Below the pieces are notes generated by a model that did not search any database, had not been told where the DNA came from, and worked only from the letters and a program-made list of their open reading frames with translations. A stretch of DNA of 64,000 nt from NCBI GenBank assembly GCA_035272765.1, contig DATEQG010000028.1, forward strand, positions 14,068 to 78,067, read 5' to 3'. Shown piece after piece: positions 1 to 64,000 of the stretch. This DNA is from Candidatus Acidiferrum sp. GTDB taxonomy: Bacteria; Acidobacteriota; Terriglobia; Acidiferrales; UBA7541. Position numbers and translations under genes: made by a program. How positions within the stretch are numbered: the first letter of the stretch is position 1; each line of letters begins with the position of its first letter.

Positions 1-81
1 GTAGCCCGGAAGATCGGTTTGATTAACTCGGGCGTGAGCCAGGTTCGGCTCGAATTGATGGAGTTGCCACAGAAACACTGA
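1..81 (+). CDS. 3' end of probable septal ring lytic transglycosylase RlpA-family protein (partial)
   Basis: Frame 1 reads VARKIGLINSGVSQVRLELMELPQKH*, resembling the RlpA DPBB-domain C-terminus (AARKLG..SGVA.V.LE); 5' part outside window. Confidence 0.55.
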   Translation, partial: VARKIGLINSGVSQVRLELMELPQKH

Positions 82-104
82 CCCCGCCGAAATCGGGGTC
101 TCAC

Positions 105-857
105 ATGACCTTGAGCTTCGACGCCCATCCCCGCAGCAGCTTAATCGTCGCACTGGATTTTGATTCTCTATCCTCTGCCACAAAGTTCGCCAAACAGATT
201 TCCGATCTTGTCGGAATGTTCAAGATCGGCAACCAACTGTTCACCGCTGCAGGGCCTGCGGCGGTGAAAGAAATCGCCGCGCTGGGACCGGGCATCTTTC
301 TCGACCTGAAATTCCACGACATTCCAAACACAGTTGCCGGTGCTGTGCTTTCCGCCGCTGCCATGACCGGCGTGCAGCTCGTCAACGTGCATGCACTCGG
401 TGGCCGCGCCATGCTTGAAGCGGCCGTGCAAGCCATCAGTGCTGGCGTTCCGATGGGTGCCGACCGGCCGCGTCTCCTGGCCGTGACGGTGCTCACCAGC
501 ATGGATCAGAAATCGATGAAGGAAGTCGGAATCGGCGGCCCGCCGAAGAGCCGAGTGGTGAAACTGGCCCGGCTCGCAAAAGAGGTTGGTGTGGATGGAG
601 TCGTGGCCTCCGTGCAGGAAGCGCGAGCGATTCGCAAAGCCTGCGGACGCGAGTTCTTGATCGTGACGCCGGGTGTGCGGCCCAAAGAGAATGATGGCGC
701 GGCTGCAAAACACGATGATCAGGCGCGCACTGCCAGTCCGACAGAAGCCATCAAAGCTGGCGCGGACTACATCGTAGTTGGCAGGCCGATTCTAGCCGCA
801 GAAGATCCTCGCGCCACCGCGCAAGCCATCGTCGACGAAATCGCCGCAGCTAAGTAG
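105..857 (+). CDS. pyrF: Orotidine-5'-phosphate decarboxylase
   Basis: LIVALD, FKIG, IFLDLKFHDIPNTV, VTVLTS, IVTPGVRP, DDQAR, YIVVGRPI motifs. Confidence 0.97.
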   Translation: MTLSFDAHPRSSLIVALDFDSLSSATKFAKQISDLVGMFKIGNQLFTAAGPAAVKEIAALGPGIFLDLKFHDIPNTVAGAVLSAAAMTGVQLVNVHALGGRAMLEAAVQAISAGVPMGADRPRLLAVTVLTSMDQKSMKEVGIGGPPKSRVVKLARLAKEVGVDGVVASVQEARAIRKACGREFLIVTPGVRPKENDGAAAKHDDQARTASPTEAIKAGADYIVVGRPILAAEDPRATAQAIVDEIAAAK

Positions 858-976
858 ATAGATCCTTTCCCCCGCACCGAGCATGGTCGCCGGCTTGCGA
901 AGTTTGACCCCTTCTTCCTCTCTCCAGTAGCATCGCAAGCGACAGGTTCTTTCGTTTGATTTAGGAGTCGCGATGC

Positions 977-1000
977 GGGCACGGCATGCCATGTCCCTAC
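977..1000 (-). repeat. GTAG-family REP-like palindrome
   Basis: Minus strand GTAGGGACATGGCATGCCGTGCCC: GTAG tetranucleotide followed by an imperfect hairpin; related copies at 44514 and 55391. Confidence 0.7.
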
Positions 1001-1021
1001 GCGGACGAACTGCAAATCTCC

Positions 1022-2932
1022 ATGTCCATTCAAAGCAAAAGTGTGATTGTCGGGACGGCGGGACACATTGATCACGGCAAATCCGCGCTTGTAGAGGCGT
1101 TGACGGGAACGCATCCGGACAGGCTGGCGGAAGAGAAGCGGCGCGGGATTACGATCGATCTCGGCTTTGCCTTTCTAGAAGAAAATGACGTCCGATTCGG
1201 CTTGGTGGATGTACCGGGGCACGAGCGCTTTGTGAGCAACATGCTGGCGGGCGCGGCGGGGATCGATCTGGTGCTGCTTGTAATTGCAGCGGATGAATCG
1301 ATCATGCCGCAGACGCGGGAGCATTTCGATATTTGCCGGTTGTTGGGCGTTACGCGGGGCGTCGTGGCGCTGACGAAAGGCGATTTGGTTTCTGCGGACA
1401 TGCTCGGTCTGGTGCGGCTGGAAGTGGAAGAGTATTTGCGCGGTTCGTTTCTCGAGCGCGCGCCGATGATTCCAGTGAGCGCCAAGACGGGTGCCGGGCT
1501 CGCGGAGCTAAGGAAGGCACTGCACGTCGTGGCCACAGAAATCCCTGGAAAGGACGCCGCGCGATACTTCAGGTTGCCGATCGACCGGGCGTTTGCCATG
1601 AAGGGGTTCGGAACGGTGGTGACGGGTACGCTGAATTCGGGCAGCGTAGGCCCAGAGGATGAAGTTGAACTTTTCCCTGGAGGCAAGCGACTGCGCGTGC
1701 GCGGCGTGCAATCGGGCGGGAAATCCGTGGAGCGCGCCATTGCGGGGCAACGCACGGCGGTGAATCTTGCGGGAATCGATCACGCCGATGTGAAGCGCGG
1801 AATGACGCTGGCTGCGCCGGGACATTTTCGTACCACGCGCAGGATGGATGTGCGGCTCACGCTGCTGCCTTCCGCGCGCAAGCTGAAGCATCGCGCGCGT
1901 GTGCATTTCCATACAGGGACTGCGGAGACGATCGCAGAAGTTTTTCTTTATGGCGAAAGCGCACTGTCGCCTGGGCAGAGCGCTCTGGGCCATTTGCGCC
2001 TGCAGGAGGACGTATTGCTGCTGCCTGGGGACCGATTCATCGTGCGGCAATTTTCGCCGGTCATCACGATTGGGGGAGGCGTGATTGTGGATGCGCTGGC
2101 AAGGCGTCCCATGGCGCGAGACACGGGACGAACGGCGTATCTCGAAACGCTGGAAAACGGGAAGCGCGAAGCCATGCTGGCCGCGATGACCGAGCGCGCG
2201 TTGCTGGGATTGGGGATGGAAGAGACCGTCGCGCGGACAGGCTGGTTGGAGCCGGAGATTCGAGAGGCTGCCCAGAAGCTTGCTACAGCCGGAGCGATCA
2301 AAGTCGTATCCGCGGAGCCACTGTTCCTGCTGAGTAGAAAGGCATTCGACGACTTGCGCCGGAAAATTGGCGAGCGCGTCGAACGGTTCCACAAAGAGAA
2401 TCCGCTGTCTCCGGGAATTGCGCGGGAGGATTTGCGCGCGAGCCTCGGAAAACGCGTGCGGCCGGAGACGTTTCGCGCGGCGCTCGAAGAGTTGGCGCTG
2501 GAAAAGAAAATAGATTTGCAGGGCGAGCTGGTGAAGCGGGCAGGAGCCCAGATTGCATTGCAGCCGGAAGAAGCGCAGGCAAAGGCAGATATCGAGAAGG
2601 CCTTTGCCGATGCGGGATTGGCCGTCCCGTCGGTGAAAGAGGTGCTTGCAAAACTTTCCGTGGAGGCGAGGCGTACAGAGAAGCTGCTGCAAATTTTGTT
2701 GCGCGAGAAGATTCTGGTCCGCGTGAGCGTGGAGCTCATTTTTCACCGCGATGCGCTGGCACAGCTCAAGGTGCAGCTTGCCGGGTATAAAAAGGCGAAG
2801 GGCGAGCGAATATCCGTCCCGATATTCAAGGACCTGACGGGTATCACGCGCAAGTACGCAATTCCGCTGCTTGAATACCTGGACCGGGAGCGGGTGACGC
2901 GCCGGGCCGGGGATGAGCGTGTTATACTTTGA
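1022..2932 (+). CDS. selB: Selenocysteine-specific translation elongation factor
   Basis: GTAGHIDHGKS, EEKRRGITIDLGF, DVPGHERF, LTKGD GTPase motifs; C-terminal winged-helix TRKYAIPLLEYLD; ATG 1022 preferred over 986, which lies inside a REP. Confidence 0.96.
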   Translation: MSIQSKSVIVGTAGHIDHGKSALVEALTGTHPDRLAEEKRRGITIDLGFAFLEENDVRFGLVDVPGHERFVSNMLAGAAGIDLVLLVIAADESIMPQTREHFDICRLLGVTRGVVALTKGDLVSADMLGLVRLEVEEYLRGSFLERAPMIPVSAKTGAGLAELRKALHVVATEIPGKDAARYFRLPIDRAFAMKGFGTVVTGTLNSGSVGPEDEVELFPGGKRLRVRGVQSGGKSVERAIAGQRTAVNLAGIDHADVKRGMTLAAPGHFRTTRRMDVRLTLLPSARKLKHRARVHFHTGTAETIAEVFLYGESALSPGQSALGHLRLQEDVLLLPGDRFIVRQFSPVITIGGGVIVDALARRPMARDTGRTAYLETLENGKREAMLAAMTERALLGLGMEETVARTGWLEPEIREAAQKLATAGAIKVVSAEPLFLLSRKAFDDLRRKIGERVERFHKENPLSPGIAREDLRASLGKRVRPETFRAALEELALEKKIDLQGELVKRAGAQIALQPEEAQAKADIEKAFADAGLAVPSVKEVLAKLSVEARRTEKLLQILLREKILVRVSVELIFHRDALAQLKVQLAGYKKAKGERISVPIFKDLTGITRKYAIPLLEYLDRERVTRRAGDERVIL

Positions 2933-2996
2933 ATGTATGTAGCGCAAAGCCGCGGCGCGCGGGTTTGTGGAATCCGGCGCGAAAGGTAGGTGCCCG

Positions 2997-3206
2997 ATGT
3001 GGGACAGCCCAATGCATTTGTTGATCGTCGCGATCGTCATTCTGGTTCTATTCGGCGGGCGCAAGATTCCTGAGTTGATGCGCGGACTGGGCGAAGGCGT
3101 GCGCGGATTCAAGGAAGGCATGTCCGGTGCGCAGGCGCAGTCGACGCCGCCTCCTCCGCAAGCCGCCACCCCGGCTGAGAAGCCTGCGGAAGAAAAGAAG
3201 GCATAA
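2997..3206 (+). CDS. tatA: Twin-arginine translocase TatA/TatE subunit
   Basis: HLLIVAIVILVLFGGRKIPELMRGLGEGVRGFKEGM: TM helix, FG hinge and amphipathic helix. Confidence 0.93.
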   Translation: MWDSPMHLLIVAIVILVLFGGRKIPELMRGLGEGVRGFKEGMSGAQAQSTPPPPQAATPAEKPAEEKKA

Positions 3207-3245
3207 CAACGATCTTTTCCGGAAGGTAGAGAAATTCAGATTGCG

Positions 3246-3282
3246 AGGCGCCCCGACCTAGTGGGGGCGCCTTTTCGTTTTT
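3246..3282 (+). terminator. Rho-independent terminator after tatA
   Basis: AGGCGCCCC-loop-GGGGCGCCT stem followed by TTTCGTTTTT. Confidence 0.85.
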
Positions 3283-3502
3283 GTAGCGCATGTTTTTGCA
3301 CAACTCTTCTTGACCGGGTGATTTGCCTCACTCCTCGAGGCGCGCCCGTTTACGAAAACGGGAAAGCCGGACAACCAAGAGTGCCTGCCCCACAACGGAA
3401 GCATCGCCAGAGCGCGCATCTCTGCTACTCTAATCGGGGGGTCCCTCCTGCTTTTTCGCAGATGGACGGGCTAATTTCCTCCTGGAGTTCCGCTGAGACT
3501 TG

Positions 3503-4372
3503 ATGGCTTCGGTCACCGCACCAGCATCGCCTCTTCCGGTGGAGCACGCCGCGCCCACCATCGTGCGCATCGAACCGCCGCGCGGCTGGCTCGATCTGCG
3601 CCTCGGCGAAGTGTGGGCCTACCGCGAACTTCTTTACTTCTTCGTCTGGCGCGACGTCAAAGTCCGATACAAACAAACCGTCATCGGCGTGGCCTGGGTC
3701 GTGCTGCAGCCGCTGATGACCATGGGCGTCTTCACGCTCTTTTTTGGGCGCCTCGCCAAACTTCCCTCCGATGGCCTGCCCTACCCGGTTTTTTATTTTA
3801 CGGCGCTGGTTCCCTGGACTTATTTCTCCACGGCGCTGCAGTCCTGCACCAGCATCGTGGTGGACAATCAGCGCGTCATCACGAAGGTCTTTTTTCCGCG
3901 CCTGGTGCTCCCGCTTTCGGCCGTCGTTTCCGGCTTAGTGGACTTCGCGATCGGCTTCGTGGTGATGGCCGTGGTACTCGCCATTTACGGCATGCGGCCC
4001 GGCCTGGCCGCGCTGTGGCTGCCGGTCCTGGTGCTCCTCGCGGTGTTCACCGCGCTCGGCGTCGGCCTGTGGATGTCAGCGCTCAACGCTCTCTATCGCG
4101 ACGTGAAGTACATCGTTCCCTTTCTGATGCAGTTCTGGATGTTCGCCTCGCCGGTGGCGTATCCCTCGTCGCTGGTTCCCCAGCGCTGGCGATGGTTGTA
4201 CGGCCTCAATCCCATGGCCGGCGTCATTGACGGTTTCCGCTGGGCGCTGACAGGCCACGGCCAGCCCCCCGGCGCGCTGCTACTGGCATCCACCGGCGGA
4301 GTGGCGCTCGTGCTGCTGGGCGGCCTGTTTTTCTTCCAGCGTATGGAAGGGGCGATCGCGGATCGAGTGTGA
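3503..4372 (+). CDS. wzm: ABC-2 polysaccharide export permease (Wzm/RfbA type)
   Basis: YRELLYFFVWRDVKVRYKQT, KVFFPR, YRDVKY, LNPMAGVIDGFRWAL; six TM segments. Confidence 0.93.
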   Translation: MASVTAPASPLPVEHAAPTIVRIEPPRGWLDLRLGEVWAYRELLYFFVWRDVKVRYKQTVIGVAWVVLQPLMTMGVFTLFFGRLAKLPSDGLPYPVFYFTALVPWTYFSTALQSCTSIVVDNQRVITKVFFPRLVLPLSAVVSGLVDFAIGFVVMAVVLAIYGMRPGLAALWLPVLVLLAVFTALGVGLWMSALNALYRDVKYIVPFLMQFWMFASPVAYPSSLVPQRWRWLYGLNPMAGVIDGFRWALTGHGQPPGALLLASTGGVALVLLGGLFFFQRMEGAIADRV

Positions 4373-4421
4373 GGCGGAGGAGCGAAGCTAGAAAATAATG
4401 ATGTAACGAGATAAGGAGGGG

Positions 4422-4672
4422 CCCCCCACCCCCGGGTTTTTTCGTAACTGCAGATTCCAAAGGGTTTTAAGTGCTTTGTTTTGGAAGTGCGGATTCTAAA
4501 AGGGTTAGGAGCACGTTTTTGGTAAGTGCGGATTCTAAAGGAGTTGTGGCCTGGGAAAAACGAAACGAGGATAAGGGGTAAGCCGCCGGGCACGTCGAGC
4601 GGCTGGGGACAATCGATCTGTCCACGACGACCAAGCACAGGTCATGGTAGCGTGTAGTTACTGAGTTGTCAA
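4422..4672 (-). repeat. Dispersed promoter-bearing element with 39-bp tandem repeats (copy 1)
   Basis: Cores CTGCAGATTCCAAA, GTGCGGATTCTAAA, GTGCGGATTCTAAA start at 4448, 4487, 4526 (period 39); CCCCACCCCCGGG box at the left; homologous to 57064-57371. Confidence 0.8.
4644..4672 (-). promoter_or_regulatory. Sigma70-type promoter firing leftward through the repeat element
   Basis: TTGACA (4672-4667), 17-nt spacer, TACCAT (4649-4644); GTG start 5 nt downstream at 4638. Confidence 0.7.
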
Positions 4673-4750
4673 GTAAATTCGCAATAGGAATTGCAGGCTT
4701 GTAAAGGGTTGAAAAGGGAGAGGATGGGCGTTAGAAAGCCTCAAGGCAAG

Positions 4751-4843
4751 ATGAGAATGGCGGCGATTCACGGGGAGGGGCTGGGGAAAGGGTACCAGCG
4801 AGGTTTCTCCGCTGGCTCCTGCCTCGCGGAGCCTCGTATATGA
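4751..4843 (+). pseudogene. 30-aa ORF duplicating the wzt 5' end
   Basis: MRMAAIHGEGLGKGYQRGFSA vs Wzt MSTAVIHGEGLGKEYRRGLSA; stop overlaps the next ATG (ATGA at 4840). Confidence 0.75.
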
Positions 4844-5571
4844 GCCTCCAGAGCGAATATGACATCTGGCATCGACGGATCTACGACGCCAATCCAGGTC
4901 ACGAAGACGCCTCCAGTCCGTGGTATCAGCTGGTGCGCGAATATCTGGGCAGCGTTGCCGGTCTGCGCATCCTCGAGGTGGCCTGCGGCCGCGGAGGTTT
5001 TGTCAGGGAGCTGGCGCGGGCTGGAGCTCGCGTCACCGGCTGCGATTTTTCTGCTTCGGCCTTGCGCGTCGCCGGCACGAAGCTCGGTGCGGCAGACGCC
5101 CCGCTGGCGGCAGCGCTCATTCAGGCCGACGCTCAAAACCTGCCCTTTGCCGATAGCACTTTTGACCTGGTGATTTCCTGCGAGACGATTGAGCACCTGC
5201 CGGATGTGCAATCCGCCATCCGGGGGATGTACCGCGTTACCCGCCCCGGCGGCAAACTATTTTTGACTACCCCCAACTACGCCAATTTCATGGGTCTGTA
5301 CGAGGTTTACTCGCGGGTCCGGCATCCCTCGCGCAAGGACGACCAGCCTTTCGACCGCCGCCAGTGGTTCCCCCAGATTCTCGGCTGGGTGCGGCGCGCA
5401 GGGTGGACCGTTCTCGGCACGGATGGAACCGTGCACCAATTCCCTTTCCTCCCCGGCCGCAACCCCATACGATGGGAAGCTCTGGAATCCAATCGCGCGG
5501 TGAGGAAGCTGCTTAGTCCACTGGCCTACACATATTTCGTGATGGCGCAGAAAAATGGGCAGGCGGCGTGA
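4840..5571 (+). CDS. Class I SAM-dependent methyltransferase
   Basis: ILEVACGRG motif I, ADAQNLPFADSTFDLVIS, ETIEHL, RPGGKLFLTTPN. Confidence 0.9.
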   Translation: MSLQSEYDIWHRRIYDANPGHEDASSPWYQLVREYLGSVAGLRILEVACGRGGFVRELARAGARVTGCDFSASALRVAGTKLGAADAPLAAALIQADAQNLPFADSTFDLVISCETIEHLPDVQSAIRGMYRVTRPGGKLFLTTPNYANFMGLYEVYSRVRHPSRKDDQPFDRRQWFPQILGWVRRAGWTVLGTDGTVHQFPFLPGRNPIRWEALESNRAVRKLLSPLAYTYFVMAQKNGQAA

Positions 5572-5655
5572 AGTGCTCCAGAAGTTTTCAGGCGTAGCGG
5601 GGATGTCTACCAGAGGCGGGGAAACTTACGTGTTCGCAAGGATTACAAAGGAACG

Positions 5656-6903
5656 ATGAGCACAGCAGTGATTCACGGGGAAGGGTTGGGGAAGGAATAC
5701 CGGCGGGGGTTGTCCGCTGATCCGGGGCTGCGGCATGCGCTGGAACGATTCGTGAAGTCGCCGCTTTCCGGCTTCCGCCGCAAGAAGAACGAAACGTTTT
5801 GGGCGCTGAAAGATGTGTCTTTGCAAGTCAATGAGGGCGAAGTGCTTGGGCTGATCGGGCGAAACGGCGCGGGGAAGACTACTCTCCTGAAAATTCTTTC
5901 AAGGATCACCAAGCCGACAACGGGTTGGGCGGAGATACATGGGCGCGTCGGCTCGCTGCTCGAAGTGGGGACGGGGTTTCATCCGGAATTGACGGGCCGG
6001 GAGAATACCTTCCTCAGCGGCGCGATCCTGGGAATGGCCAAGAGCGAAATCACGCGAAAGTTTGATGAGATCGTGGCGTTCGCGGAGCTGGAGAAGTTTA
6101 TTGATACGCCGGTGAAGCACTATTCGAGCGGGATGTACGTGCGGCTGGCGTTTGCGGTTGCGGCGCATCTGGAGCCTGAAATTCTGCTGGTGGATGAAGT
6201 TCTCGCGGTGGGCGATATACGGTTTCAAAAGAAGTGCATGGGAAAGATGGGCGACGTCGCCCGCGCGGGCCGCACAGTCGTTCTTGTGAGCCACAATATG
6301 GGAGCGATCAGCGCTCTGTCCTCCCGTGTCATGCTTCTGAGAGATGGGATTGTCGAGTTCGATGGCACCGTTGCGGAAGCGACTGCTCTCTATTATTCAG
6401 AATCCTTGGAAGTCGCAAGAAATGGGGCGAATCTTTTGGAGAGGCCCCGAGAAGGCAACGGAAAAGCGCGGTTTTCTTCCATTACCATACGACCATTAGA
6501 CTCGAGAGGGGAGCCAATGGAAGTCGCGTGCCCCGGCTGCGATCTGAGCATAGAGGTAGAGGTCCAATGCGAAACCGGCTTTGTCGATTGTAATTTGGCT
6601 CTAATTTTTTATGATACCAATGGATTTCGTGTGATCGACACGAATACTGCACAAAAAGGAATATTTGTGGGTCTCAACGCTGGACAAAGAGGACGAGCCC
6701 GGTTTGTGCTTCGGGAAGTACTGCTAAGGCCCGGAAAGTATTTTGTAGGGGTATTCCTCGGAAGACATATGCTCGAAATTGTGGATCACGTTGAAAACGC
6801 AACTACGCTTGATTTTGTTGAGAGCGAAGAGACCAGCCAGCATTCCGTCATTTATCCGGGTATCTACCTATGCCGTTTCGAGAGTAGCTTTACTTCGAGC
6901 TAA
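5656..6903 (+). CDS. wzt: Polysaccharide ABC transporter ATPase with C-terminal Wzt_C domain
   Basis: GRNGAGKTT Walker A, YSSGM signature, LLVDEVLAVGD Walker B, VSHN; ~170-aa C-terminal beta domain. Confidence 0.94.
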   Translation: MSTAVIHGEGLGKEYRRGLSADPGLRHALERFVKSPLSGFRRKKNETFWALKDVSLQVNEGEVLGLIGRNGAGKTTLLKILSRITKPTTGWAEIHGRVGSLLEVGTGFHPELTGRENTFLSGAILGMAKSEITRKFDEIVAFAELEKFIDTPVKHYSSGMYVRLAFAVAAHLEPEILLVDEVLAVGDIRFQKKCMGKMGDVARAGRTVVLVSHNMGAISALSSRVMLLRDGIVEFDGTVAEATALYYSESLEVARNGANLLERPREGNGKARFSSITIRPLDSRGEPMEVACPGCDLSIEVEVQCETGFVDCNLALIFYDTNGFRVIDTNTAQKGIFVGLNAGQRGRARFVLREVLLRPGKYFVGVFLGRHMLEIVDHVENATTLDFVESEETSQHSVIYPGIYLCRFESSFTSS

Positions 6904-6915
6904 TCAAAATAGCGG

Positions 6916-7563
6916 ATGCGCTCAATAACTGAGTATTGGAATCGGTTTCAGGAAAAGCGGCTAACCGAAAGGATTCTGCCCTACACGTTGGTGGGTCCAG
7001 AGCGTATCCATAATTTGTGTGTTTTAGCGCAGCGCATAGAAAAAGAAGGCATAGAGGGCGACGTTATGGAGTGCGGAGTCTGCAATGGCGGTACGGGTGC
7101 CCTATTAGCTCATTTTGCGACGCGGTCACGGTTTAACCGTACAGTCTGGCTACTAGATTCCTTTCAGGGTATGCCGGAGACTACGGTCGAGGATGGGGAC
7201 GTGGCAAAGGCCCACGTTGGCAAGGAGGTGGGCGATATTGTCCGAGTGAACGAGGCACTGAAGAGAGTCAATGCAGACATGAGCCGCGTTCGCATTGTGG
7301 GCGGGTGGTTTCAGGACACGTTTCCAAGCGTCGCAGTGCAGAAGATCGCAATCCTCAATATTGACGCGGACTGGTATGAATCAGTGAAGTTGTGCCTCGA
7401 AACTTTCTACGATCGAGTGGTCCAAGGGGGCTTTGTGTCGTTTGATGATTACGGCCACTGGCCCGGTTGTAAGAAGGCCGTGGACGAGTTTTTTATTGGG
7501 CGTCAACTACCATATAAGTTGAATCAAGTCGACTATACCGCTCACTGGTTCCGCAAAGAATGA
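6916..7563 (+). CDS. TylF/MycF/NovP-family O-methyltransferase
   Basis: GDVMECGVCNGG, LLDSFQGMP, GWFQDTFP, IDADWYES, DDYGHWPG. Confidence 0.9.
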   Translation: MRSITEYWNRFQEKRLTERILPYTLVGPERIHNLCVLAQRIEKEGIEGDVMECGVCNGGTGALLAHFATRSRFNRTVWLLDSFQGMPETTVEDGDVAKAHVGKEVGDIVRVNEALKRVNADMSRVRIVGGWFQDTFPSVAVQKIAILNIDADWYESVKLCLETFYDRVVQGGFVSFDDYGHWPGCKKAVDEFFIGRQLPYKLNQVDYTAHWFRKE

Positions 7564-8402
7564 CTAAGCCATATCTTAATCTTGGCTGCGGTCGCCGTTT
7601 TCATTCCGATTGGGAGAATTTGGATTTCTTTGCGCCGTCAGCTGCTGTGCGCCCTCACGACTTACGTGAGGGCGTACCCTTTCCTGATGAAACGTTCGAT
7701 GTGGTCTACCACTCACATGTGCTAGAACATTTTTCAAAACAAACTGCATGCACCTTTTTGCGGGAGTGCCAGCGGGTGTTAAGGCGAGGTGGCACTATTC
7801 GGGTCGCCATTCCAGATCTGGAGAAGATCGCCCAGCTGTACTTGGAATCTTTGGAGAAGGCATCCTTGGGGATTGCTGGATGGAAAGAAAACTATGATTG
7901 GGTGATGCTGGAAATGTATGACCAGGCGGTACGGGAGCAGCCTGGCGGAGCATGCTACGAGTATTACCGGCAAGAGATTATTCCCAATTGGGCCTTTGTT
8001 CTCCAGCGCACAGGGGCGGAAGCTCATGCGGCGATGAAGGCTGCTAGGGCAGAATCTCCTTCGCCCATGAACGGATTTCAACACCTGCGCACCAAATTAG
8101 AGTATGTTCTTCACAATTTTGGACCTGTTTTCCGAAATAAGCTTGCCCGAATTTTTTTGAGCGAAGAAGACTATGCAGCACTGCGAGTGGGACGTTTCCG
8201 GAGACAGGGGGAAATTCACCAGTGGATGTACGACACGTATTCTTTGGCCCGCCTGCTACGGGAGTGCGGGTTCTGCGATCCGCAGCGATGTGCGGCCACG
8301 GAAAGCCGCATCCCCAACTGGGCACAATACTGCTTGGACAGCGAGGCAGACGGGACGACATACAAGCCTGACTCGATGTATATGGAAGCCGTCAAACCGT
8401 GA
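7560..8402 (+). CDS. Methyltransferase-domain protein
   Basis: YLNLGCG, PFPDETFDVVYHSHVLEH, RVLRRGGTIRVAIPDLE; ATGA overlap with upstream gene. Confidence 0.85.
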   Translation: MTKPYLNLGCGRRFHSDWENLDFFAPSAAVRPHDLREGVPFPDETFDVVYHSHVLEHFSKQTACTFLRECQRVLRRGGTIRVAIPDLEKIAQLYLESLEKASLGIAGWKENYDWVMLEMYDQAVREQPGGACYEYYRQEIIPNWAFVLQRTGAEAHAAMKAARAESPSPMNGFQHLRTKLEYVLHNFGPVFRNKLARIFLSEEDYAALRVGRFRRQGEIHQWMYDTYSLARLLRECGFCDPQRCAATESRIPNWAQYCLDSEADGTTYKPDSMYMEAVKP

Positions 8403-9676
8403 ACGTCGTTCATATCAGCACGTTTGATCGCCGCGGTGGCGCCGCACGTGCTGCTTATCGTTTGCATGATGGTTTGCAGCGGGTCGGACAGAAATCCTGC
8501 ATGTTTGTCCTCGAAAAAATCTCCTATGAATCTTCAGTTGTGAGGTATGAGCCTCCCGGAGACATGCTAAGTCGCCTTGGCCGCGCAGTACGTAAGCGAA
8601 CCGTCATCCGCGCGGCGAGCCGCTATCAGGCTAGCTCGCCCGCAGGGCTCACCTTTTTCACCGATGACAGGACGATTTACGGCAGGGACCTCTGGCAGCA
8701 AATTCCTGGGAATGACTTGATCCAGCTTCATTGGATTTCTGGCTTTGTGGATTACCGGTCGTTTTTCGCGGCGCTCCCTTTAGGGAAACCTGTTGTGTGG
8801 ACGCTGCACGGAATGGATTCTCTAACGGGGGGCTGCTTCTACGATAAGGGCTGCGGGAGATTCACCGGGAAGTGCGGGGCCTGCCCGCAACTTGGGTCAG
8901 CAAACGAATCGGATTTGACACGTCAGGTGTGGGAACGAAAATGGGAATGCTACTCACGACTAGGACCCGCCCAGATGCACATTGTTACCCCCAGTCGGTG
9001 GCTGAAGGAAGAAGTGAAGCGAAGCGCTCTCTTGTCTTCTTTCCCTTGCACGGTCATCCCTAATGGACTGGATACAGATGTGTTTTTTCCGAGGAGTCGT
9101 TCGGTCAGCCGAGAGATCCTTTGTGTGCCACCCGACGCGAAAGTCGTTCTCTTCATCGCTGACGGCCTGAATGATCCACGAAAAGGGTTTCACATTCTTG
9201 CGGAGGCTCTGGCGGAAACTAAATTGAGAGATAACCTGTTTCTCATCTCTCTTGGCCCAGGTTACCCGCCCAGCTTGCAGGGAATTCCGCATGTTCACGT
9301 TGAATCGCTTAACAACGATAGATTCTTATCGTATGTCTATAGCGCAGCCGATGTGTTCGTCGTGCCGTCGCTCCAGGACAACCTCCCCAACACGGCTATG
9401 GAATCTATTGCGTGTGGCACTCCTGTCGTTGGATTTGCCGTGGGGGGCATACCCGATTTGGTAAGGCCAGGGCTCACTGGTTCGCTGGCTAAACCTGGCG
9501 ATGCCCTCGATCTACGAAAGGCAATTGCCGAGATTTTGAGTGACGACGAAAGGCTTAAGAAGATGGCAGCGAATTGCCGGAAAATCGCCGTGGAGGAATA
9601 TACCATCGAAATTCAAGCAAGGCGCTATTTGGAGGTCTACGGCGAGGCTCTTCAGGGGTGCACGGTTTCCAGATGA
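8399..9676 (+). CDS. GT4 glycosyltransferase
   Basis: GGAARAAYRLH, WTLHG, IPNGLDT, YSAADVFVVPSLQDNLPNTAMESIACGTPVV. Confidence 0.92.
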   Translation: MNVVHISTFDRRGGAARAAYRLHDGLQRVGQKSCMFVLEKISYESSVVRYEPPGDMLSRLGRAVRKRTVIRAASRYQASSPAGLTFFTDDRTIYGRDLWQQIPGNDLIQLHWISGFVDYRSFFAALPLGKPVVWTLHGMDSLTGGCFYDKGCGRFTGKCGACPQLGSANESDLTRQVWERKWECYSRLGPAQMHIVTPSRWLKEEVKRSALLSSFPCTVIPNGLDTDVFFPRSRSVSREILCVPPDAKVVLFIADGLNDPRKGFHILAEALAETKLRDNLFLISLGPGYPPSLQGIPHVHVESLNNDRFLSYVYSAADVFVVPSLQDNLPNTAMESIACGTPVVGFAVGGIPDLVRPGLTGSLAKPGDALDLRKAIAEILSDDERLKKMAANCRKIAVEEYTIEIQARRYLEVYGEALQGCTVSR

Positions 9677-10536
9677 CGAATCCTCCGCTCTTCGCGAGAC
9701 TAGCACGATTTGCTAAAAAGCCTTGGAGGGACAAATACCGATCCTTCGGATTTCGTTGGATTCGCACTCTTCCCGGAATCCCGCTCCCCTTGCGGCTGCC
9801 ATTTGGTGCGTGGTGGCTAGCGGAGAATGATTTTGCGGGTGCTGCGCTTCTGGAAGGACGCTTTGAGGATCCTGAGCGGGCTTTCGTTGCTCGGTTCCTC
9901 AAACCGGGGATGACAGTCCTCGATATTGGTGCGCATAAGGGTCTCTATAGCCTAATCTCGGCACTTAAAATTGGATCGTCGGGCCATGTGCATGCGTTCG
10001 AGCCTTCTCCGCGCGAAAGAAAGAGGCTCAATCAACACATCCGTCTCAATAGGTGTCGAAACGTGAGCGTGTATGATTTTGCTTTGGGAGAATCCGAGGG
10101 CAGCGCGGATTTATTTGTCGTCCAGGGGACGGAAACGGGGTGTAACAGCTTGCGTCCACCTGATGTTGTACAACCCGTCCGTTCTATCCGCGTGCCAGTG
10201 AAAGTCCTAGATGATGTTCTTCGGGAACGACAAATTTCGGCCGTCGATTTCATAAAACTAGACGTGGAGGGGGCTGAGCTCAGCGTGCTGAAAGGTGCGA
10301 AGCGGTTGTTGGGAGGTCACCACAGACCCGTGATCCTTTGTGAGGTACAGGACCAACGCACCGCGCCTTGGGGGTATGCGGCCATTGAAATCATTAAATA
10401 TGTTAGGTCGTTCGGATATTCGTGGTTTGAGCTGGACGAATTCGGAGCAATGCGCCTACTTCCCATGTCTGAGCTGCGCTACGACGGAAACTTCGTCGCG
10501 GTCCCGAAAGAACTTGGGGAACCGCTGAAAACGTGA
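9673..10536 (+). CDS. FkbM-family methyltransferase
   Basis: VLDIGAHKGLYS, HAFEPS, IKLDVEGAEL; ATG 9673 overlaps upstream stop. Confidence 0.9.
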   Translation: MTNPPLFARLARFAKKPWRDKYRSFGFRWIRTLPGIPLPLRLPFGAWWLAENDFAGAALLEGRFEDPERAFVARFLKPGMTVLDIGAHKGLYSLISALKIGSSGHVHAFEPSPRERKRLNQHIRLNRCRNVSVYDFALGESEGSADLFVVQGTETGCNSLRPPDVVQPVRSIRVPVKVLDDVLRERQISAVDFIKLDVEGAELSVLKGAKRLLGGHHRPVILCEVQDQRTAPWGYAAIEIIKYVRSFGYSWFELDEFGAMRLLPMSELRYDGNFVAVPKELGEPLKT

Positions 10537-11420
10537 GCACATCTCCACCAATTACGATTCTGGCGACACCCAAGCCGTTCAAGGGGCACATCGGGATTAT
10601 TCAGCGAAACGCGATCACGAGCTGGACGAAGCTGGAGCCGCGGCCGGAGATTATTCTTTTTGGTACGGAAGAAGGCGCGGCGGAATTCGCGCGCGAGCTG
10701 GGACTGGTTCATATTGCGGAGGTAGCCCGTAACCGGCATGGGACGCCGCTGCTAGGGGATATTTTCGCGAAAGCGGAACGGCATGCGAGCCACGACCTGC
10801 TCGCGTACGTCAACGCGGATATCCTTTTGCCGGCGGAGTTCACCGCGGGCGCGGAGAAAGTCCGGCGGACGTTTGCGAAATTTCTGGCGGTGGGGCGGCG
10901 CACGAATCTGGAAGTGCGCGAGCCGCTGGAGTTTGGCGAGGGTTGGGAAGAGAAGCTGAAGGAGCGCATGCGCCGCGAAGGCCAGCTCGAAAGCCACACG
11001 GGCATCGATTTTTTCGTGTTTCCCCGGGGAACTTACGAAGAAGTACCGCCGCTGGCGATTGGCCGCGTGTGGTTCGACCAGTGGTGCATCAAATACGCCC
11101 GCAAAAAACGCCTGCCCGTGGTGGACTTGACCAGGTTCGCCTCGATTGCCCACCAGTTGCACGACTACAACCACGTGGCCGGCGGAAGAGAGCTGGGAAC
11201 CTACGGCGGCGTCGAAGCCGAGGAAAACATGGGATATTACGGAGAGAGGCCGCACAGATATACGATTCTGAGTGCTACGCACGTCATGACGGAGGATGGG
11301 AGCATTCGACGAGCGTTTTGGCGGAGAGAGGCGGCGGCGGTGCGGGGGTTTCTCTGGGAAGTGTTTGTCCATAGGACGCTGGGCGTGAGGAAGAGGCTGG
11401 GATTGAGTGGAGGCACGTGA
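10533..11420 (+). CDS. Hypothetical GT-A-fold-like protein
   Basis: KPFKGHIGIIQRNAITSW, YVNADILL (DxD-like), GIDFFVF, IAHQLHDY; paralog at 13953. Confidence 0.7.
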   Translation: MSTSPPITILATPKPFKGHIGIIQRNAITSWTKLEPRPEIILFGTEEGAAEFARELGLVHIAEVARNRHGTPLLGDIFAKAERHASHDLLAYVNADILLPAEFTAGAEKVRRTFAKFLAVGRRTNLEVREPLEFGEGWEEKLKERMRREGQLESHTGIDFFVFPRGTYEEVPPLAIGRVWFDQWCIKYARKKRLPVVDLTRFASIAHQLHDYNHVAGGRELGTYGGVEAEENMGYYGERPHRYTILSATHVMTEDGSIRRAFWRREAAAVRGFLWEVFVHRTLGVRKRLGLSGGT

Positions 11421-11656
11421 GCTTGAAGGAGGAGGGGACGGCTGGTTTTGACGGATGTCTTCGGGCCACGAGTACTTTATAGATATATATGCATATGGAA
11501 ACAATGGAGATGTCTTAGACGGGCTGGCCTGGTTTGCGCTTAAGTGATTACCAATCTATGACTTAGTGCAGATTTCAGTCTTGTCGCCGCAGGTCCTGTC
11601 CGGTAAGCTGCCCTTGGGATTTTCGTACTGCGCTCTTGCGGGAGGAGGACGGAATC

Positions 11657-11830
11657 GTGTTCTGGTGGGGCATGCTGGGAATCGCGGTAGCGGCCGTCGT
11701 GGCCCTTTTCGGGCTGTTCCACTGGATATTGACGGATCCTGACGCCGATCGCGACATTGCTAAGGAGCATTTCCGGGTCCAGCAAGAGTATCGAGCGCTA
11801 AGGCGAGCTGGCAAAGTACCGTCGCGATAG
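11657..11830 (+). CDS. Small single-pass membrane protein (57 aa)
   Basis: GGAGGAGG RBS at 11641 before GTG; hydrophobic N-terminal helix FWWGMLGIAVAAVVALFGLFHWIL and a charged tail. Confidence 0.55.
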   Translation: MFWWGMLGIAVAAVVALFGLFHWILTDPDADRDIAKEHFRVQQEYRALRRAGKVPSR

Positions 11831-11931
11831 CCCCTTTCTGGTCCTCCCTGAAATTCCTGTGTTTGCCCTCGCGGCTCCTTTCCTCCAAATAAATGATCGA
11901 AGAGGTATAGTGTACTGACAAATAAATCCTC

Positions 11932-11960
11932 TTGCATTTCCGTCCGCACATAATTACTAT
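11932..11960 (+). promoter_or_regulatory. Putative internal sigma70 promoter
   Basis: TTGCAT, 17 nt, TACTAT in AT-rich intergenic DNA upstream of 12134. Confidence 0.5.
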
Positions 11961-12133
11961 TCATCTACTTTCTAGGCACGCTATTCTGTACTCTGAGTTT
12001 CCTTACACTTCATAGCGGCAGGAAGGGCTTTCCTGGCTGTGCACGCCTTGGGCGCGCCGGATCCGCGAAGGCGCACGAAGGTCCGGCCGCCCGACGCCCG
12101 CTCGGGAAAAGCGCCGGCCTGGAGTCCAGCCCC

Positions 12134-13807
12134 ATGTCCACCTTCCATGCATTGACGCCGGCCCTGCCCGGCGTGGAAGATTCCCGCCCCACCACGGAAT
12201 TCACACTGAAGCTGACGCCGTTCGATCAGCGCCATTACCGCAAACTGACCGCGGCCCGCGCGGAGACGATCCGGCGCGTGGTGAGCCAGCTGAAGCCCGT
12301 GTTGCGATTGGACACCGCCCTGGATGCCGGGTGCGGCGTGGGATTTTTTTCGCAGACGCTCGAGAAGTGCGGCCTGCATGTTTGCGGGTTTGACGGGCGC
12401 GAGGAAAACATCATCGAAGCGCGCAAACGTTTTCCGCATCTGCCGTTCGAGACGGCGGACATTCAGGACCGCAATATTCTGGAACTCGGGCGCTTCGACT
12501 TGGTGCTGTGCTGCGGATTGCTCTATCACCTGGAAAGTCCGCTGCTGGCCATGCGCAACCTCCGCGCATTGACGGAGAAATGTTTGCTGCTGGAGAGCAT
12601 GTGCATTCCGGATGAGAAGCCGTCGCTGCTGCTGCGGGAGGAGCCGCGCTCCAACGAACAGAGCTTGACGGACATGGCGTGCTACCCGAGCGAAGGCGGC
12701 CTCGTGAAGATGCTTTATCGCGCTGGATTCGCGGTGGTCTACCGCGTGACTCCGCTGCCGGAGCACGACGACTTTCGGGACACGCCAGAACACACGCGGA
12801 AAAGGACGGTGTTGCTGGCGTCCAGCGCGCCGATCGATATCGCGGGATTTCGTTTGTATCCGGAGCCGCGCGATCCCGAGGATCCCTGGAGCAAAGTGTT
12901 CGCCGCGCGGCCGACGGTGGCGCGGCGCATCAAGCGTTTCCTGGCCAGCCCCGCGAAAAGGCAGTACATCGCTCTGGCGCTGCGGGCGCGGCGCATGTTT
13001 CCCGAGATGGCCATTCCGCTGCGGCTGCCGTTTGGAGCGTGGTGGCTGGCGGAAAAGGGCGCGCTCGATCACGAGCTGATGTACGACGGCTTCGAAGAGG
13101 CGGAAGTGCGATTTGTGCAGCGGCTGCTGCGGCCGGGGATGACCGTGTTGGACATCGGGGCGCACCACGGGCTGTACACCTTGCTGACGGCAAAGCGCGT
13201 CGGGCGCCACGGCAGGGTGATTGCGTTTGAGCCCTCCCTGCGGGAGTGCCGCAGGCTGGCGCAGCATGTGCGCGTGAATCGCTGCAAGAACGTGGAAGTG
13301 GAAGCCTGCGCCGTGGGAGACATGTCGGGTGAGGCGGAGTTATTTATGGTGGACGGCTTCCGTGATTGGGGAAATAGCCTGCGGCCGCCGGACGTGCCGG
13401 AGCCCACGCGCGTGGTCCGCGCGCCTGTACGAAAGCTGGACGATGTGCTCGCCGAGCGCGGCATCGACCATGTGGACTTCATCAAGCTGGACACGGAGGG
13501 CGGGGAGTTGGCGGTGCTGGAGGGCGCCCGAAGGCTGCTGCAAACCGCGCCTCGGCCCGCGATTCTCGCCGAAGTCGAAGACATTCGAACGCGGCCATGG
13601 GGATACCCGGCGCGCGAAATTATGCAGCTACTCGCGCGCTGGAACTACCGGTGGTTTGCGCTGAGCGAAATGGGGACGCTCTATCCCGCGTCGCCGGATG
13701 ATGAATCGTACGACTCGAATTATGTGGCGCTTCCCGATGAGCGCGCCGAAGAGTTTCAGCGGCTGTTGGACGCGCCGCAAGATCACGGATTTCGGCACGG
13801 TCTTTGA
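12134..13807 (+). CDS. Two-domain methyltransferase (class I + FkbM)
   Basis: ALDAGCGVG and CGLLYHLESP in the N-half; VLDIGAHHGLYT, AFEPS, IKLDTEGGEL in the C-half. Confidence 0.9.
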   Translation: MSTFHALTPALPGVEDSRPTTEFTLKLTPFDQRHYRKLTAARAETIRRVVSQLKPVLRLDTALDAGCGVGFFSQTLEKCGLHVCGFDGREENIIEARKRFPHLPFETADIQDRNILELGRFDLVLCCGLLYHLESPLLAMRNLRALTEKCLLLESMCIPDEKPSLLLREEPRSNEQSLTDMACYPSEGGLVKMLYRAGFAVVYRVTPLPEHDDFRDTPEHTRKRTVLLASSAPIDIAGFRLYPEPRDPEDPWSKVFAARPTVARRIKRFLASPAKRQYIALALRARRMFPEMAIPLRLPFGAWWLAEKGALDHELMYDGFEEAEVRFVQRLLRPGMTVLDIGAHHGLYTLLTAKRVGRHGRVIAFEPSLRECRRLAQHVRVNRCKNVEVEACAVGDMSGEAELFMVDGFRDWGNSLRPPDVPEPTRVVRAPVRKLDDVLAERGIDHVDFIKLDTEGGELAVLEGARRLLQTAPRPAILAEVEDIRTRPWGYPAREIMQLLARWNYRWFALSEMGTLYPASPDDESYDSNYVALPDERAEEFQRLLDAPQDHGFRHGL

Positions 13808-13952
13808 AAACTCAATGGCGTTCCAGCCTTCCGCAACCGGCATTGTTGCGCGCTCCCAAAGAGAGCGAGGGCAGCGATTTTCCAATGGGCGGCGGCGCTC
13901 GCATTTATCGTAATCCGATGGCGCGCGGCTGCCGAAGGGCGATTCGAATCGG

Positions 13953-14894
13953 GTGAAAATGCTTACATTTTTCACAACCGCCAAGGCGTTTGTGGGACAC
14001 AGCAACGTCATCCAGCGAAATGCGTTGAAGAGCTGGACGCTTGTGCATCCGGATGCCGAAGTCATCCTCTTTGGCGACGACGAAGGAGCAGCCGGAGCGG
14101 CGAGAGAGCTCGGGATTCGCCACGAACGTCACACAGAGAAAAACGAGGCCGGTTCGAACCGGATAGATTATATGTTTGCGCGCGCGCAAGCCATCGCGCG
14201 GCATGACGTTCTTTGCTACTCGAATTGCGACATTATTTTCCTGGAAGATTTCTGCCCGGCCATCGAGCGGGTTCTGGCCGTGCGCAAGGCGTTTTTGATG
14301 GTCGGCTGCCGATGGGACACGGAAATTGCCGCACCTTGCGATTTCGAAAAACCAGATTGGCAAAAACAGATCCGTGAGCTCGCCCTGAAAACCAACAAGC
14401 GGCGCACACCTGATTGGATCGATTATTTCGTGTTTTCGCGAGGATTCTTTTCGGATTTACCGCCGCTCGTGGTTGGCCGCGTTTTTTGGGACAACTGGAT
14501 GGTTTGGAAAGCGCTGGAAATAAAAAAGCCAGTGATCGATGCTTCGCCGGTTGTTACTGCGGTCCACCAGAATCACGATTATCATCACCATCCTCAAGGC
14601 AAGGCTGGCGTGTGGCATGGAGAAGAAGCAGCAGCGAATTACAAATTGGCTGGCGGCTGGAATCATCTCCGCACCATCGGCGATTCGAAGGAAGTGCTGC
14701 GCGCCGATGGACTCAGACCCAACACGGCGCGCCACTGGGCCGCGTTCAGACGTTATCTGAGGCAGGCGGGCCGCGTCGCTCTTTACGACGTTGCGCAGCC
14801 AATCTGGTTTTTTCTCCTCGACATTACGAGACCTCTCCGCAACGCGTTGGGGCTACGCACCGCCGCCCTGCCCCAGTCCCGCGGGAAAGTATAG
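13953..14894 (+). CDS. Hypothetical GT-A-fold-like protein (paralog of 10533)
   Basis: KAFVGHSNVIQRNALKSW, YSNCDIIF, WIDYFVF, AVHQNHDY. Confidence 0.7.
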   Translation: MKMLTFFTTAKAFVGHSNVIQRNALKSWTLVHPDAEVILFGDDEGAAGAARELGIRHERHTEKNEAGSNRIDYMFARAQAIARHDVLCYSNCDIIFLEDFCPAIERVLAVRKAFLMVGCRWDTEIAAPCDFEKPDWQKQIRELALKTNKRRTPDWIDYFVFSRGFFSDLPPLVVGRVFWDNWMVWKALEIKKPVIDASPVVTAVHQNHDYHHHPQGKAGVWHGEEAAANYKLAGGWNHLRTIGDSKEVLRADGLRPNTARHWAAFRRYLRQAGRVALYDVAQPIWFFLLDITRPLRNALGLRTAALPQSRGKV

Positions 14895-14914
14895 CGGCCA
14901 AAAGGAATGCGAGT

Positions 14915-15976
14915 ATGAGCGCTCCTTTGGTAACCATCCTGATCGATACCTACAATTACGGGCGATTTATCGAAGAAGCAGTGGAAAGCGCGCTGGCACA
15001 GGAGTTTCCGCGCGAGCAGCGGGAAATCCTGGTTGTCGATGACGGCTCGACGGACGATACTGGTGAGCGCTTAAAAAAATACGGCGATGCGATCCGTTAC
15101 CTTCGAAAGCCGAACGGCGGGCAAGCCTCGGCGTTCAACCTCGGATTTGCGGAAGCGCGCGGCGAGATTATTGCCCTGCTGGATGCTGACGATTTGTGGC
15201 TGCCGCAAAAACTTCGGCGCGTGTACGAAACCTTGGAGAAAAATCCCGATGCGGGCATGGTCTACCACCGGACGTATTTGTGGAAAGGCGGAGAACAAGC
15301 GGCCTATGACAATTATTTTGTGGAAGTCTCCGGCCACGTACCGCAGAGCCGTGTTTCTCTATTGCGCTACCCTATGGTGGGCACTTCCTGCCTGGCGTTC
15401 CGGCGGAGCGCGCTGAGCAAGTTGCTGCCGGTGCCCGAGGCTCTGCGCTCGCAGGCGGACGCCTACCTAACGAGCCTTATTATCTTCATTGCGCCGGTCG
15501 CTGCCCTTCCGGAGTTTCATGCAAACTATCGCATTCATGGAGCGAATCTATTTCAGGCAAGTGAGGGAGGAGCCGCACGCGATGCCATCGAACACCGCAT
15601 GGCCATGCGCGGCGCGTTGTTGAGAGAAATCCACAAATGGTTCGAACGCAACGGGTACGATCCTGGTTCGAAGGATTTGCAAGCCTACATGAAACAGTGG
15701 ACGAAGGCGCAGGAAATGGATGGCTTCAAACTTCATAAGCCGAGCCGATGGAAGTATTTCCGTCATCTACTAGAATTCCCGCGCATCTATGGGGAAATCA
15801 TGACTGCGAGGCATCGCATTTTTGGCTATGTTCAGGCTTCCGGCGCTTTGGTTCTGGGCTATGATCATGCGCATCTCGTGGATGACTTTCGCAAGGGATA
15901 TAAGAGAATGCTTGGAGAACGGTTTGGAGGAGCTCGGCGTTCGGGAGAAAGAAAGGAAGCCGCTGCAGAGGTTTAG
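14915..15976 (+). CDS. GT2 glycosyltransferase
   Basis: LIDTYNYGRFI, VVDDGSTD, NGGQASAFN, LLDADD; start at ATG 14915 rather than 14414. Confidence 0.92.
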   Translation: MSAPLVTILIDTYNYGRFIEEAVESALAQEFPREQREILVVDDGSTDDTGERLKKYGDAIRYLRKPNGGQASAFNLGFAEARGEIIALLDADDLWLPQKLRRVYETLEKNPDAGMVYHRTYLWKGGEQAAYDNYFVEVSGHVPQSRVSLLRYPMVGTSCLAFRRSALSKLLPVPEALRSQADAYLTSLIIFIAPVAALPEFHANYRIHGANLFQASEGGAARDAIEHRMAMRGALLREIHKWFERNGYDPGSKDLQAYMKQWTKAQEMDGFKLHKPSRWKYFRHLLEFPRIYGEIMTARHRIFGYVQASGALVLGYDHAHLVDDFRKGYKRMLGERFGGARRSGERKEAAAEV

Positions 15977-15979
15977 ACG

Positions 15980-17014
15980 ATGACGGCACTTTCATCAAAC
16001 ATTCCAAGCGGGGAAGCGGCGTCGGCCGGATTGAGCAGCCGCGCATCTCTCGGAGTGGCTTCTCCCGCCTGCCCCGGCTGTGCGAGAAATACTTCGGACG
16101 CTGCCTTCGAACGCTACGGGAACTACGAGCTTTTTCGTTGCGCCGCCTGCGAGCTGCATTTTTGGGAGCCGCGCGTGATGCCGGACGCGCGCTGGTATGA
16201 ACAGATGTACGGTGGCCGGGACGAAAAACTCTTGCCGCTCGAACCTGGCCATAAATACTTTCTTGGCGACTCGCTCGCACCAGGCCGAGGCGATCTCTTG
16301 GATATCGGGTGCGGCACGGGGAATTTTCTGGCCGCAGCACGCGCGGCAGGCTATGCGGTTAGCGGCATAGAACTCGATCGAAACGCCGCGCGCTTTGCCA
16401 AAGAGCAGCTGGGCTTGCCTCGAGTGCGTGGGCTGACGATCGCGGAATTTGCGGAAAAGTATCCAGGCGAGCAATTCGACGTCGTAACTTTTTTTGAAGT
16501 ATTGGAGCATCAAGCCGCACCCGTGGAGTTTTTGGAGAAAGTGAAATCCCGCGTACGGCCCCGCGGGTACATCGCGCTGAGCGTGCCCAATCGCGAACGC
16601 TGGCTTACGGGGCCGGACGTTCTGGATTATCCTCCCAACCATTTTTTGCGATGGAATGCCGGATCGCTGCGCAGCTTATTGGGTGCGCAGGGATTTGAAA
16701 TTCTGTCCGTAAAGGAGCAGCCAGCAGGTATAGAGCACACGGCCCAAATGATCAACATGAGTTTGCGCACAGGGTTGACGGGTAAGGCCATGGGAACTGC
16801 TGCGACCAGTTTCCGGGATGTCATGCAGATGGCGCCGCAAGAAGCTGCTGCCGCGCTGCACGCTAGGCCGACGGCGCGCCAGCGTGCGGTACAATTCCTG
16901 GGACGCTTGAAATCTGCGGCGTGCTTGCCTCTGGCGGTTGCGGCCTATCCTTATGTTCGAGTGCGCGGCTACAAAGGCACTTATTTGTATTTTCTGGCAC
17001 GGCTCATACGATAA
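15980..17014 (+). CDS. Class I SAM methyltransferase with N-terminal Cys motifs
   Basis: CPGC...CAAC, LLDIGCGTG, FEVLEH, SVPN, PPNHF. Confidence 0.88.
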   Translation: MTALSSNIPSGEAASAGLSSRASLGVASPACPGCARNTSDAAFERYGNYELFRCAACELHFWEPRVMPDARWYEQMYGGRDEKLLPLEPGHKYFLGDSLAPGRGDLLDIGCGTGNFLAAARAAGYAVSGIELDRNAARFAKEQLGLPRVRGLTIAEFAEKYPGEQFDVVTFFEVLEHQAAPVEFLEKVKSRVRPRGYIALSVPNRERWLTGPDVLDYPPNHFLRWNAGSLRSLLGAQGFEILSVKEQPAGIEHTAQMINMSLRTGLTGKAMGTAATSFRDVMQMAPQEAAAALHARPTARQRAVQFLGRLKSAACLPLAVAAYPYVRVRGYKGTYLYFLARLIR

Positions 17015-17086
17015 TTAAGTGCTCCAAGAAGACGACGATAGAGGATGGGTCTTGGGCTGTGAAAAAAGAAGAGGCAAATATCGCAC

Positions 17087-19151
<2,065 letters not shown>

Positions 19152-19340
19152 GGCTTGGGAGAAATCTTCCGACGAATCTCGATTCTTACCGGATTGCCCA
19201 ACAGCATTTAGTCCGGATAACTCATGTCAAAGGAAAGGCCGAGGTGGCTAAGATGTCGTAGACTTAGCGGGGGGACATCCGCGCGCTGGCGCAAGCTTCT
19301 TTTGAAGAGTTCCGCGCGGCCAGCCGACGATTGCTAGCAG

Positions 19341-20411
19341 ATGGCAAAGCCTTTTGTCAGCGTGCTGATCGATACGTATAACCACGAACGCTTTATAGAG
19401 AAAGCGATCGCGAGCGTGCTGGAGCAGGATTATCCGGCAGCGGAGCGGGAAATCCTTGTCGTGGACGACGGATCAAGCGATCGCACGCCGGAAATCGTTC
19501 GAAAATTTGAACCGCATGTGCGAGTGCTGAGGAAAGTGAACGGGGGGCAGGCGTCGGCGTTCAATGCGGGGATTCCGGAATGCAAAGGGGAGGTGGTGGC
19601 GTTTTTGGACGGCGATGATTGGTGGGCGTGTAGTAAGTTAGGCCGAGTGGCAAAGGCAATGGCGGATGAACCCTCGGTGGGGATAGTGGGCCACGGGATA
19701 ATCGTCGTGGGACGCGACGGCGGCGAGCAGAGCGAGGTTCTGCGCGAGGGATTCCGATTCAAGGCTAATACGATCGAAGGCGCGAAGCTGTTTCGCCGTC
19801 GAGGAGCGTTTCTGGGGACGAGCCGGATGACCATCCGCACGGAACTGCTTCGGCGCATCGGAGCTGTTCCGGAATCGATCGAGATTCAAGCGGACGAATA
19901 TCTGTTTACGCTGGCTGCGGTGCTGACGGAAGCGCACATTCTGGCGGAAGCACTCACCTACTACCGGCTGCATGACGCGAACAGTTTTCAGATCACCGGC
20001 CGACCGGAGCCGCAGAAACTGCGTCGCAAGCAAAAAGCGCTGGCGACGCTTGCACAGAAGCTTTCGCAAAGGCTTGAGGAACTTGGCGTAGACGAGAAGG
20101 TGCGCGGAACCGTGGTGGAGTATACGCAAGCGAGCGCGGACCAACTTCGGTTGGTGCTGGACGGAGGGTGGCCGTGGGAAACAGTAAGAACAGAATGGAC
20201 GCTTTACCGGATATTGCACCCTGAGGTGCGGTTTTCCCACCGTTTATTCAAGATTATGATGCTGGCGGGCGCACTGGTTACGACGCCGAGAGGCTTTTAC
20301 AGAGTTCAGAGGGCGCTGACGCAAAATGGCCTTTACCGGCGAGCGCGCGAGCGGTGGCTTCCCGTCCCCGAGATGCAGCATATCCAAAAGGAGCCGCGCG
20401 CAGGATCATGA
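19341..20411 (+). CDS. GT2 glycosyltransferase (paralog of 14915)
   Basis: LIDTYNHERFI, VVDDGSSD, NGGQASAFN, FLDGDD. Confidence 0.92.
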   Translation: MAKPFVSVLIDTYNHERFIEKAIASVLEQDYPAAEREILVVDDGSSDRTPEIVRKFEPHVRVLRKVNGGQASAFNAGIPECKGEVVAFLDGDDWWACSKLGRVAKAMADEPSVGIVGHGIIVVGRDGGEQSEVLREGFRFKANTIEGAKLFRRRGAFLGTSRMTIRTELLRRIGAVPESIEIQADEYLFTLAAVLTEAHILAEALTYYRLHDANSFQITGRPEPQKLRRKQKALATLAQKLSQRLEELGVDEKVRGTVVEYTQASADQLRLVLDGGWPWETVRTEWTLYRILHPEVRFSHRLFKIMMLAGALVTTPRGFYRVQRALTQNGLYRRARERWLPVPEMQHIQKEPRAGS

Positions 20412-21154
20412 TCAAGGCCGCGATTCACAAATCCTTCCGGTTACTCGGTTTCGATGTCATCCATTTTCCTCCGAGGGAACAGGAGTGTCCTTCTGATTTC
20501 GGCAAGGAGGAGGCCGAAATCCTTCGTGCCGTGCGGCCCTGGACGATGACGAGCGCGGAGAGAATCTACGCGCTCATCCAAGCTGTGCGGTACGTGAGTG
20601 CGAACGGCATCGCGGGAGCCATCGTTGAGTGCGGCGTGTGGAAGGGTGGGAGCATGGCAGCCGTTGCGCGCACGCTGCTGCAAATAAGAGATGTGAGCCG
20701 GGATTTGTACCTGTTCGATACATTCGAAGGCATGTCGAAGCCGAGCGCGAAAGACGTTGATTACTCGGGAAAAAGGGCCGACGAGGTGATTATGGAGAAT
20801 TCCGGATTCAAGTGCGCGGATGCGCCACTGGAAAAGGTGAAGGAAGTGCTGTTTGCGACGGGATATCCGAAAGACAAAATTCATTTTGTTCCCGGAAAAG
20901 TGGAAGACACCGTGCCAGGTTCCGCGCCGGATGCAATTTCTCTGCTGCGACTGGACACAGATTGGTATGAGTCAACCAAACATGAACTGGTTCACCTGTT
21001 CCCGCGTTTGTCGAAGGCCGGGGTGATCATCATTGATGACTACGGACACTGGAGAGGCTCGCGGCAAGCTTGTGAAGAGTATTTCGCGGAGAATCGCTTG
21101 CCGATTCTACTGAACCGGATTGATTACACTGGGCGGATCGCGTTGAAGCCTTGA
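20408..21154 (+). CDS. TylF/MycF/NovP-family O-methyltransferase
   Basis: VECGVWKGGS, LFDTFEGM, LRLDTDWYEST, IDDYGHW. Confidence 0.92.
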   Translation: MIKAAIHKSFRLLGFDVIHFPPREQECPSDFGKEEAEILRAVRPWTMTSAERIYALIQAVRYVSANGIAGAIVECGVWKGGSMAAVARTLLQIRDVSRDLYLFDTFEGMSKPSAKDVDYSGKRADEVIMENSGFKCADAPLEKVKEVLFATGYPKDKIHFVPGKVEDTVPGSAPDAISLLRLDTDWYESTKHELVHLFPRLSKAGVIIIDDYGHWRGSRQACEEYFAENRLPILLNRIDYTGRIALKP

Positions 21155-21176
21155 TTCGAGGCCAACGGAAAAGATT

Positions 21177-22352
21177 GTGGCAGAAAAAGCTGCCAAGAAA
21201 GGCGCATGCGCGTTGAGGATTTTGATTGCGATTGGGGTCTCGCGGCAGAAAGAGGCAGGAGCAGCCGGCGTGGTGCTGAATCACGCTGCTGAGTTGACGA
21301 AGCGCGGCCACGCGGTCGATAGCTGGTTCTTGGAAGACGTGCTGGAACGCCCAGCAAAACCGAAACGGTTTGAAGCTCTGCTATTCGCGAGGTCGGTCTC
21401 CAGACGTATCCAGAAGGAGCCAGGAAAATATGACGTGGTTAATTTGCATGCGCCGTGGGGATGCGTTTATGGAGTTTGGCGGCGCAAATTCGGGAAGACG
21501 GGCGCGCCTCCTTACGTGCTGACGATGCAAGGGAGCGAAGAGCGCTACGTTCAGGCCATGCAGCTTGAGCATCGCAAAGGCCGCGCGTGGCATTTTAGCT
21601 GGAAGAACAGGTTGTGGCATCGCTTCTATCATCAAAAGATGTACGACCATTCGATCATAACAGCGGATTACGGCGCAGTGGCGAACCGGGAGGCGTGGAT
21701 CTGCGCGGAGTTAAAATATGAGCGCGCTCCCGGCCGTATTTGGTATGTGCCAAACGGCGTGGAAGAGCGTTTCTTCATTGCGCGCAACTTTTCCGAGAAG
21801 AAAGAGTGCCATTTGCTTTTTGTGGGCACCTGGCTGGATCGCAAGGGTGTGTATTATCTCGCGGAAGGTTTTGGCTTGGTGGCCAAAGAGAACTCCGGAA
21901 TACAGTTAACCGTGGCGGGATGCGGGGCGCCAGCGGAGCTGGTTAAGGAAATGTTCGCACCGAAGGTACGCGAACGGGTAAGTGTGATTCCCTTCGTAAA
22001 GCGCGAGGACATGCCTACGTTGTATGCCGAACATGACATTTTTGTGTTCCCGTCGCTCGTGGAAGGAATGCCGCTCACTTTATTGGAAGCGATGGCTACC
22101 GGGATGCCGGTGGTCACGACGAACACGTGCGGGATGGCGGATGTAGTTGAGGATGAAGTCAACGGCTTGCTTGTACCCGCAGCGGACGCAGAGGAATTGG
22201 CACGTGGGATCGAGCGACTAAGCAAATCCTTGGAACTGCGCACGCGGCTAGGACTGGCGGGACAGGAAACAATGCGGCGATATACCTGGGAGCAAATTGC
22301 GGCAAAATTGGAGGAGGTGTTTTTACTCGCGGCGCGAAATGGGCAGAACTAG
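21177..22352 (+). CDS. GT4 glycosyltransferase
   Basis: VPNGV, FVFPSLVEGMPLTLLEAMATGMPVV; start uncertain. Confidence 0.9.
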   Translation: MAEKAAKKGACALRILIAIGVSRQKEAGAAGVVLNHAAELTKRGHAVDSWFLEDVLERPAKPKRFEALLFARSVSRRIQKEPGKYDVVNLHAPWGCVYGVWRRKFGKTGAPPYVLTMQGSEERYVQAMQLEHRKGRAWHFSWKNRLWHRFYHQKMYDHSIITADYGAVANREAWICAELKYERAPGRIWYVPNGVEERFFIARNFSEKKECHLLFVGTWLDRKGVYYLAEGFGLVAKENSGIQLTVAGCGAPAELVKEMFAPKVRERVSVIPFVKREDMPTLYAEHDIFVFPSLVEGMPLTLLEAMATGMPVVTTNTCGMADVVEDEVNGLLVPAADAEELARGIERLSKSLELRTRLGLAGQETMRRYTWEQIAAKLEEVFLLAARNGQN

Positions 22353-22399
22353 GCGGAAATCGTCTGGGCTGAAGGATTCCGAATGATCCGGAGAAAATA

Positions 22400-23056
22400 T
22401 TGAAATACGAAGTGGTCCGTTTGCCGGGCGAAGCGAGCGCGGGGGCGAAGGATGCGTCGAACGATAGCATCTGGCTTCGCCATTCGGCTTGCGCTTTTCT
22501 TCGATTGCGTCCAGCGGTGGCGCAGCATACGTCGGCGGAACATGCGGCGTTTCGAAAATGGGCCGAAGGCCGCAAGAGCGTGGTGGAAATCGGAGTTGCG
22601 GAGGGAGTTTCGGCGCTCGCGCTTCGCGAAGGAATGGCGGAGGACGGAACGATCTACCTCATTGATCCGTTTCACTTGAGCCGCCTGCCGATGCTGAACT
22701 TTATTAAGCGCGTGGCGCGGCGCACGGTCAACGGAAGTTCGCGAGGAAGCGCAGTGTGGATCGAGAATTTCAGCCAGGACGCAGCGAAGAGTTGGGATAA
22801 AGCGATTGATTTGCTTTTAATCGACGGCGACCACGCGGAAGCGGCGGTCGAGTGCGATTGGAAGGATTGGAGCCGCTTCGTCGTGCCGGGGGGAATCGTG
22901 ATTTTTCACGATGCGAGAATTTTTCAGGACGGCTGGACCTCGCCTGACTATGGGCCGGTAAAATTTGTTGACCGGAAGTTTCGGGCTGGCGGGGCGCCGG
23001 AGTGGACGATTGTGGAGGAAATTCATTCACTTTTTGTCGTACGGCGGAACATGTAA
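22400..23056 (+). CDS. Class I SAM methyltransferase (Methyltransf_24-like)
   Basis: VVEIGVAEGVS, IDLLLIDGDH, GGIVIFHD. Confidence 0.85.
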   Translation: MKYEVVRLPGEASAGAKDASNDSIWLRHSACAFLRLRPAVAQHTSAEHAAFRKWAEGRKSVVEIGVAEGVSALALREGMAEDGTIYLIDPFHLSRLPMLNFIKRVARRTVNGSSRGSAVWIENFSQDAAKSWDKAIDLLLIDGDHAEAAVECDWKDWSRFVVPGGIVIFHDARIFQDGWTSPDYGPVKFVDRKFRAGGAPEWTIVEEIHSLFVVRRNM

Positions 23057-23092
23057 GACTGCTGCCGGGCATTGAGACGATTCAGAGATTTC

Positions 23093-24769
23093 ATGATCAC
23101 ACTAGGGATTAATTATTCGCAGATGCATGATTCGTCGGCGTGCTTGGTGCGCGACGGGGAGCTTGAGTTTGCGGCGGCGGAAGAGCGCATCAGCCGGGTG
23201 AAGCATGACGCGCGGTTTCCGGAGAATGCCATCAGGGCATGTCTGGATTTTGCCAGGGTGAAGGCGGAGCAGCTGGATGAAGTGTGTTTTGGCTGGCAGG
23301 TGGCGGGCGCGGCGTTTCGGCACGATTTGAAGTGTTTTGCATCGGGGAGAATGCCTGCGACCTATTCGAATGGGCTGAATTCGACGCTACATTTTATGAG
23401 CATGTGGCATCAGGAGGGCGGGGCAAAGCGATTTACGCAGATTTTTGGCGCGCCGAAAGCGCGGATGAGGTTTGTGGATCATCATTTGGCGCACGCTTTA
23501 AGCGGGTATTCGTTTTCGGGATTTGATGATGCGGCAGTCGTGGTGATGGATGGGCGCGGGGCATGGGAAGCGACTTCGATTTGGCACGGACGGGATGGGC
23601 GGCTCGAGCACGTTTTGACGATTCCGTTTCCAGACTCGGTTGGATATTTCTACAGCGAGTTCACCGAGTACCTCGGGTTTCAGCGCAACAGCGATGAGTG
23701 GAAAGTGATGGGGCTGGCGCCTTACGGCAAGCCCGGTGTCGATTTGCGCGCGTTTATTGAAGCGGATGCAACGCCCTACAAGGTGCATGCCAGGAAGCTC
23801 GTTGCGAACGGAGCGGCCCCTTTTGCTGAGATGGTGCGCCTGTTCGGGCCGCGGCGGGCTCCCGAGAGCGAAATCGACGAGCGGCACAAAGATGTGGCGT
23901 ACGCGGTGCAAGATGCTTGCGAGATCGCGATGATGAGCGTCGTGAAGATGGCCATCGAGAAGACCAAAAGCCGCAACGTCTGCCTGGCCGGCGGGGTAGC
24001 GCTCAACTCCAAAGCGAACGGGAAAATTGCGGCGTCTGGGATGGTGGAAAAGTTCTTTGTGCAGCCTGCGGCTTCAGATGATGGCGTTGCACTTGGAGCT
24101 GCGCTCGCGCCTTATCTTGAGGGCGGCGGGCGTTTGCCAATGAAGGAGATGCGCCACGCGTATTTGGGGCCGGAGTTCGACGACGACGCCATCGAGAGCG
24201 CTCTGAAGACTTATAAACTAAAGTATGCGCGATTGAGCGATGTGGCTGTAGCCGCGGCGGAATTGCTTTCTAAAGGGAAAATACTTGGATGGTTTCAAGG
24301 GCGCATGGAATTTGGGCCGCGTGCGCTTGGAAGCCGATCGATATTGGCGGACCCGCGCGATCGGGAGATGAACGCGAAGGTCAATAACGCCGTGAAATTC
24401 CGCGAGTGGTGGCGGCCGTTCGCGCCGTCCATGAAGAAGGAAGCGGCGGGAGAATATCTGGAGAGCGCGAGCGATTCCCCGTTCATGATTCTGACGGCGC
24501 AGGTGCGGCCAGAGAAGCGCGCGGTGATTCCCTCGGTGACGCACGTGGACGGAAGCGCGAGGCCGCAAACAGTGGAGAAAGAGATCAATCCCCTCTATTG
24601 GCGGCTCATTGATGAATTTGGCAAGCGCACCGGCGTGCCGGTCATTATGAACACGTCGTTCAACCTTCGCGGCGAGGCAATCGTGCATACGCCCACGGAT
24701 GCCATTCGCACTTTTTTCAGCTCGGGAATGGATGCGCTGGTGATTGGCAGCTTTCTGGTGGAGAAATGA
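23093..24769 (+). CDS. NodU/CmcH-family O-carbamoyltransferase
   Basis: HDSSAC, EERISRVKH, HHLAHA, EWKVMGLAPYG, AGGVALN, GRMEFGPRALGSRS, RPFAP, HVDGSARPQT, NTSFN. Confidence 0.95.
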   Translation: MITLGINYSQMHDSSACLVRDGELEFAAAEERISRVKHDARFPENAIRACLDFARVKAEQLDEVCFGWQVAGAAFRHDLKCFASGRMPATYSNGLNSTLHFMSMWHQEGGAKRFTQIFGAPKARMRFVDHHLAHALSGYSFSGFDDAAVVVMDGRGAWEATSIWHGRDGRLEHVLTIPFPDSVGYFYSEFTEYLGFQRNSDEWKVMGLAPYGKPGVDLRAFIEADATPYKVHARKLVANGAAPFAEMVRLFGPRRAPESEIDERHKDVAYAVQDACEIAMMSVVKMAIEKTKSRNVCLAGGVALNSKANGKIAASGMVEKFFVQPAASDDGVALGAALAPYLEGGGRLPMKEMRHAYLGPEFDDDAIESALKTYKLKYARLSDVAVAAAELLSKGKILGWFQGRMEFGPRALGSRSILADPRDREMNAKVNNAVKFREWWRPFAPSMKKEAAGEYLESASDSPFMILTAQVRPEKRAVIPSVTHVDGSARPQTVEKEINPLYWRLIDEFGKRTGVPVIMNTSFNLRGEAIVHTPTDAIRTFFSSGMDALVIGSFLVEK

Positions 24770-24770
24770 A

Positions 24771-25571
24771 GTGAGCGCTTCGCAAGGCCGGATAGCGCAA
24801 TTTTTGCTCCGGTACGCTTCGCCTCTGGCGGAGTTGCGCCGAGTGCCCGTGCTGGGCCGATGCGTGAGCTGGGCGGGAGCAAAGCTAGTGCCGCGCGATT
24901 CGCTTGCGTGGGTGCAAGTGCAGAACGGTCCGGCACAAGGCTTGTGGCTGCATTTGAATCCGCGCACGGGGAAGAATTACTTCGAAGGAGGGGGCGAGCC
25001 GGAAGTGCAGGCAGCTTTGCGAGAACAGCTGCGTCCCGGGATGGTTTTTTACGATCTCGGAGCGAACATCGGATTTTTTTCTTTGCTTGCGGCACGGTTG
25101 GTGGGAAAAGAGGGGCGCGTGGTTGCATTTGAGGCTGATCCCGAAATTGCGACAAGATTGCGCGAACACGTTGCACGAAATGAATCTAGCTGGATCATTG
25201 TGGAAGAAAAAGCTGTTTGGTCGGAACCACGCACGGTTTTCTTTGCGCGAACCGATCCGGCGACTTCGCCGGACCGAGGACTTGGGCACGTCGTCTCCGC
25301 AAGCGAAGGTGACACCATTCGGGTAAGTGCAGTGTCGCTCGATGGCTACACCAGGACGCAACCGGCGCCGGACTTTCTAAAGTGCGACGTGGAAGGCGCG
25401 GAAGTGGAAGTGTTTCGCGGAGCGGAGCGATTGTTGAAGGAAAAACGTCCGGGAATTATTTGCGAGATGCACAGCGAGGAAAACCACAAGATCCTGCTTG
25501 AAGAGTTCTCGCGATTCGGCTATGCCTGCAAGCCGTGTGGCACGAATCACATTCTGGCACTCCCTCAATGA
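24771..25571 (+). CDS. FkbM-family methyltransferase
   Basis: FYDLGANIGFFS, VAFEAD, LKCDVEGAE. Confidence 0.9.
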   Translation: MSASQGRIAQFLLRYASPLAELRRVPVLGRCVSWAGAKLVPRDSLAWVQVQNGPAQGLWLHLNPRTGKNYFEGGGEPEVQAALREQLRPGMVFYDLGANIGFFSLLAARLVGKEGRVVAFEADPEIATRLREHVARNESSWIIVEEKAVWSEPRTVFFARTDPATSPDRGLGHVVSASEGDTIRVSAVSLDGYTRTQPAPDFLKCDVEGAEVEVFRGAERLLKEKRPGIICEMHSEENHKILLEEFSRFGYACKPCGTNHILALPQ

Positions 25572-26674
25572 CGCAAAAGTGCATCGCGCTGCTCGGCCGG
25601 CGGGATGCGCCGACCGATGCCGTCGAAGAGTATTGCAGGTACTTGGGCGAGGCTTTACGCGCGCACGATTTTGAGCTGGAGCTTGCGCGCGTCGCGTGGC
25701 TAGAAGATGGCTGGCCCGCGGCGATGCGCGAACTCGAGCGCCAAGCGAAGGAATGGCGCGGGTGCTGGGTGCTGGTGCAATACACGGCGCTGTCGTGGTC
25801 GGAGCGCGGTTTTCCGCTGCGCTTTCTGCGAGTCCTGCGGATTCTCCGGCAAGCAGGTGCGCGCGTTGCGATGGTCTATCACGACGTTTTGCCCTACCAC
25901 GGTGACCGCACCATAGATAAGCTGCGGCGGCGCGCACAGAATCACGCGATGAGCGAAGCGCTGCGGTCTTCTGATCTCGGCGTCTTCACAGTGCCGGTCA
26001 GTAAGATTCCCTGGATCGGAAAGAGACACACGCGGACGGTTTTTATCCCCGTCGGAGCGAATTTGCCGGAACCGGAGAGCGCCTGGAAAATGCGTCCTGG
26101 CGAGGCGAACCGGCTGCCTGCGATTGCTGTGTTTGGTATCACCGGAGGAGAAGGCGGCATCTGGGAGATTGCAAGCATTTCCGAGGCTTTGCAAATTGTG
26201 GCGGAGGGCTTGGGAAAGTTGCGGCTGGTCGTCATGGGACGCCATTCGGACACGGCAGAAAAGGCACTGAAGAATTTGATGGACAAGCAGCCGATTGAAG
26301 TCTGCGCGCTTGGAATCCTGCCAGGATCGGAAATCGTACAGCACTTGGCGTCCTGCGATGTCTTGCTTTTTGTGCGAGGAGGAATTTCTTCGCGGCGCGG
26401 CAGCGCTATCGCGGGCATCGCGTGCGGTTTGCCGGTGGTTGCGCTCGACGGGCCGGAAACGGCGTCTCCCATTACCGAAGCGGGTGTGGTGTTCGCCGAT
26501 CCGAAGCGCCAGCGAGGATTAGGAGAAGCGCTGCTCAAAGTGCTTGCTGATCCGGAGTATCGCGCAACGCTTGCCGAACGCAGCTGCCGCGCGCAGGAGA
26601 AGCATTTTTCCTGGAAGGCGATTGCCGCGCGTTACGCTGCGGCGTTGCGTTCCGCTGATGGCAGTGTGAGCTAA
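25568..26674 (+). CDS. GT-B fold glycosyltransferase
   Basis: IPVGAN, SSRRGSAIAGIACGLPVV, FSWKAIA; ATGA overlap with upstream gene. Confidence 0.8.
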   Translation: MTQKCIALLGRRDAPTDAVEEYCRYLGEALRAHDFELELARVAWLEDGWPAAMRELERQAKEWRGCWVLVQYTALSWSERGFPLRFLRVLRILRQAGARVAMVYHDVLPYHGDRTIDKLRRRAQNHAMSEALRSSDLGVFTVPVSKIPWIGKRHTRTVFIPVGANLPEPESAWKMRPGEANRLPAIAVFGITGGEGGIWEIASISEALQIVAEGLGKLRLVVMGRHSDTAEKALKNLMDKQPIEVCALGILPGSEIVQHLASCDVLLFVRGGISSRRGSAIAGIACGLPVVALDGPETASPITEAGVVFADPKRQRGLGEALLKVLADPEYRATLAERSCRAQEKHFSWKAIAARYAAALRSADGSVS

Positions 26675-26706
26675 AGCTTTCCGTTCCATTGCCGACGGAT
26701 GAAGGT

Positions 26707-28359
26707 TCAACGGGACAGCGCGTCGATCAAGGTTTCTTTCTTTTTTTCGGCGAGGGCGGCCAGCGGATCGAGCGAGGAGAAGTAGCCCGCGATTGCCGCG
26801 GCGGCAAGAAATGCAAATACCTCCGCGGGAAGCCACTTGTCGCCAGTCCAACGGCTCATAAACAGGATGGGTGCGCTGATGCCGCCTAAAAGAATTTGCG
26901 TGCCAAACGAGACAAGCACGGCCATCCCGGATTGGCGCTGACCGCGCATCTGCCCGAAATTGAGTTTGCGCGGAAAGCATAGCGAGGACCAATTGGCGAT
27001 GGTCAGTTGCCCCGCGACGTTGAATATGATCGCGGCTAGTGTAGCTAGAAGAACTGGCAGCGAAGGAAGTCCAACGAGGTAGGAAAAGGCAACCATAGAA
27101 AGCGTCAATTCAAACGCCAGCATGCCGACCTGCAAGAGATTTTTTCCAAGAAAAACTTCACGGAAGCTCACGGGCGAAGTGAAGAACGTTTGGATGCCCT
27201 TGCCGTCATAAGCAAAGCTGTTATACGCGGGCGCCATCAGAATGAGCAAGAGGTAGGCCATCATGCCCGGGAAAAAAAACTCGGTCGAAACGGGATGCCT
27301 CATCGCCGTGGGATGCCTGCCCGCGAATTGCGTGGTGAAGAGCAAAACAAAAACGGGAGGCATGATCAGCAGAAAAAAGGCGAAAGTGTTGCGGGTAAGA
27401 TAGCGGAACTCCTTGCGAAGGACGGAGGCAACTTGTGGCGTAAGCAAGCGAAGCGCATCGGGCTGGTCGGTGGTGCGGGAAACCGGGCGAACGACGGCGC
27501 GGGCAGGTGCGGCGGTTTCGCTCAGTTCCTCGCCTCGGTATTGCGTAGCGAAGCGCAGCCAGAGGAAAACGCTGAAAAGCAGCACGTAAGCTGAAATGCC
27601 AGCCGCGCCGAGGATCGTGTCCGTAAAATTGTGCTGGGCGGCGCCTGCGATGGCACGGCCCGCGAGCGACGGAGGAAAAACTGAAAGATAGGGGACTACT
27701 TGCCGGACCCAAGGTTGCGCCGCACTGCCGTATCTTTGCACTAGCGGATTGATGAACTGGACGGAGACGGCAAAGAGGATGAAGAGCGCGAAGAACATTT
27801 CTCGAGCACGGCGGCGAGCCAGAATGCGTTCGATCCAGGAACCGATCATGCGCTCGAGCGTGATGTTCATCAGCAGGAAGAGAGCGCAGATGAGCAGGAG
27901 GGCGGGCAGGACGCGCGGATTTGCCACGGTCGCGCCGATGATCATTGCCGTTAACCAGCAGAGCGAGGCGAGCGCGGCAAAATCCGCCACCCCGTAGGCT
28001 AAGCCGATGAGGTAAAACGCGCGGAGGCTGAGCGGAAATCGCAGCAAGTTACGAAATTCAAAACCAACCCCAAAGCTCGCCGTGAAAACGGGAAAGAACT
28101 GCCAGAAGAGAAAAATTCCCCAGAAAGGCAACGCGATCCAGGCTTCATGACCGCCCGACAAAATGGCGTAAGCGCCAAAGCCGAACCCCACGCTTACGCC
28201 AAGGACCGCCAGCGTGGCAAAAACGCCCGCGACAATCATCCCGATCAAATCCCACTGATTGTGTTTCTTGCGGAGATTGTTGGCCAGAATCCGCCAGCGG
28301 AGCCCCGAGACGAGCCTGATTTGTTCCCAAACGCCGGGAAGTTGAGTTACATCAGCCAC
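26707..28359 (-). CDS. ABC transporter permease (multi-TM)
   Basis: About 12 hydrophobic segments, LRKEFRYL; overlaps the ATPase gene. Confidence 0.75.
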   Translation of the reverse strand: MADVTQLPGVWEQIRLVSGLRWRILANNLRKKHNQWDLIGMIVAGVFATLAVLGVSVGFGFGAYAILSGGHEAWIALPFWGIFLFWQFFPVFTASFGVGFEFRNLLRFPLSLRAFYLIGLAYGVADFAALASLCWLTAMIIGATVANPRVLPALLLICALFLLMNITLERMIGSWIERILARRRAREMFFALFILFAVSVQFINPLVQRYGSAAQPWVRQVVPYLSVFPPSLAGRAIAGAAQHNFTDTILGAAGISAYVLLFSVFLWLRFATQYRGEELSETAAPARAVVRPVSRTTDQPDALRLLTPQVASVLRKEFRYLTRNTFAFFLLIMPPVFVLLFTTQFAGRHPTAMRHPVSTEFFFPGMMAYLLLILMAPAYNSFAYDGKGIQTFFTSPVSFREVFLGKNLLQVGMLAFELTLSMVAFSYLVGLPSLPVLLATLAAIIFNVAGQLTIANWSSLCFPRKLNFGQMRGQRQSGMAVLVSFGTQILLGGISAPILFMSRWTGDKWLPAEVFAFLAAAAIAGYFSSLDPLAALAEKKKETLIDALSR

Positions 28360-29135
28360 GAGAGTTCCTCGAGTTGTGGCCGCTGGGCGCCGTCCTGGCC
28401 CACGATGGAGAGGAAAATCTGCTCCAGACTCGTTTTGCTTCCTTCTTCACCGGCAATGCCTGCACGCAGCTCCTCGAGCGAACCCTGAGCCACGAGCCGG
28501 CCTTTGTGAATGATGGCCACGTGGCTGCAGAGCCGCTCGACAATTTCAAGAACGTGCGAGGTAAGAAAAATGGTGACGCCGCGCTCGGTCATGCGTCCCA
28601 GAAGCGCTTTGAGAGCTCCTGCGGCAAGAGCATCCACACCCTCGAACGGTTCATCGAGAAAAAGAATGCGCGGACCATGAATCACTGCCGCAGCCAGAGC
28701 AAGTTTTTTCTGCATACCGTGGGAATAGTCCGCGATGAGAGTCTTTGGCCGGTCAGAGAGCTGCATGAAATCGAGCAACTCGTCGGAGCGGCGCCGCGTC
28801 GTGGGACGATCGAGGCCGTACATGCGGCCAACGAACTGAAGATACTCGGCGCCTGTCAATCGCTCGAAGAGGCCCATGCCCTCGGGAACGACGCCGATTT
28901 GCCGCTTCACTTCAACAGGATGCGCAGCGAAGTCCAGCCCAAGCAGTTCCGCGCGTCCGGAACTCGGAGCCAGCAGGCCGGTGAGCATCTTGATGGTTGT
29001 GGACTTGCCCGCGCCATTGGGGCCGAGGAAGCCGAAGAACTGGCCAGCAGCAACGGTGAGGTCGACGCCGTCGACCGCGGTCAGATTGCCGAAGCGGCGT
29101 GTAAGCTTCTGCGTCACGATGGCTGCGTCTGTCAT
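28347..29135 (-). CDS. ABC transporter ATP-binding protein
   Basis: GPNGAGKST, YSHGM, LFLDEP, TSH. Confidence 0.93.
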   Translation of the reverse strand: MTDAAIVTQKLTRRFGNLTAVDGVDLTVAAGQFFGFLGPNGAGKSTTIKMLTGLLAPSSGRAELLGLDFAAHPVEVKRQIGVVPEGMGLFERLTGAEYLQFVGRMYGLDRPTTRRRSDELLDFMQLSDRPKTLIADYSHGMQKKLALAAAVIHGPRILFLDEPFEGVDALAAGALKALLGRMTERGVTIFLTSHVLEIVERLCSHVAIIHKGRLVAQGSLEELRAGIAGEEGSKTSLEQIFLSIVGQDGAQRPQLEELSWLM

Positions 29136-29241
29136 CGCGTCCCCCACTTGCTGAATGCAGTTCGAAACAAGACTCTAACATGAGTCCGCCAGGCCTCAAG
29201 ACGATCGAGCAAAAGTGTTCGCGCACCGGCAAGAAGCAGGG

Positions 29242-31053
29242 TCACGAGAACTTCTGCGGATTTGAAGTGGTGCCAGTGAGCTGCGGTTCCTTTGTGGGAA
29301 GAGCCGCAAGGACAGCCGGCAACTCTACGCGGAACACCGCGCCGCCTTCTTGCCGGTTGTAGCAGAGAATCCTGCCGCTGTGCTCCTGCACAATGCCGAA
29401 GCAAATGCTGAGACCCAAGCCTGTGCCTTTGCCGACGGGTTTGGTCGTATAAAAAGGATCAAAGACACGATGAGGTTCCTTGACACCCGGCCCGGTATCC
29501 AGGAAAAGCACGACGACATAGGCGCGGTCGCGCATGGTTTTAATGGTGAGGACGCCACCTTGCGCCGCTTCCATGGCGTCGACCGCGTTACTGATCATAT
29601 TGAAGAAGACCTGCATGAGCTGATTTCCATCGCCGCGAACGCCGGGGAGAACGGATTCGAGCTGGAGCTCGATGCGCACCGTCCCCGTACGAAGGTCGAG
29701 GAAACGGAGCTGCACAGCATTGGTGACCACGGTGTTGATATCTAGAAGCGTGCGTTCCGTGGGGACCTGCCTGGCGAAGCTGAGCAAGTTTCCGACGAGT
29801 GTTTTCGTGCGCCGAGCCTGGTCGCGAATTTTCGATGCGGTTACGCGGGCTTTTTCGGGAAGGGTCAGGTCGTCCGCCAGGATGTCGGAGAAGCCCAGAA
29901 TGGCCGTCAAAGGGTTATTGATTTCATGAGCAGCGCCAGCAGCCAATTGTCCCAGAGAGACGAGTTTTTCGGATTGCACGATTTGCGTCTGGAGTCTCTG
30001 CAAATTCTCGATGGACCGTTCGGATTGCGAGAGCAGGCGGGTGCGGTCGGCATCGGCCAGATACGTTCTCAGGAAGACCAGCAGAGCGAGAGGAATGGAG
30101 GCGAGAAGGACAGTCAGCAACCGGAAATCACGGACCGTGGCAGTTTCGTGAGCGAACCGCAGAGTGTAAATGGCGAATACCGGCAAGGAGATCACTGCGG
30201 CCATCGCCAGACGCGCTGGCACGACGCTCTCTCCGCGAGAGCTATCCGACTCCGCGTCGGACTCGTTCTCCGAGGGCGCGTCGAGAGCGGCACGTTTTTG
30301 GTATGCGATGACGCCCGCGAAAGCGAACCAGAGAAAAGAGGAAACCAAAGGAAGATCGTACAAGCTTCCTGTGTAATAGCGGTTGAACTCGAGAGCGATG
30401 TTGATGGTGAGGGAAGAAAGCATGTACATCGTAGAGGCGCCGAAAAGATTGGCGTAGACCACTCGCCATGCTCCCGACGACCGCAGCCAGAGGTAGGCGA
30501 AGCCGCCGACGATGATCATGTTCTCGATGTTGTGAAGAAGAACGAAATTGTACTTGTACTCCGCGAGCGAAGGAACGGCGTACATCCACGGCAGCACGAT
30601 GAAAACGTAAAGAAAGATCCACCAGATGAGCAGCAATGCAAAGTCCAAATAGCCGAAGCGAAGGCGCAGCTCGCCGCGCTTGAGATGCGGGCGCAGCGTC
30701 AGCGCCGCCATCATGGGAATGCCGCGGAGGAAGAAGACAATGTCGACTGGGTCGTTATCGGGCACGTCGCGGTGCAGATAGAGTTCGTAGTAGGTCCACT
30801 CGAATTGCCCGATCAGCCAGAGCGTGCAGCCCATGGCGAGGAGCATCCAGAAGAGATTTCTGCGCCAATGCGGAGTTCCGGCGTTCATCAGAAGGCCGGC
30901 GTTAGCGAGGAGCGGCACAATGCACTGAGACAAATCTCCGAAGGCGGTAAGAGCATGGCTTCCCCTGTGCAGAAACAGCGAGAAGCTGGCATACACGACA
31001 AGAAAGAACAGCCAAATACCGGCCATGCGGACAATTGTTTTGGAAGAAGACAT
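29242..31053 (-). CDS. Membrane sensor histidine kinase (orphan)
   Basis: Multi-TM N-terminus; AHEINNPL H-box, NMISNA N-box, DTGPG, FDPFYTTK, GTGLGLS. Confidence 0.92.
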   Translation of the reverse strand: MSSSKTIVRMAGIWLFFLVVYASFSLFLHRGSHALTAFGDLSQCIVPLLANAGLLMNAGTPHWRRNLFWMLLAMGCTLWLIGQFEWTYYELYLHRDVPDNDPVDIVFFLRGIPMMAALTLRPHLKRGELRLRFGYLDFALLLIWWIFLYVFIVLPWMYAVPSLAEYKYNFVLLHNIENMIIVGGFAYLWLRSSGAWRVVYANLFGASTMYMLSSLTINIALEFNRYYTGSLYDLPLVSSFLWFAFAGVIAYQKRAALDAPSENESDAESDSSRGESVVPARLAMAAVISLPVFAIYTLRFAHETATVRDFRLLTVLLASIPLALLVFLRTYLADADRTRLLSQSERSIENLQRLQTQIVQSEKLVSLGQLAAGAAHEINNPLTAILGFSDILADDLTLPEKARVTASKIRDQARRTKTLVGNLLSFARQVPTERTLLDINTVVTNAVQLRFLDLRTGTVRIELQLESVLPGVRGDGNQLMQVFFNMISNAVDAMEAAQGGVLTIKTMRDRAYVVVLFLDTGPGVKEPHRVFDPFYTTKPVGKGTGLGLSICFGIVQEHSGRILCYNRQEGGAVFRVELPAVLAALPTKEPQLTGTTSNPQKFS

Positions 31054-31181
31054 AGGATCAGGTCAATCTATTTTAGAAGGGCGAAGCGAGGAGGGCTGCG
31101 CCGCATTCGGAGCCCAATACGTAAGTATAAACGAACCCCGTTGTCGTCTTCGATGGTTCGTTCGCCAAACCTGCGTGAGGC

Positions 31182-31271
31182 TGGCGGAGGAGGAGGGATT
31201 CGAACCCCCGAGACCCTTTCAGGCCTAACGGTTTTCAAGACCGCCGGTTTCAACCGCTCACCCACTCCTCC
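31182..31271 (-). tRNA. tRNA-Ser (anticodon UGA)
   Basis: GGAGGAGTGGGTGAGCGGTTGAAACCGGCGGTCTTGAAAACCG...GGTTCGAATCCCTCCTCCTCCGCCA; long variable arm, encoded CCA. Confidence 0.96.
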
Positions 31272-31501
31272 ATCTCTAATTGTACCCGGCAATTCGGTTT
31301 GGCGGGACTTTCTCGTCTCGTTGACAATCCTCCGAAGCTCGTTTCCGCGATGTTGCGACGCTAAAATCAATTCGCTTCATTCGGAGACCTCTCGTTCGTA
31401 CAAGGCGCACACGGAGGGGCAAAGGTGGAATACTGTCGCGTGACCCACCAATTTTTGAACTGCGCTTTAGTGTTCGTTCAGACTACGAAACCATCGTTTC
31501 A

Positions 31502-34489
31502 TCAAAATGTTCCGTGGTGCCTGCGATGGTGGATAACGGACACGAATGTCCCGGTGTCATAGGTTGCGGAACTCCACGGCACGCTCAAAACAAAATCGGC
31601 GAAGTCGCCGCAACCGGCAAAGCTGACCGTGAACGCTGCGCTGGCAGCGCCTCCAACGGCGAGGTCGCCAAGCAGGATTGGATAGCCGCTCGGCGGCATT
31701 ATTACCGGACTGCAGCGCTCACCGGCAAACTGCCGCAGAGTAAATCCGTTGATCAGTGTTGCGTAAGCTATGCCTACGTCCCCATTCGTTGCGGTCACTG
31801 TGAGAACGCGCGTATCGTGTCGCTCGCCCTTGTCATCGGAATCGGAAACGGAAAACGATAGCCCGTATCCCGGTAACTGCGTTGGATCGACAATCCCCCA
31901 ATAAGCGGGCTTGGCTTGTAGCTCCGTATCGAAGGGCAGCGGCGCATCCAGCCGGTCGATCGGGAAACTATCGAGCCAGGTGTCGTCGTCCGCAAAGCCC
32001 CAGAATGTGACGGCGCTTATCTTGCCCCGCAACCGCCGCAGTGCGTCAAAGTACTGTTTGTAAAGCCAGCCCTGCTCCGCAATCAGCGATGGCGGCACGG
32101 TTGGCGCGTAGTTCGATGTGTTGTCGCCCGCGTTGTAAACGCTGACGTCCATTTCGGTAACTTGCTGATCGAGGTCCCGGAAATTCTCGTGAATCGTGTC
32201 GACCGCGTGAACCACTGCGTCTGCGGACGGATAGTTGATGTCGTTATGCATCTCGTGTCCGAGACCATCCAATGGAATGCCACGCTCGCGAAGATCGCGA
32301 ATCACGCGAACAAGGCACGCCAGCCGGTCTGGATCGGTCGTGCTGTAGTCGTTGATGAACAGCTCCGTCCCCGCAGGCGCGTACTGTCTGGCCGCCTGCA
32401 GCGCCACATCGATGTACCCTTTCCCAAGCACTTGGTAGAACGGCCCGTGGTAGAGACAATCGGGTTGTGTGGGATCGATCGGCTCGTTCACCACATCCCA
32501 GGCATACACCGCTGTGCCGAAGTGCTGCACCTCGCTTTGTATATGCTCCTGGATGTTCGCGGTCACCGTAGCCTGATTGGCGGCGGAATTCGTGCCGTCT
32601 CCCGTGGCGTACGCCGGAGTCTGTTCGCCGGTGGACCACACCAGGTTGTGCCCTCGTATGTGCATCTCGTTGCACACTGCCATCCCCACTTCGCTGTCGG
32701 CGTTTTCGTAGGTGTATGTGCCCAGGGTCGCTTCCACCGAACTCCACTTCATGTCGTTTCCTGAAGTGATGCTGTCGAAGTGCTTCGTCAAGAGCTGGTT
32801 GTGCGGTCCCGACAGATCCGTCAAATCCACCTCTGCGCCCACCCGGAAGAAGGGAGCGAGGGTCTGGAAGATCGAAGGGATGTTGGTTTGAATGGTCGGC
32901 GGCGGAACGTACGTAAGCTGGAAGTCGTCCACATAGAACGACACCAGATCGTTGCCGGACGCTGGAACGGTCTGCAAATAGAGATACGCAGCCCCCGGAT
33001 CGTAGTTATTGGCCATGTTGTATCGCATCACGCTGATCTGGTGCCAGTTCCCGTCCGCGGGAATGGTCACGCCAGGGTAAGCCGTCATGCTCGGATAGCT
33101 GGGATTGCCATCGAGCGTAGTCTGCAGGCTCATGTTGAGGATGTGATTGGAGCCGTCGGTCGGCAGCAACATCACCCACACGCTGGCGTTGTACACCGAG
33201 CCGACGTACATCTTGTCGCTAACATTGATTTGTGGCCCGTCGTAATTCGCGACTCGCCCGGTCACCAGCAGGCTGTGTGTACCGCTGTGCGCCTCCGCCG
33301 TCGTATTGGTCAGCGTGGAACTACCAGTGCGAGAACTCCACCCGTCCAAACCGCCATCCTCGAAGGTCGTGGTAATCCCGCTATTGTCCTGCTGGCTAGG
33401 GCTTGGCGGTGCCGGCGAGAGCTGGCCGATGGTGACATCATCAATGTAGAAAGAATCCGTGGCGCTGCTGGACTGTATATACAAAACCAGACTTGACGGC
33501 GGGCCAGGCAAATTGCTGAAGCTGAGCGTGCCCTGGACCTTTGTCCACGCCGTGCTAGAGAGTGCGCCCGACGTCGCTAGATTATTGTACGAACCCGATG
33601 TGTTCGCGCAATTCGTCGTCTTAGTAGAAAGCGTCGCCGTTGGATTACTGCTGTCCGACGCTGCCAGCAAAACGTACGCCGTAATCTGATATGTCGCGCC
33701 CGCTACCACGTTGTTCACGCTAAGCAGGTTCAGGCTCGGCCCCATGTAGCCCGCTGTGCGGTTCGTAACTAGAAGGCTGCGCGCATCGCCATTTGGATCG
33801 ACGATTGACGGAACGCTGTTCGCAAGCGATGCAGAACCAAACGGCGTCCAGCCATCCAAGCCGCCATCCGCGAAAGTGTACGTGGCTATCGGCGTTCCGC
33901 CTGGCGGTGGTGCCGTCTCCGTGATCACCACCTCGTCCAAGTAGAACGATTGCGCCGTGGTCGCTCCCACAAGTTGCGCGTAAAGCACCAGTCCCGTTTC
34001 CGTGGTGCTGACCGTGTAGCTCCCGCCAATTTGCGCCCATCCGGAAGCCGCTACCGGCACTTGGTAGTTTCCCACGGTGTCGTAGCACGTCCCGCCGGAG
34101 CAGCTCGGATCGGTCCGTTTTATCGTGAAGTTCGCGTTCGTTGCCGTCTCGCCGCTGGTGAGCATCACGTATCCCGTGATCGTGTACGTCGCTCCCGCTT
34201 GCAGCACACCATTCAGTGAAATCGACGGCCCACCAGCGCCGCTCGAGTTCGTCGTAGTCAGCAAACTGTATGATCCGGAATACGCCGCGGCGGTTGTCGC
34301 CACTGGAGTGCTAGCGCCATTGAATGATGTCCAGCTATCCGCCGTTCCGTCTTCAAAGCTGTACGTCACAACCGTTTGCGCGCCCGCGCTTCTGGCCCAC
34401 AGCAGCGCGAAAACAGCAATCAGAAAACCGATGCGAGCGATTCGATTTGCGAATGCTACTGGCGACACATCCCGAAAAGTCCGGCGCAT
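31502..34489 (-). CDS. Secreted GH10 endo-1,4-beta-xylanase with three CBM4/9/22-like modules
   Basis: Signal peptide; three repeats beginning FEDG/FADG...FYxDD; GNDMKW, HIRGHNLVW, WDVVNE, VTEMDV catalytic motifs. Confidence 0.92.
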   Translation of the reverse strand: MRRTFRDVSPVAFANRIARIGFLIAVFALLWARSAGAQTVVTYSFEDGTADSWTSFNGASTPVATTAAAYSGSYSLLTTTNSSGAGGPSISLNGVLQAGATYTITGYVMLTSGETATNANFTIKRTDPSCSGGTCYDTVGNYQVPVAASGWAQIGGSYTVSTTETGLVLYAQLVGATTAQSFYLDEVVITETAPPPGGTPIATYTFADGGLDGWTPFGSASLANSVPSIVDPNGDARSLLVTNRTAGYMGPSLNLLSVNNVVAGATYQITAYVLLAASDSSNPTATLSTKTTNCANTSGSYNNLATSGALSSTAWTKVQGTLSFSNLPGPPSSLVLYIQSSSATDSFYIDDVTIGQLSPAPPSPSQQDNSGITTTFEDGGLDGWSSRTGSSTLTNTTAEAHSGTHSLLVTGRVANYDGPQINVSDKMYVGSVYNASVWVMLLPTDGSNHILNMSLQTTLDGNPSYPSMTAYPGVTIPADGNWHQISVMRYNMANNYDPGAAYLYLQTVPASGNDLVSFYVDDFQLTYVPPPTIQTNIPSIFQTLAPFFRVGAEVDLTDLSGPHNQLLTKHFDSITSGNDMKWSSVEATLGTYTYENADSEVGMAVCNEMHIRGHNLVWSTGEQTPAYATGDGTNSAANQATVTANIQEHIQSEVQHFGTAVYAWDVVNEPIDPTQPDCLYHGPFYQVLGKGYIDVALQAARQYAPAGTELFINDYSTTDPDRLACLVRVIRDLRERGIPLDGLGHEMHNDINYPSADAVVHAVDTIHENFRDLDQQVTEMDVSVYNAGDNTSNYAPTVPPSLIAEQGWLYKQYFDALRRLRGKISAVTFWGFADDDTWLDSFPIDRLDAPLPFDTELQAKPAYWGIVDPTQLPGYGLSFSVSDSDDKGERHDTRVLTVTATNGDVGIAYATLINGFTLRQFAGERCSPVIMPPSGYPILLGDLAVGGAASAAFTVSFAGCGDFADFVLSVPWSSATYDTGTFVSVIHHRRHHGTF

Positions 34490-34561
34490 GGCGATTCTCC
34501 TTTAGGAACACGACAGCCCGAAACGCCTTATCGTGTACGTTAACGACAACTGAAAAGTTTA

Positions 34562-34642
34562 GTACATAGGCTATGTACGTCCGGGGAATCCACTCTAGGA
34601 AAGACAGCGCTAAACTACACCTATCGGATAGGTGTGTGTCAA
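34562..34642 (-). promoter_or_regulatory. Putative xylanase promoter with two perfect palindromes
   Basis: TTGACA (34642-34637), 19 nt, TAGTTT (34617-34612); ACACCTATC-G-GATAGGTGT (34617-34635) and GTACATAG-G-CTATGTAC (34562-34578). Confidence 0.6.
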
Positions 34643-34921
34643 GGTGCTTTATTTTGGGGAGCTGTGCCAGCCAGGACAGCTCATGTTTCTTGAAGGTCGA
34701 TTTTCTTAAAGGCGCCTTGCAACAAGTCGAAAGTCGCCCGACGAGAACAACCGATCTGGCAGGCCCACATTCACGAGTGCATCCCGAGCAAAGGGCAAGA
34801 GTTGGCGACTTGCACATGCTGATTCGGAATCGCCCCTGTTTTGCTAAGGAGATGGTGGAAATCCAAGTTACGCTTCCACAGGCTTGCCATTTGCCCACCT
34901 AAAGTCGAAGACGGAGAGGAA

Positions 34922-35653
34922 ATGCGAAAATGTGCAGTTCTTGTGGCAGGACTATCCCTGTTCAGCGCTGGTTGTCACTTCAAGACCAAGGATTTACTGA
35001 ATGCTTTCGATGCAAGAAAGGCCGCAGCGATAACCGTGACGGTGGCTCCCGTCGGTGCCAGCCTGCCTATACACGGCACGCAACAGTTCACCACAATCGT
35101 GACAGGCACCTCTAACACTCAAGTCACCTGGAGTCTCGGGGGCACTCCCTGCGCAGGTGGACAGGATTGCGGTTCGATCAGCGCGAATGGTTTCTACATC
35201 GCTCCAGGAGGCATATCCAACCCCAATCCAATTACCGTCACAGCTTCCGCGGAGGCCGATGCGCTTGCTCAAGGCGTAGCGCAAGTGACGATCTACCCTG
35301 CGGTCGAGGCGCAGGAAATCTTGAGGGGCAGCTACAGTTTTCTGGTGACCGGCGCTGACTCCGAGGGCAAGTTGTCAGTCGCGGGTAAGTTTATAGCCGA
35401 TGAGGCTGGGCAATTGCATAGCGGGGAGATGAGTCTCTGCCGAGGTCAGGCTTCCTGCGTGGAGTCGGCGTTCGAAGGCACGTACACCTCGAGCGCCAAA
35501 AACCAGGGAACCTTTTGGGCGGACGCACTGTCCGAAGCGGAATTCCACTTTGCTCTCACCGAAAGTGGGGTGGTGAAGCTCCAACTGGACGACGCGAAGG
35601 GATTGCACGCCGCCGGGATCCTGGAAGCCGCCAAGGACACCGTTAACGAATGA
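34922..35653 (+). CDS. Lipoprotein with Ig-like (Big_2-like) domain
   Basis: GGAGAGG RBS; MRKCAVLVAGLSLFSAGC lipobox; TQQFTTIVTGTSNTQVTWS...GSISANGFYIAP. Confidence 0.8.
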   Translation: MRKCAVLVAGLSLFSAGCHFKTKDLLNAFDARKAAAITVTVAPVGASLPIHGTQQFTTIVTGTSNTQVTWSLGGTPCAGGQDCGSISANGFYIAPGGISNPNPITVTASAEADALAQGVAQVTIYPAVEAQEILRGSYSFLVTGADSEGKLSVAGKFIADEAGQLHSGEMSLCRGQASCVESAFEGTYTSSAKNQGTFWADALSEAEFHFALTESGVVKLQLDDAKGLHAAGILEAAKDTVNE

Positions 35654-35816
35654 GCCTCAATTTCCAAGGGCTAAAGCGGCGCCAACGCTAGCCATGGCCA
35701 GCCTGTTTCTAGTTTGCTCTGTGGGCTAACACCCAATTTGTAACTCTCCTACTTTTAAAATATTTTTTCTTCATAACGAATCGCAATAATTTGCAACGAC
35801 CCCTTTCCGAATGGCA

Positions 35817-35845
35817 TTGACATGCCCCCAGCCGCACCGTAGCAT
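35817..35845 (+). promoter_or_regulatory. Sigma70 promoter of the SPFH-polyamine operon
   Basis: TTGACA, 17 nt, TAGCAT; AT-rich upstream tract; GGAGG RBS before 35902. Confidence 0.7.
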
Positions 35846-35901
35846 CGCTTTTATCTGATGGCTGAGCGTTCATCCAGCCGCCTTGGCAGCGGAGGTCCTT
35901 C

Positions 35902-36906
35902 ATGAGTCTTCGCGATTTTATTTCCAAACAGTGGATTGATGTCATCGATTGGACGGAGCCGGAAGACGGCATTCTTGCCTACCGCTATCCGATGCAAGAT
36001 CGCGAAATCCAGAATGGCGGCAAGCTCACTGTGCGGGATTCGCAGCTGGCCGTGTTTGTGAACGAAGGCAAAGTGGCGGACGCATTTGGGCCGGGACTCT
36101 ACACGCTCAATACCAATACGCTGCCGATCCTTACCTACCTCAAAAACTGGGACAAAAAGTTTCAGTCTCCCTTCAAGTCCGATGTCTATTTTTTCTCGTC
36201 GCGCATCCAGACAGACCAGCACTGGGGCACGCCAAATCCCGTCACCATCCGCGACAAAGAGTTCGGCGCGATTCGCTTGCGCGGTTTCGGAATTTATTCC
36301 TACCACATCACCGATGCAAAATCGTTCTACTCGAAAATCAGTGGAACGCGCGACATTTATCACGTCGCCGATCTCGAAGGCCAGTTGCGCAACACCATCG
36401 TCGCCAAAATGACGGATGCTTTTGCCGGTAGCCAGGTGCCGTTTCTCGATATGGCTGCGAACCAGGGCGCGCTCGCAGAAAAAATCAACGAACAGCTCAA
36501 GCCTGCGTTCACGGACTACGGCCTGTCGCTCGATACTTTCGTCGTCGAGAATCTCTCGCTCCCAGACGAGCTGCAGAAAGTGCTCGACCAGCGCATCAGC
36601 ATGAACGTGCTCGGAGACATGGGCAAATTCACGCAGTATCAAGTGGCGCAAGCGATTCCGATTGCCGCCGGGAATGAAGGTGGCGGAGCGGTTGGCGTAG
36701 GCGCTGGGCTTGGAGCGGGCGTCGCGATGGGCCAGGCGATGATGGACGCCGTGAAACAATCCACCGCAGGCACTCCTGGCGGTGGAGGCGCGGCTCCGGC
36801 GGCTGCAGGCGCAGCCTCTGCAACCACGAAATTCTGCAGCGAGTGCGGCAAGCCCATCCCGCGCGCCAGCAAATTCTGTCCGGAATGTGGGAAGCCTCAG
36901 GCCTAG
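35902..36906 (+). CDS. SPFH/band-7 domain protein with C-terminal double zinc ribbon (YdjI-like)
   Basis: LTVRDSQLAVFVNEG, FGPGLYTLNT, SPFKSDVYF, WGTPNP; CSECG...CPECG. Confidence 0.88.
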   Translation: MSLRDFISKQWIDVIDWTEPEDGILAYRYPMQDREIQNGGKLTVRDSQLAVFVNEGKVADAFGPGLYTLNTNTLPILTYLKNWDKKFQSPFKSDVYFFSSRIQTDQHWGTPNPVTIRDKEFGAIRLRGFGIYSYHITDAKSFYSKISGTRDIYHVADLEGQLRNTIVAKMTDAFAGSQVPFLDMAANQGALAEKINEQLKPAFTDYGLSLDTFVVENLSLPDELQKVLDQRISMNVLGDMGKFTQYQVAQAIPIAAGNEGGGAVGVGAGLGAGVAMGQAMMDAVKQSTAGTPGGGGAAPAAAGAASATTKFCSECGKPIPRASKFCPECGKPQA

Positions 36907-36919
36907 TGGTGAAGCGAGC

Positions 36920-37291
36920 ATGAGCGGCATCGAATGGGTCGTCGAGGCCTTCGGTTGCTCATCGGATTCGTTGCGCGATCTTCGCGCCGTCGAAACGCTA
37001 TTTCACGGCATGATTCGCGGTATGAAGCTGCGTCCCGTCGGCGAAACGCAGTGGCATCAGTTTCCCGGTACCGGTGGCATCACTGGTCTTTGCCTGCTCG
37101 CCGAATCGCACATCGCCTGCCACACGTTTCCCGAGCACAATTCGCTTTGCCTGAATCTCTTTTGCTGCGTTCCGCGCACTGAATGGAATTTTGAAGCGGC
37201 GCTCCAGCAGCTTTTCCATGCAAGGACCGTCTCCGTGAGGCGTCTTGCGCGTCCGTACGAGGCGGCGCGCCACCAGGCGGCCAGCGATTAG
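36920..37291 (+). CDS. speD: Pyruvoyl S-adenosylmethionine decarboxylase-family proenzyme
   Basis: HQFPGTGGITGLCLLAESHIACHTFPE with the ES self-cleavage site; LNLFCC. Confidence 0.85.
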   Translation: MSGIEWVVEAFGCSSDSLRDLRAVETLFHGMIRGMKLRPVGETQWHQFPGTGGITGLCLLAESHIACHTFPEHNSLCLNLFCCVPRTEWNFEAALQQLFHARTVSVRRLARPYEAARHQAASD

Positions 37292-37336
37292 AGTTTAGCG
37301 TGAGGACTTTTTCGTGCAACAGGTGAACAGCGGCCG

Positions 37337-37969
37337 ATGACTCAGCCCGTCTCGAACTGCCCCAATTGCGGTGCGAAGATTGTCTTCCAATGGTCCAGCA
37401 GTGTTCAAACGGTTTGCCAATATTGCAAAAGCATTCTTGTACGCACCGATGTCGATCTCAAGAAAGTCGGCCAGGTTGCCGATCTTCCCCCGGACAGCTC
37501 GCCAATTCAACTCAACACGGAAGGCATCTATCGCAATAAAGCATTCGTCGTCGGTGGCCGCATTCTCTACGAGTACGACCAGGGCGGCTGGAACGAATGG
37601 CACATCACAATGAACGACGGCACGAGCGCCTGGCTCTCCGACGCGCAAAATGAGTTCGCTGTATCCTTCGCCAGCAACGCGGCCGGTTTGCCCGCGTCTG
37701 GGCAGGTAAAAGTCGGCCAGCAATACAACTGGAACAATCAGAGCTACACCGTGAGCGTGATTACTCCGGCGCACTACCGCGGAGTCGAAGGCGAGCTGCC
37801 TTTCCAATACTGGGACAAAACAGACGTCACCTTTGCCGACCTACGCAGCCAATCCGGAAAATTCGCCACGCTCGATTACAGCGATGAACATCCTGCTCTC
37901 TATCTCGGCGAATTCGTCGAGTTCGACGATCTCAAACTCAAAAATCTCCGCAGTTTTGAGGGCTGGTGA
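37337..37969 (+). CDS. Zn-ribbon + DUF4178-like protein
   Basis: CPNCG...CQYC; GGWNEW, AWLSDA, EGELPF. Confidence 0.8.
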   Translation: MTQPVSNCPNCGAKIVFQWSSSVQTVCQYCKSILVRTDVDLKKVGQVADLPPDSSPIQLNTEGIYRNKAFVVGGRILYEYDQGGWNEWHITMNDGTSAWLSDAQNEFAVSFASNAAGLPASGQVKVGQQYNWNNQSYTVSVITPAHYRGVEGELPFQYWDKTDVTFADLRSQSGKFATLDYSDEHPALYLGEFVEFDDLKLKNLRSFEGW

Positions 37970-39291
37970 TGAGCGCAGGCACTCCGCCACTCTCGACTCT
38001 GCCCAAACCTCAAGCGAAAGCCTTGAACTGTCCGCAATGCGGCGCGGCCATTACGCTTCGCGCACTGGGACACGCCGAAACCGTGGTCTGTGAAAGCTGC
38101 CACTCCATTCTCGACGCCAAAGATCCGAATCTTCGGATCCTGCAAACATTTCAAGCAATCATCGGAGAGGTTCCACCGCTCATTCCCCTCGGCACGCGCG
38201 GCAAACTTCGCGGCACTGATTACGAAGTCATCGGCTTCCAGCGGCGCGGCATCAAGGTTGAGGGCATCAGCTATTACTGGCACGAATATGTCCTCTTCAA
38301 CCCGTACAAAGCCATTCGCTATCTCACGGAATACAATGGCCACTGGAACGACATCAGCGTTTGCAAGGAACTTCCTATCGTTCAGTTTGCCACCGCCAAC
38401 TACCTCGGCGAGGTCTACAAGCACTTTCAGTCCTCCGACGCCACCACGAACTACGTCCTCGGCGAATTTCCCTGGCAGGTGCGCGTCGGCGAGCATGCGG
38501 CGGTAACCGAGTACGTCAAACCGCCCCGCGTACTGTCGGCGGAAAAGACGGCGAACGAAGTCACATGGTCTCTCGGCGAATACATCTACGGTGCAGACAT
38601 TTGGAAGTCTTTCAATCTGCCCGGGAGTCCGCCCGAGGCGATCGGTGTTTACGAAAATCAGCCGTCGCCGGTCAGCGAAAACGTCAAAGGCATTTGGGGC
38701 GCCTTTCTCGCGTTCGCCATTTTTCTGCTCGTGCTGATGGCTGGATTCGACCTCGCCTCGAGCAAAGGCACGGCATTCGAATCCACTTACACACTAAACT
38801 ACGGTGAGCCGAAGGGCGAAGCCTCCTTTGTTACCCAAACCTTCGATTTGGAAGGCCGCACCTCGAATGTCGAAGTCACAACCTCTGCGAATGTCTCGAA
38901 CTCCTGGATCTATCTGAACTTCGCACTCATTAATCAAGACACCGGCCAGGCGTGGGATTTTGGCCGCGAAGTCAGTTATTACTACGGCTCGGACAGCGAC
39001 GGGTCCTGGTCCGAAGGCAGCACGAAAGATTCGGTCGTCATCCCCAGCGTTCCAGCTGGTCATTATTATTTGCGCATCGAGCCTGAAGTCGACGCCAAGC
39101 ACGCGCCCATCTCCTATTCGGTGGAAGTAAAGCGAAACGTCACTGTCCCAGGTTTTTTTGGCATCGCTTTTCTGGCTCTGCTGATCCCGGCCATCGCCAT
39201 TACCTGGCGCTCTATCAGTTTCGAGCGAGCGCGCTGGTCGGAGAGCGATCATCCGCCAGTTCAGATTCAGCTTGGGAATTCGGAGGAATGA
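37966..39291 (+). CDS. Zn-ribbon + DUF4178-like membrane protein with extracytoplasmic domain
   Basis: CPQCG...CESC; YWHEYVL, GEFPWQV; two TM helices flanking a beta domain. Confidence 0.8.
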   Translation: MMSAGTPPLSTLPKPQAKALNCPQCGAAITLRALGHAETVVCESCHSILDAKDPNLRILQTFQAIIGEVPPLIPLGTRGKLRGTDYEVIGFQRRGIKVEGISYYWHEYVLFNPYKAIRYLTEYNGHWNDISVCKELPIVQFATANYLGEVYKHFQSSDATTNYVLGEFPWQVRVGEHAAVTEYVKPPRVLSAEKTANEVTWSLGEYIYGADIWKSFNLPGSPPEAIGVYENQPSPVSENVKGIWGAFLAFAIFLLVLMAGFDLASSKGTAFESTYTLNYGEPKGEASFVTQTFDLEGRTSNVEVTTSANVSNSWIYLNFALINQDTGQAWDFGREVSYYYGSDSDGSWSEGSTKDSVVIPSVPAGHYYLRIEPEVDAKHAPISYSVEVKRNVTVPGFFGIAFLALLIPAIAITWRSISFERARWSESDHPPVQIQLGNSEE

Positions 39292-39294
39292 ACG

Positions 39295-39480
39295 ATGTTC
39301 AGAAAACTCTATCTCGCTTATGGATTTCTGGTACTCGGAGGCACAAGCTTCGCCCAATATCATGGCTGGAGCCTCGACAGGATCAACCAATTGAAAAATG
39401 TTCCCAAGTCCGTTCGTGATAATCCCGGCTCCTATCGTTCCGTTTACGGCTTCTATCACCATTACACCGGAGGCAAATAA
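39295..39480 (+). CDS. Small membrane/secreted peptide ending in GGK
   Basis: GGAGG RBS; hydrophobic N-terminus; VPKSVRDNPGSYRS...YTGGK; fills the gap between neighbours. Confidence 0.75.
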   Translation: MFRKLYLAYGFLVLGGTSFAQYHGWSLDRINQLKNVPKSVRDNPGSYRSVYGFYHHYTGGK

Positions 39481-39693
39481 ATGAACCTCGTTCCGCTCGC
39501 CAACATCGTTTCTGCACTCGTATTCGCCCTGATCGGCATGCTCATCTTCATCATCGCTTTTGTGGTGATGGACAAGCTCACGCCGTACCATCTCTGGAAG
39601 GAAATCGTTCAGGAACACAACATGGCGCTGGCCATTTTAGTCGGCGCAATGTCTCTCGGCATTTGCATCATCATTGCCGCGGCCATTCACTAG
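39481..39693 (+). CDS. DUF350-like two-TM protein
   Basis: DKLTPYHLWKEIVQEHNMALAILVGAMSLGICIIIAAAIH. Confidence 0.85.
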   Translation: MNLVPLANIVSALVFALIGMLIFIIAFVVMDKLTPYHLWKEIVQEHNMALAILVGAMSLGICIIIAAAIH

Positions 39694-39696
39694 CGT

Positions 39697-41193
39697 ATGG
39701 GCATACTGCTCTTCATCTCGGTGCTGCTGGTTGCGGCGTGCGGGCTCATTTACGAACTCGTCGCGGGCACGCTTGCGAGCTATCTCGTCGGCGACAGCGT
39801 ATTCCAGTTTTCCACCATCATTGGCACTTACCTGTTCGCCATGGGCATTGGCAGCGCTCTTTCCCGTTATCTGAATCGCGGCCTCGTTTACCGTTTTGTA
39901 TGGATCGAGCTTCTGCTCGGCGTGATCGGCGGTTTTTCTTCCGCGCTCTTGATGATGGCCTTCGCCTTCACGCAGGGATTCGAGTTAATTCTCTACGCGC
40001 TCGTCATTATTATGGGCGTTCTCGTCGGCTTGGAAATCCCGCTGCTCATGCGCATCGTCCGGGATCGCTATGAATTCCGCGACGTGATCGCGCACGTCCT
40101 CACTTTTGATTATCTCGGCGCGCTCGGCGCTTCCCTGCTCTTTCCCATTCTCCTCGTGCCGCGTCTCGGCCTCGTCCGCTCGGCCATGCTTTTTGGTCTC
40201 GTCAACGCCGGCGTCGCCCTCTGGACCACCTATTTGTTCTCCACCCAACTCTCCGGCACGCGCGTTCTGCGGATAGCCTGCGTTGTCGTCATTTGCGGCC
40301 TCGGAATCGGCATGGCGGATGCCCGCCGCATCACTGCCACCGCCGAGGACAACATCTACGCCGACGACATCATCTTCGCTCGCGACACGCGCTACCAGCA
40401 TCTGGTGCTCACTCGTTTCAAAGACGATCTGCGGCTCTTCCTAAACAGCCATCTCCAATTCAGCTCCCGCGATGAATACCGCTACCACGAAACTCTCATC
40501 CATCCCGGCCTCGCTGCGGTTCCCGTTCCGCATCGAGTTCTGGTTCTTGGCGGTGGCGATGGCCTCGCCGTCCGCGAAATACTCAAATATCCACAAATCG
40601 AAAGCATCACTCTCGTCGATCTCGACCCCGAGATGACCAAACTTTTCTCCACGCATCCCATGCTCACCAAGCTCAACGACAAATCCTTCCTTTCGCCGCG
40701 CGTTCATATCATCAACGCCGACGCATTTCCCTGGGTCGATTCGAATACCGACAATTTCGATTTCATCGTCATTGATTTTCCGGACCCCACGAATTATTCC
40801 CTCGGCAAGCTCTACACCACTGCTTTTTATCGCGCCGCCGCCCGCCATCTCAGCTTGCAAGGCTTGATGGTCGTGCAAAGCACTTCGCCCATGTTCGCCC
40901 GCGATTCTTTCTGGTGCATCGCACAAACGCTCAAGCAGGCCGGCTTGCAAACATATCCGTATCACGTCTATGTTCCGAGTTTCGGCGAGTGGGGATTCGT
41001 CCTCGCCGGTACGCACGAATACACTCCTCCCACTTCTCTACCCAGCGGTTTGCGTTTCATCAACGTCGAAGGTCTGCCCGCTCTCTTTCAATTTCCGCCG
41101 GACATGGCCCCACTTCCCATGCCTCCCAACCAGCTGAACAGCCAAGTCCTCGTTCGCACCTACGAAAACGACTGGAAGGACATCAGTCATTGA
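39697..41193 (+). CDS. speE: Polyamine aminopropyltransferase with N-terminal multi-TM domain
   Basis: ACGLIYEL, GLEIPL, DYLGAL; LQFSSRDEYRYHE, VLGGGDGLAVREILK, VDLDP, IDFPDP, PSFGEWGF. Confidence 0.9.
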   Translation: MGILLFISVLLVAACGLIYELVAGTLASYLVGDSVFQFSTIIGTYLFAMGIGSALSRYLNRGLVYRFVWIELLLGVIGGFSSALLMMAFAFTQGFELILYALVIIMGVLVGLEIPLLMRIVRDRYEFRDVIAHVLTFDYLGALGASLLFPILLVPRLGLVRSAMLFGLVNAGVALWTTYLFSTQLSGTRVLRIACVVVICGLGIGMADARRITATAEDNIYADDIIFARDTRYQHLVLTRFKDDLRLFLNSHLQFSSRDEYRYHETLIHPGLAAVPVPHRVLVLGGGDGLAVREILKYPQIESITLVDLDPEMTKLFSTHPMLTKLNDKSFLSPRVHIINADAFPWVDSNTDNFDFIVIDFPDPTNYSLGKLYTTAFYRAAARHLSLQGLMVVQSTSPMFARDSFWCIAQTLKQAGLQTYPYHVYVPSFGEWGFVLAGTHEYTPPTSLPSGLRFINVEGLPALFQFPPDMAPLPMPPNQLNSQVLVRTYENDWKDISH

Positions 41194-42722
41194 AGGTTGG
41201 ACGCCGAAAATTTCTCCGCTCCGGCAGCGCAGCCCTAGTTGGACTCTCACTCAAATCAGATCGTCCCATCACAGGATCCTTCGTCAACGATTCCTTCCAG
41301 ATGGGGCATCTCCTGCGCGATCGCGCCTCTTTTCCTCCCGCAAAGCGCGTCGAGAAATTTCCAGTCGCTATCGTTGGTGGTGGCATCGCCGGTCTCAGCG
41401 CCGCCTGGCGCCTGCGCAAACGCGGCTTCAACGATTTCGTCCTCCTGGAAATGAATCCGCAAGCCGGAGGCAACGCACGTTGGGGCGAAAACGAAATCAC
41501 CGCCTATCCGTGGGCCGCGCACTATGTCCCTGTCCCCGGCCCCAAAGCCGAATTCGCCCGCGAACTGTTCGAAGATCTCGACGTCCTGAAAAATGGCCAG
41601 TGGGAACAGCGCGACCTCTGTTTCGCGCCGCAAGAACGTCTTTTCCTCTACGGCCGCTGGCAGGAGGGTATCGAGCCAGCCATTGGCCTCACGCAAAAAG
41701 ATCGCGACCAGTTCCAGCATCTCGAAGATCTCTTCGCAAAATTCCGCGCCGGCGGCGAATTCACCATCCCTCTTGAGCTCGGCCGTTCCGCGAAGTTTCA
41801 GGATTTGGATCGCCTCTCTTTTTCTGACTGGCTCCAGCAGCAAGGCTGCGATTCGCGTTTGGTGAACTGGTACATGAACTACGCCTGCCGCGATGATTAC
41901 GGCGCGCTCGCCAAAGACACCTCCGCCTGGGCTGGCATCCACTATTTTTCCTCCCGCGAAGCCGAAGAAAGAGGCCCCCTCACTTGGCCCGAAGGCAACG
42001 GCTGGATCACCCGCCGCCTTCTCGAACGGGTCGGCGAAAACGTTCGCACCAACCAAATGGTCCATCGCATCGCGGAAACAAAACGCGGCGTCAGCGTCTT
42101 CTCCGGCGACAAGGAATTTCAATCCGAATTTGTGATCTTCGCCGCGCCCACATTCCTGGCTCCGTATTTGGTCGATGGTTTTCCGCATCTGCACGATTTC
42201 GTCTATTCCCCGTGGCTCACCGCCAATCTCACGCTTGAGCGTCTCCCCGATTCCCGCGGCGCGGAACCCACCTGGGACACCGTCTTTCTCGACTCTCCGA
42301 CTCTCGGCTACGTCGACGCGACACACCAAAGCCTTCGCACGCACATTGACCGCACCGTCTGGACCTTCTACTGGGCCCTGGCGGACGGCACGCCAGCGCA
42401 AAATCGCCAGCTTCTCCTCGACAAGGATTGGAACTACTGGAAGGAAGCCATTCTCCACGATCTCGAGCGTGTCCACTTCGACATCCGCCGGTGCGTCTCG
42501 CGCATCGACCTCATGCGTATGGGCCATGCCATGATCCGCCCCACCGTCGGCTCCGTCTTCTCCGAAGAGCGCCTCCGCTTGACGCGCCGCGCACCGCGCA
42601 CCGATTCTCGTCTGCTATTCGCCAATTCCGACTTGAGCAGCATTTCGATCTTCGAAGAAGCCCAATACCACGGCGTACTCGCGGCTCAATCTATTTTCGA
42701 ACGCCTCCACGCCCATCGTTAG
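41190..42722 (+). CDS. Flavin-dependent amine-oxidase-like protein with Tat-like N-terminus
   Basis: TTG start overlapping speE stop; GRRKFL; IVGGGIAGLSAA; PWAAHYVP; YACRDDYG; FEEAQYHG. Confidence 0.85.
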   Translation: MKVGRRKFLRSGSAALVGLSLKSDRPITGSFVNDSFQMGHLLRDRASFPPAKRVEKFPVAIVGGGIAGLSAAWRLRKRGFNDFVLLEMNPQAGGNARWGENEITAYPWAAHYVPVPGPKAEFARELFEDLDVLKNGQWEQRDLCFAPQERLFLYGRWQEGIEPAIGLTQKDRDQFQHLEDLFAKFRAGGEFTIPLELGRSAKFQDLDRLSFSDWLQQQGCDSRLVNWYMNYACRDDYGALAKDTSAWAGIHYFSSREAEERGPLTWPEGNGWITRRLLERVGENVRTNQMVHRIAETKRGVSVFSGDKEFQSEFVIFAAPTFLAPYLVDGFPHLHDFVYSPWLTANLTLERLPDSRGAEPTWDTVFLDSPTLGYVDATHQSLRTHIDRTVWTFYWALADGTPAQNRQLLLDKDWNYWKEAILHDLERVHFDIRRCVSRIDLMRMGHAMIRPTVGSVFSEERLRLTRRAPRTDSRLLFANSDLSSISIFEEAQYHGVLAAQSIFERLHAHR

Positions 42723-42840
42723 CCACGCAAGAACACGCGAACCCGTCTCTGGAATCCTCAAATAATTTTTGTGCATCCAATCCAAATGGACGTGCGTACT
42801 ATATAAGTGAGCTTTTTTGCTCGTCTTCTGGAAGGAATAG

Positions 42841-43809
42841 ATGTTGCCGCAAAGAAAACCGGAACTGACCTACGCGGACGTCACGCCCAAAGATCTCTAC
42901 TTCAACCGGCGCAAATTCCTCAAGTCCATGGGCATTGCTGGCGCGGCAGCGGTTGCCGGTAAGAATCTTCTGGACCTTTTCTCCCCGCCGCGAAACGTCT
43001 ATGCCGGCGCGAAATTTACCAACCTCGCGAAAAGTCCTTTCAGCACCACAGAAAAACAGAACACCCTGGAAGAAGTAACCCATTACAACAATTTCTACGA
43101 ATTCGGAGTCGACAAAACCGACCCTGCAAAGAACGCGCAGAAATTCCGCACCTCACCCTGGGCCGTCTCCGTCGAAGGCGAAGTCAAAACCAAGCGCAAA
43201 TTCAGCATGGACGAAATCCTCAAGCTCGCTCCTCTCGAAGAGCGAATCTACCGCCACCGCTGTGTGGAAGGCTGGTCGATTGTTGTCCCCTGGATTGGCT
43301 TCTCCTTCAGTACTCTCGCCAAACTTGTCGAGCCAACTCCCAAAGCCCAATTCGTGGCCTTTGAATCGTATTGGGATTTGGGCCAAATGCCGAAAGCGCG
43401 GCCGGAATTGGCCGGCATCGAATTCCCCTACGTCGAGGGCTTGCGCATCGACGAGGCCATGCATCCGCTCACTCTTCTATGTGTCGGTATGTACGATGAC
43501 TTGCTCCCGAATCAGGACGGTGCGCCTGTCCGCATGGTCATTCCTTGGAAATACGGTTTCAAGAGCATCAAGTCGCTCGTCAAAATTAAATTTGTCGCCA
43601 AGGAACCGCCCACAACCTGGAATCTCGCCAACGCTCGCGAATACGGTTTCTACTCCAACGTGAACCCAAACGTGGATCATCCCCGCTGGTCGCAGGCAAA
43701 AGAGCGCCGGCTCGGCGAAATCTTCAAGCGCAACACCCTCATGTTCAACGGTTATCAAGACCAGGTCGCCAGCCTCTACACCGGCATGGACCTGAAGAAA
43801 TATTACTGA
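42841..43809 (+). CDS. msrP: Protein-methionine-sulfoxide reductase catalytic subunit
   Basis: NRRKFL Tat signal; YNNFYEFG, RHRCVEGWS, GAPVRMVIPWKYGFKSIK, EYGFYSNVNP, HPRWSQ. Confidence 0.96.
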   Translation: MLPQRKPELTYADVTPKDLYFNRRKFLKSMGIAGAAAVAGKNLLDLFSPPRNVYAGAKFTNLAKSPFSTTEKQNTLEEVTHYNNFYEFGVDKTDPAKNAQKFRTSPWAVSVEGEVKTKRKFSMDEILKLAPLEERIYRHRCVEGWSIVVPWIGFSFSTLAKLVEPTPKAQFVAFESYWDLGQMPKARPELAGIEFPYVEGLRIDEAMHPLTLLCVGMYDDLLPNQDGAPVRMVIPWKYGFKSIKSLVKIKFVAKEPPTTWNLANAREYGFYSNVNPNVDHPRWSQAKERRLGEIFKRNTLMFNGYQDQVASLYTGMDLKKYY

Positions 43810-43823
43810 GGCTGACTCGCAGC

Positions 43824-44468
43824 GTGCTCACAATTCTCGCCAACAAGTGGGCCAAAGTTCCCGTCTTCCTTCTTTGCCTTGTGCCCCTCGGTATTTTGGT
43901 CTGGCGCGGCTTCACCGCTAGCCTCGGCGCGAATCCCGTCGAATTTATTCAACACGCCACGGGCGATTGGACGCTTCGCTTCCTCGTCCTAACTCTCTGC
44001 ATCACGCCTTTCCGCAAACTCCTCAAGCTCCCCGATCTCATTCGCTTTCGCCGCATGCTCGGCCTTTTCGCATTCTTGTATGCTTGTCTCCACTTCCTCA
44101 CCTATCTCGGCCCCGACCAGAGTTTCGATCTGGCATCCATCTGGAAAGACATCGCCAAGCGCCCCTTCATCACGGTCGGCTTCACCGCTTTCATCCTGAT
44201 GATTCCCTTGGCGCTCACCTCAACCGCCGGATGGATCCGGCGTCTCGGCGGAAGCCGCTGGCAAATGCTCCATCGACTAATCTACATCAGCGCGATTTGT
44301 GGTGTGATTCACTACTACTGGCTGGTGAAATCCGCCGTGCTTCGCCCGTTAACCTATGGCGCAATCGTTGCCGCTCTCCTGCTTTGGCGCGTCATAGACT
44401 GGTTCCTCCGCCGCGGCCGCGCAATCAAAGCCACTGCTAAAACGCGGCGCGCTCCCGCAAACACCTAG
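43824..44468 (+). CDS. msrQ: Heme-binding membrane subunit of MsrPQ
   Basis: LGANPVE, RRMLGLFAFLYACLH, PLALTS, WQMLHRLIY, IHYYW. Confidence 0.94.
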   Translation: MLTILANKWAKVPVFLLCLVPLGILVWRGFTASLGANPVEFIQHATGDWTLRFLVLTLCITPFRKLLKLPDLIRFRRMLGLFAFLYACLHFLTYLGPDQSFDLASIWKDIAKRPFITVGFTAFILMIPLALTSTAGWIRRLGGSRWQMLHRLIYISAICGVIHYYWLVKSAVLRPLTYGAIVAALLLWRVIDWFLRRGRAIKATAKTRRAPANT

Positions 44469-44513
44469 CAAGTCAAAATTTTAATTGGAATTATTTCCCG
44501 CGATTGAATTCCT

Positions 44514-44537
44514 GTAGGGGCCGGGCTTGCCACGCCC
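44514..44537 (+). repeat. GTAG-family REP-like palindrome
   Basis: GTAGGGGCCGGGCTTGCCACGCCC between convergent genes. Confidence 0.6.
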
Positions 44538-44559
44538 GCGCGGTCCGATAGCTCGAACC

Positions 44560-44919
44560 CTAATGAACGGCGGACGCTTCGTCTCCCTGCTTCGACAGCT
44601 CACTGAACTCCAATCCCCAAAACCGCGGGGCCGGCGTCAGAAACTCCACGCCGATCCTCTGCCCTCTCTCGCAGGGCTCTCCCTGATACACGACGCGGCA
44701 CTCCTGCTCCTCCAAAGTTTCCGGGTTCGTCAAAACGAGCATCTCCCCGTTATCAATCTCGTGCTTCATCATCAGCAAACCGCCGTGCGCGTTCACCACC
44801 ACGGTCTCGCACGACTCTTTGAACTTTTTTCCGTTGTGCGCGCGGCCTTGCGCCTGCAACCGCATCTTGTGAAACGCCCGCCCGCTGCGCCGGTGTGTTG
44901 GAGAGGTTGTTCCATTCAT
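44560..44919 (-). CDS. Stand-alone PilZ-like domain protein
   Basis: RRSGR (RxxxR), VVNAHGG (D/NxSxxG-like), CRVVY, IGVEF. Confidence 0.7.
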   Translation of the reverse strand: MNGTTSPTHRRSGRAFHKMRLQAQGRAHNGKKFKESCETVVVNAHGGLLMMKHEIDNGEMLVLTNPETLEEQECRVVYQGEPCERGQRIGVEFLTPAPRFWGLEFSELSKQGDEASAVH

Positions 44920-45295
44920 ACCGCCATCATCGAACGCTTCCGCAAACACCGTAAACTGGCCCTCGGGACAGGTGTTCCCCACAAGCAACCGGCCGAGGCG
45001 CTGGGGCATTCCACAATCCGGCTCCGCGGCAAGTTCATCCCAGCGGAGAACTCCCCAGAACGGTCCTTGAACGAATCCGCCGGCATTCAAAATCAGATTC
45101 CCGATGAATTGCATTTTTCGTGTATTTAGTCTGTCGAGCAAACGTAGTTTTTTGCCACCGCGCGGCAAGGACCGACATGTGTAAGGCGAATGTTCATTCA
45201 CCTGCCCCTGCGTACCATTGACGGCAGCCCCATGCCCCGATAGTTTTTGGATCACCCAAAAAATCCCTCCAACTTCGCGCCCACGGGGGCAATCC

Positions 45296-48028
45296 ATGTC
45301 TCGATCATTGATTCGGTTGATACTCTACGTTACCGCGCTCATCTGTCTTTTTGCCTTGGCATCGCCCAGTGGATTCGCCCAAACGGCCCCAACCCTGACT
45401 GTTGACGCCGCCGGAAATCCACATCCAATCAATCCCGACATTTACGGCATCGCTAGCTACAGCCTGGACTCCGGTTTTGCGAAAGAAATTCAGGTTCCCA
45501 ATGTCCGCTGGGGCGGCGACGCAACAACTCGTTACAACTGGCAAGTCGATTCCAGCAACGCAGGCTTCGATTGGTATTTCATGGGTGGCAACGGACAAGC
45601 GACCCCGGTCCCAAGCGCTTCCGCCGATCTGATGGTCAACACTTACAAGTCGGCATCGAACGCCCACGCCTTGCTCACCATTCCAATCATCCCCTATGTG
45701 AATAAAACGGCCGCGTGGAATTGCAGTTTTCCTGTCTCCGTATATGGCCCGCAGCAATCCACCAATCCCTACGTTCACCCCAATGGCGACAGCTGCGGCA
45801 ACAGTCTCACAACGAGTGGGGCCCAGCTAATCGACAACAATATTTATGCCAACCATATCGATAACACCGTCGCGTTGCAGCAAGGTTGGGTGCAACATTT
45901 CATTGCAACGTTCGGCACCGCCGCAAACGGCGGCGTTCCTTACTACCAACTGGATAATGAGCCAGGAGGCTGGAGCAACACGCACCGTGACGTAGAACCC
46001 AATCAGCCGAACTACGACACGATCATTGCCCTCGGCCAGCAATACGCCGCAATGGTCAAACAAACAGATTCTTCCGCGAAAGTTTTAGGTCCCGTGGATT
46101 TCACGCTCGGCGGATGGATCGGAACTCCCAACCAACAGAACAATCTTTACGCGGGTCAATATTATTTGCAGCAGATGGCCGCCTACGACCAGACCAATCA
46201 TCAACGCATTCTGGATTACTTCGACGAACACTATTATGGAGGCGGCTCGACGGACGCCGCGGAACTTGCCTCCACCCGTGCGCTTTGGGATCCCACATTT
46301 AATTCGGGAAGCTGGGTCGAACAATACTATTTCGATGGACCGATGATGCTTCTCCCCCGCTTTCAAAATTGGATTCAGACCTACTATCCAGGAACGAAAC
46401 TCTCGATTTCCGAGTACAGCTTCAGCAGCGGAACCAATCCGCTAGTGGATGCGCTCACGGAGGCGGATGTGCTCGGCATTTACGGGCGCGAGGGCCTGGA
46501 TTTCGCGAATTTGTGGAGTGTGCCTCAACCGACCGATGCTGTCGCGTACAGTTTCCGTGTGTATCGGAACTATGACGGCGCGGGCGGACAATTTGGAGAC
46601 AGCTCAGTAACCTCGACAAGCACCGATCAAGGCCAGCTTTCTGTTTACGGCGCAATGCGCTCAAGCGACGGCGCCCTCACCGTCATCGCCATCAACAAGA
46701 CCACAAGCCTGATTCAAACAAGCCTGAGCCTCGCCAATTTTAATTCGGCAGCCACGGCCAATCCCTACACCTACAGCAACGCCAACATGACGCAAATTGT
46801 TGCCGGGGCCGCCGTTCCCGTTGTGTCCAATACCGTGAACTACAATTTTCCGGCGTATTCTGCAACGGTCTTTGTGTTTACGGCTGCAACCTCTTCGACC
46901 GCTGCGACAACCACTTCCCTCGTCACATCATCCGCCAGCATCACTTTGGGGCAGAGTGTCGCGTTTACCGCAACAGTTACTCCTGCATCGGGAACGAGTA
47001 CTCCCACTGGCACCGTGACCTTCAACGACGGCGCGGCACAAATAGGCACAGGCACTCTGAACTCTTCCGGATCAGCAACATTCAGTACGTCTGGACTCGC
47101 TGTTGGCTCTCATTCCGTGACCGCGGTTTATTCAGGTGACTCGAATTTTTCAACCTCCACTTCGGCCGCAGTATCGGTCACCGTTTCAGCTCCGGCTAAA
47201 ACCGCAACTACCACTTCTCTTACTGCCTCCGCGACACAACTGTCGACCGGGCAAAGCGTCACCTTCACTGCGTCGGCCGCGGCGCAATCAGGATCCGGTA
47301 CACCGACTGGCTCTGTCATCTTTCTGGATGGGCAATCCCAGATTGGCGCGTCGCTGCTTAGCGCGGGCTCTTCCTCACTCACCAGTACTGGTCTCTCGGC
47401 AGGAACTCATTCCATCACTGCGGCTTATTCTGGCGACGCGAACTATGCTGGATCTACCTCTGCTCCCGTCTCGATCACTGTGGCAGCGGCGCCGGCGCCC
47501 GACTACTCGTTATCTATCAGCAGCTCGTCGCTCACAGTTGCGCAGGGAGCTTCCGGCAAGCTGACTATCACCGTGACTCCGAAAAATGGATTTACGCAGG
47601 TCCTTGGTCTTGCGTGCTCGGGTTTGCCCGCTGGCGGAACTTGCGCCTTTAGCCCACAAACTGTAAATCCCGCGGCTGGCGCTGTTTCAGCAGCTCTCAC
47701 TGTCCAAGCGCCCGCCACCCAAAACGCAATTCTGCTGATCGAACCATTCTTCGCTTCCGGTAATGCAGCCTTATACATTCTTGCCATGCTGCTCATGGGA
47801 ATCGCCGGAACTTCGGTAAACAAGTGGTGGGTTAGAGGAAACGTCCGATTAGCTCAGCCAATTCTGGCATCCATTATCTTCGCCGCATTGTTGGCAACCG
47901 CAGGTTGCGCGGGTCTCGCCTCTCCCCAAAACCAACCCCAGTCGACTTCTTACGCAGTCACCGTTACGGCCTCAGCCGTGAACGCACCGACACACACCCA
48001 GCAGTTTACTTTCTATGTGAGACCTTAA
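45296..48028 (+). CDS. Secreted GH44 endoglucanase/xyloglucanase with Ig-like (Big_3) repeats and a C-terminal membrane anchor
   Basis: Signal peptide; RWGGDATTRYNW, LDNEPG, DEHYY, ISEY, YRNYDG; two TTTSL...PTG.V.F.DG...G.HS.TA.YSGD repeats. Confidence 0.9.
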   Translation: MSRSLIRLILYVTALICLFALASPSGFAQTAPTLTVDAAGNPHPINPDIYGIASYSLDSGFAKEIQVPNVRWGGDATTRYNWQVDSSNAGFDWYFMGGNGQATPVPSASADLMVNTYKSASNAHALLTIPIIPYVNKTAAWNCSFPVSVYGPQQSTNPYVHPNGDSCGNSLTTSGAQLIDNNIYANHIDNTVALQQGWVQHFIATFGTAANGGVPYYQLDNEPGGWSNTHRDVEPNQPNYDTIIALGQQYAAMVKQTDSSAKVLGPVDFTLGGWIGTPNQQNNLYAGQYYLQQMAAYDQTNHQRILDYFDEHYYGGGSTDAAELASTRALWDPTFNSGSWVEQYYFDGPMMLLPRFQNWIQTYYPGTKLSISEYSFSSGTNPLVDALTEADVLGIYGREGLDFANLWSVPQPTDAVAYSFRVYRNYDGAGGQFGDSSVTSTSTDQGQLSVYGAMRSSDGALTVIAINKTTSLIQTSLSLANFNSAATANPYTYSNANMTQIVAGAAVPVVSNTVNYNFPAYSATVFVFTAATSSTAATTTSLVTSSASITLGQSVAFTATVTPASGTSTPTGTVTFNDGAAQIGTGTLNSSGSATFSTSGLAVGSHSVTAVYSGDSNFSTSTSAAVSVTVSAPAKTATTTSLTASATQLSTGQSVTFTASAAAQSGSGTPTGSVIFLDGQSQIGASLLSAGSSSLTSTGLSAGTHSITAAYSGDANYAGSTSAPVSITVAAAPAPDYSLSISSSSLTVAQGASGKLTITVTPKNGFTQVLGLACSGLPAGGTCAFSPQTVNPAAGAVSAALTVQAPATQNAILLIEPFFASGNAALYILAMLLMGIAGTSVNKWWVRGNVRLAQPILASIIFAALLATAGCAGLASPQNQPQSTSYAVTVTASAVNAPTHTQQFTFYVRP

Positions 48029-48211
48029 TAATCCGTTCCGCTCTGTCGACAGTTAACCGAGAAATTTTGCCTCGAGTGTGCTCTCGTCGTCTCCACGCTC
48101 GACGATTCCTGGAAGCTGAACGCCTCCCGAAACACCTTCACTAGCCTCGGGACGGGTGCTCCCCCTTAACACTGTTCTCCCCCAGCGGCTCAAAGCCCCG
48201 GCCTTGCAAGT

Positions 48212-51200
48212 TTAGAATTCCAGCCGCATCTGAAACGCGATCATCCGAGGCGTGCTATCGCCGCCCAACCCGACTCCGAGTAAGCCGGTCGGCGGAGATG
48301 TCGTGTAGGTCAGCGCTCCAAACCCGGTCTGCGTCGAAGGCTTCCCGGGGATTCCGGCGAGCACCATACTTGGCAGTCCGAAATTCGGATGGTTGAACAC
48401 GTTGAAAAACTGTGTGTCAAACCGCAGTTTTAATCGTTCCCTCAATGGAAACGATTTCGTCAAATAGAAGTCGCTCCACGTGAAGTCCGGCCCGCGCAGC
48501 GCATTGCGCCCAAGATTGCCGAATTGGCAATTCTTCGCGCTGTCCCCGCCCGCGCATGCTCCCGTACTCGGATCAACCGCCGACACGAATGCGTTTGGAT
48601 TTAACCATTGCACCGTGCCCGGCTGCGTGACGCCAGCAATCGGATTGTGCTCATAGAGCGGCACGCCGGGAACCACACTAGCAAACTGCGGCCCGCTGCC
48701 GTTCACAATGCCATTCCCGTTTGCTGAGTAGGGCGTGCTCAGAACTGAAAACGGAATTCCGCTATGCCAAAATAAAGTTCCCGATACCTGCCAGCCGTTC
48801 AACACATATCTCAAACTCCCGTTTCGCACCTTCATCGGTAAAGAATAAACATATTGCGCATTCAAATTGCTTCGGATGTCGTAATCACAGGGACCATAAT
48901 CGCGCGCCAGGTCTCCCGGTAGCGGCGAAAGAATTCCTCCCGCGGAAAACTGCAAGAATCCGCCATTGGAAACCGTGTCCATGCATCGGCTCCACGTGTA
49001 GTTCATTTGTCCCATCAAGCCGTTTCCGAACCGTTTCTGTGCGGTGATTTGCAATCCGTCGTAATGGCTATTGGCGCCGGTCGAAAACTGCGTCACGGCT
49101 CCAAATCGCGGATCGGTGGACTGCTCATAAGGAAACGGCGCGAAGCAACCCTCGCAGACCGTCTGATGACCGTTCACTTGCGTTAGATAGGGCTGATTCA
49201 CGGCTCGCGTGCCCACATACTGCGCGCGCAAGCTTCCCGTATTTCCCAACTGCTGTTCAAGGCCCAGGCTCCACTCCATGAAGTAAGGCGCATGAAGTTC
49301 TCCATCGGGTACCGCCGTGATGGCGACGGGCGGAAGACACGTGGACGGACTAGCCAGCGGAGAGGCGCAGGAAAGCTGGCCCCGCGAAAATCCGGTAGTA
49401 AACATTTCATTCGCTGCCACGGTGGCGTCAATCGCGCTGTTCAACACTCCTGGCGCGATCGCCGTGCCCCCCGCCGTCCCAAGCAACCCGCCTTGAAAAG
49501 TTTTGACGTAGGGCGGGTTCATCCCGACCACATCGGCGATGCTGCCCGGCAAAATGTCGCTGAAGAGACCGAAGCCCGCGCGCAGCACCGTCTTGGATTG
49601 GAACTGCCACGCGAGGGCCGTTCTTGGCTGCAAGATAGCCACCGGTGTGGAAGAAAACACCTTGTCGAGATGCGTTTGAATGGCGGCGTCGAGCGGCTGA
49701 TTGACGTCGTGCGCAATGGAAGCAAACGAGCCGCCAACCCGCGCGATTTGTTCATGCGGGTTTAATGGGTTGGAATTAAACGTGTCGCGGATACCAAATG
49801 TCCACGTCAGCTTCTTCGTCACTTTCCACGTGTCCTGGGCATAAAAGTCCAGATTAAGAAAGTTGAACGGTTCGTTTGCCGAAGCGGGAAAAGTCTCCGT
49901 TGCCGTCGATGCCACTCCGTAAATATATTGTGGCAAGGTCGTGTACACGACCGTCGGAACAGTTCCCTCTCCGAAGTCATAATCATTCAGCCGGAAAATC
50001 CGGGTGTTCGTCCCGAACCGCAGCTCGTGCGCCCCGTGGCTCCACGCCAGGTTGTCATTGATAAAGAATCGCGAAGCCCGCCGTCCCTGAACCCACGTAT
50101 TGTCCAGTCCTCCGACGGTAGTGAAAGGCGCATTCGCTCCGCTTCCCTGCAACACGATTGGAAAGACGGAAAGAGTCTGCGCAAAATCCGCGGGCCCGAA
50201 TAAGCTCTCGTACCACGAGAATGCCGGGTTGAAATAATTCACAAGATTCTGCGAAAAAACGTGCGTGTATCCCGCTGCGAACGAATATAGCGGCTGCGGC
50301 GAAACCGAGTCGAACATGGCATTAATGGGATCGGTGTAGGCAGCTTGCACGCCGGTATCGGCTTGAAAGCGATACCACGTCGTGTTTTTCTCATTGATGT
50401 TGTAATCGATTCGAGCGGTCTGCACCTGCTCGTGATCGTCGCTCGAATGCGAAACGCTCTGCCGGTTTGCGCAGCCCGTTCCGTCATTCGCAACAACAGG
50501 CGCGCCTCCTCCCGCATCGAACGGGCATCCAAGCACAGCCAGAGGCGTCCCGCTGGTATTTCCGTAAAGTGAAAACATTTTCTGGTAGAAGGGCACCAGT
50601 TGCGGCGAGGGTAGATAGACCGTTCCTGTGACCGTATCTGTCCCACCCAAAGGCAGTTGGTTCAAAACGTAACTCTGAAACGCCGGCGTTGGCACCGTAG
50701 CCGCCGTAACAATCGGCAGCGCAATCCGTACCCATTCGCTGTCGAAGAAAAAAAACAGCTTGTCCCGAACAATCGGGCCGCCCAGGCTCCCGCCGAAGTG
50801 ATTCACCGTCGAGCGTGGCTTGTGATTCCCCGGCGTCGCGTTCGTAAAGAAATCGGCGGCGTTGAACCTCGAACCGTTCCACAGTTCATACAGATTTCCG
50901 TGAAATTGGTTCGAACCCGATTTTGTGACGTAGTTGATCTGCGATGCCCCATAGCGCCCTTGATCGACTGCATACGAGAGTGTATTGACGGTCACCTCCG
51001 AGATCGAATTCAGCCCCAGAACAAGATTTGTTGATAGCCCGCTATTCAAATTTGTCAGCGGATCATTCGTCTCTAGTCCATCGACGATGTATCCATTCGA
51101 AAGCGCTGGCAATCCGTTGAACTCTACATTCCCGTACCCATTCGAGCTGCCCACAAAATCGTTCCCGCTTCCCGCCGTGTTTATAAGCGCCCCGGCAGCA

Positions 51201-51682
51201 AACTGCAGCGGGTAGGTCAAATCGCCTCCTGGATTGGGCAGGTTCTCGAGCGCTTTTGCGTTCAGTGTCGTGGATGTGTTCGCATTTTCCGGGTTGAGAA
51301 TCGCAGCTTCGCCTCTTACCTCTATGCTTTCTTTCGCTTGCGCCACCTTCAGAATGAAATTGACCGTCTGCTTCTGTCCCAGCCCCGAGGGCACAGCGTC
51401 ATTCTTCTGCGGCTCGAATCCGTCTGCTTCCACTTTGACCATATACACACCGGGACTTAACTGGGCAAAGTTGAAACGCCCGGATTCATCGGTAAGGGCG
51501 GAGCGCTTCAGTCCCGTGGCAGCATTGACGATGGTTACGGCGACGCCCGCGACGCCCGCTCCGCTCGCGTCGCCCACCTGGCCCACGATCGCGCTCGTCG
51601 TTTCGCCCTGTGCGGAAACCGCTTTCGGCATAAGCAGGCATCCCGCAATTAGCGATATCGCTAAAGTGGTTCGCACCGTCAT
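48212..51682 (-). CDS. TonB-dependent receptor (Oar-like, carboxypeptidase-regulatory N-domain)
   Basis: Signal peptide; VTKSGSNQFHG, FYAQDTWK, FFNVFNHPNF, PRMIAFQMRLEF with C-terminal Phe. Confidence 0.92.
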   Translation of the reverse strand: MTVRTTLAISLIAGCLLMPKAVSAQGETTSAIVGQVGDASGAGVAGVAVTIVNAATGLKRSALTDESGRFNFAQLSPGVYMVKVEADGFEPQKNDAVPSGLGQKQTVNFILKVAQAKESIEVRGEAAILNPENANTSTTLNAKALENLPNPGGDLTYPLQFAAGALINTAGSGNDFVGSSNGYGNVEFNGLPALSNGYIVDGLETNDPLTNLNSGLSTNLVLGLNSISEVTVNTLSYAVDQGRYGASQINYVTKSGSNQFHGNLYELWNGSRFNAADFFTNATPGNHKPRSTVNHFGGSLGGPIVRDKLFFFFDSEWVRIALPIVTAATVPTPAFQSYVLNQLPLGGTDTVTGTVYLPSPQLVPFYQKMFSLYGNTSGTPLAVLGCPFDAGGGAPVVANDGTGCANRQSVSHSSDDHEQVQTARIDYNINEKNTTWYRFQADTGVQAAYTDPINAMFDSVSPQPLYSFAAGYTHVFSQNLVNYFNPAFSWYESLFGPADFAQTLSVFPIVLQGSGANAPFTTVGGLDNTWVQGRRASRFFINDNLAWSHGAHELRFGTNTRIFRLNDYDFGEGTVPTVVYTTLPQYIYGVASTATETFPASANEPFNFLNLDFYAQDTWKVTKKLTWTFGIRDTFNSNPLNPHEQIARVGGSFASIAHDVNQPLDAAIQTHLDKVFSSTPVAILQPRTALAWQFQSKTVLRAGFGLFSDILPGSIADVVGMNPPYVKTFQGGLLGTAGGTAIAPGVLNSAIDATVAANEMFTTGFSRGQLSCASPLASPSTCLPPVAITAVPDGELHAPYFMEWSLGLEQQLGNTGSLRAQYVGTRAVNQPYLTQVNGHQTVCEGCFAPFPYEQSTDPRFGAVTQFSTGANSHYDGLQITAQKRFGNGLMGQMNYTWSRCMDTVSNGGFLQFSAGGILSPLPGDLARDYGPCDYDIRSNLNAQYVYSLPMKVRNGSLRYVLNGWQVSGTLFWHSGIPFSVLSTPYSANGNGIVNGSGPQFASVVPGVPLYEHNPIAGVTQPGTVQWLNPNAFVSAVDPSTGACAGGDSAKNCQFGNLGRNALRGPDFTWSDFYLTKSFPLRERLKLRFDTQFFNVFNHPNFGLPSMVLAGIPGKPSTQTGFGALTYTTSPPTGLLGVGLGGDSTPRMIAFQMRLEF

Positions 51683-51780
51683 GATGATTTGTCCGCGTTT
51701 CTCAGAAACATCTGGCCCTTCCGAAGTCACAAGGAGAGCCCACCTTCCGAGGCGGGCAGTTTTCTGCCATTTCGCCATTT

Positions 51781-51809
51781 ACTATAGTTAAGTTCCGTAC
51801 TTAAGGCAA
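51781..51809 (-). promoter_or_regulatory. Promoter of the TonB receptor with operator-like inverted repeat
   Basis: TTGCCT, 17 nt, TATAGT; TTAAGT-N5-ACTTAA (51788-51804) in the spacer. Confidence 0.6.
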
Positions 51810-52029
51810 GTAAAGAACATTGGTAAAAGTAGCTTATGTTCCCATTTGGAACTGCGCAAGGAACCGGCCAGCCGCTCGCGCTTGTGCGCAGGGCAGCCAC
51901 GGTTCTAGAATAGGAATCAGCAGCTGAGGACGATTTTGCAAGTCTGCACTCATTCCGCTGCACATACATACGCTTTAGGTTTCGTTTGATTTTATTCGAA
52001 AGGACTCATAGCCTCCGAGAGCCCCTCTT

Positions 52030-53394
52030 ATGAACCTTGCTGAATTTATAGAAGGTAATCGAGATAAGCATTTGGCAGAGCTCTGCGAATTTTTGCGAAT
52101 TCCCAGCGTGAGCGCCAAGAGCGAACACAAGCCCGACATCGAACGCGCCGCTCGCTGGGTGGCCGACAATCTTCGCGCCGCCGGTTTTCAGAAAATTGAA
52201 ATCGTCCCTACAAATCTTCATCCGCTCGTCTACGCGGAATCTCTCGAAGCTCCCGGGAAGCCCACCATCCTCTTTTACGGCCACTATGATGTACAGCCCG
52301 CGGAGCCGCTCGACCTTTGGACGTCGCCCGCCTTCGAGCCCGCCGTTCGCGATGGCAATCTGTTCGGTCGCGGCACCGCCGACGACAAAGGCCAGGTCCA
52401 CATCCATCTAAAAGCGCTCGAATCCATCCATAAAGTGAATGGAAAGCTGCCCATCAACGTAAAAGTCCTGATCGAAGGCGAAGAAGAAGTAGGCAGCGTC
52501 AGCCTCTGGGACTACGTGCAAAAGAATAAAGAAAAACTTAAGGCCGATGCGCTCGTGGTTTCTGACACCTCGATGCTTGCAAAAGGTGTGCCTTCCATCA
52601 CCTATGGTTTGCGTGGATTGAATTATTACCAGATCGAACTGACGGGTCCCGCGCGCGATCTTCATTCCGGTGTGTACGGCGGCGCGGTCCCCAATCCGTT
52701 GACAATTCTGGCCGAACTCTTCGCCAAGCTTCACGATAAGAATTTCCGCGTCGCCATTCCAGGCTTCTACGATAAAGTCGCAAGAATCTCCGCGCCCGAA
52801 CGCAAAGCGTTGAATGCCCTTCCTTGGAAGAAAAAGGCGTTCGAAGAAGCGGTTGGCGCACCCGGCTATGAGGGAGAGAAAGGCGCGTCCATCGTCGAGC
52901 AGCTCTGGACGCGGCCAACGCTCGAGCTGAACGGGATGTGGGGAGGCTATCAAGGCGAAGGCGCCAAGACGGTCATTCCCTCGAAAGCTTACGCGAAATT
53001 TTCCACGCGCCTCGTTCCCAATCAGGATCCGCACAAAATTGCGGCGCTCGTCGAAAAACACATCCGAAAACTCTTGCCCAAGTCTGTAAAATGTAAATTC
53101 GAGGTGCTAAGCACCGGCAAGCCCTGGGTGGCGCCCTTCCACGCGCCCATTTTCAAAATGGCTCAGAGCGCCCTCGAAAAAGGCTTCGGAAAAAAAGCCG
53201 CGTTCATTCGCGAAGGCGGCTCGATCCCCTTCGTCACGCAGATGCACGACACCTTCAAAGTTCCGTGTGTGCTCATCGGCTTCGGCTTGCCCGACGAAAA
53301 CGCGCACGCACCCGACGAACATCTCGCCCTGGAGAATTATTTCGGCGGCATCAAAGCCATCGCCCATTTCTATTCCGGCCTTGCCGCTCTCTAG
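52030..53394 (+). CDS. M20 family dipeptidase
   Basis: YGHYDVQP, GRGTADDKG, IEGEEEVGS, DLHSG, GGSIP, NAHAPDE. Confidence 0.93.
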   Translation: MNLAEFIEGNRDKHLAELCEFLRIPSVSAKSEHKPDIERAARWVADNLRAAGFQKIEIVPTNLHPLVYAESLEAPGKPTILFYGHYDVQPAEPLDLWTSPAFEPAVRDGNLFGRGTADDKGQVHIHLKALESIHKVNGKLPINVKVLIEGEEEVGSVSLWDYVQKNKEKLKADALVVSDTSMLAKGVPSITYGLRGLNYYQIELTGPARDLHSGVYGGAVPNPLTILAELFAKLHDKNFRVAIPGFYDKVARISAPERKALNALPWKKKAFEEAVGAPGYEGEKGASIVEQLWTRPTLELNGMWGGYQGEGAKTVIPSKAYAKFSTRLVPNQDPHKIAALVEKHIRKLLPKSVKCKFEVLSTGKPWVAPFHAPIFKMAQSALEKGFGKKAAFIREGGSIPFVTQMHDTFKVPCVLIGFGLPDENAHAPDEHLALENYFGGIKAIAHFYSGLAAL

Positions 53395-53503
53395 TCGCGG
53401 GAATTTTTTACGCGGCCAATCGCTGGAAGCGGCATTCTTGCGGGTTATTCACAAGAGCCTCTCAAAAAAGCTGCATTTTTCCGGCCTTTTTTGCGGTTTT
53501 TCC

Positions 53504-53532
53504 TTGCGTTCTCCTTTTACCTTGGCTATAGT
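53504..53532 (+). promoter_or_regulatory. Sigma70 promoter upstream of HU
   Basis: TTGCGT, 17 nt, TATAGT. Confidence 0.6.
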
Positions 53533-53637
53533 GCCGAGCGGCCCGAGTTTTTCCGCAGCAATACAGGGGTTTTTCGCTCGCGGCCTGCCCCGCTCGTTTC
53601 GGGGTGGAAAGTAAATACAGGAGGATAAGCAGACTAG

Positions 53638-53931
53638 ATGGCAGCCAAGCCAATGAGCAAGAGCAAGATCGTGTCGCACATCGCCGAGAAGTGCGCCACA
53701 CCAAAGAAAACCGCAGCGCTCTTTTTTGAAGAGCTCTTTAAGCTCGCGGTGAAGGAAGCCAAGGGCGCCGCGGGCAAGTTCGTCATTCCGAACATCGGCC
53801 GCGTCGTGAAAGCGCACCGCAAGGCGCGCATGGGCCGTAACCCCCAGACGGGCGAAGCGATCAAGATCAAGGCCAAGACCGTAGTTCGCCTGCGCCCGGC
53901 GAAGGCGTTCAAGGACGCCGTCCTGAAGTAG
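53638..53931 (+). CDS. hup: HU family DNA-binding protein
   Basis: RKARMGRNPQTGEAIKIKAK; AGGAGG RBS. Confidence 0.92.
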   Translation: MAAKPMSKSKIVSHIAEKCATPKKTAALFFEELFKLAVKEAKGAAGKFVIPNIGRVVKAHRKARMGRNPQTGEAIKIKAKTVVRLRPAKAFKDAVLK

Positions 53932-54058
53932 ATTCCCTGTTTCGCAGGGAAGAGGCCCGGACACAGCGCACGAGAATCGGCCGGCGCTCTTACGCAGAGT
54001 TTGCTCGCCGCTATTTCAGACCGCGCTAGGTACCTGGGCAGGTGTCCCGGTTGAGTTT

Positions 54059-54099
54059 GCCCCTGATGGCCTGATCACTCAGGCTCTCAGGGGCTTTTT
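54059..54099 (+). terminator. Rho-independent terminator
   Basis: GCCCCTGA...TCAGGGGC stem with an inner GCCTGA/TCAGGC stem, then TTTTT. Confidence 0.8.
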
Positions 54100-54150
54100 A
54101 TTGCCGCTATGCTTCCAACGACCCAGCGAGATTCTAAGTTCTCGCGTGAA

Positions 54151-54519
54151 TTACAGCGTCTTTACGTAAGCGATGACGTCCCTGATCTGCTGTTCTTCCA
54201 GAGCGTCTTTGAAGGGTGGCATCAGCGAATCGCCGTTCTCGATCCAGGTTTTCAGCGTTTCGTCGGTCACCTTGTTATTGTTTACGGTAAACGTGCCGCG
54301 CTTGGAAATTCCTTTTAGTCCGGGACCGATTTTTTTCGCGTCGCTATCCGCAAAGTGGCAGACGCTGCATTTCTGATCGAACACTTCCTTGCCTTTGGTC
54401 GGAGAGCCTTTGGCGGCCGTCGTTTTTTTTGGAGCCGGCTTTGCCGCCGGATCCTGCGCAAAGACGGCCACAGTCATGCCCAATAACGCGATTCCAAGTA
54501 TCAGATAATTTCGCTTCAC
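54151..54519 (-). CDS. Monoheme cytochrome c
   Basis: Signal peptide; CSVCH; IGPGLKG; MPPF distal Met. Confidence 0.9.
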   Translation of the reverse strand: MKRNYLILGIALLGMTVAVFAQDPAAKPAPKKTTAAKGSPTKGKEVFDQKCSVCHFADSDAKKIGPGLKGISKRGTFTVNNNKVTDETLKTWIENGDSLMPPFKDALEEQQIRDVIAYVKTL

Positions 54520-54736
54520 GTCTCCCCCTTCGTCATGGACTGCAAAATCTTTCGGTGCGACGCCTTCGCGTGCGCCCTAGCGCGCAAAACGGCGTGCTAA
54601 GTGCGCCCCCATCTTCTCTTTTTATGGCCGCAATTTCCACTCCCGCGACCCGGCATAAAGTACAGGTTGCTCCTGCGCACCGATGGGACTCTCGTACTTT
54701 TGACGCCCTCAAAACCGTGTGTTAACAATTTACACC

Positions 54737-55219
54737 ATGAGCCAGGAAACCCTGACGAGGGCGTGGGAGATCCTTCAAGACGCTTACCAGGCCCAGATGG
54801 AGGGCGACTACGACCGGGCCGTGGAGCTCTATCAATCCTCGCTCGAACTGCACCCGACTGCCGAGGCCTACACATTTCTCGGCTGGACGTATCATTTTCA
54901 GGGCCGCATCGAAGATGCCATCGCCGAATGCAAGCGCGCGATTGAAGTCGATCCCGAGTTCGGCAATCCGTACAACGACATCGGAGCGTATTTGATCGAG
55001 CTGAGCCGATTCGATGAAGCGATTCCGTGGCTCGAACGCGCCACCGAAGCACGCCGTTATGAACCGCGCCATTTTCCTCACTACAATTTGGGCCGCGCGT
55101 ATCTCGGCAAGGAAATGTACGCGCGCGCGATGAAGTGTTTTCAAGAGGCGCTCGAAATCGAGCCGCGGTATTCGCTGGCGCGGCAGGCACTCGCTTCGCT
55201 CCGCCGCATGGTGAATTGA
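54737..55219 (+). CDS. Tetratricopeptide repeat protein
   Basis: AEAYTFLGW, GNPYNDIG, PHYNLG TPR helices. Confidence 0.88.
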   Translation: MSQETLTRAWEILQDAYQAQMEGDYDRAVELYQSSLELHPTAEAYTFLGWTYHFQGRIEDAIAECKRAIEVDPEFGNPYNDIGAYLIELSRFDEAIPWLERATEARRYEPRHFPHYNLGRAYLGKEMYARAMKCFQEALEIEPRYSLARQALASLRRMVN

Positions 55220-55390
55220 GAAGAGAGTGAGTAGTGAATAGTGAGCAGGGCGCGATGCAGAGTGGATCGCGCAAAGTCGACAGGTTGCAGCCGACAGCCA
55301 ACAGTAAGAAAAATCCTGAAAAACAGTTTGGACGCTGCGCTCAGCCTTCGAGATTCGTGTCGCGCGACGAGCACGGTCGAGGTGCGAAGA

Positions 55391-55414
55391 GGGCACGATG
55401 TATCGTGCCCCTAC
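55391..55414 (-). repeat. GTAG-family REP-like palindrome
   Basis: Minus strand GTAGGGGCACGATACATCGTGCCC: GGGCACGAT/ATCGTGCCC stem. Confidence 0.75.
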
Positions 55415-55455
55415 GGGCCGCAGGAATTCGTCGCGCGATTGTAACAATACCGGCA

Positions 55456-56730
55456 TCATTGCGACGCTTCCTGCGCGGCGAGTTTGATGGCGCGGTCGTA
55501 AATCCAGAGAAGAAGAGCTGTGGCAAAGCCGACGGCGCTGATGGCCCACCAGGCGCGCTCGGGGTGGTGGGCGACTTCGCCGAAGTGGTGCATCATCGTG
55601 CCGCCGAACCAGCCGCCTACCAGTGAGCCGATTCCGATCGGTAGAAATGCGAAACCCATGTAGGTGCCTTGCTGGCCCGGAGGTGCGAGTCGTGAAATGT
55701 ACGCATAATAGGGCGGTTGCTGAATGATTTCGCCGAGAGCTAGCACGGCGATCGAACACACCGCACCAATTACCGTCGGCCAGAACGCCAGGACAAGCCA
55801 AGAAGCTGATGAAATGACAGTGCCGAGAATGACGGCGTGAAACGGCGGAATTTTGCGGGCGAGATAGTTGACCGCAAAAGTAAGGCAGACAACGATGGCA
55901 GCGTCGGTGATGAGAATGAGCTCGACGTGGGCGTTGGGATCCACGTACGTGTGAATGAAGCCCGGCAGGCTGGTGTATTGCTGCCAGAAGACGATCCAGT
56001 AGCCAGTGAAGATGAGAAGGAAAATGAGGAAACGCGGCGGCCAGATAACCGCGCGAAAGTTTCGCATGACTTGGAGAACACTCGGCGCGGGCGCGTCCCC
56101 CGGTTTGCGGGGATCGCGGAAGAAAAATAGGATGAGGAAAAACATGGCGAAAACGCTGAGCGCGGAAATGCGAAAAACTCGTTCGAGTCCAAAGTGCGTG
56201 TGCGCCCAGTTTGCGACGAACGGGCCGGCGGTACCCCCGATGTTCACCATGGTGTAGTAAATCGAATAGCCGAGGGTGCGGACATTTTCCTTGGACGCCC
56301 GGGCAGTGGTGCCGACGACGCACGGTTTTACAAGTGCGATGCCGAGCGCGGGAAGAATCAGGATGACGCCGACAAACAAACTGAGCGGAACCGCGCCGCG
56401 AATGGGCGCGAGCCACGACGCGCCGATCGAACCAATCAGAAAATATGCGGCCGCCAGAATGAGATAGGCCATCGAGAGAGCGCGGCGAAAGCCGAGCTTG
56501 TCCGCGACGGCGCCGCCGAAAATCGCCAGAAACCAAACCATGCCACCGAAAATGCCGGTGAGCGTGCCTGTCTGTTCGGTGGAGAAATTCAATTTTTCCT
56601 GGAGGTAAACCGCGAGCGAGGAGAAAGCACCGTAATAGGAGAGGCGCTCGAAGATTTCGCTGACGTTGGCGACCCAAAAGGGTCGCTCGAAGCCATCGCG
56701 GATTTCCTGGAGCCGTAGGCTAACGCTCAT
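55456..56730 (-). CDS. MFS transporter (POT/peptide-like)
   Basis: EIFERLSYYG (ExxER), ADKLGFRR, YTMVNIG; RBS-backed ATG at 56730; frame stays open to 57336. Confidence 0.9.
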   Translation of the reverse strand: MSVSLRLQEIRDGFERPFWVANVSEIFERLSYYGAFSSLAVYLQEKLNFSTEQTGTLTGIFGGMVWFLAIFGGAVADKLGFRRALSMAYLILAAAYFLIGSIGASWLAPIRGAVPLSLFVGVILILPALGIALVKPCVVGTTARASKENVRTLGYSIYYTMVNIGGTAGPFVANWAHTHFGLERVFRISALSVFAMFFLILFFFRDPRKPGDAPAPSVLQVMRNFRAVIWPPRFLIFLLIFTGYWIVFWQQYTSLPGFIHTYVDPNAHVELILITDAAIVVCLTFAVNYLARKIPPFHAVILGTVISSASWLVLAFWPTVIGAVCSIAVLALGEIIQQPPYYAYISRLAPPGQQGTYMGFAFLPIGIGSLVGGWFGGTMMHHFGEVAHHPERAWWAISAVGFATALLLWIYDRAIKLAAQEASQ

Positions 56731-56931
56731 CGATCCCCCTGAATAAGGTGCGGGGATTGTACTTGAAGAGTTGAGAAGTCCAAGATTGAAACTTGAAGGA
56801 AGAGCACCGTTCCGCGGACTCGTACGCTTGGTTCGCGACCCGTGGTCAAAGGAAAGGCGAGCGGCTCGGTTCCCGACAGGGCTGGGGGCAAACGAACAAG
56901 GCGATTTTTCATGTGTGCGGATTGCCGGATG

Positions 56932-57371
56932 CCCCCACCCCCGGGGGTATCCGCGAGTTATGAAGTAAACGATTGAGGGGACAGGGGTTGCGGGCGTTTC
57001 TGCGTGTACGCGGAGGGATCGCTGTGGAAAAAACAGGAAGGGAGCGGGTCGTAGGGCAAAGGTCACCCCCCGGGGAGTCTTTTCGCAAGTGCGGATTCTA
57101 AACAGGTTAGCGGGACGTTTTTCTGAAGTGCGCATTCTAGAGAAGTTAGTGATCCAAGGGATTTCTTTGGTGCGGGCGTGGCTGGCGACGTGACTGAGCG
57201 ACGGAGGGCTTGGAGTGCGGGCAGGTGGGGATTTTAACGCCGCGACCGGATTAGGGTAAACGCCGGGCACAGAGTTCACGGAGGCCAGACGAAGGGGAGG
57301 GAAATCGGGCGAAATGGCGATTGGCGAGCGAAACATAGGACATGGTAGCAGACGTAACAGACGAGTGTCTA
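56932..57371 (-). repeat. Dispersed promoter-bearing element with 39-bp repeats (copy 2)
   Basis: GTGCGGATTCTAAA at 57089 and GTGCGCATTCTAGA at 57128; CACCCCC(C)GGG boxes near 57064 and 56935; TAGACA, 18 nt, TACCAT (57371-57342); ATG 57336. Confidence 0.8.
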
Positions 57372-57598
57372 CTGATTTATTATATTATCGACATGTGATT
57401 CGAACGAGATGAGCTGGTTCGAACGGGAGGGACAGAAGTTGAAGGATTGGAAGGAGTTGGGGCGGAGTTTAGTAGTTTGATACAGCTGTGGAAATGTGTG
57501 GAAAATTTTAAAGATGGAGGAAGCCGCCGTTTGAAAATAGGGAGGCCGAGAAGAATCTCGGCACGCGGAATAAACTGACAGCCGACTGTCGTCAACGT

Positions 57599-58021
57599 TC
57601 AGGAAACCAAGTGGGGCGCGGCGAGGTTCACGAACTCCCGCGCGCTCACAACCTTTGTCGCCCCCCAAAACCTCGGGAAATGGCGCAAGTTCCCGGTAAC
57701 CAGATAGTCTGCGCGGGCTTCATCGGCGCATTCGAGGAACTTGTCGTCGTCCGGATCGCTGGACGCTCTTACTAGCCGCGTGGGCGAAACCAAACGAGAC
57801 CGATTCTCGACCAGGTCAAGAAATTGCATTTGTAGTCCTCTGCGTATACGCAACTCTGGCCTCGCCAAAACCACGCGGTACTCTGCCAGAATCGCTTCGG
57901 ACACGTACAGCCGCGCAGGCTTGGCAATGGCCAGGAGGAAAACGGTGCGCTGCAAACCCTCTGGCTTGAGCGCCGCTGAAATCACGACATTTGTGTCAAG
58001 GACCAACCGCAGAGGGAGCAT
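57599..58021 (-). CDS. PIN-domain toxin
   Basis: VLDTNVVISA, EY, DPDDDKFLECA, ADYLVTGN. Confidence 0.9.
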   Translation of the reverse strand: MLPLRLVLDTNVVISAALKPEGLQRTVFLLAIAKPARLYVSEAILAEYRVVLARPELRIRRGLQMQFLDLVENRSRLVSPTRLVRASSDPDDDKFLECADEARADYLVTGNLRHFPRFWGATKVVSAREFVNLAAPHLVS

Positions 58022-58314
58022 CAGCGCTTCGTTTTTTGCGCGCGCGTCTTTCGGATCAACTGATCGATCGCTCGCGATGTGAAGACGTCCGTGCGATTCT
58101 GTCTGGACTCTTCGCCGAGGGCTTTCAGAATTTCTGGTTCAGGTGCTGCCAGCCGCACGTAATCTCGTATGCTCAGCAGCACGGCTCGCGGGGTCCCGCG
58201 TTTCTCGATCACCAGCGACCCGTGGTTCTCTTCGACTTGACGCAGCAAGCTGCCGAAGTGCGTTCGTGCCCTCAGCGCCGAAACAACCATTCCATGGTTT
58301 TTTTTCGTTTTCAT
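58021..58314 (-). CDS. Phd/YefM-family antitoxin
   Basis: ALRARTHFGSLLRQV, LVIEKRGTPRAVLLSIRDY; 1-nt overlap with PIN gene. Confidence 0.88.
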   Translation of the reverse strand: MKTKKNHGMVVSALRARTHFGSLLRQVEENHGSLVIEKRGTPRAVLLSIRDYVRLAAPEPEILKALGEESRQNRTDVFTSRAIDQLIRKTRAQKTKR

Positions 58315-58389
58315 GGCCAACGTCAACTCTTCAGTCTGCCACTGTGAACTGTACAGTTCCAAACCGGCACTGTCAATGGGCCGGGCGAG

Positions 58390-59045
58390 GTTACTGAAAT
58401 CTTGAGCCGTCCCTCGTATTGCACATTGAAAAGTAAAGAGCCCAGGTGCAAAACCGGCATCTGGGTATCCGGCAACCGACCAGCGTCCGTAATCAGGTCA
58501 GAGAAAAACCATGTCATCTAAAGGGTGGCTAAACTCGTTTGGTATGCACTGCGCTTTTTTACGCAGTTTGTGCAGTTCTTCCTCTGCAAGGGTTCCAATT
58601 GGCCAAGTTTGAATAGCCGTGCCGGGCATCTGGTACCACACCTTATCTTTGGGCTGGGCCTGATAGATTTTTTGAACTAGGTAACGCTGTCAGGCTCAGC
58701 TCCGAATTCTTGGATTGCACTGGTCCAGCACTTTTGGGCATTTCAGTCCCCCGTCTGATTTTTGTGCGTCCCGAAGATACGCGGGCAGTCTCACTTGCAC
58801 TGGTGCAGCTTGGATCAGACTTAATCCCTTCGAAAGATGACATTTGCTGGAGCTCTCGTCCACTCAATGTTCGCGACCGCAAGGAAGACCACACAAACGA
58901 TTCACCCGGCTGGTGGGGTAGTTTTTGAGTTCGGCTGTGCGCACTTTGGAGTTTTGTTTGAGACGGTCTGATCTTTTCTAAGGGTTTGCCACTAACTTCT
59001 GCTGCTTCCGTTTCGTATTGGGCGACTTCACCAGAGTCGCGAACG
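58390..59045 (-). pseudogene. Possible degraded coding relic (lower GC)
   Basis: Broken minus-strand frames such as RYLVQKIYQAQPKDKVWYQMPG...GTLAEEELHKLRKKA; no intact start; identity unknown. Confidence 0.3.
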
Positions 59046-59049
59046 AACG

Positions 59050-59469
59050 TTATGGTCGACGCCTGGATCCATCCCGCTTCTTAGAAACAATTCCTGACGT
59101 TGCGGATTGCACCATATACGCCGAGCGCGTCATGCCCGCTTGCCTAGCCAGGCGGTCGATCAGCTCGATCTGATTTTCGCGCGCCGTGACGTTGACGCGA
59201 ACGGTTTTTGATTTTGGAAAGTCTGCGGTGACCAGGAAAGCTACTGCATTTTGTCTGGCGGGGTCGGCAACCAAGTCATCTATCCTGGACGGCTTGGGAA
59301 TCTTTTGTCCGTCTTCCATCATGCCTGCGATATGGAACGCCAGCGCTTCCGGAGCCTTGCGGCGCGCCTCGTCGAGCGACTTTCCTGTTGTTATGCAGCC
59401 GGGAAAATCGGGGAAGCTGACGCCAAAATCGGATTTGCTGTCTTTGTGCAGATAGGCGATATAGTCCAT
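59050..59469 (-). CDS. hicB: HicB-family antitoxin
   Basis: FGVSFPDFPGCITTG..LDEA; C-terminal RHH VRVNVT...TRSAYM. Confidence 0.92.
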   Translation of the reverse strand: MDYIAYLHKDSKSDFGVSFPDFPGCITTGKSLDEARRKAPEALAFHIAGMMEDGQKIPKPSRIDDLVADPARQNAVAFLVTADFPKSKTVRVNVTARENQIELIDRLARQAGMTRSAYMVQSATSGIVSKKRDGSRRRP

Positions 59470-59471
59470 TT

Positions 59472-59660
59472 TTACCTCAACCTGATGCTGGCTTGTCTTT
59501 CAATGCTTCTAAGAGTGCCTATGGGAATGTCGCGGACTGGATGAGGGACAGTAACTCTTCCCGTCTTCGTGCCGTGCTTGAACTGCTTGTGGCTCCCTTC
59601 GTGGGCAACTTCATACCAGCCGTCTTCTCGCAGGCGTTGGATGACCTCACGGCTGCTCAT
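59472..59660 (-). CDS. hicA: HicA-family mRNA interferase toxin
   Basis: DGWYEV, GSHKQFKH, VTVPHP, GTLRSI. Confidence 0.93.
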   Translation of the reverse strand: MSSREVIQRLREDGWYEVAHEGSHKQFKHGTKTGRVTVPHPVRDIPIGTLRSIERQASIRLR

Positions 59661-59876
59661 GCCCAAGAATACACACTTTTGACACACTGGTCAAATTGAT
59701 GTCTGTTCGTCACGGCGAAGCGGGAAGAAAAAGCGTCGGCCTGCTGCGTTCGAAATGACGTGATGGCGCGAGGGTCGAGAAGGAGTCGGCATGAGATGGC
59801 TGTCTGGGTCGGGTCGGCAGGGCGGGTTAAAGAAGACGCCGTCGTTGCGGGCCCCGGCAGCCGCCGGAAAGCTTGG

Positions 59877-60560
59877 TCAGACGTTGGGGTTGGGGCGGTA
59901 GGCGCCCATCAATCTGGCGATGAGGACAGCGAGGTAGAGAACGCCGAGAATGGCTTCGAGGACGGTGATGGAACGCGCTTGAGACGAGACCGCGGTAATG
60001 CCAGCGGCGCCGAGCGAGGTCATGGTGCCGAAACTGTAGTAAATGAAATCGAAGCGGCTGGGAACCGCGTGAAGGTTGGTGTGCGGATCGAGATAAAAGG
60101 CGGTTGGCTGTGCCGCGGCTACCATTTCGTAGAGACTGGCAAAACTGAAACCCACCAGCAGATAGATGCAGAGGGCTCCAAAGATGGTTTCGGAATTGGG
60201 CTGATCCCGGGCGAAGACGTGGCGGAAAATAACCACAACAATGAGCAAGTCAAAAACCAAGCTCAGGGCCACGTTGAATACAGAAAACGAGCTGAAGTCG
60301 GCATTGGAGATGAAGATGCGGTGGAAGAGGGTTGGGATAGCAAGGAGGATGGCGAGGACGAGTAGGCCGCGATGGATTTTGGCGGCGTAAACGCTGATGA
60401 GGATGGCGGAGCTTCCGATCACGAGAAAGGCGTAGTGGCCGAAGCGGCTGGATTGGGAATAGGGAAAGAGAATGAGTGTGGCCAAGAGAAGAAGAAAGAG
60501 AAAAAAGAATCGGTGGCCGGAGAGAGCCGGCTCCTGCTCGGACGGAGGTGCGGATGTCAT
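59877..60560 (-). CDS. Potassium-channel-family (Ion_trans_2-like) membrane protein
   Basis: IFGALCIYLL, YYSFGTMTSLG pore helix, EAILGVLYLAVLIARL; lacks GYG. Confidence 0.8.
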   Translation of the reverse strand: MTSAPPSEQEPALSGHRFFFLFLLLLATLILFPYSQSSRFGHYAFLVIGSSAILISVYAAKIHRGLLVLAILLAIPTLFHRIFISNADFSSFSVFNVALSLVFDLLIVVVIFRHVFARDQPNSETIFGALCIYLLVGFSFASLYEMVAAAQPTAFYLDPHTNLHAVPSRFDFIYYSFGTMTSLGAAGITAVSSQARSITVLEAILGVLYLAVLIARLMGAYRPNPNV

Positions 60561-60680
60561 GGAAGAGCGGGAAGCTCCGCCGGCGATGGTACACCTTTTC
60601 GGCAATTGTTCCGCGATGATAGAGGATCGGTGTCCCGTTTGGGGGACAACGCAGAATGGATCGCAACGCGGTCCGCTGAG

Positions 60681-63600
60681 CTATTTGGCTACTATTACGT
60701 TCACGGCGACATTGGCGTTGAAAGCGCCGGCGACGACGTTGAGGTTTACGACAGCGGGGCCGAGCGGAGTCAGACCTGCGCTCGAGCTGCCACCGCTGTT
60801 ACAGCCAGCAATGCTAGCCAGCAGAAAAGCAAGGATCAGCGCCGCGGAGTAAACCAAACTACGGCGGCCACTGGTGTGGCGCGCAAGCAAGAACGCCGTC
60901 AGTATTGCCAGAAGCGTTGCAAGCACGAGAAAGACTGGCGGCCAAGCTCCGGGGCCGCGGCGTGGTGGAAGAATCGGCGATGAAGCAGTGCCATTGCCGG
61001 CATCGGAGGTAATCATCTTAACGCTTACCGTGTAAATCCCTGGCTCGTTCGCAACGGGGGTGATTGTCACATTGCATACGGCAAACGGGAGACATTCGAG
61101 GACGTGAACAGCAAGCGGAACGTTAGCGAGATTGAGATTGCCGGCAAGACAGACGGTAAACGTTGCGGTAACCGAAGCTTTTTGTTGGACGGTCACAGGA
61201 GCAATGGCGCCGCCGCACGGCACAACACCCTCGACAACTTGTTCGGCGAGCGCGCTCGAAGTGCTGGAGAGAAAGGCATTCGCGTTTGAGGTGTATGCCG
61301 CCGTCAGCGAGGTCTCTCCCCCTTGTGGGAACGTCGCGATCGTCACTGAGCATGAGCCAGTGTCTGTGCCGACAGTCAGAGGCGTCGGGGAGGGAGCGCA
61401 AGCGTCGCCGAGCCCACCGTCGGTGACAACGACGGAGCCCGTTGGGATGGCGTTGCCCGATACCGGTTTGACCGTGAAGTTCACCGTGACCGGGTTTCCC
61501 ACCAACGCGACGCTCGAAGGTAAAGTCTGGCCATGGAAACTGGAACTGGTCGTAAAGGTTGTAGTCGTGCCCACTGGCGGAGCAGAATTCACAGTCAGCG
61601 ACGCAGGTGCGCTGCCCATACAGTTGTTCGCGTCGGTTGCGGCAACGGTGAGCGTGACAGTCGTTCCCCCAGCGTCCAGGGGAGGCGTACCAGAGAGCAA
61701 CCCGGTAGAGTTCATGCTCAACCACGTCGGCGCGGAGCTGACAGTCCATGTATATGGGCCGGTTCCATTGTTCGCTGAAAACTGTTCCGAATAGAGAACT
61801 CCGGCTGTCGCGTTGGGAGTCAAAGCGCCGGAAGGCGTGACCGTGATCGCCGGGCACGTTGGTGCCTGCGCTTCGTAGACGAAGACCGCTCCCGCGTTTG
61901 AATTGGATTGGAGATAGGAGATGAAGACAGTGTTGGCATTGCCGCTCAAGAGGCCAGAGAGGGCCGTCGCCTCCGACGCGCCAGATTGCGTGAACGTGTT
62001 GGTAGTCGCCGTATAGATAGGTCCGCTCGGCCAGGGCGGCGGGGTGCCTGCCGCCACGCCAAACTGGTAAACTGCGTTACTAACGGATCCCACCAAAATT
62101 ACGTTCCCGGCATCGCTAATTGATAGTTGTTCTCCAAATAATGCGTCTTGCAGAAGAACCGCTGCGGGTTCCAGACGCGTAGTTTCATTGAGTGGATTTA
62201 CACCTGCGGCCCAGCCATCCGTGGGAATGACGAATACGTAGGCCTCGCCATACTCCTCTTCATCATTCTGGTAAGGAGCTCCAATGACGACGGTATCCCC
62301 TGCGTCGTCGACGGCAGCAGCCAATCCAAACCCACTGCTGCCATTAACATCCGAATTCAGCAGATCGACGGTCTCCGTCAACGTTGGCGGCGGCGTGGCC
62401 GGATAACCTGGATTCAAGCTGCTCCAACCCTTAGAGTCCTCTTGAAACACGTACGCCTCGCCGCTGCCTCCATTTGCGCCGAACGCCCCAACAGCGACGA
62501 CCTGGTTGGACTTATTGGCACTGTTCTCGCTAATGGCCAACCCAACTCCAAAGTTATCGAAGCTCCCCGGTTGAAGGGGTTGCAGTTCTACGTTTTCGGT
62601 GAGCGTCCCCGCTCCTGCCCAACCGCCAGCCGGCTTAAGGTACATATTTACGTAGGCGTACGGCGTGCCCGTGGGAAATTCGCGGGCGACGATCGTGGAA
62701 CCATGGTAATCGATGGCAAGAGAGGTTGCGAAATAGCCTCCCTCAGACGCGCCGCTGGGCGTGAGCACGGCCACCGCCGTTAGACTCTGATTCGCTGTCG
62801 CCCAGGCGCTCTCGGCCGTAGCCGTAAATACATAGGCCTCGCCGAAGCATTCCACAAACCCGGTAGATTCAGTCTGGCAAGAGTGTTGGGGTGCGGAGAC
62901 AACTATCGTTTTTCCGTCCCCGCTAATAGCCACCGCAGTGCCGAACTGGTCCCCGATTGTTCCCTGTGCGGCGTCGGGAGCAGTCAGCGTCACTATCGGC
63001 GCCGTCACGCCAGCCCAACTGCCAGGAGTCGGTGTGGAGAAAACATAGGCTGCTCCATTCGTGGTCACGCTGCACGAGCCAGTACTGGGATCTGAGCCAC
63101 ACGCAGAAGCAACGACGACCGTACCGTCGTCGCTGACCGCCGTAGCAGTGCCGAGGAAACTATTGGCTGGCGCACCGCTCAGCTGGGCTACTTCGCTGTA
63201 GGTGGGATCGATGGTCACAGGAAACTTGGCCCCCTCAGCATCTACACGAACACGCATGGTCTGGTCTGGCGCCTCGATCCAGGAATTCAGCTCGCGGCCG
63301 GATGCGTCGTGTACGGTTAGGCCTGCGTAACGCAGCGCTGGACGACCGCTGTCGTCCAGCAAGGTCAGGGCATGGCTGTGCGAACCCTCGAGGTTCTTCC
63401 AATTTCCCTTGAGCGCAAACTCCAACGTGAGCAAGTGTTGAGTGGTGTTTTCGTTCCAAGGCGCCTTCGCGACGAGGAAGCTTTGTTCGAGCCCCAGTGG
63501 GCCGTTGACATAAGACTCGGTGAGATTCTCGCGGTCGTATTCGATGCGGTTGGCGATGGCGTGAGGCGAAACGTTGGCTGACATCTGAATTTTCTGGTCG

Positions 63601-63998
63601 TAGCCCCAGTCGGTCAAGTTCATCCCCCAGCGCGTGTCGCGCTGCTGAAGGCTGATACCCTCGTCGGCAAAGCTCGCGGTCAAGTGATTCGCGGGATTTT
63701 CCGTGTTGTAGCTGCCGGATGAATTTTTGATTTTGTAGTGCGGGTCATGTTGACCGAGGGTAGCGGACATAACCGGCACGACTCCGGATGGGAGGTGACG
63801 AGAACCGCGTGTGGGTTCGGGTCGAAGGGTTACAGGCACTTGGTCTCTTGCCGGGACATTCGTTCCCGCGATTCTGGCGGTGCTGTGCTTTATTAACGAC
63901 TTTCCTCCGGCGTATCCAGAGTGGTTACGCGCGTAATTCGCAGCGCCCAAGACTGCCGCGCCAGCAAGAACGGCAAGGCCAAGAAACCTCGGCGCAGC
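60681..63998 (-). CDS. Large secreted FG-GAP-repeat / Ig-domain surface protein (5' partial)
   Basis: Frame open to the window edge with a signal-like RFLGLAVLAGAAVLG; repeats FG..VAIS.DG..IVVGAP...GEAYVF; He_PIG-like PYTW...GLLSGTP; Big_3-like domain; C-terminal TM hairpin with AGC. Confidence 0.88.
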   Translation of the reverse strand, partial: AAPRFLGLAVLAGAAVLGAANYARNHSGYAGGKSLIKHSTARIAGTNVPARDQVPVTLRPEPTRGSRHLPSGVVPVMSATLGQHDPHYKIKNSSGSYNTENPANHLTASFADEGISLQQRDTRWGMNLTDWGYDQKIQMSANVSPHAIANRIEYDRENLTESYVNGPLGLEQSFLVAKAPWNENTTQHLLTLEFALKGNWKNLEGSHSHALTLLDDSGRPALRYAGLTVHDASGRELNSWIEAPDQTMRVRVDAEGAKFPVTIDPTYSEVAQLSGAPANSFLGTATAVSDDGTVVVASACGSDPSTGSCSVTTNGAAYVFSTPTPGSWAGVTAPIVTLTAPDAAQGTIGDQFGTAVAISGDGKTIVVSAPQHSCQTESTGFVECFGEAYVFTATAESAWATANQSLTAVAVLTPSGASEGGYFATSLAIDYHGSTIVAREFPTGTPYAYVNMYLKPAGGWAGAGTLTENVELQPLQPGSFDNFGVGLAISENSANKSNQVVAVGAFGANGGSGEAYVFQEDSKGWSSLNPGYPATPPPTLTETVDLLNSDVNGSSGFGLAAAVDDAGDTVVIGAPYQNDEEEYGEAYVFVIPTDGWAAGVNPLNETTRLEPAAVLLQDALFGEQLSISDAGNVILVGSVSNAVYQFGVAAGTPPPWPSGPIYTATTNTFTQSGASEATALSGLLSGNANTVFISYLQSNSNAGAVFVYEAQAPTCPAITVTPSGALTPNATAGVLYSEQFSANNGTGPYTWTVSSAPTWLSMNSTGLLSGTPPLDAGGTTVTLTVAATDANNCMGSAPASLTVNSAPPVGTTTTFTTSSSFHGQTLPSSVALVGNPVTVNFTVKPVSGNAIPTGSVVVTDGGLGDACAPSPTPLTVGTDTGSCSVTIATFPQGGETSLTAAYTSNANAFLSSTSSALAEQVVEGVVPCGGAIAPVTVQQKASVTATFTVCLAGNLNLANVPLAVHVLECLPFAVCNVTITPVANEPGIYTVSVKMITSDAGNGTASSPILPPRRGPGAWPPVFLVLATLLAILTAFLLARHTSGRRSLVYSAALILAFLLASIAGCNSGGSSSAGLTPLGPAVVNLNVVAGAFNANVAVNVIVAK

Positions 63999-64000
63999 AT

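Follow-up and report, generated by a model that had tools for sequence, protein, structure and literature searches.

A lipoprotein-like signal within a split immunoglobulin-like domain: a GH44 protein of Candidatus Acidiferrum ends in a divergent homologue of the putative lipo-invert C-terminal anchor

The window analyzed here is a stretch of 64,000 nucleotides from a contig of Candidatus Acidiferrum sp. Its ORF at positions 45296 to 48028 of the forward strand encodes a glycoside hydrolase of 910 amino acids, P0001. PF12891 (GH44) covers residues 87 to 314 (E value, 6e−51) in the Pfam scan, and the GH44 catalytic residues presumably lie in two motifs, DNEP (residue 220) and ISEY (residue 371). 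The NCBIfam scan also matched NF041873 in the catalytic region, under its cut-off. Related sequences carried the labels Candidatus Acidiferrales, Terriglobia or Acidobacteriaceae, from which the genome would belong to Terriglobia. A scan for promoters and terminators gave results at chance level. The last domain of P0001 starts with D736 at position 47501 and contains Cys871 (TGC codon, 47906 to 47908), after which 39 residues remain to the C terminus. The features of this gene, and a second tail of the same kind in the window, are as follows.

45296 to 48028, forward strand: GH44 glycoside hydrolase gene (910 amino acids, P0001), the client protein of the tail
45296 to 45379, forward strand: N-terminal signal peptide, residues 1 to 28, from reading of the sequence; probable Sec/SPase I substrate
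45389 to 46882, forward strand: GH44 catalytic region, residues 32 to 529 (PF12891; NF041873 below cut-off)
46922 to 47482, forward strand: two Big_3_5 Ig-like stalk domains (PF16640, best match residues 543 to 631; end of the second approximate)
47501 to 47719, forward strand: split Ig domain, strands one to five, residues 736 to 808 (uninterrupted-repeat HMM; pLDDT, 97 to 98)
47720 to 47764, forward strand: variable linker, residues 809 to 823, the least conserved segment (0.49), with low pLDDT
47765 to 47821, forward strand: hydrophobic helix 1, residues 824 to 842, predicted stop-transfer (AlphaFold model, hydropathy)
47822 to 47848, forward strand: basic loop KWWVRGNVR, residues 843 to 851, predicted cytoplasmic from loop charge in the tails
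47852 to 47905, forward strand: helix 2 and lipobox-like end LLATAG, residues 853 to 870 (signal profile, AlphaFold model)
47906 to 47908, forward strand: Cys871, predicted lipidation site, invariant in 112/112 and 134/134 tails
47909 to 47944, forward strand: polar tether, residues 872 to 883, Gly/Ser/Pro-rich across the tail family
47945 to 48025, forward strand: last two strands, residues 884 to 893 and 900 to 909, predicted to complete the Ig domain (HMM, model, conservation)
60690 to 60989, reverse strand: second, divergent lipo-invert tail (NF058595, 33.5 bits, below cut-off)

The second tail belongs to an FG-GAP protein, the gene of which runs from 60681 to just past 64000. A preliminary description of this DNA had read the end of the GH44 protein as the start of an Ig domain, a helix, a basic loop, a second helix, a cysteine, a linker and two strands. 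All of these parts were seen in the ORF and in the model, and the position it gave for the cysteine codon and its count of exactly 39 following residues were both correct.

By homology and modeling, the GH44 protein closes with an Ig-like repeat of a known kind that carries an insert in the loop before its final two strands. A repeat search matched 14,806 library proteins, and the 150 listed proteins from which copies were taken contained at least 792 complete copies of this repeat without an interruption, which gave an HMM of 97 positions. Residues 736 to 808 fitted HMM positions 1 to 70 (64.9 bits), and residues 882 to 905 fitted positions 72 to 94 with a score that is weak alone (3.5 bits). 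Both parts tiled the uninterrupted HMM in 59 of 61 family tails. Uninterrupted copies were also present in 41 of 74 tail-type proteins, and in 71 of the 74 the split copy ended no more than 4 residues from the C terminus; one of the 74 (P0127) turned out to be two repeats in tandem and was later removed.

AlphaFold2, run with 61 sequences, placed strands at residues 736 to 804, helices at 824 to 846 and 853 to 868, and strands at 884 to 893 and 900 to 909, with pLDDT values of 96 to 98 in both strand regions on either side of the two helices. In VIA, 96 residues spread over model range 2 to 176 aligned with the 99-residue Ig linker of a Micromonospora sialidase (2BER; Z score, 12.6; 2.0 Å), and this alignment needs both parts of the domain, being longer than the initial 75 residues could provide by themselves. 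Foldseek alone returned only weak Ig matches for the tail model, and matches in the ESM Atlas were confined to Ig families and to Acidobacteriota clusters without a name. Homology and the predicted model thus both describe a sialidase-linker-type Ig repeat in which a complete beta-sandwich comes from two separated parts, in line with the split fold proposed in the preliminary description, and the last strands pack into the Ig sheet in the model. The structure models show the intact chain, and the cohesion of its pieces after a cut is outside their scope. Among the GH44 orthologues, conservation was 0.79 in the first strands, 0.49 in the linker, 0.50 in the basic loop and 0.85 in the last strands, which are the most conserved segment on the C-terminal side of the cysteine. 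The first five strands also contain a cysteine pair, Cys774/Cys783; the idea that it braces split domains in particular was considered and rejected. Of the split copies, 89% have a pair of this type, but among uninterrupted copies it also occurs in 91 of the 125 that belong to tail-bearing proteins, versus 72 of 667 elsewhere, so it follows lineage.

The tail had been taken for an undescribed system, which is wrong because NCBIfam already catalogues it: release 20.0 (June 2026) contains NF058595 (invert_tail), the [quoted passage not shown] The GH44 tail matched positions 2 to 112 of the 113 in this model with 31.1 bits (E value, 2.4e−7; 32.8 bits in the genome scan). The curated cut-off is 37 bits, so the NCBI pipeline would not give the GH44 protein this name. 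A profile made from 51 NF058595 matches of other genomes scored the GH44 tail at 105.5 bits (E value, 2.4e−30) and added one paralogue, C91. Judged by these profile scores, the GH44 tail appears to be a divergent homologue within the NF058595 family, with which, on model name and scores, it shares the C-terminal position on an exported protein, the hairpin with its basic loop, the cysteine and the final strands; it differs in that the model begins at about residue 797 and leaves the first four strands outside. NF058595 matched six places in this genome at E values below 1e−5, one of them being the second tail of the window, and three of the paralogues were above cut-off. The entries with neighboring numbers, NF058594 and NF058596, were considered as kin and proved unrelated. 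Literature searches, judged by titles and the openings of abstracts, listed other systems and found no study on the tail or its mechanism, although the supplementary tables of sorting-signal families might mention it; a term search of bioRxiv 10.1101/2023.06.07.544157 gave no match.

The tail profile matched 24 of 201 genomes in a sample of the phylum, including each of the 17 further genomes from the class of this one, versus 6 of 183 outside it. Two out-of-class matches that were inspected, one of them from the unpublished genome G145, were uninterrupted Ig repeats. In a sample of the class, the tail was found in every genome of four families (21/21, 1/1, 21/21 and 22/22; together 65/65), a single genome having as many as 25 matches, and in 12 of 85 genomes of the other nine families, mostly as single weak matches. 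No statistical claim is attached to this distribution, as kin genomes are not independent; among the genomes counted, a few are unpublished (G145, G262, G275 and G282), and the results do not depend on them. The client proteins, scanned with 23 hand-picked library proteins included, are unrelated to one another: GH44 proteins, pro-kumamolisin proteases, subtilases, FG-GAP, TIG and ASH-type proteins, and lactonase-like proteins. A signal-like N terminus was present in 23 of 38 long library proteins starting with Met, and many of the others look like fragments. In one case (L074), the domain stands alone behind a signal peptide. One candidate for a free-standing tail gene, L072, was examined and rejected, as it looks like a remnant without the signal helix. 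A regular-expression screen of the genome gave 14 matches, of which four were real tails, and missed the GH44 tail.

The cysteine was kept in 112/112 aligned tails of GH44 orthologues (the best 120 of 256 matches, with eight of other architecture set aside), in 61/61 family tails (57 of 60 loci, three with another architecture having been dropped, and four tails from this genome) and in 134/134 diverse pooled tails, all from sets gathered with profiles that contain this cysteine. The profile search across proteome and phylum that the preliminary description had called for thus yielded an invariant cysteine on many unrelated secreted proteins. The residue before it was Gly, Ala or Ser in 133 of 134 tails, versus 171 of 322 control cysteines following hydrophobic stretches. 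In the GH44 orthologues, 51 of 112 have Asn at this position, which spirochaete lipoboxes tolerate. The strict lipobox pattern is [LVI][ASTVI][GAS]C, and the residues before Cys871, T-A-G, do not match it, contrary to the strict lipobox first ascribed to this copy; the comparison lipobox FSAGC near 34922 is present as described. Among the 61 family tails, 24 fit the strict pattern and 43 a relaxed one. The lipobox of the GH44 copy (TAG-C) is weaker than that of its family.

A signal matrix was built from 22 N-terminal lipoprotein-like signals picked by regular expression from the same genome. Median scores were 7.7 for the tails, 5.9 for the N-terminal signals (leave-one-out) and 0.8 for the controls; the 90th percentile of the controls was 6.4, with 85 of 134 tails above it and 49 below. 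The family scores speak for a signal-peptide-like profile, but the GH44 copy scored only 2.7 and falls under the same percentile. The Gly-rich tether after the cysteine resembles that of N-terminal lipoproteins of the same genome, such as C86:34371. None of the 134 tails has Asp directly after the cysteine, although the rule that Asp at this position retains a lipoprotein in the inner membrane comes from E. coli and may not apply here. The tail shares with Sec/SPII lipoprotein signals a basic n-region, an uncharged helix (11 to 21 residues for helix 2 across the family), a small residue before the cysteine, the cysteine itself and a Gly/Ser tether. It differs in lying about 850 residues into the chain, behind a stop-transfer helix, and in that its product would be a peptide of about 30 to 55 residues rather than the protein itself. 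Cys871 of 910 is not N-terminal, and the stretch before it may work like a Sec/SPII signal without being a classical one.

Helix 1 is a full hydrophobic stretch in the pooled tails (best 15-mer hydropathy, median 2.2; uncharged run, median 20 residues). The basic loop carries a net charge of +2 to +7 in all 134 of them, a positive-inside pattern that agrees with the hairpin and basic loop read earlier in this sequence. The 15 residues on the N-terminal side of helix 1 have a median charge of +1, and no conserved cleavage motif was seen there in the 134 pooled tails.

A long-tether form of the tail was represented by C91 and seven further matches, in 6 of 81 genomes in all. In the seven aligned sequences, 128 to 139 residues follow the cysteine and include a complete Ig domain, and the cysteine was kept in 7/7, an unpublished row (G384) having been left out. 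The model, built on these seven sequences, had a pLDDT of 75 and a pTM of 0.56. Its insert (about residues 162 to 257) matched as one domain, and residues 1 to about 77 together with the C terminus formed another, 97 residues aligning with 8JMW residues 594 to 700 (Z score, 9.8). Because 92 to 99 residues over model range 1 to 280 align to single Ig domains, the last strands are predicted to rejoin the split domain across the insert, although the last 32 residues mapped to the F-G positions of the HMM in just three of seven sequences. In model terms, this paralogue is the best added support for the predicted completion of the fold.

The reading preferred here is that the lipo-invert tail likely gives the enzyme a C-terminal lipid anchor, in the form of a short lipidated peptide whose strands are predicted to fill in the Ig fold (rough probability, 0.5). 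The N-terminal signal peptide would export the protein; helix 1 would then stop transfer, with the basic loop in the cytoplasm as the charge pattern suggests, and helix 2 would recross the membrane, which would place both halves of the domain outside. There, the last two strands, homologous to those of the uninterrupted repeat, are predicted to pack into the first five. Ordinary Lgt would put diacylglycerol on Cys871, and LspA would cut before it to release a lipopeptide of 40 residues, steps suggested by the signal profile. LspA alone would cut only before the cysteine, so that excision of the hairpin needs a second protease; the second cut would probably fall in the linker (residues 809 to 823) or at the start of helix 1. 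The large piece left by LspA would carry a helix and a basic cluster at its end, the shape at which rhomboids cut GlyGly-CTERM proteins. An intramembrane protease, plausibly a general rhomboid, could make the cut at helix 1, the weakest step of the series and one given slightly less than an even chance. The enzyme would then hang only on the lipopeptide and could move to the outer membrane or the surface.

The genome, which is 76% complete, encodes two Lgt proteins, a single LspA next to an apparent ileS gene, two LolA-like proteins, three rhomboids and five CPBP proteins; nothing in it passed the Lnt cut-off. No processing gene could be recognized by eye beside seven tail genes. The Pfam-matched partial stretches of the three rhomboids scored 29 to 37 bits versus the TIGR03902 cut-off of 84, and neither these nor four of the CPBP proteins reached the cut-off of myxosortase, rhombosortase or any other family. 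A dedicated Lgt was considered and rejected, as tail-bearing and other genomes alike have one to four copies in the 201-genome sample. Two of the three rhomboids were rejected as a dedicated protease, being found in 121/151 and 93/151 genomes and common in tail-poor families; so was one of the five CPBP proteins, found in 25 of 81 genomes (8/11 in a tail-poor family and 0/10 in a tail-rich one). None of these three proteases follows the distribution of the tail in searches with single-protein queries, which can miss distant orthologues. As no tracking or neighboring enzyme was found, housekeeping Lgt and LspA are favored, with the second cut unexplained.

Alternatively, Lgt and LspA may act and no second cut follow, so that helix 1 or the whole hairpin would keep the enzyme in the inner membrane, facing the periplasm, and the lipopeptide would only close the fold as a second anchor. 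The fully hydrophobic helix 1 and the lack of both a cleavage motif before it and a tracking protease speak for this arrangement. However, if the hairpin were kept, a lipid would be superfluous, and still the cysteine is invariant; in addition, the polymer-cutting and adhesin-like clients would seem better suited to a surface location; an inner membrane end point is judged unlikely. A plain two-helix anchor in the Ig loop, in an uncut chain with the cysteine possibly acylated, would account for the weak lipobox of the GH44 copy and the frequent Asn before the cysteine in its orthologues, and the intact chain folds well in AlphaFold. The small residue preceding the cysteine in nearly all diverse tails and the lipoprotein-like Gly-rich tether argue against it, and it is considered improbable.

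Slightly less probable again is a dedicated, lineage-specific sorting enzyme of myxosortase, exosortase or rhombosortase type in place of LspA, perhaps with covalent transfer. The sharp distribution (65/65 versus 12/85) is like that of other sorting signals, and helix 1 with its basic cluster resembles a CTERM signal. A GlyGly-CTERM signal is a helix with Gly/Pro and a basic cluster, and helix 1 of the tail looks alike, but the tail continues with a second helix, a cysteine and strands. MYXO-CTERM, the myxosortase signal, is likewise C-terminal, present in many copies and lineage-wide, with an invariant cysteine predicted to be lipidated and an Arg cluster; there, however, the cysteine motif comes before one helix only and remains with the client (PMC11980579). 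The tail does not have that order of cysteine, helix and terminal Arg cluster: it runs helix, basic loop, helix, cysteine, strands, so its cysteine follows the second helix, as in an SPase II signal, and would be on the separate C-terminal piece if the chain were cut. The absence of a recognizable enzyme beside the tail genes, the subthreshold rhomboids and CPBP proteins and the Lgt copy number, which does not track the tail, also weigh against this alternative.

Type V pilins of Porphyromonas offer parallels for fold completion: a short lipidated piece tethers a beta-sandwich by strand pairing after proteolysis, and two C-terminal strands complete a fold (PMC13655056), both of which are predicted for the tail. 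They differ in that the anchor strand is N-terminal and displaced on polymerization, the fold is another one and there is no internal hairpin (PMC13655056). The anchor strands of lipoproteins and the exchange of two strands described in these pili, and the lone domain behind a signal peptide in L074, could suggest completion in trans, with lipopeptide strands closing the domain of another molecule and clients swapping anchors or chaining up, but the models close in cis and a single split domain per protein, always the last, gives no geometry for a chain, making such exchange very improbable.

Under the preferred reading of a lipid anchor that completes the fold, Terriglobia might anchor many large exported proteins through an internal Lgt/LspA signal, removal of the hairpin and a non-covalently held two-strand lipopeptide. 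For the class as a whole this is proposed tentatively, at odds somewhat short of even: the split fold comes from homology and modeling, and the action of both Lgt and LspA at the cysteine, like the further cut that would remove helix 1, is inferred. The GH44 copy adds an assayable enzyme as a reporter, although as a weak-lipobox member it is not the best first experimental case. If the reading is true, lipoprotein processing can take place partway along a chain, and a protein can be anchored by having its fold completed instead of by a covalent bond. The tail would then be a portable C-terminal lipid anchor, with a tether able to carry whole extra domains and possible use as a protein-anchoring tool, and it would represent a new logic of surface display in an abundant soil lineage.

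Lipo-invert tails, in which a helix-basic loop-helix-Cys insert splits the last Ig-like domain, and related arrangements were found in or on the following:

Window 60681-64000, minus strand: the window's second lipo-invert-type protein, an FG-GAP protein of 1114 aa (tail at 60690-60989)
L075:4935-9248 (G000:C91:56934-61247): pro-kumamolisin protease, long-tether variant
L074:2930-3574 (contig C88 of another genome, G031), minus strand: ∼210-aa protein without cargo, comprising only a signal-like N terminus and the split domain
G000:C86:34371-37727 and C10:22592-26221: apparent N-terminal lipoproteins bearing uninterrupted copies of the tail's Ig repeat

The Ig halves of the FG-GAP protein diverge more than those of the GH44 protein. 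In the protease, which was not matched by NF058595 in the profile search, a complete Ig domain is inserted between the Cys and the final two strands. The C86 lipoprotein shares a Cys-Gly-rich-Pro tether with lipo-invert tails, and an N-terminal lipoprotein of this type is a possible source of their insert.

Three further genes lie beside the GH44 gene or encode Lgt:

Window 48212-51778, minus strand: TonB-dependent-type outer-membrane barrel (PF25183)
Window 44560-45297, minus strand: small ORF, divergent from the GH44 gene
L067:1495-2892 (G000:C96): one of the two Lgt proteins, fused to an extra C-terminal domain

The barrel and GH44 genes are convergent and share no operon. No match to the small ORF was identified in Pfam and NCBIfam searches; its product resembles a PilZ-type protein. 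The domain fused to Lgt resembles a class I methyltransferase.

Among the GH44 orthologues (P0002 to P0117, from the best 120 of 256 matches), Asn precedes the Cys in 51 of 112. Asn at −1 is atypical of lipoboxes. These orthologues constitute a natural test of how far LspA, the inferred protease, tolerates Asn.
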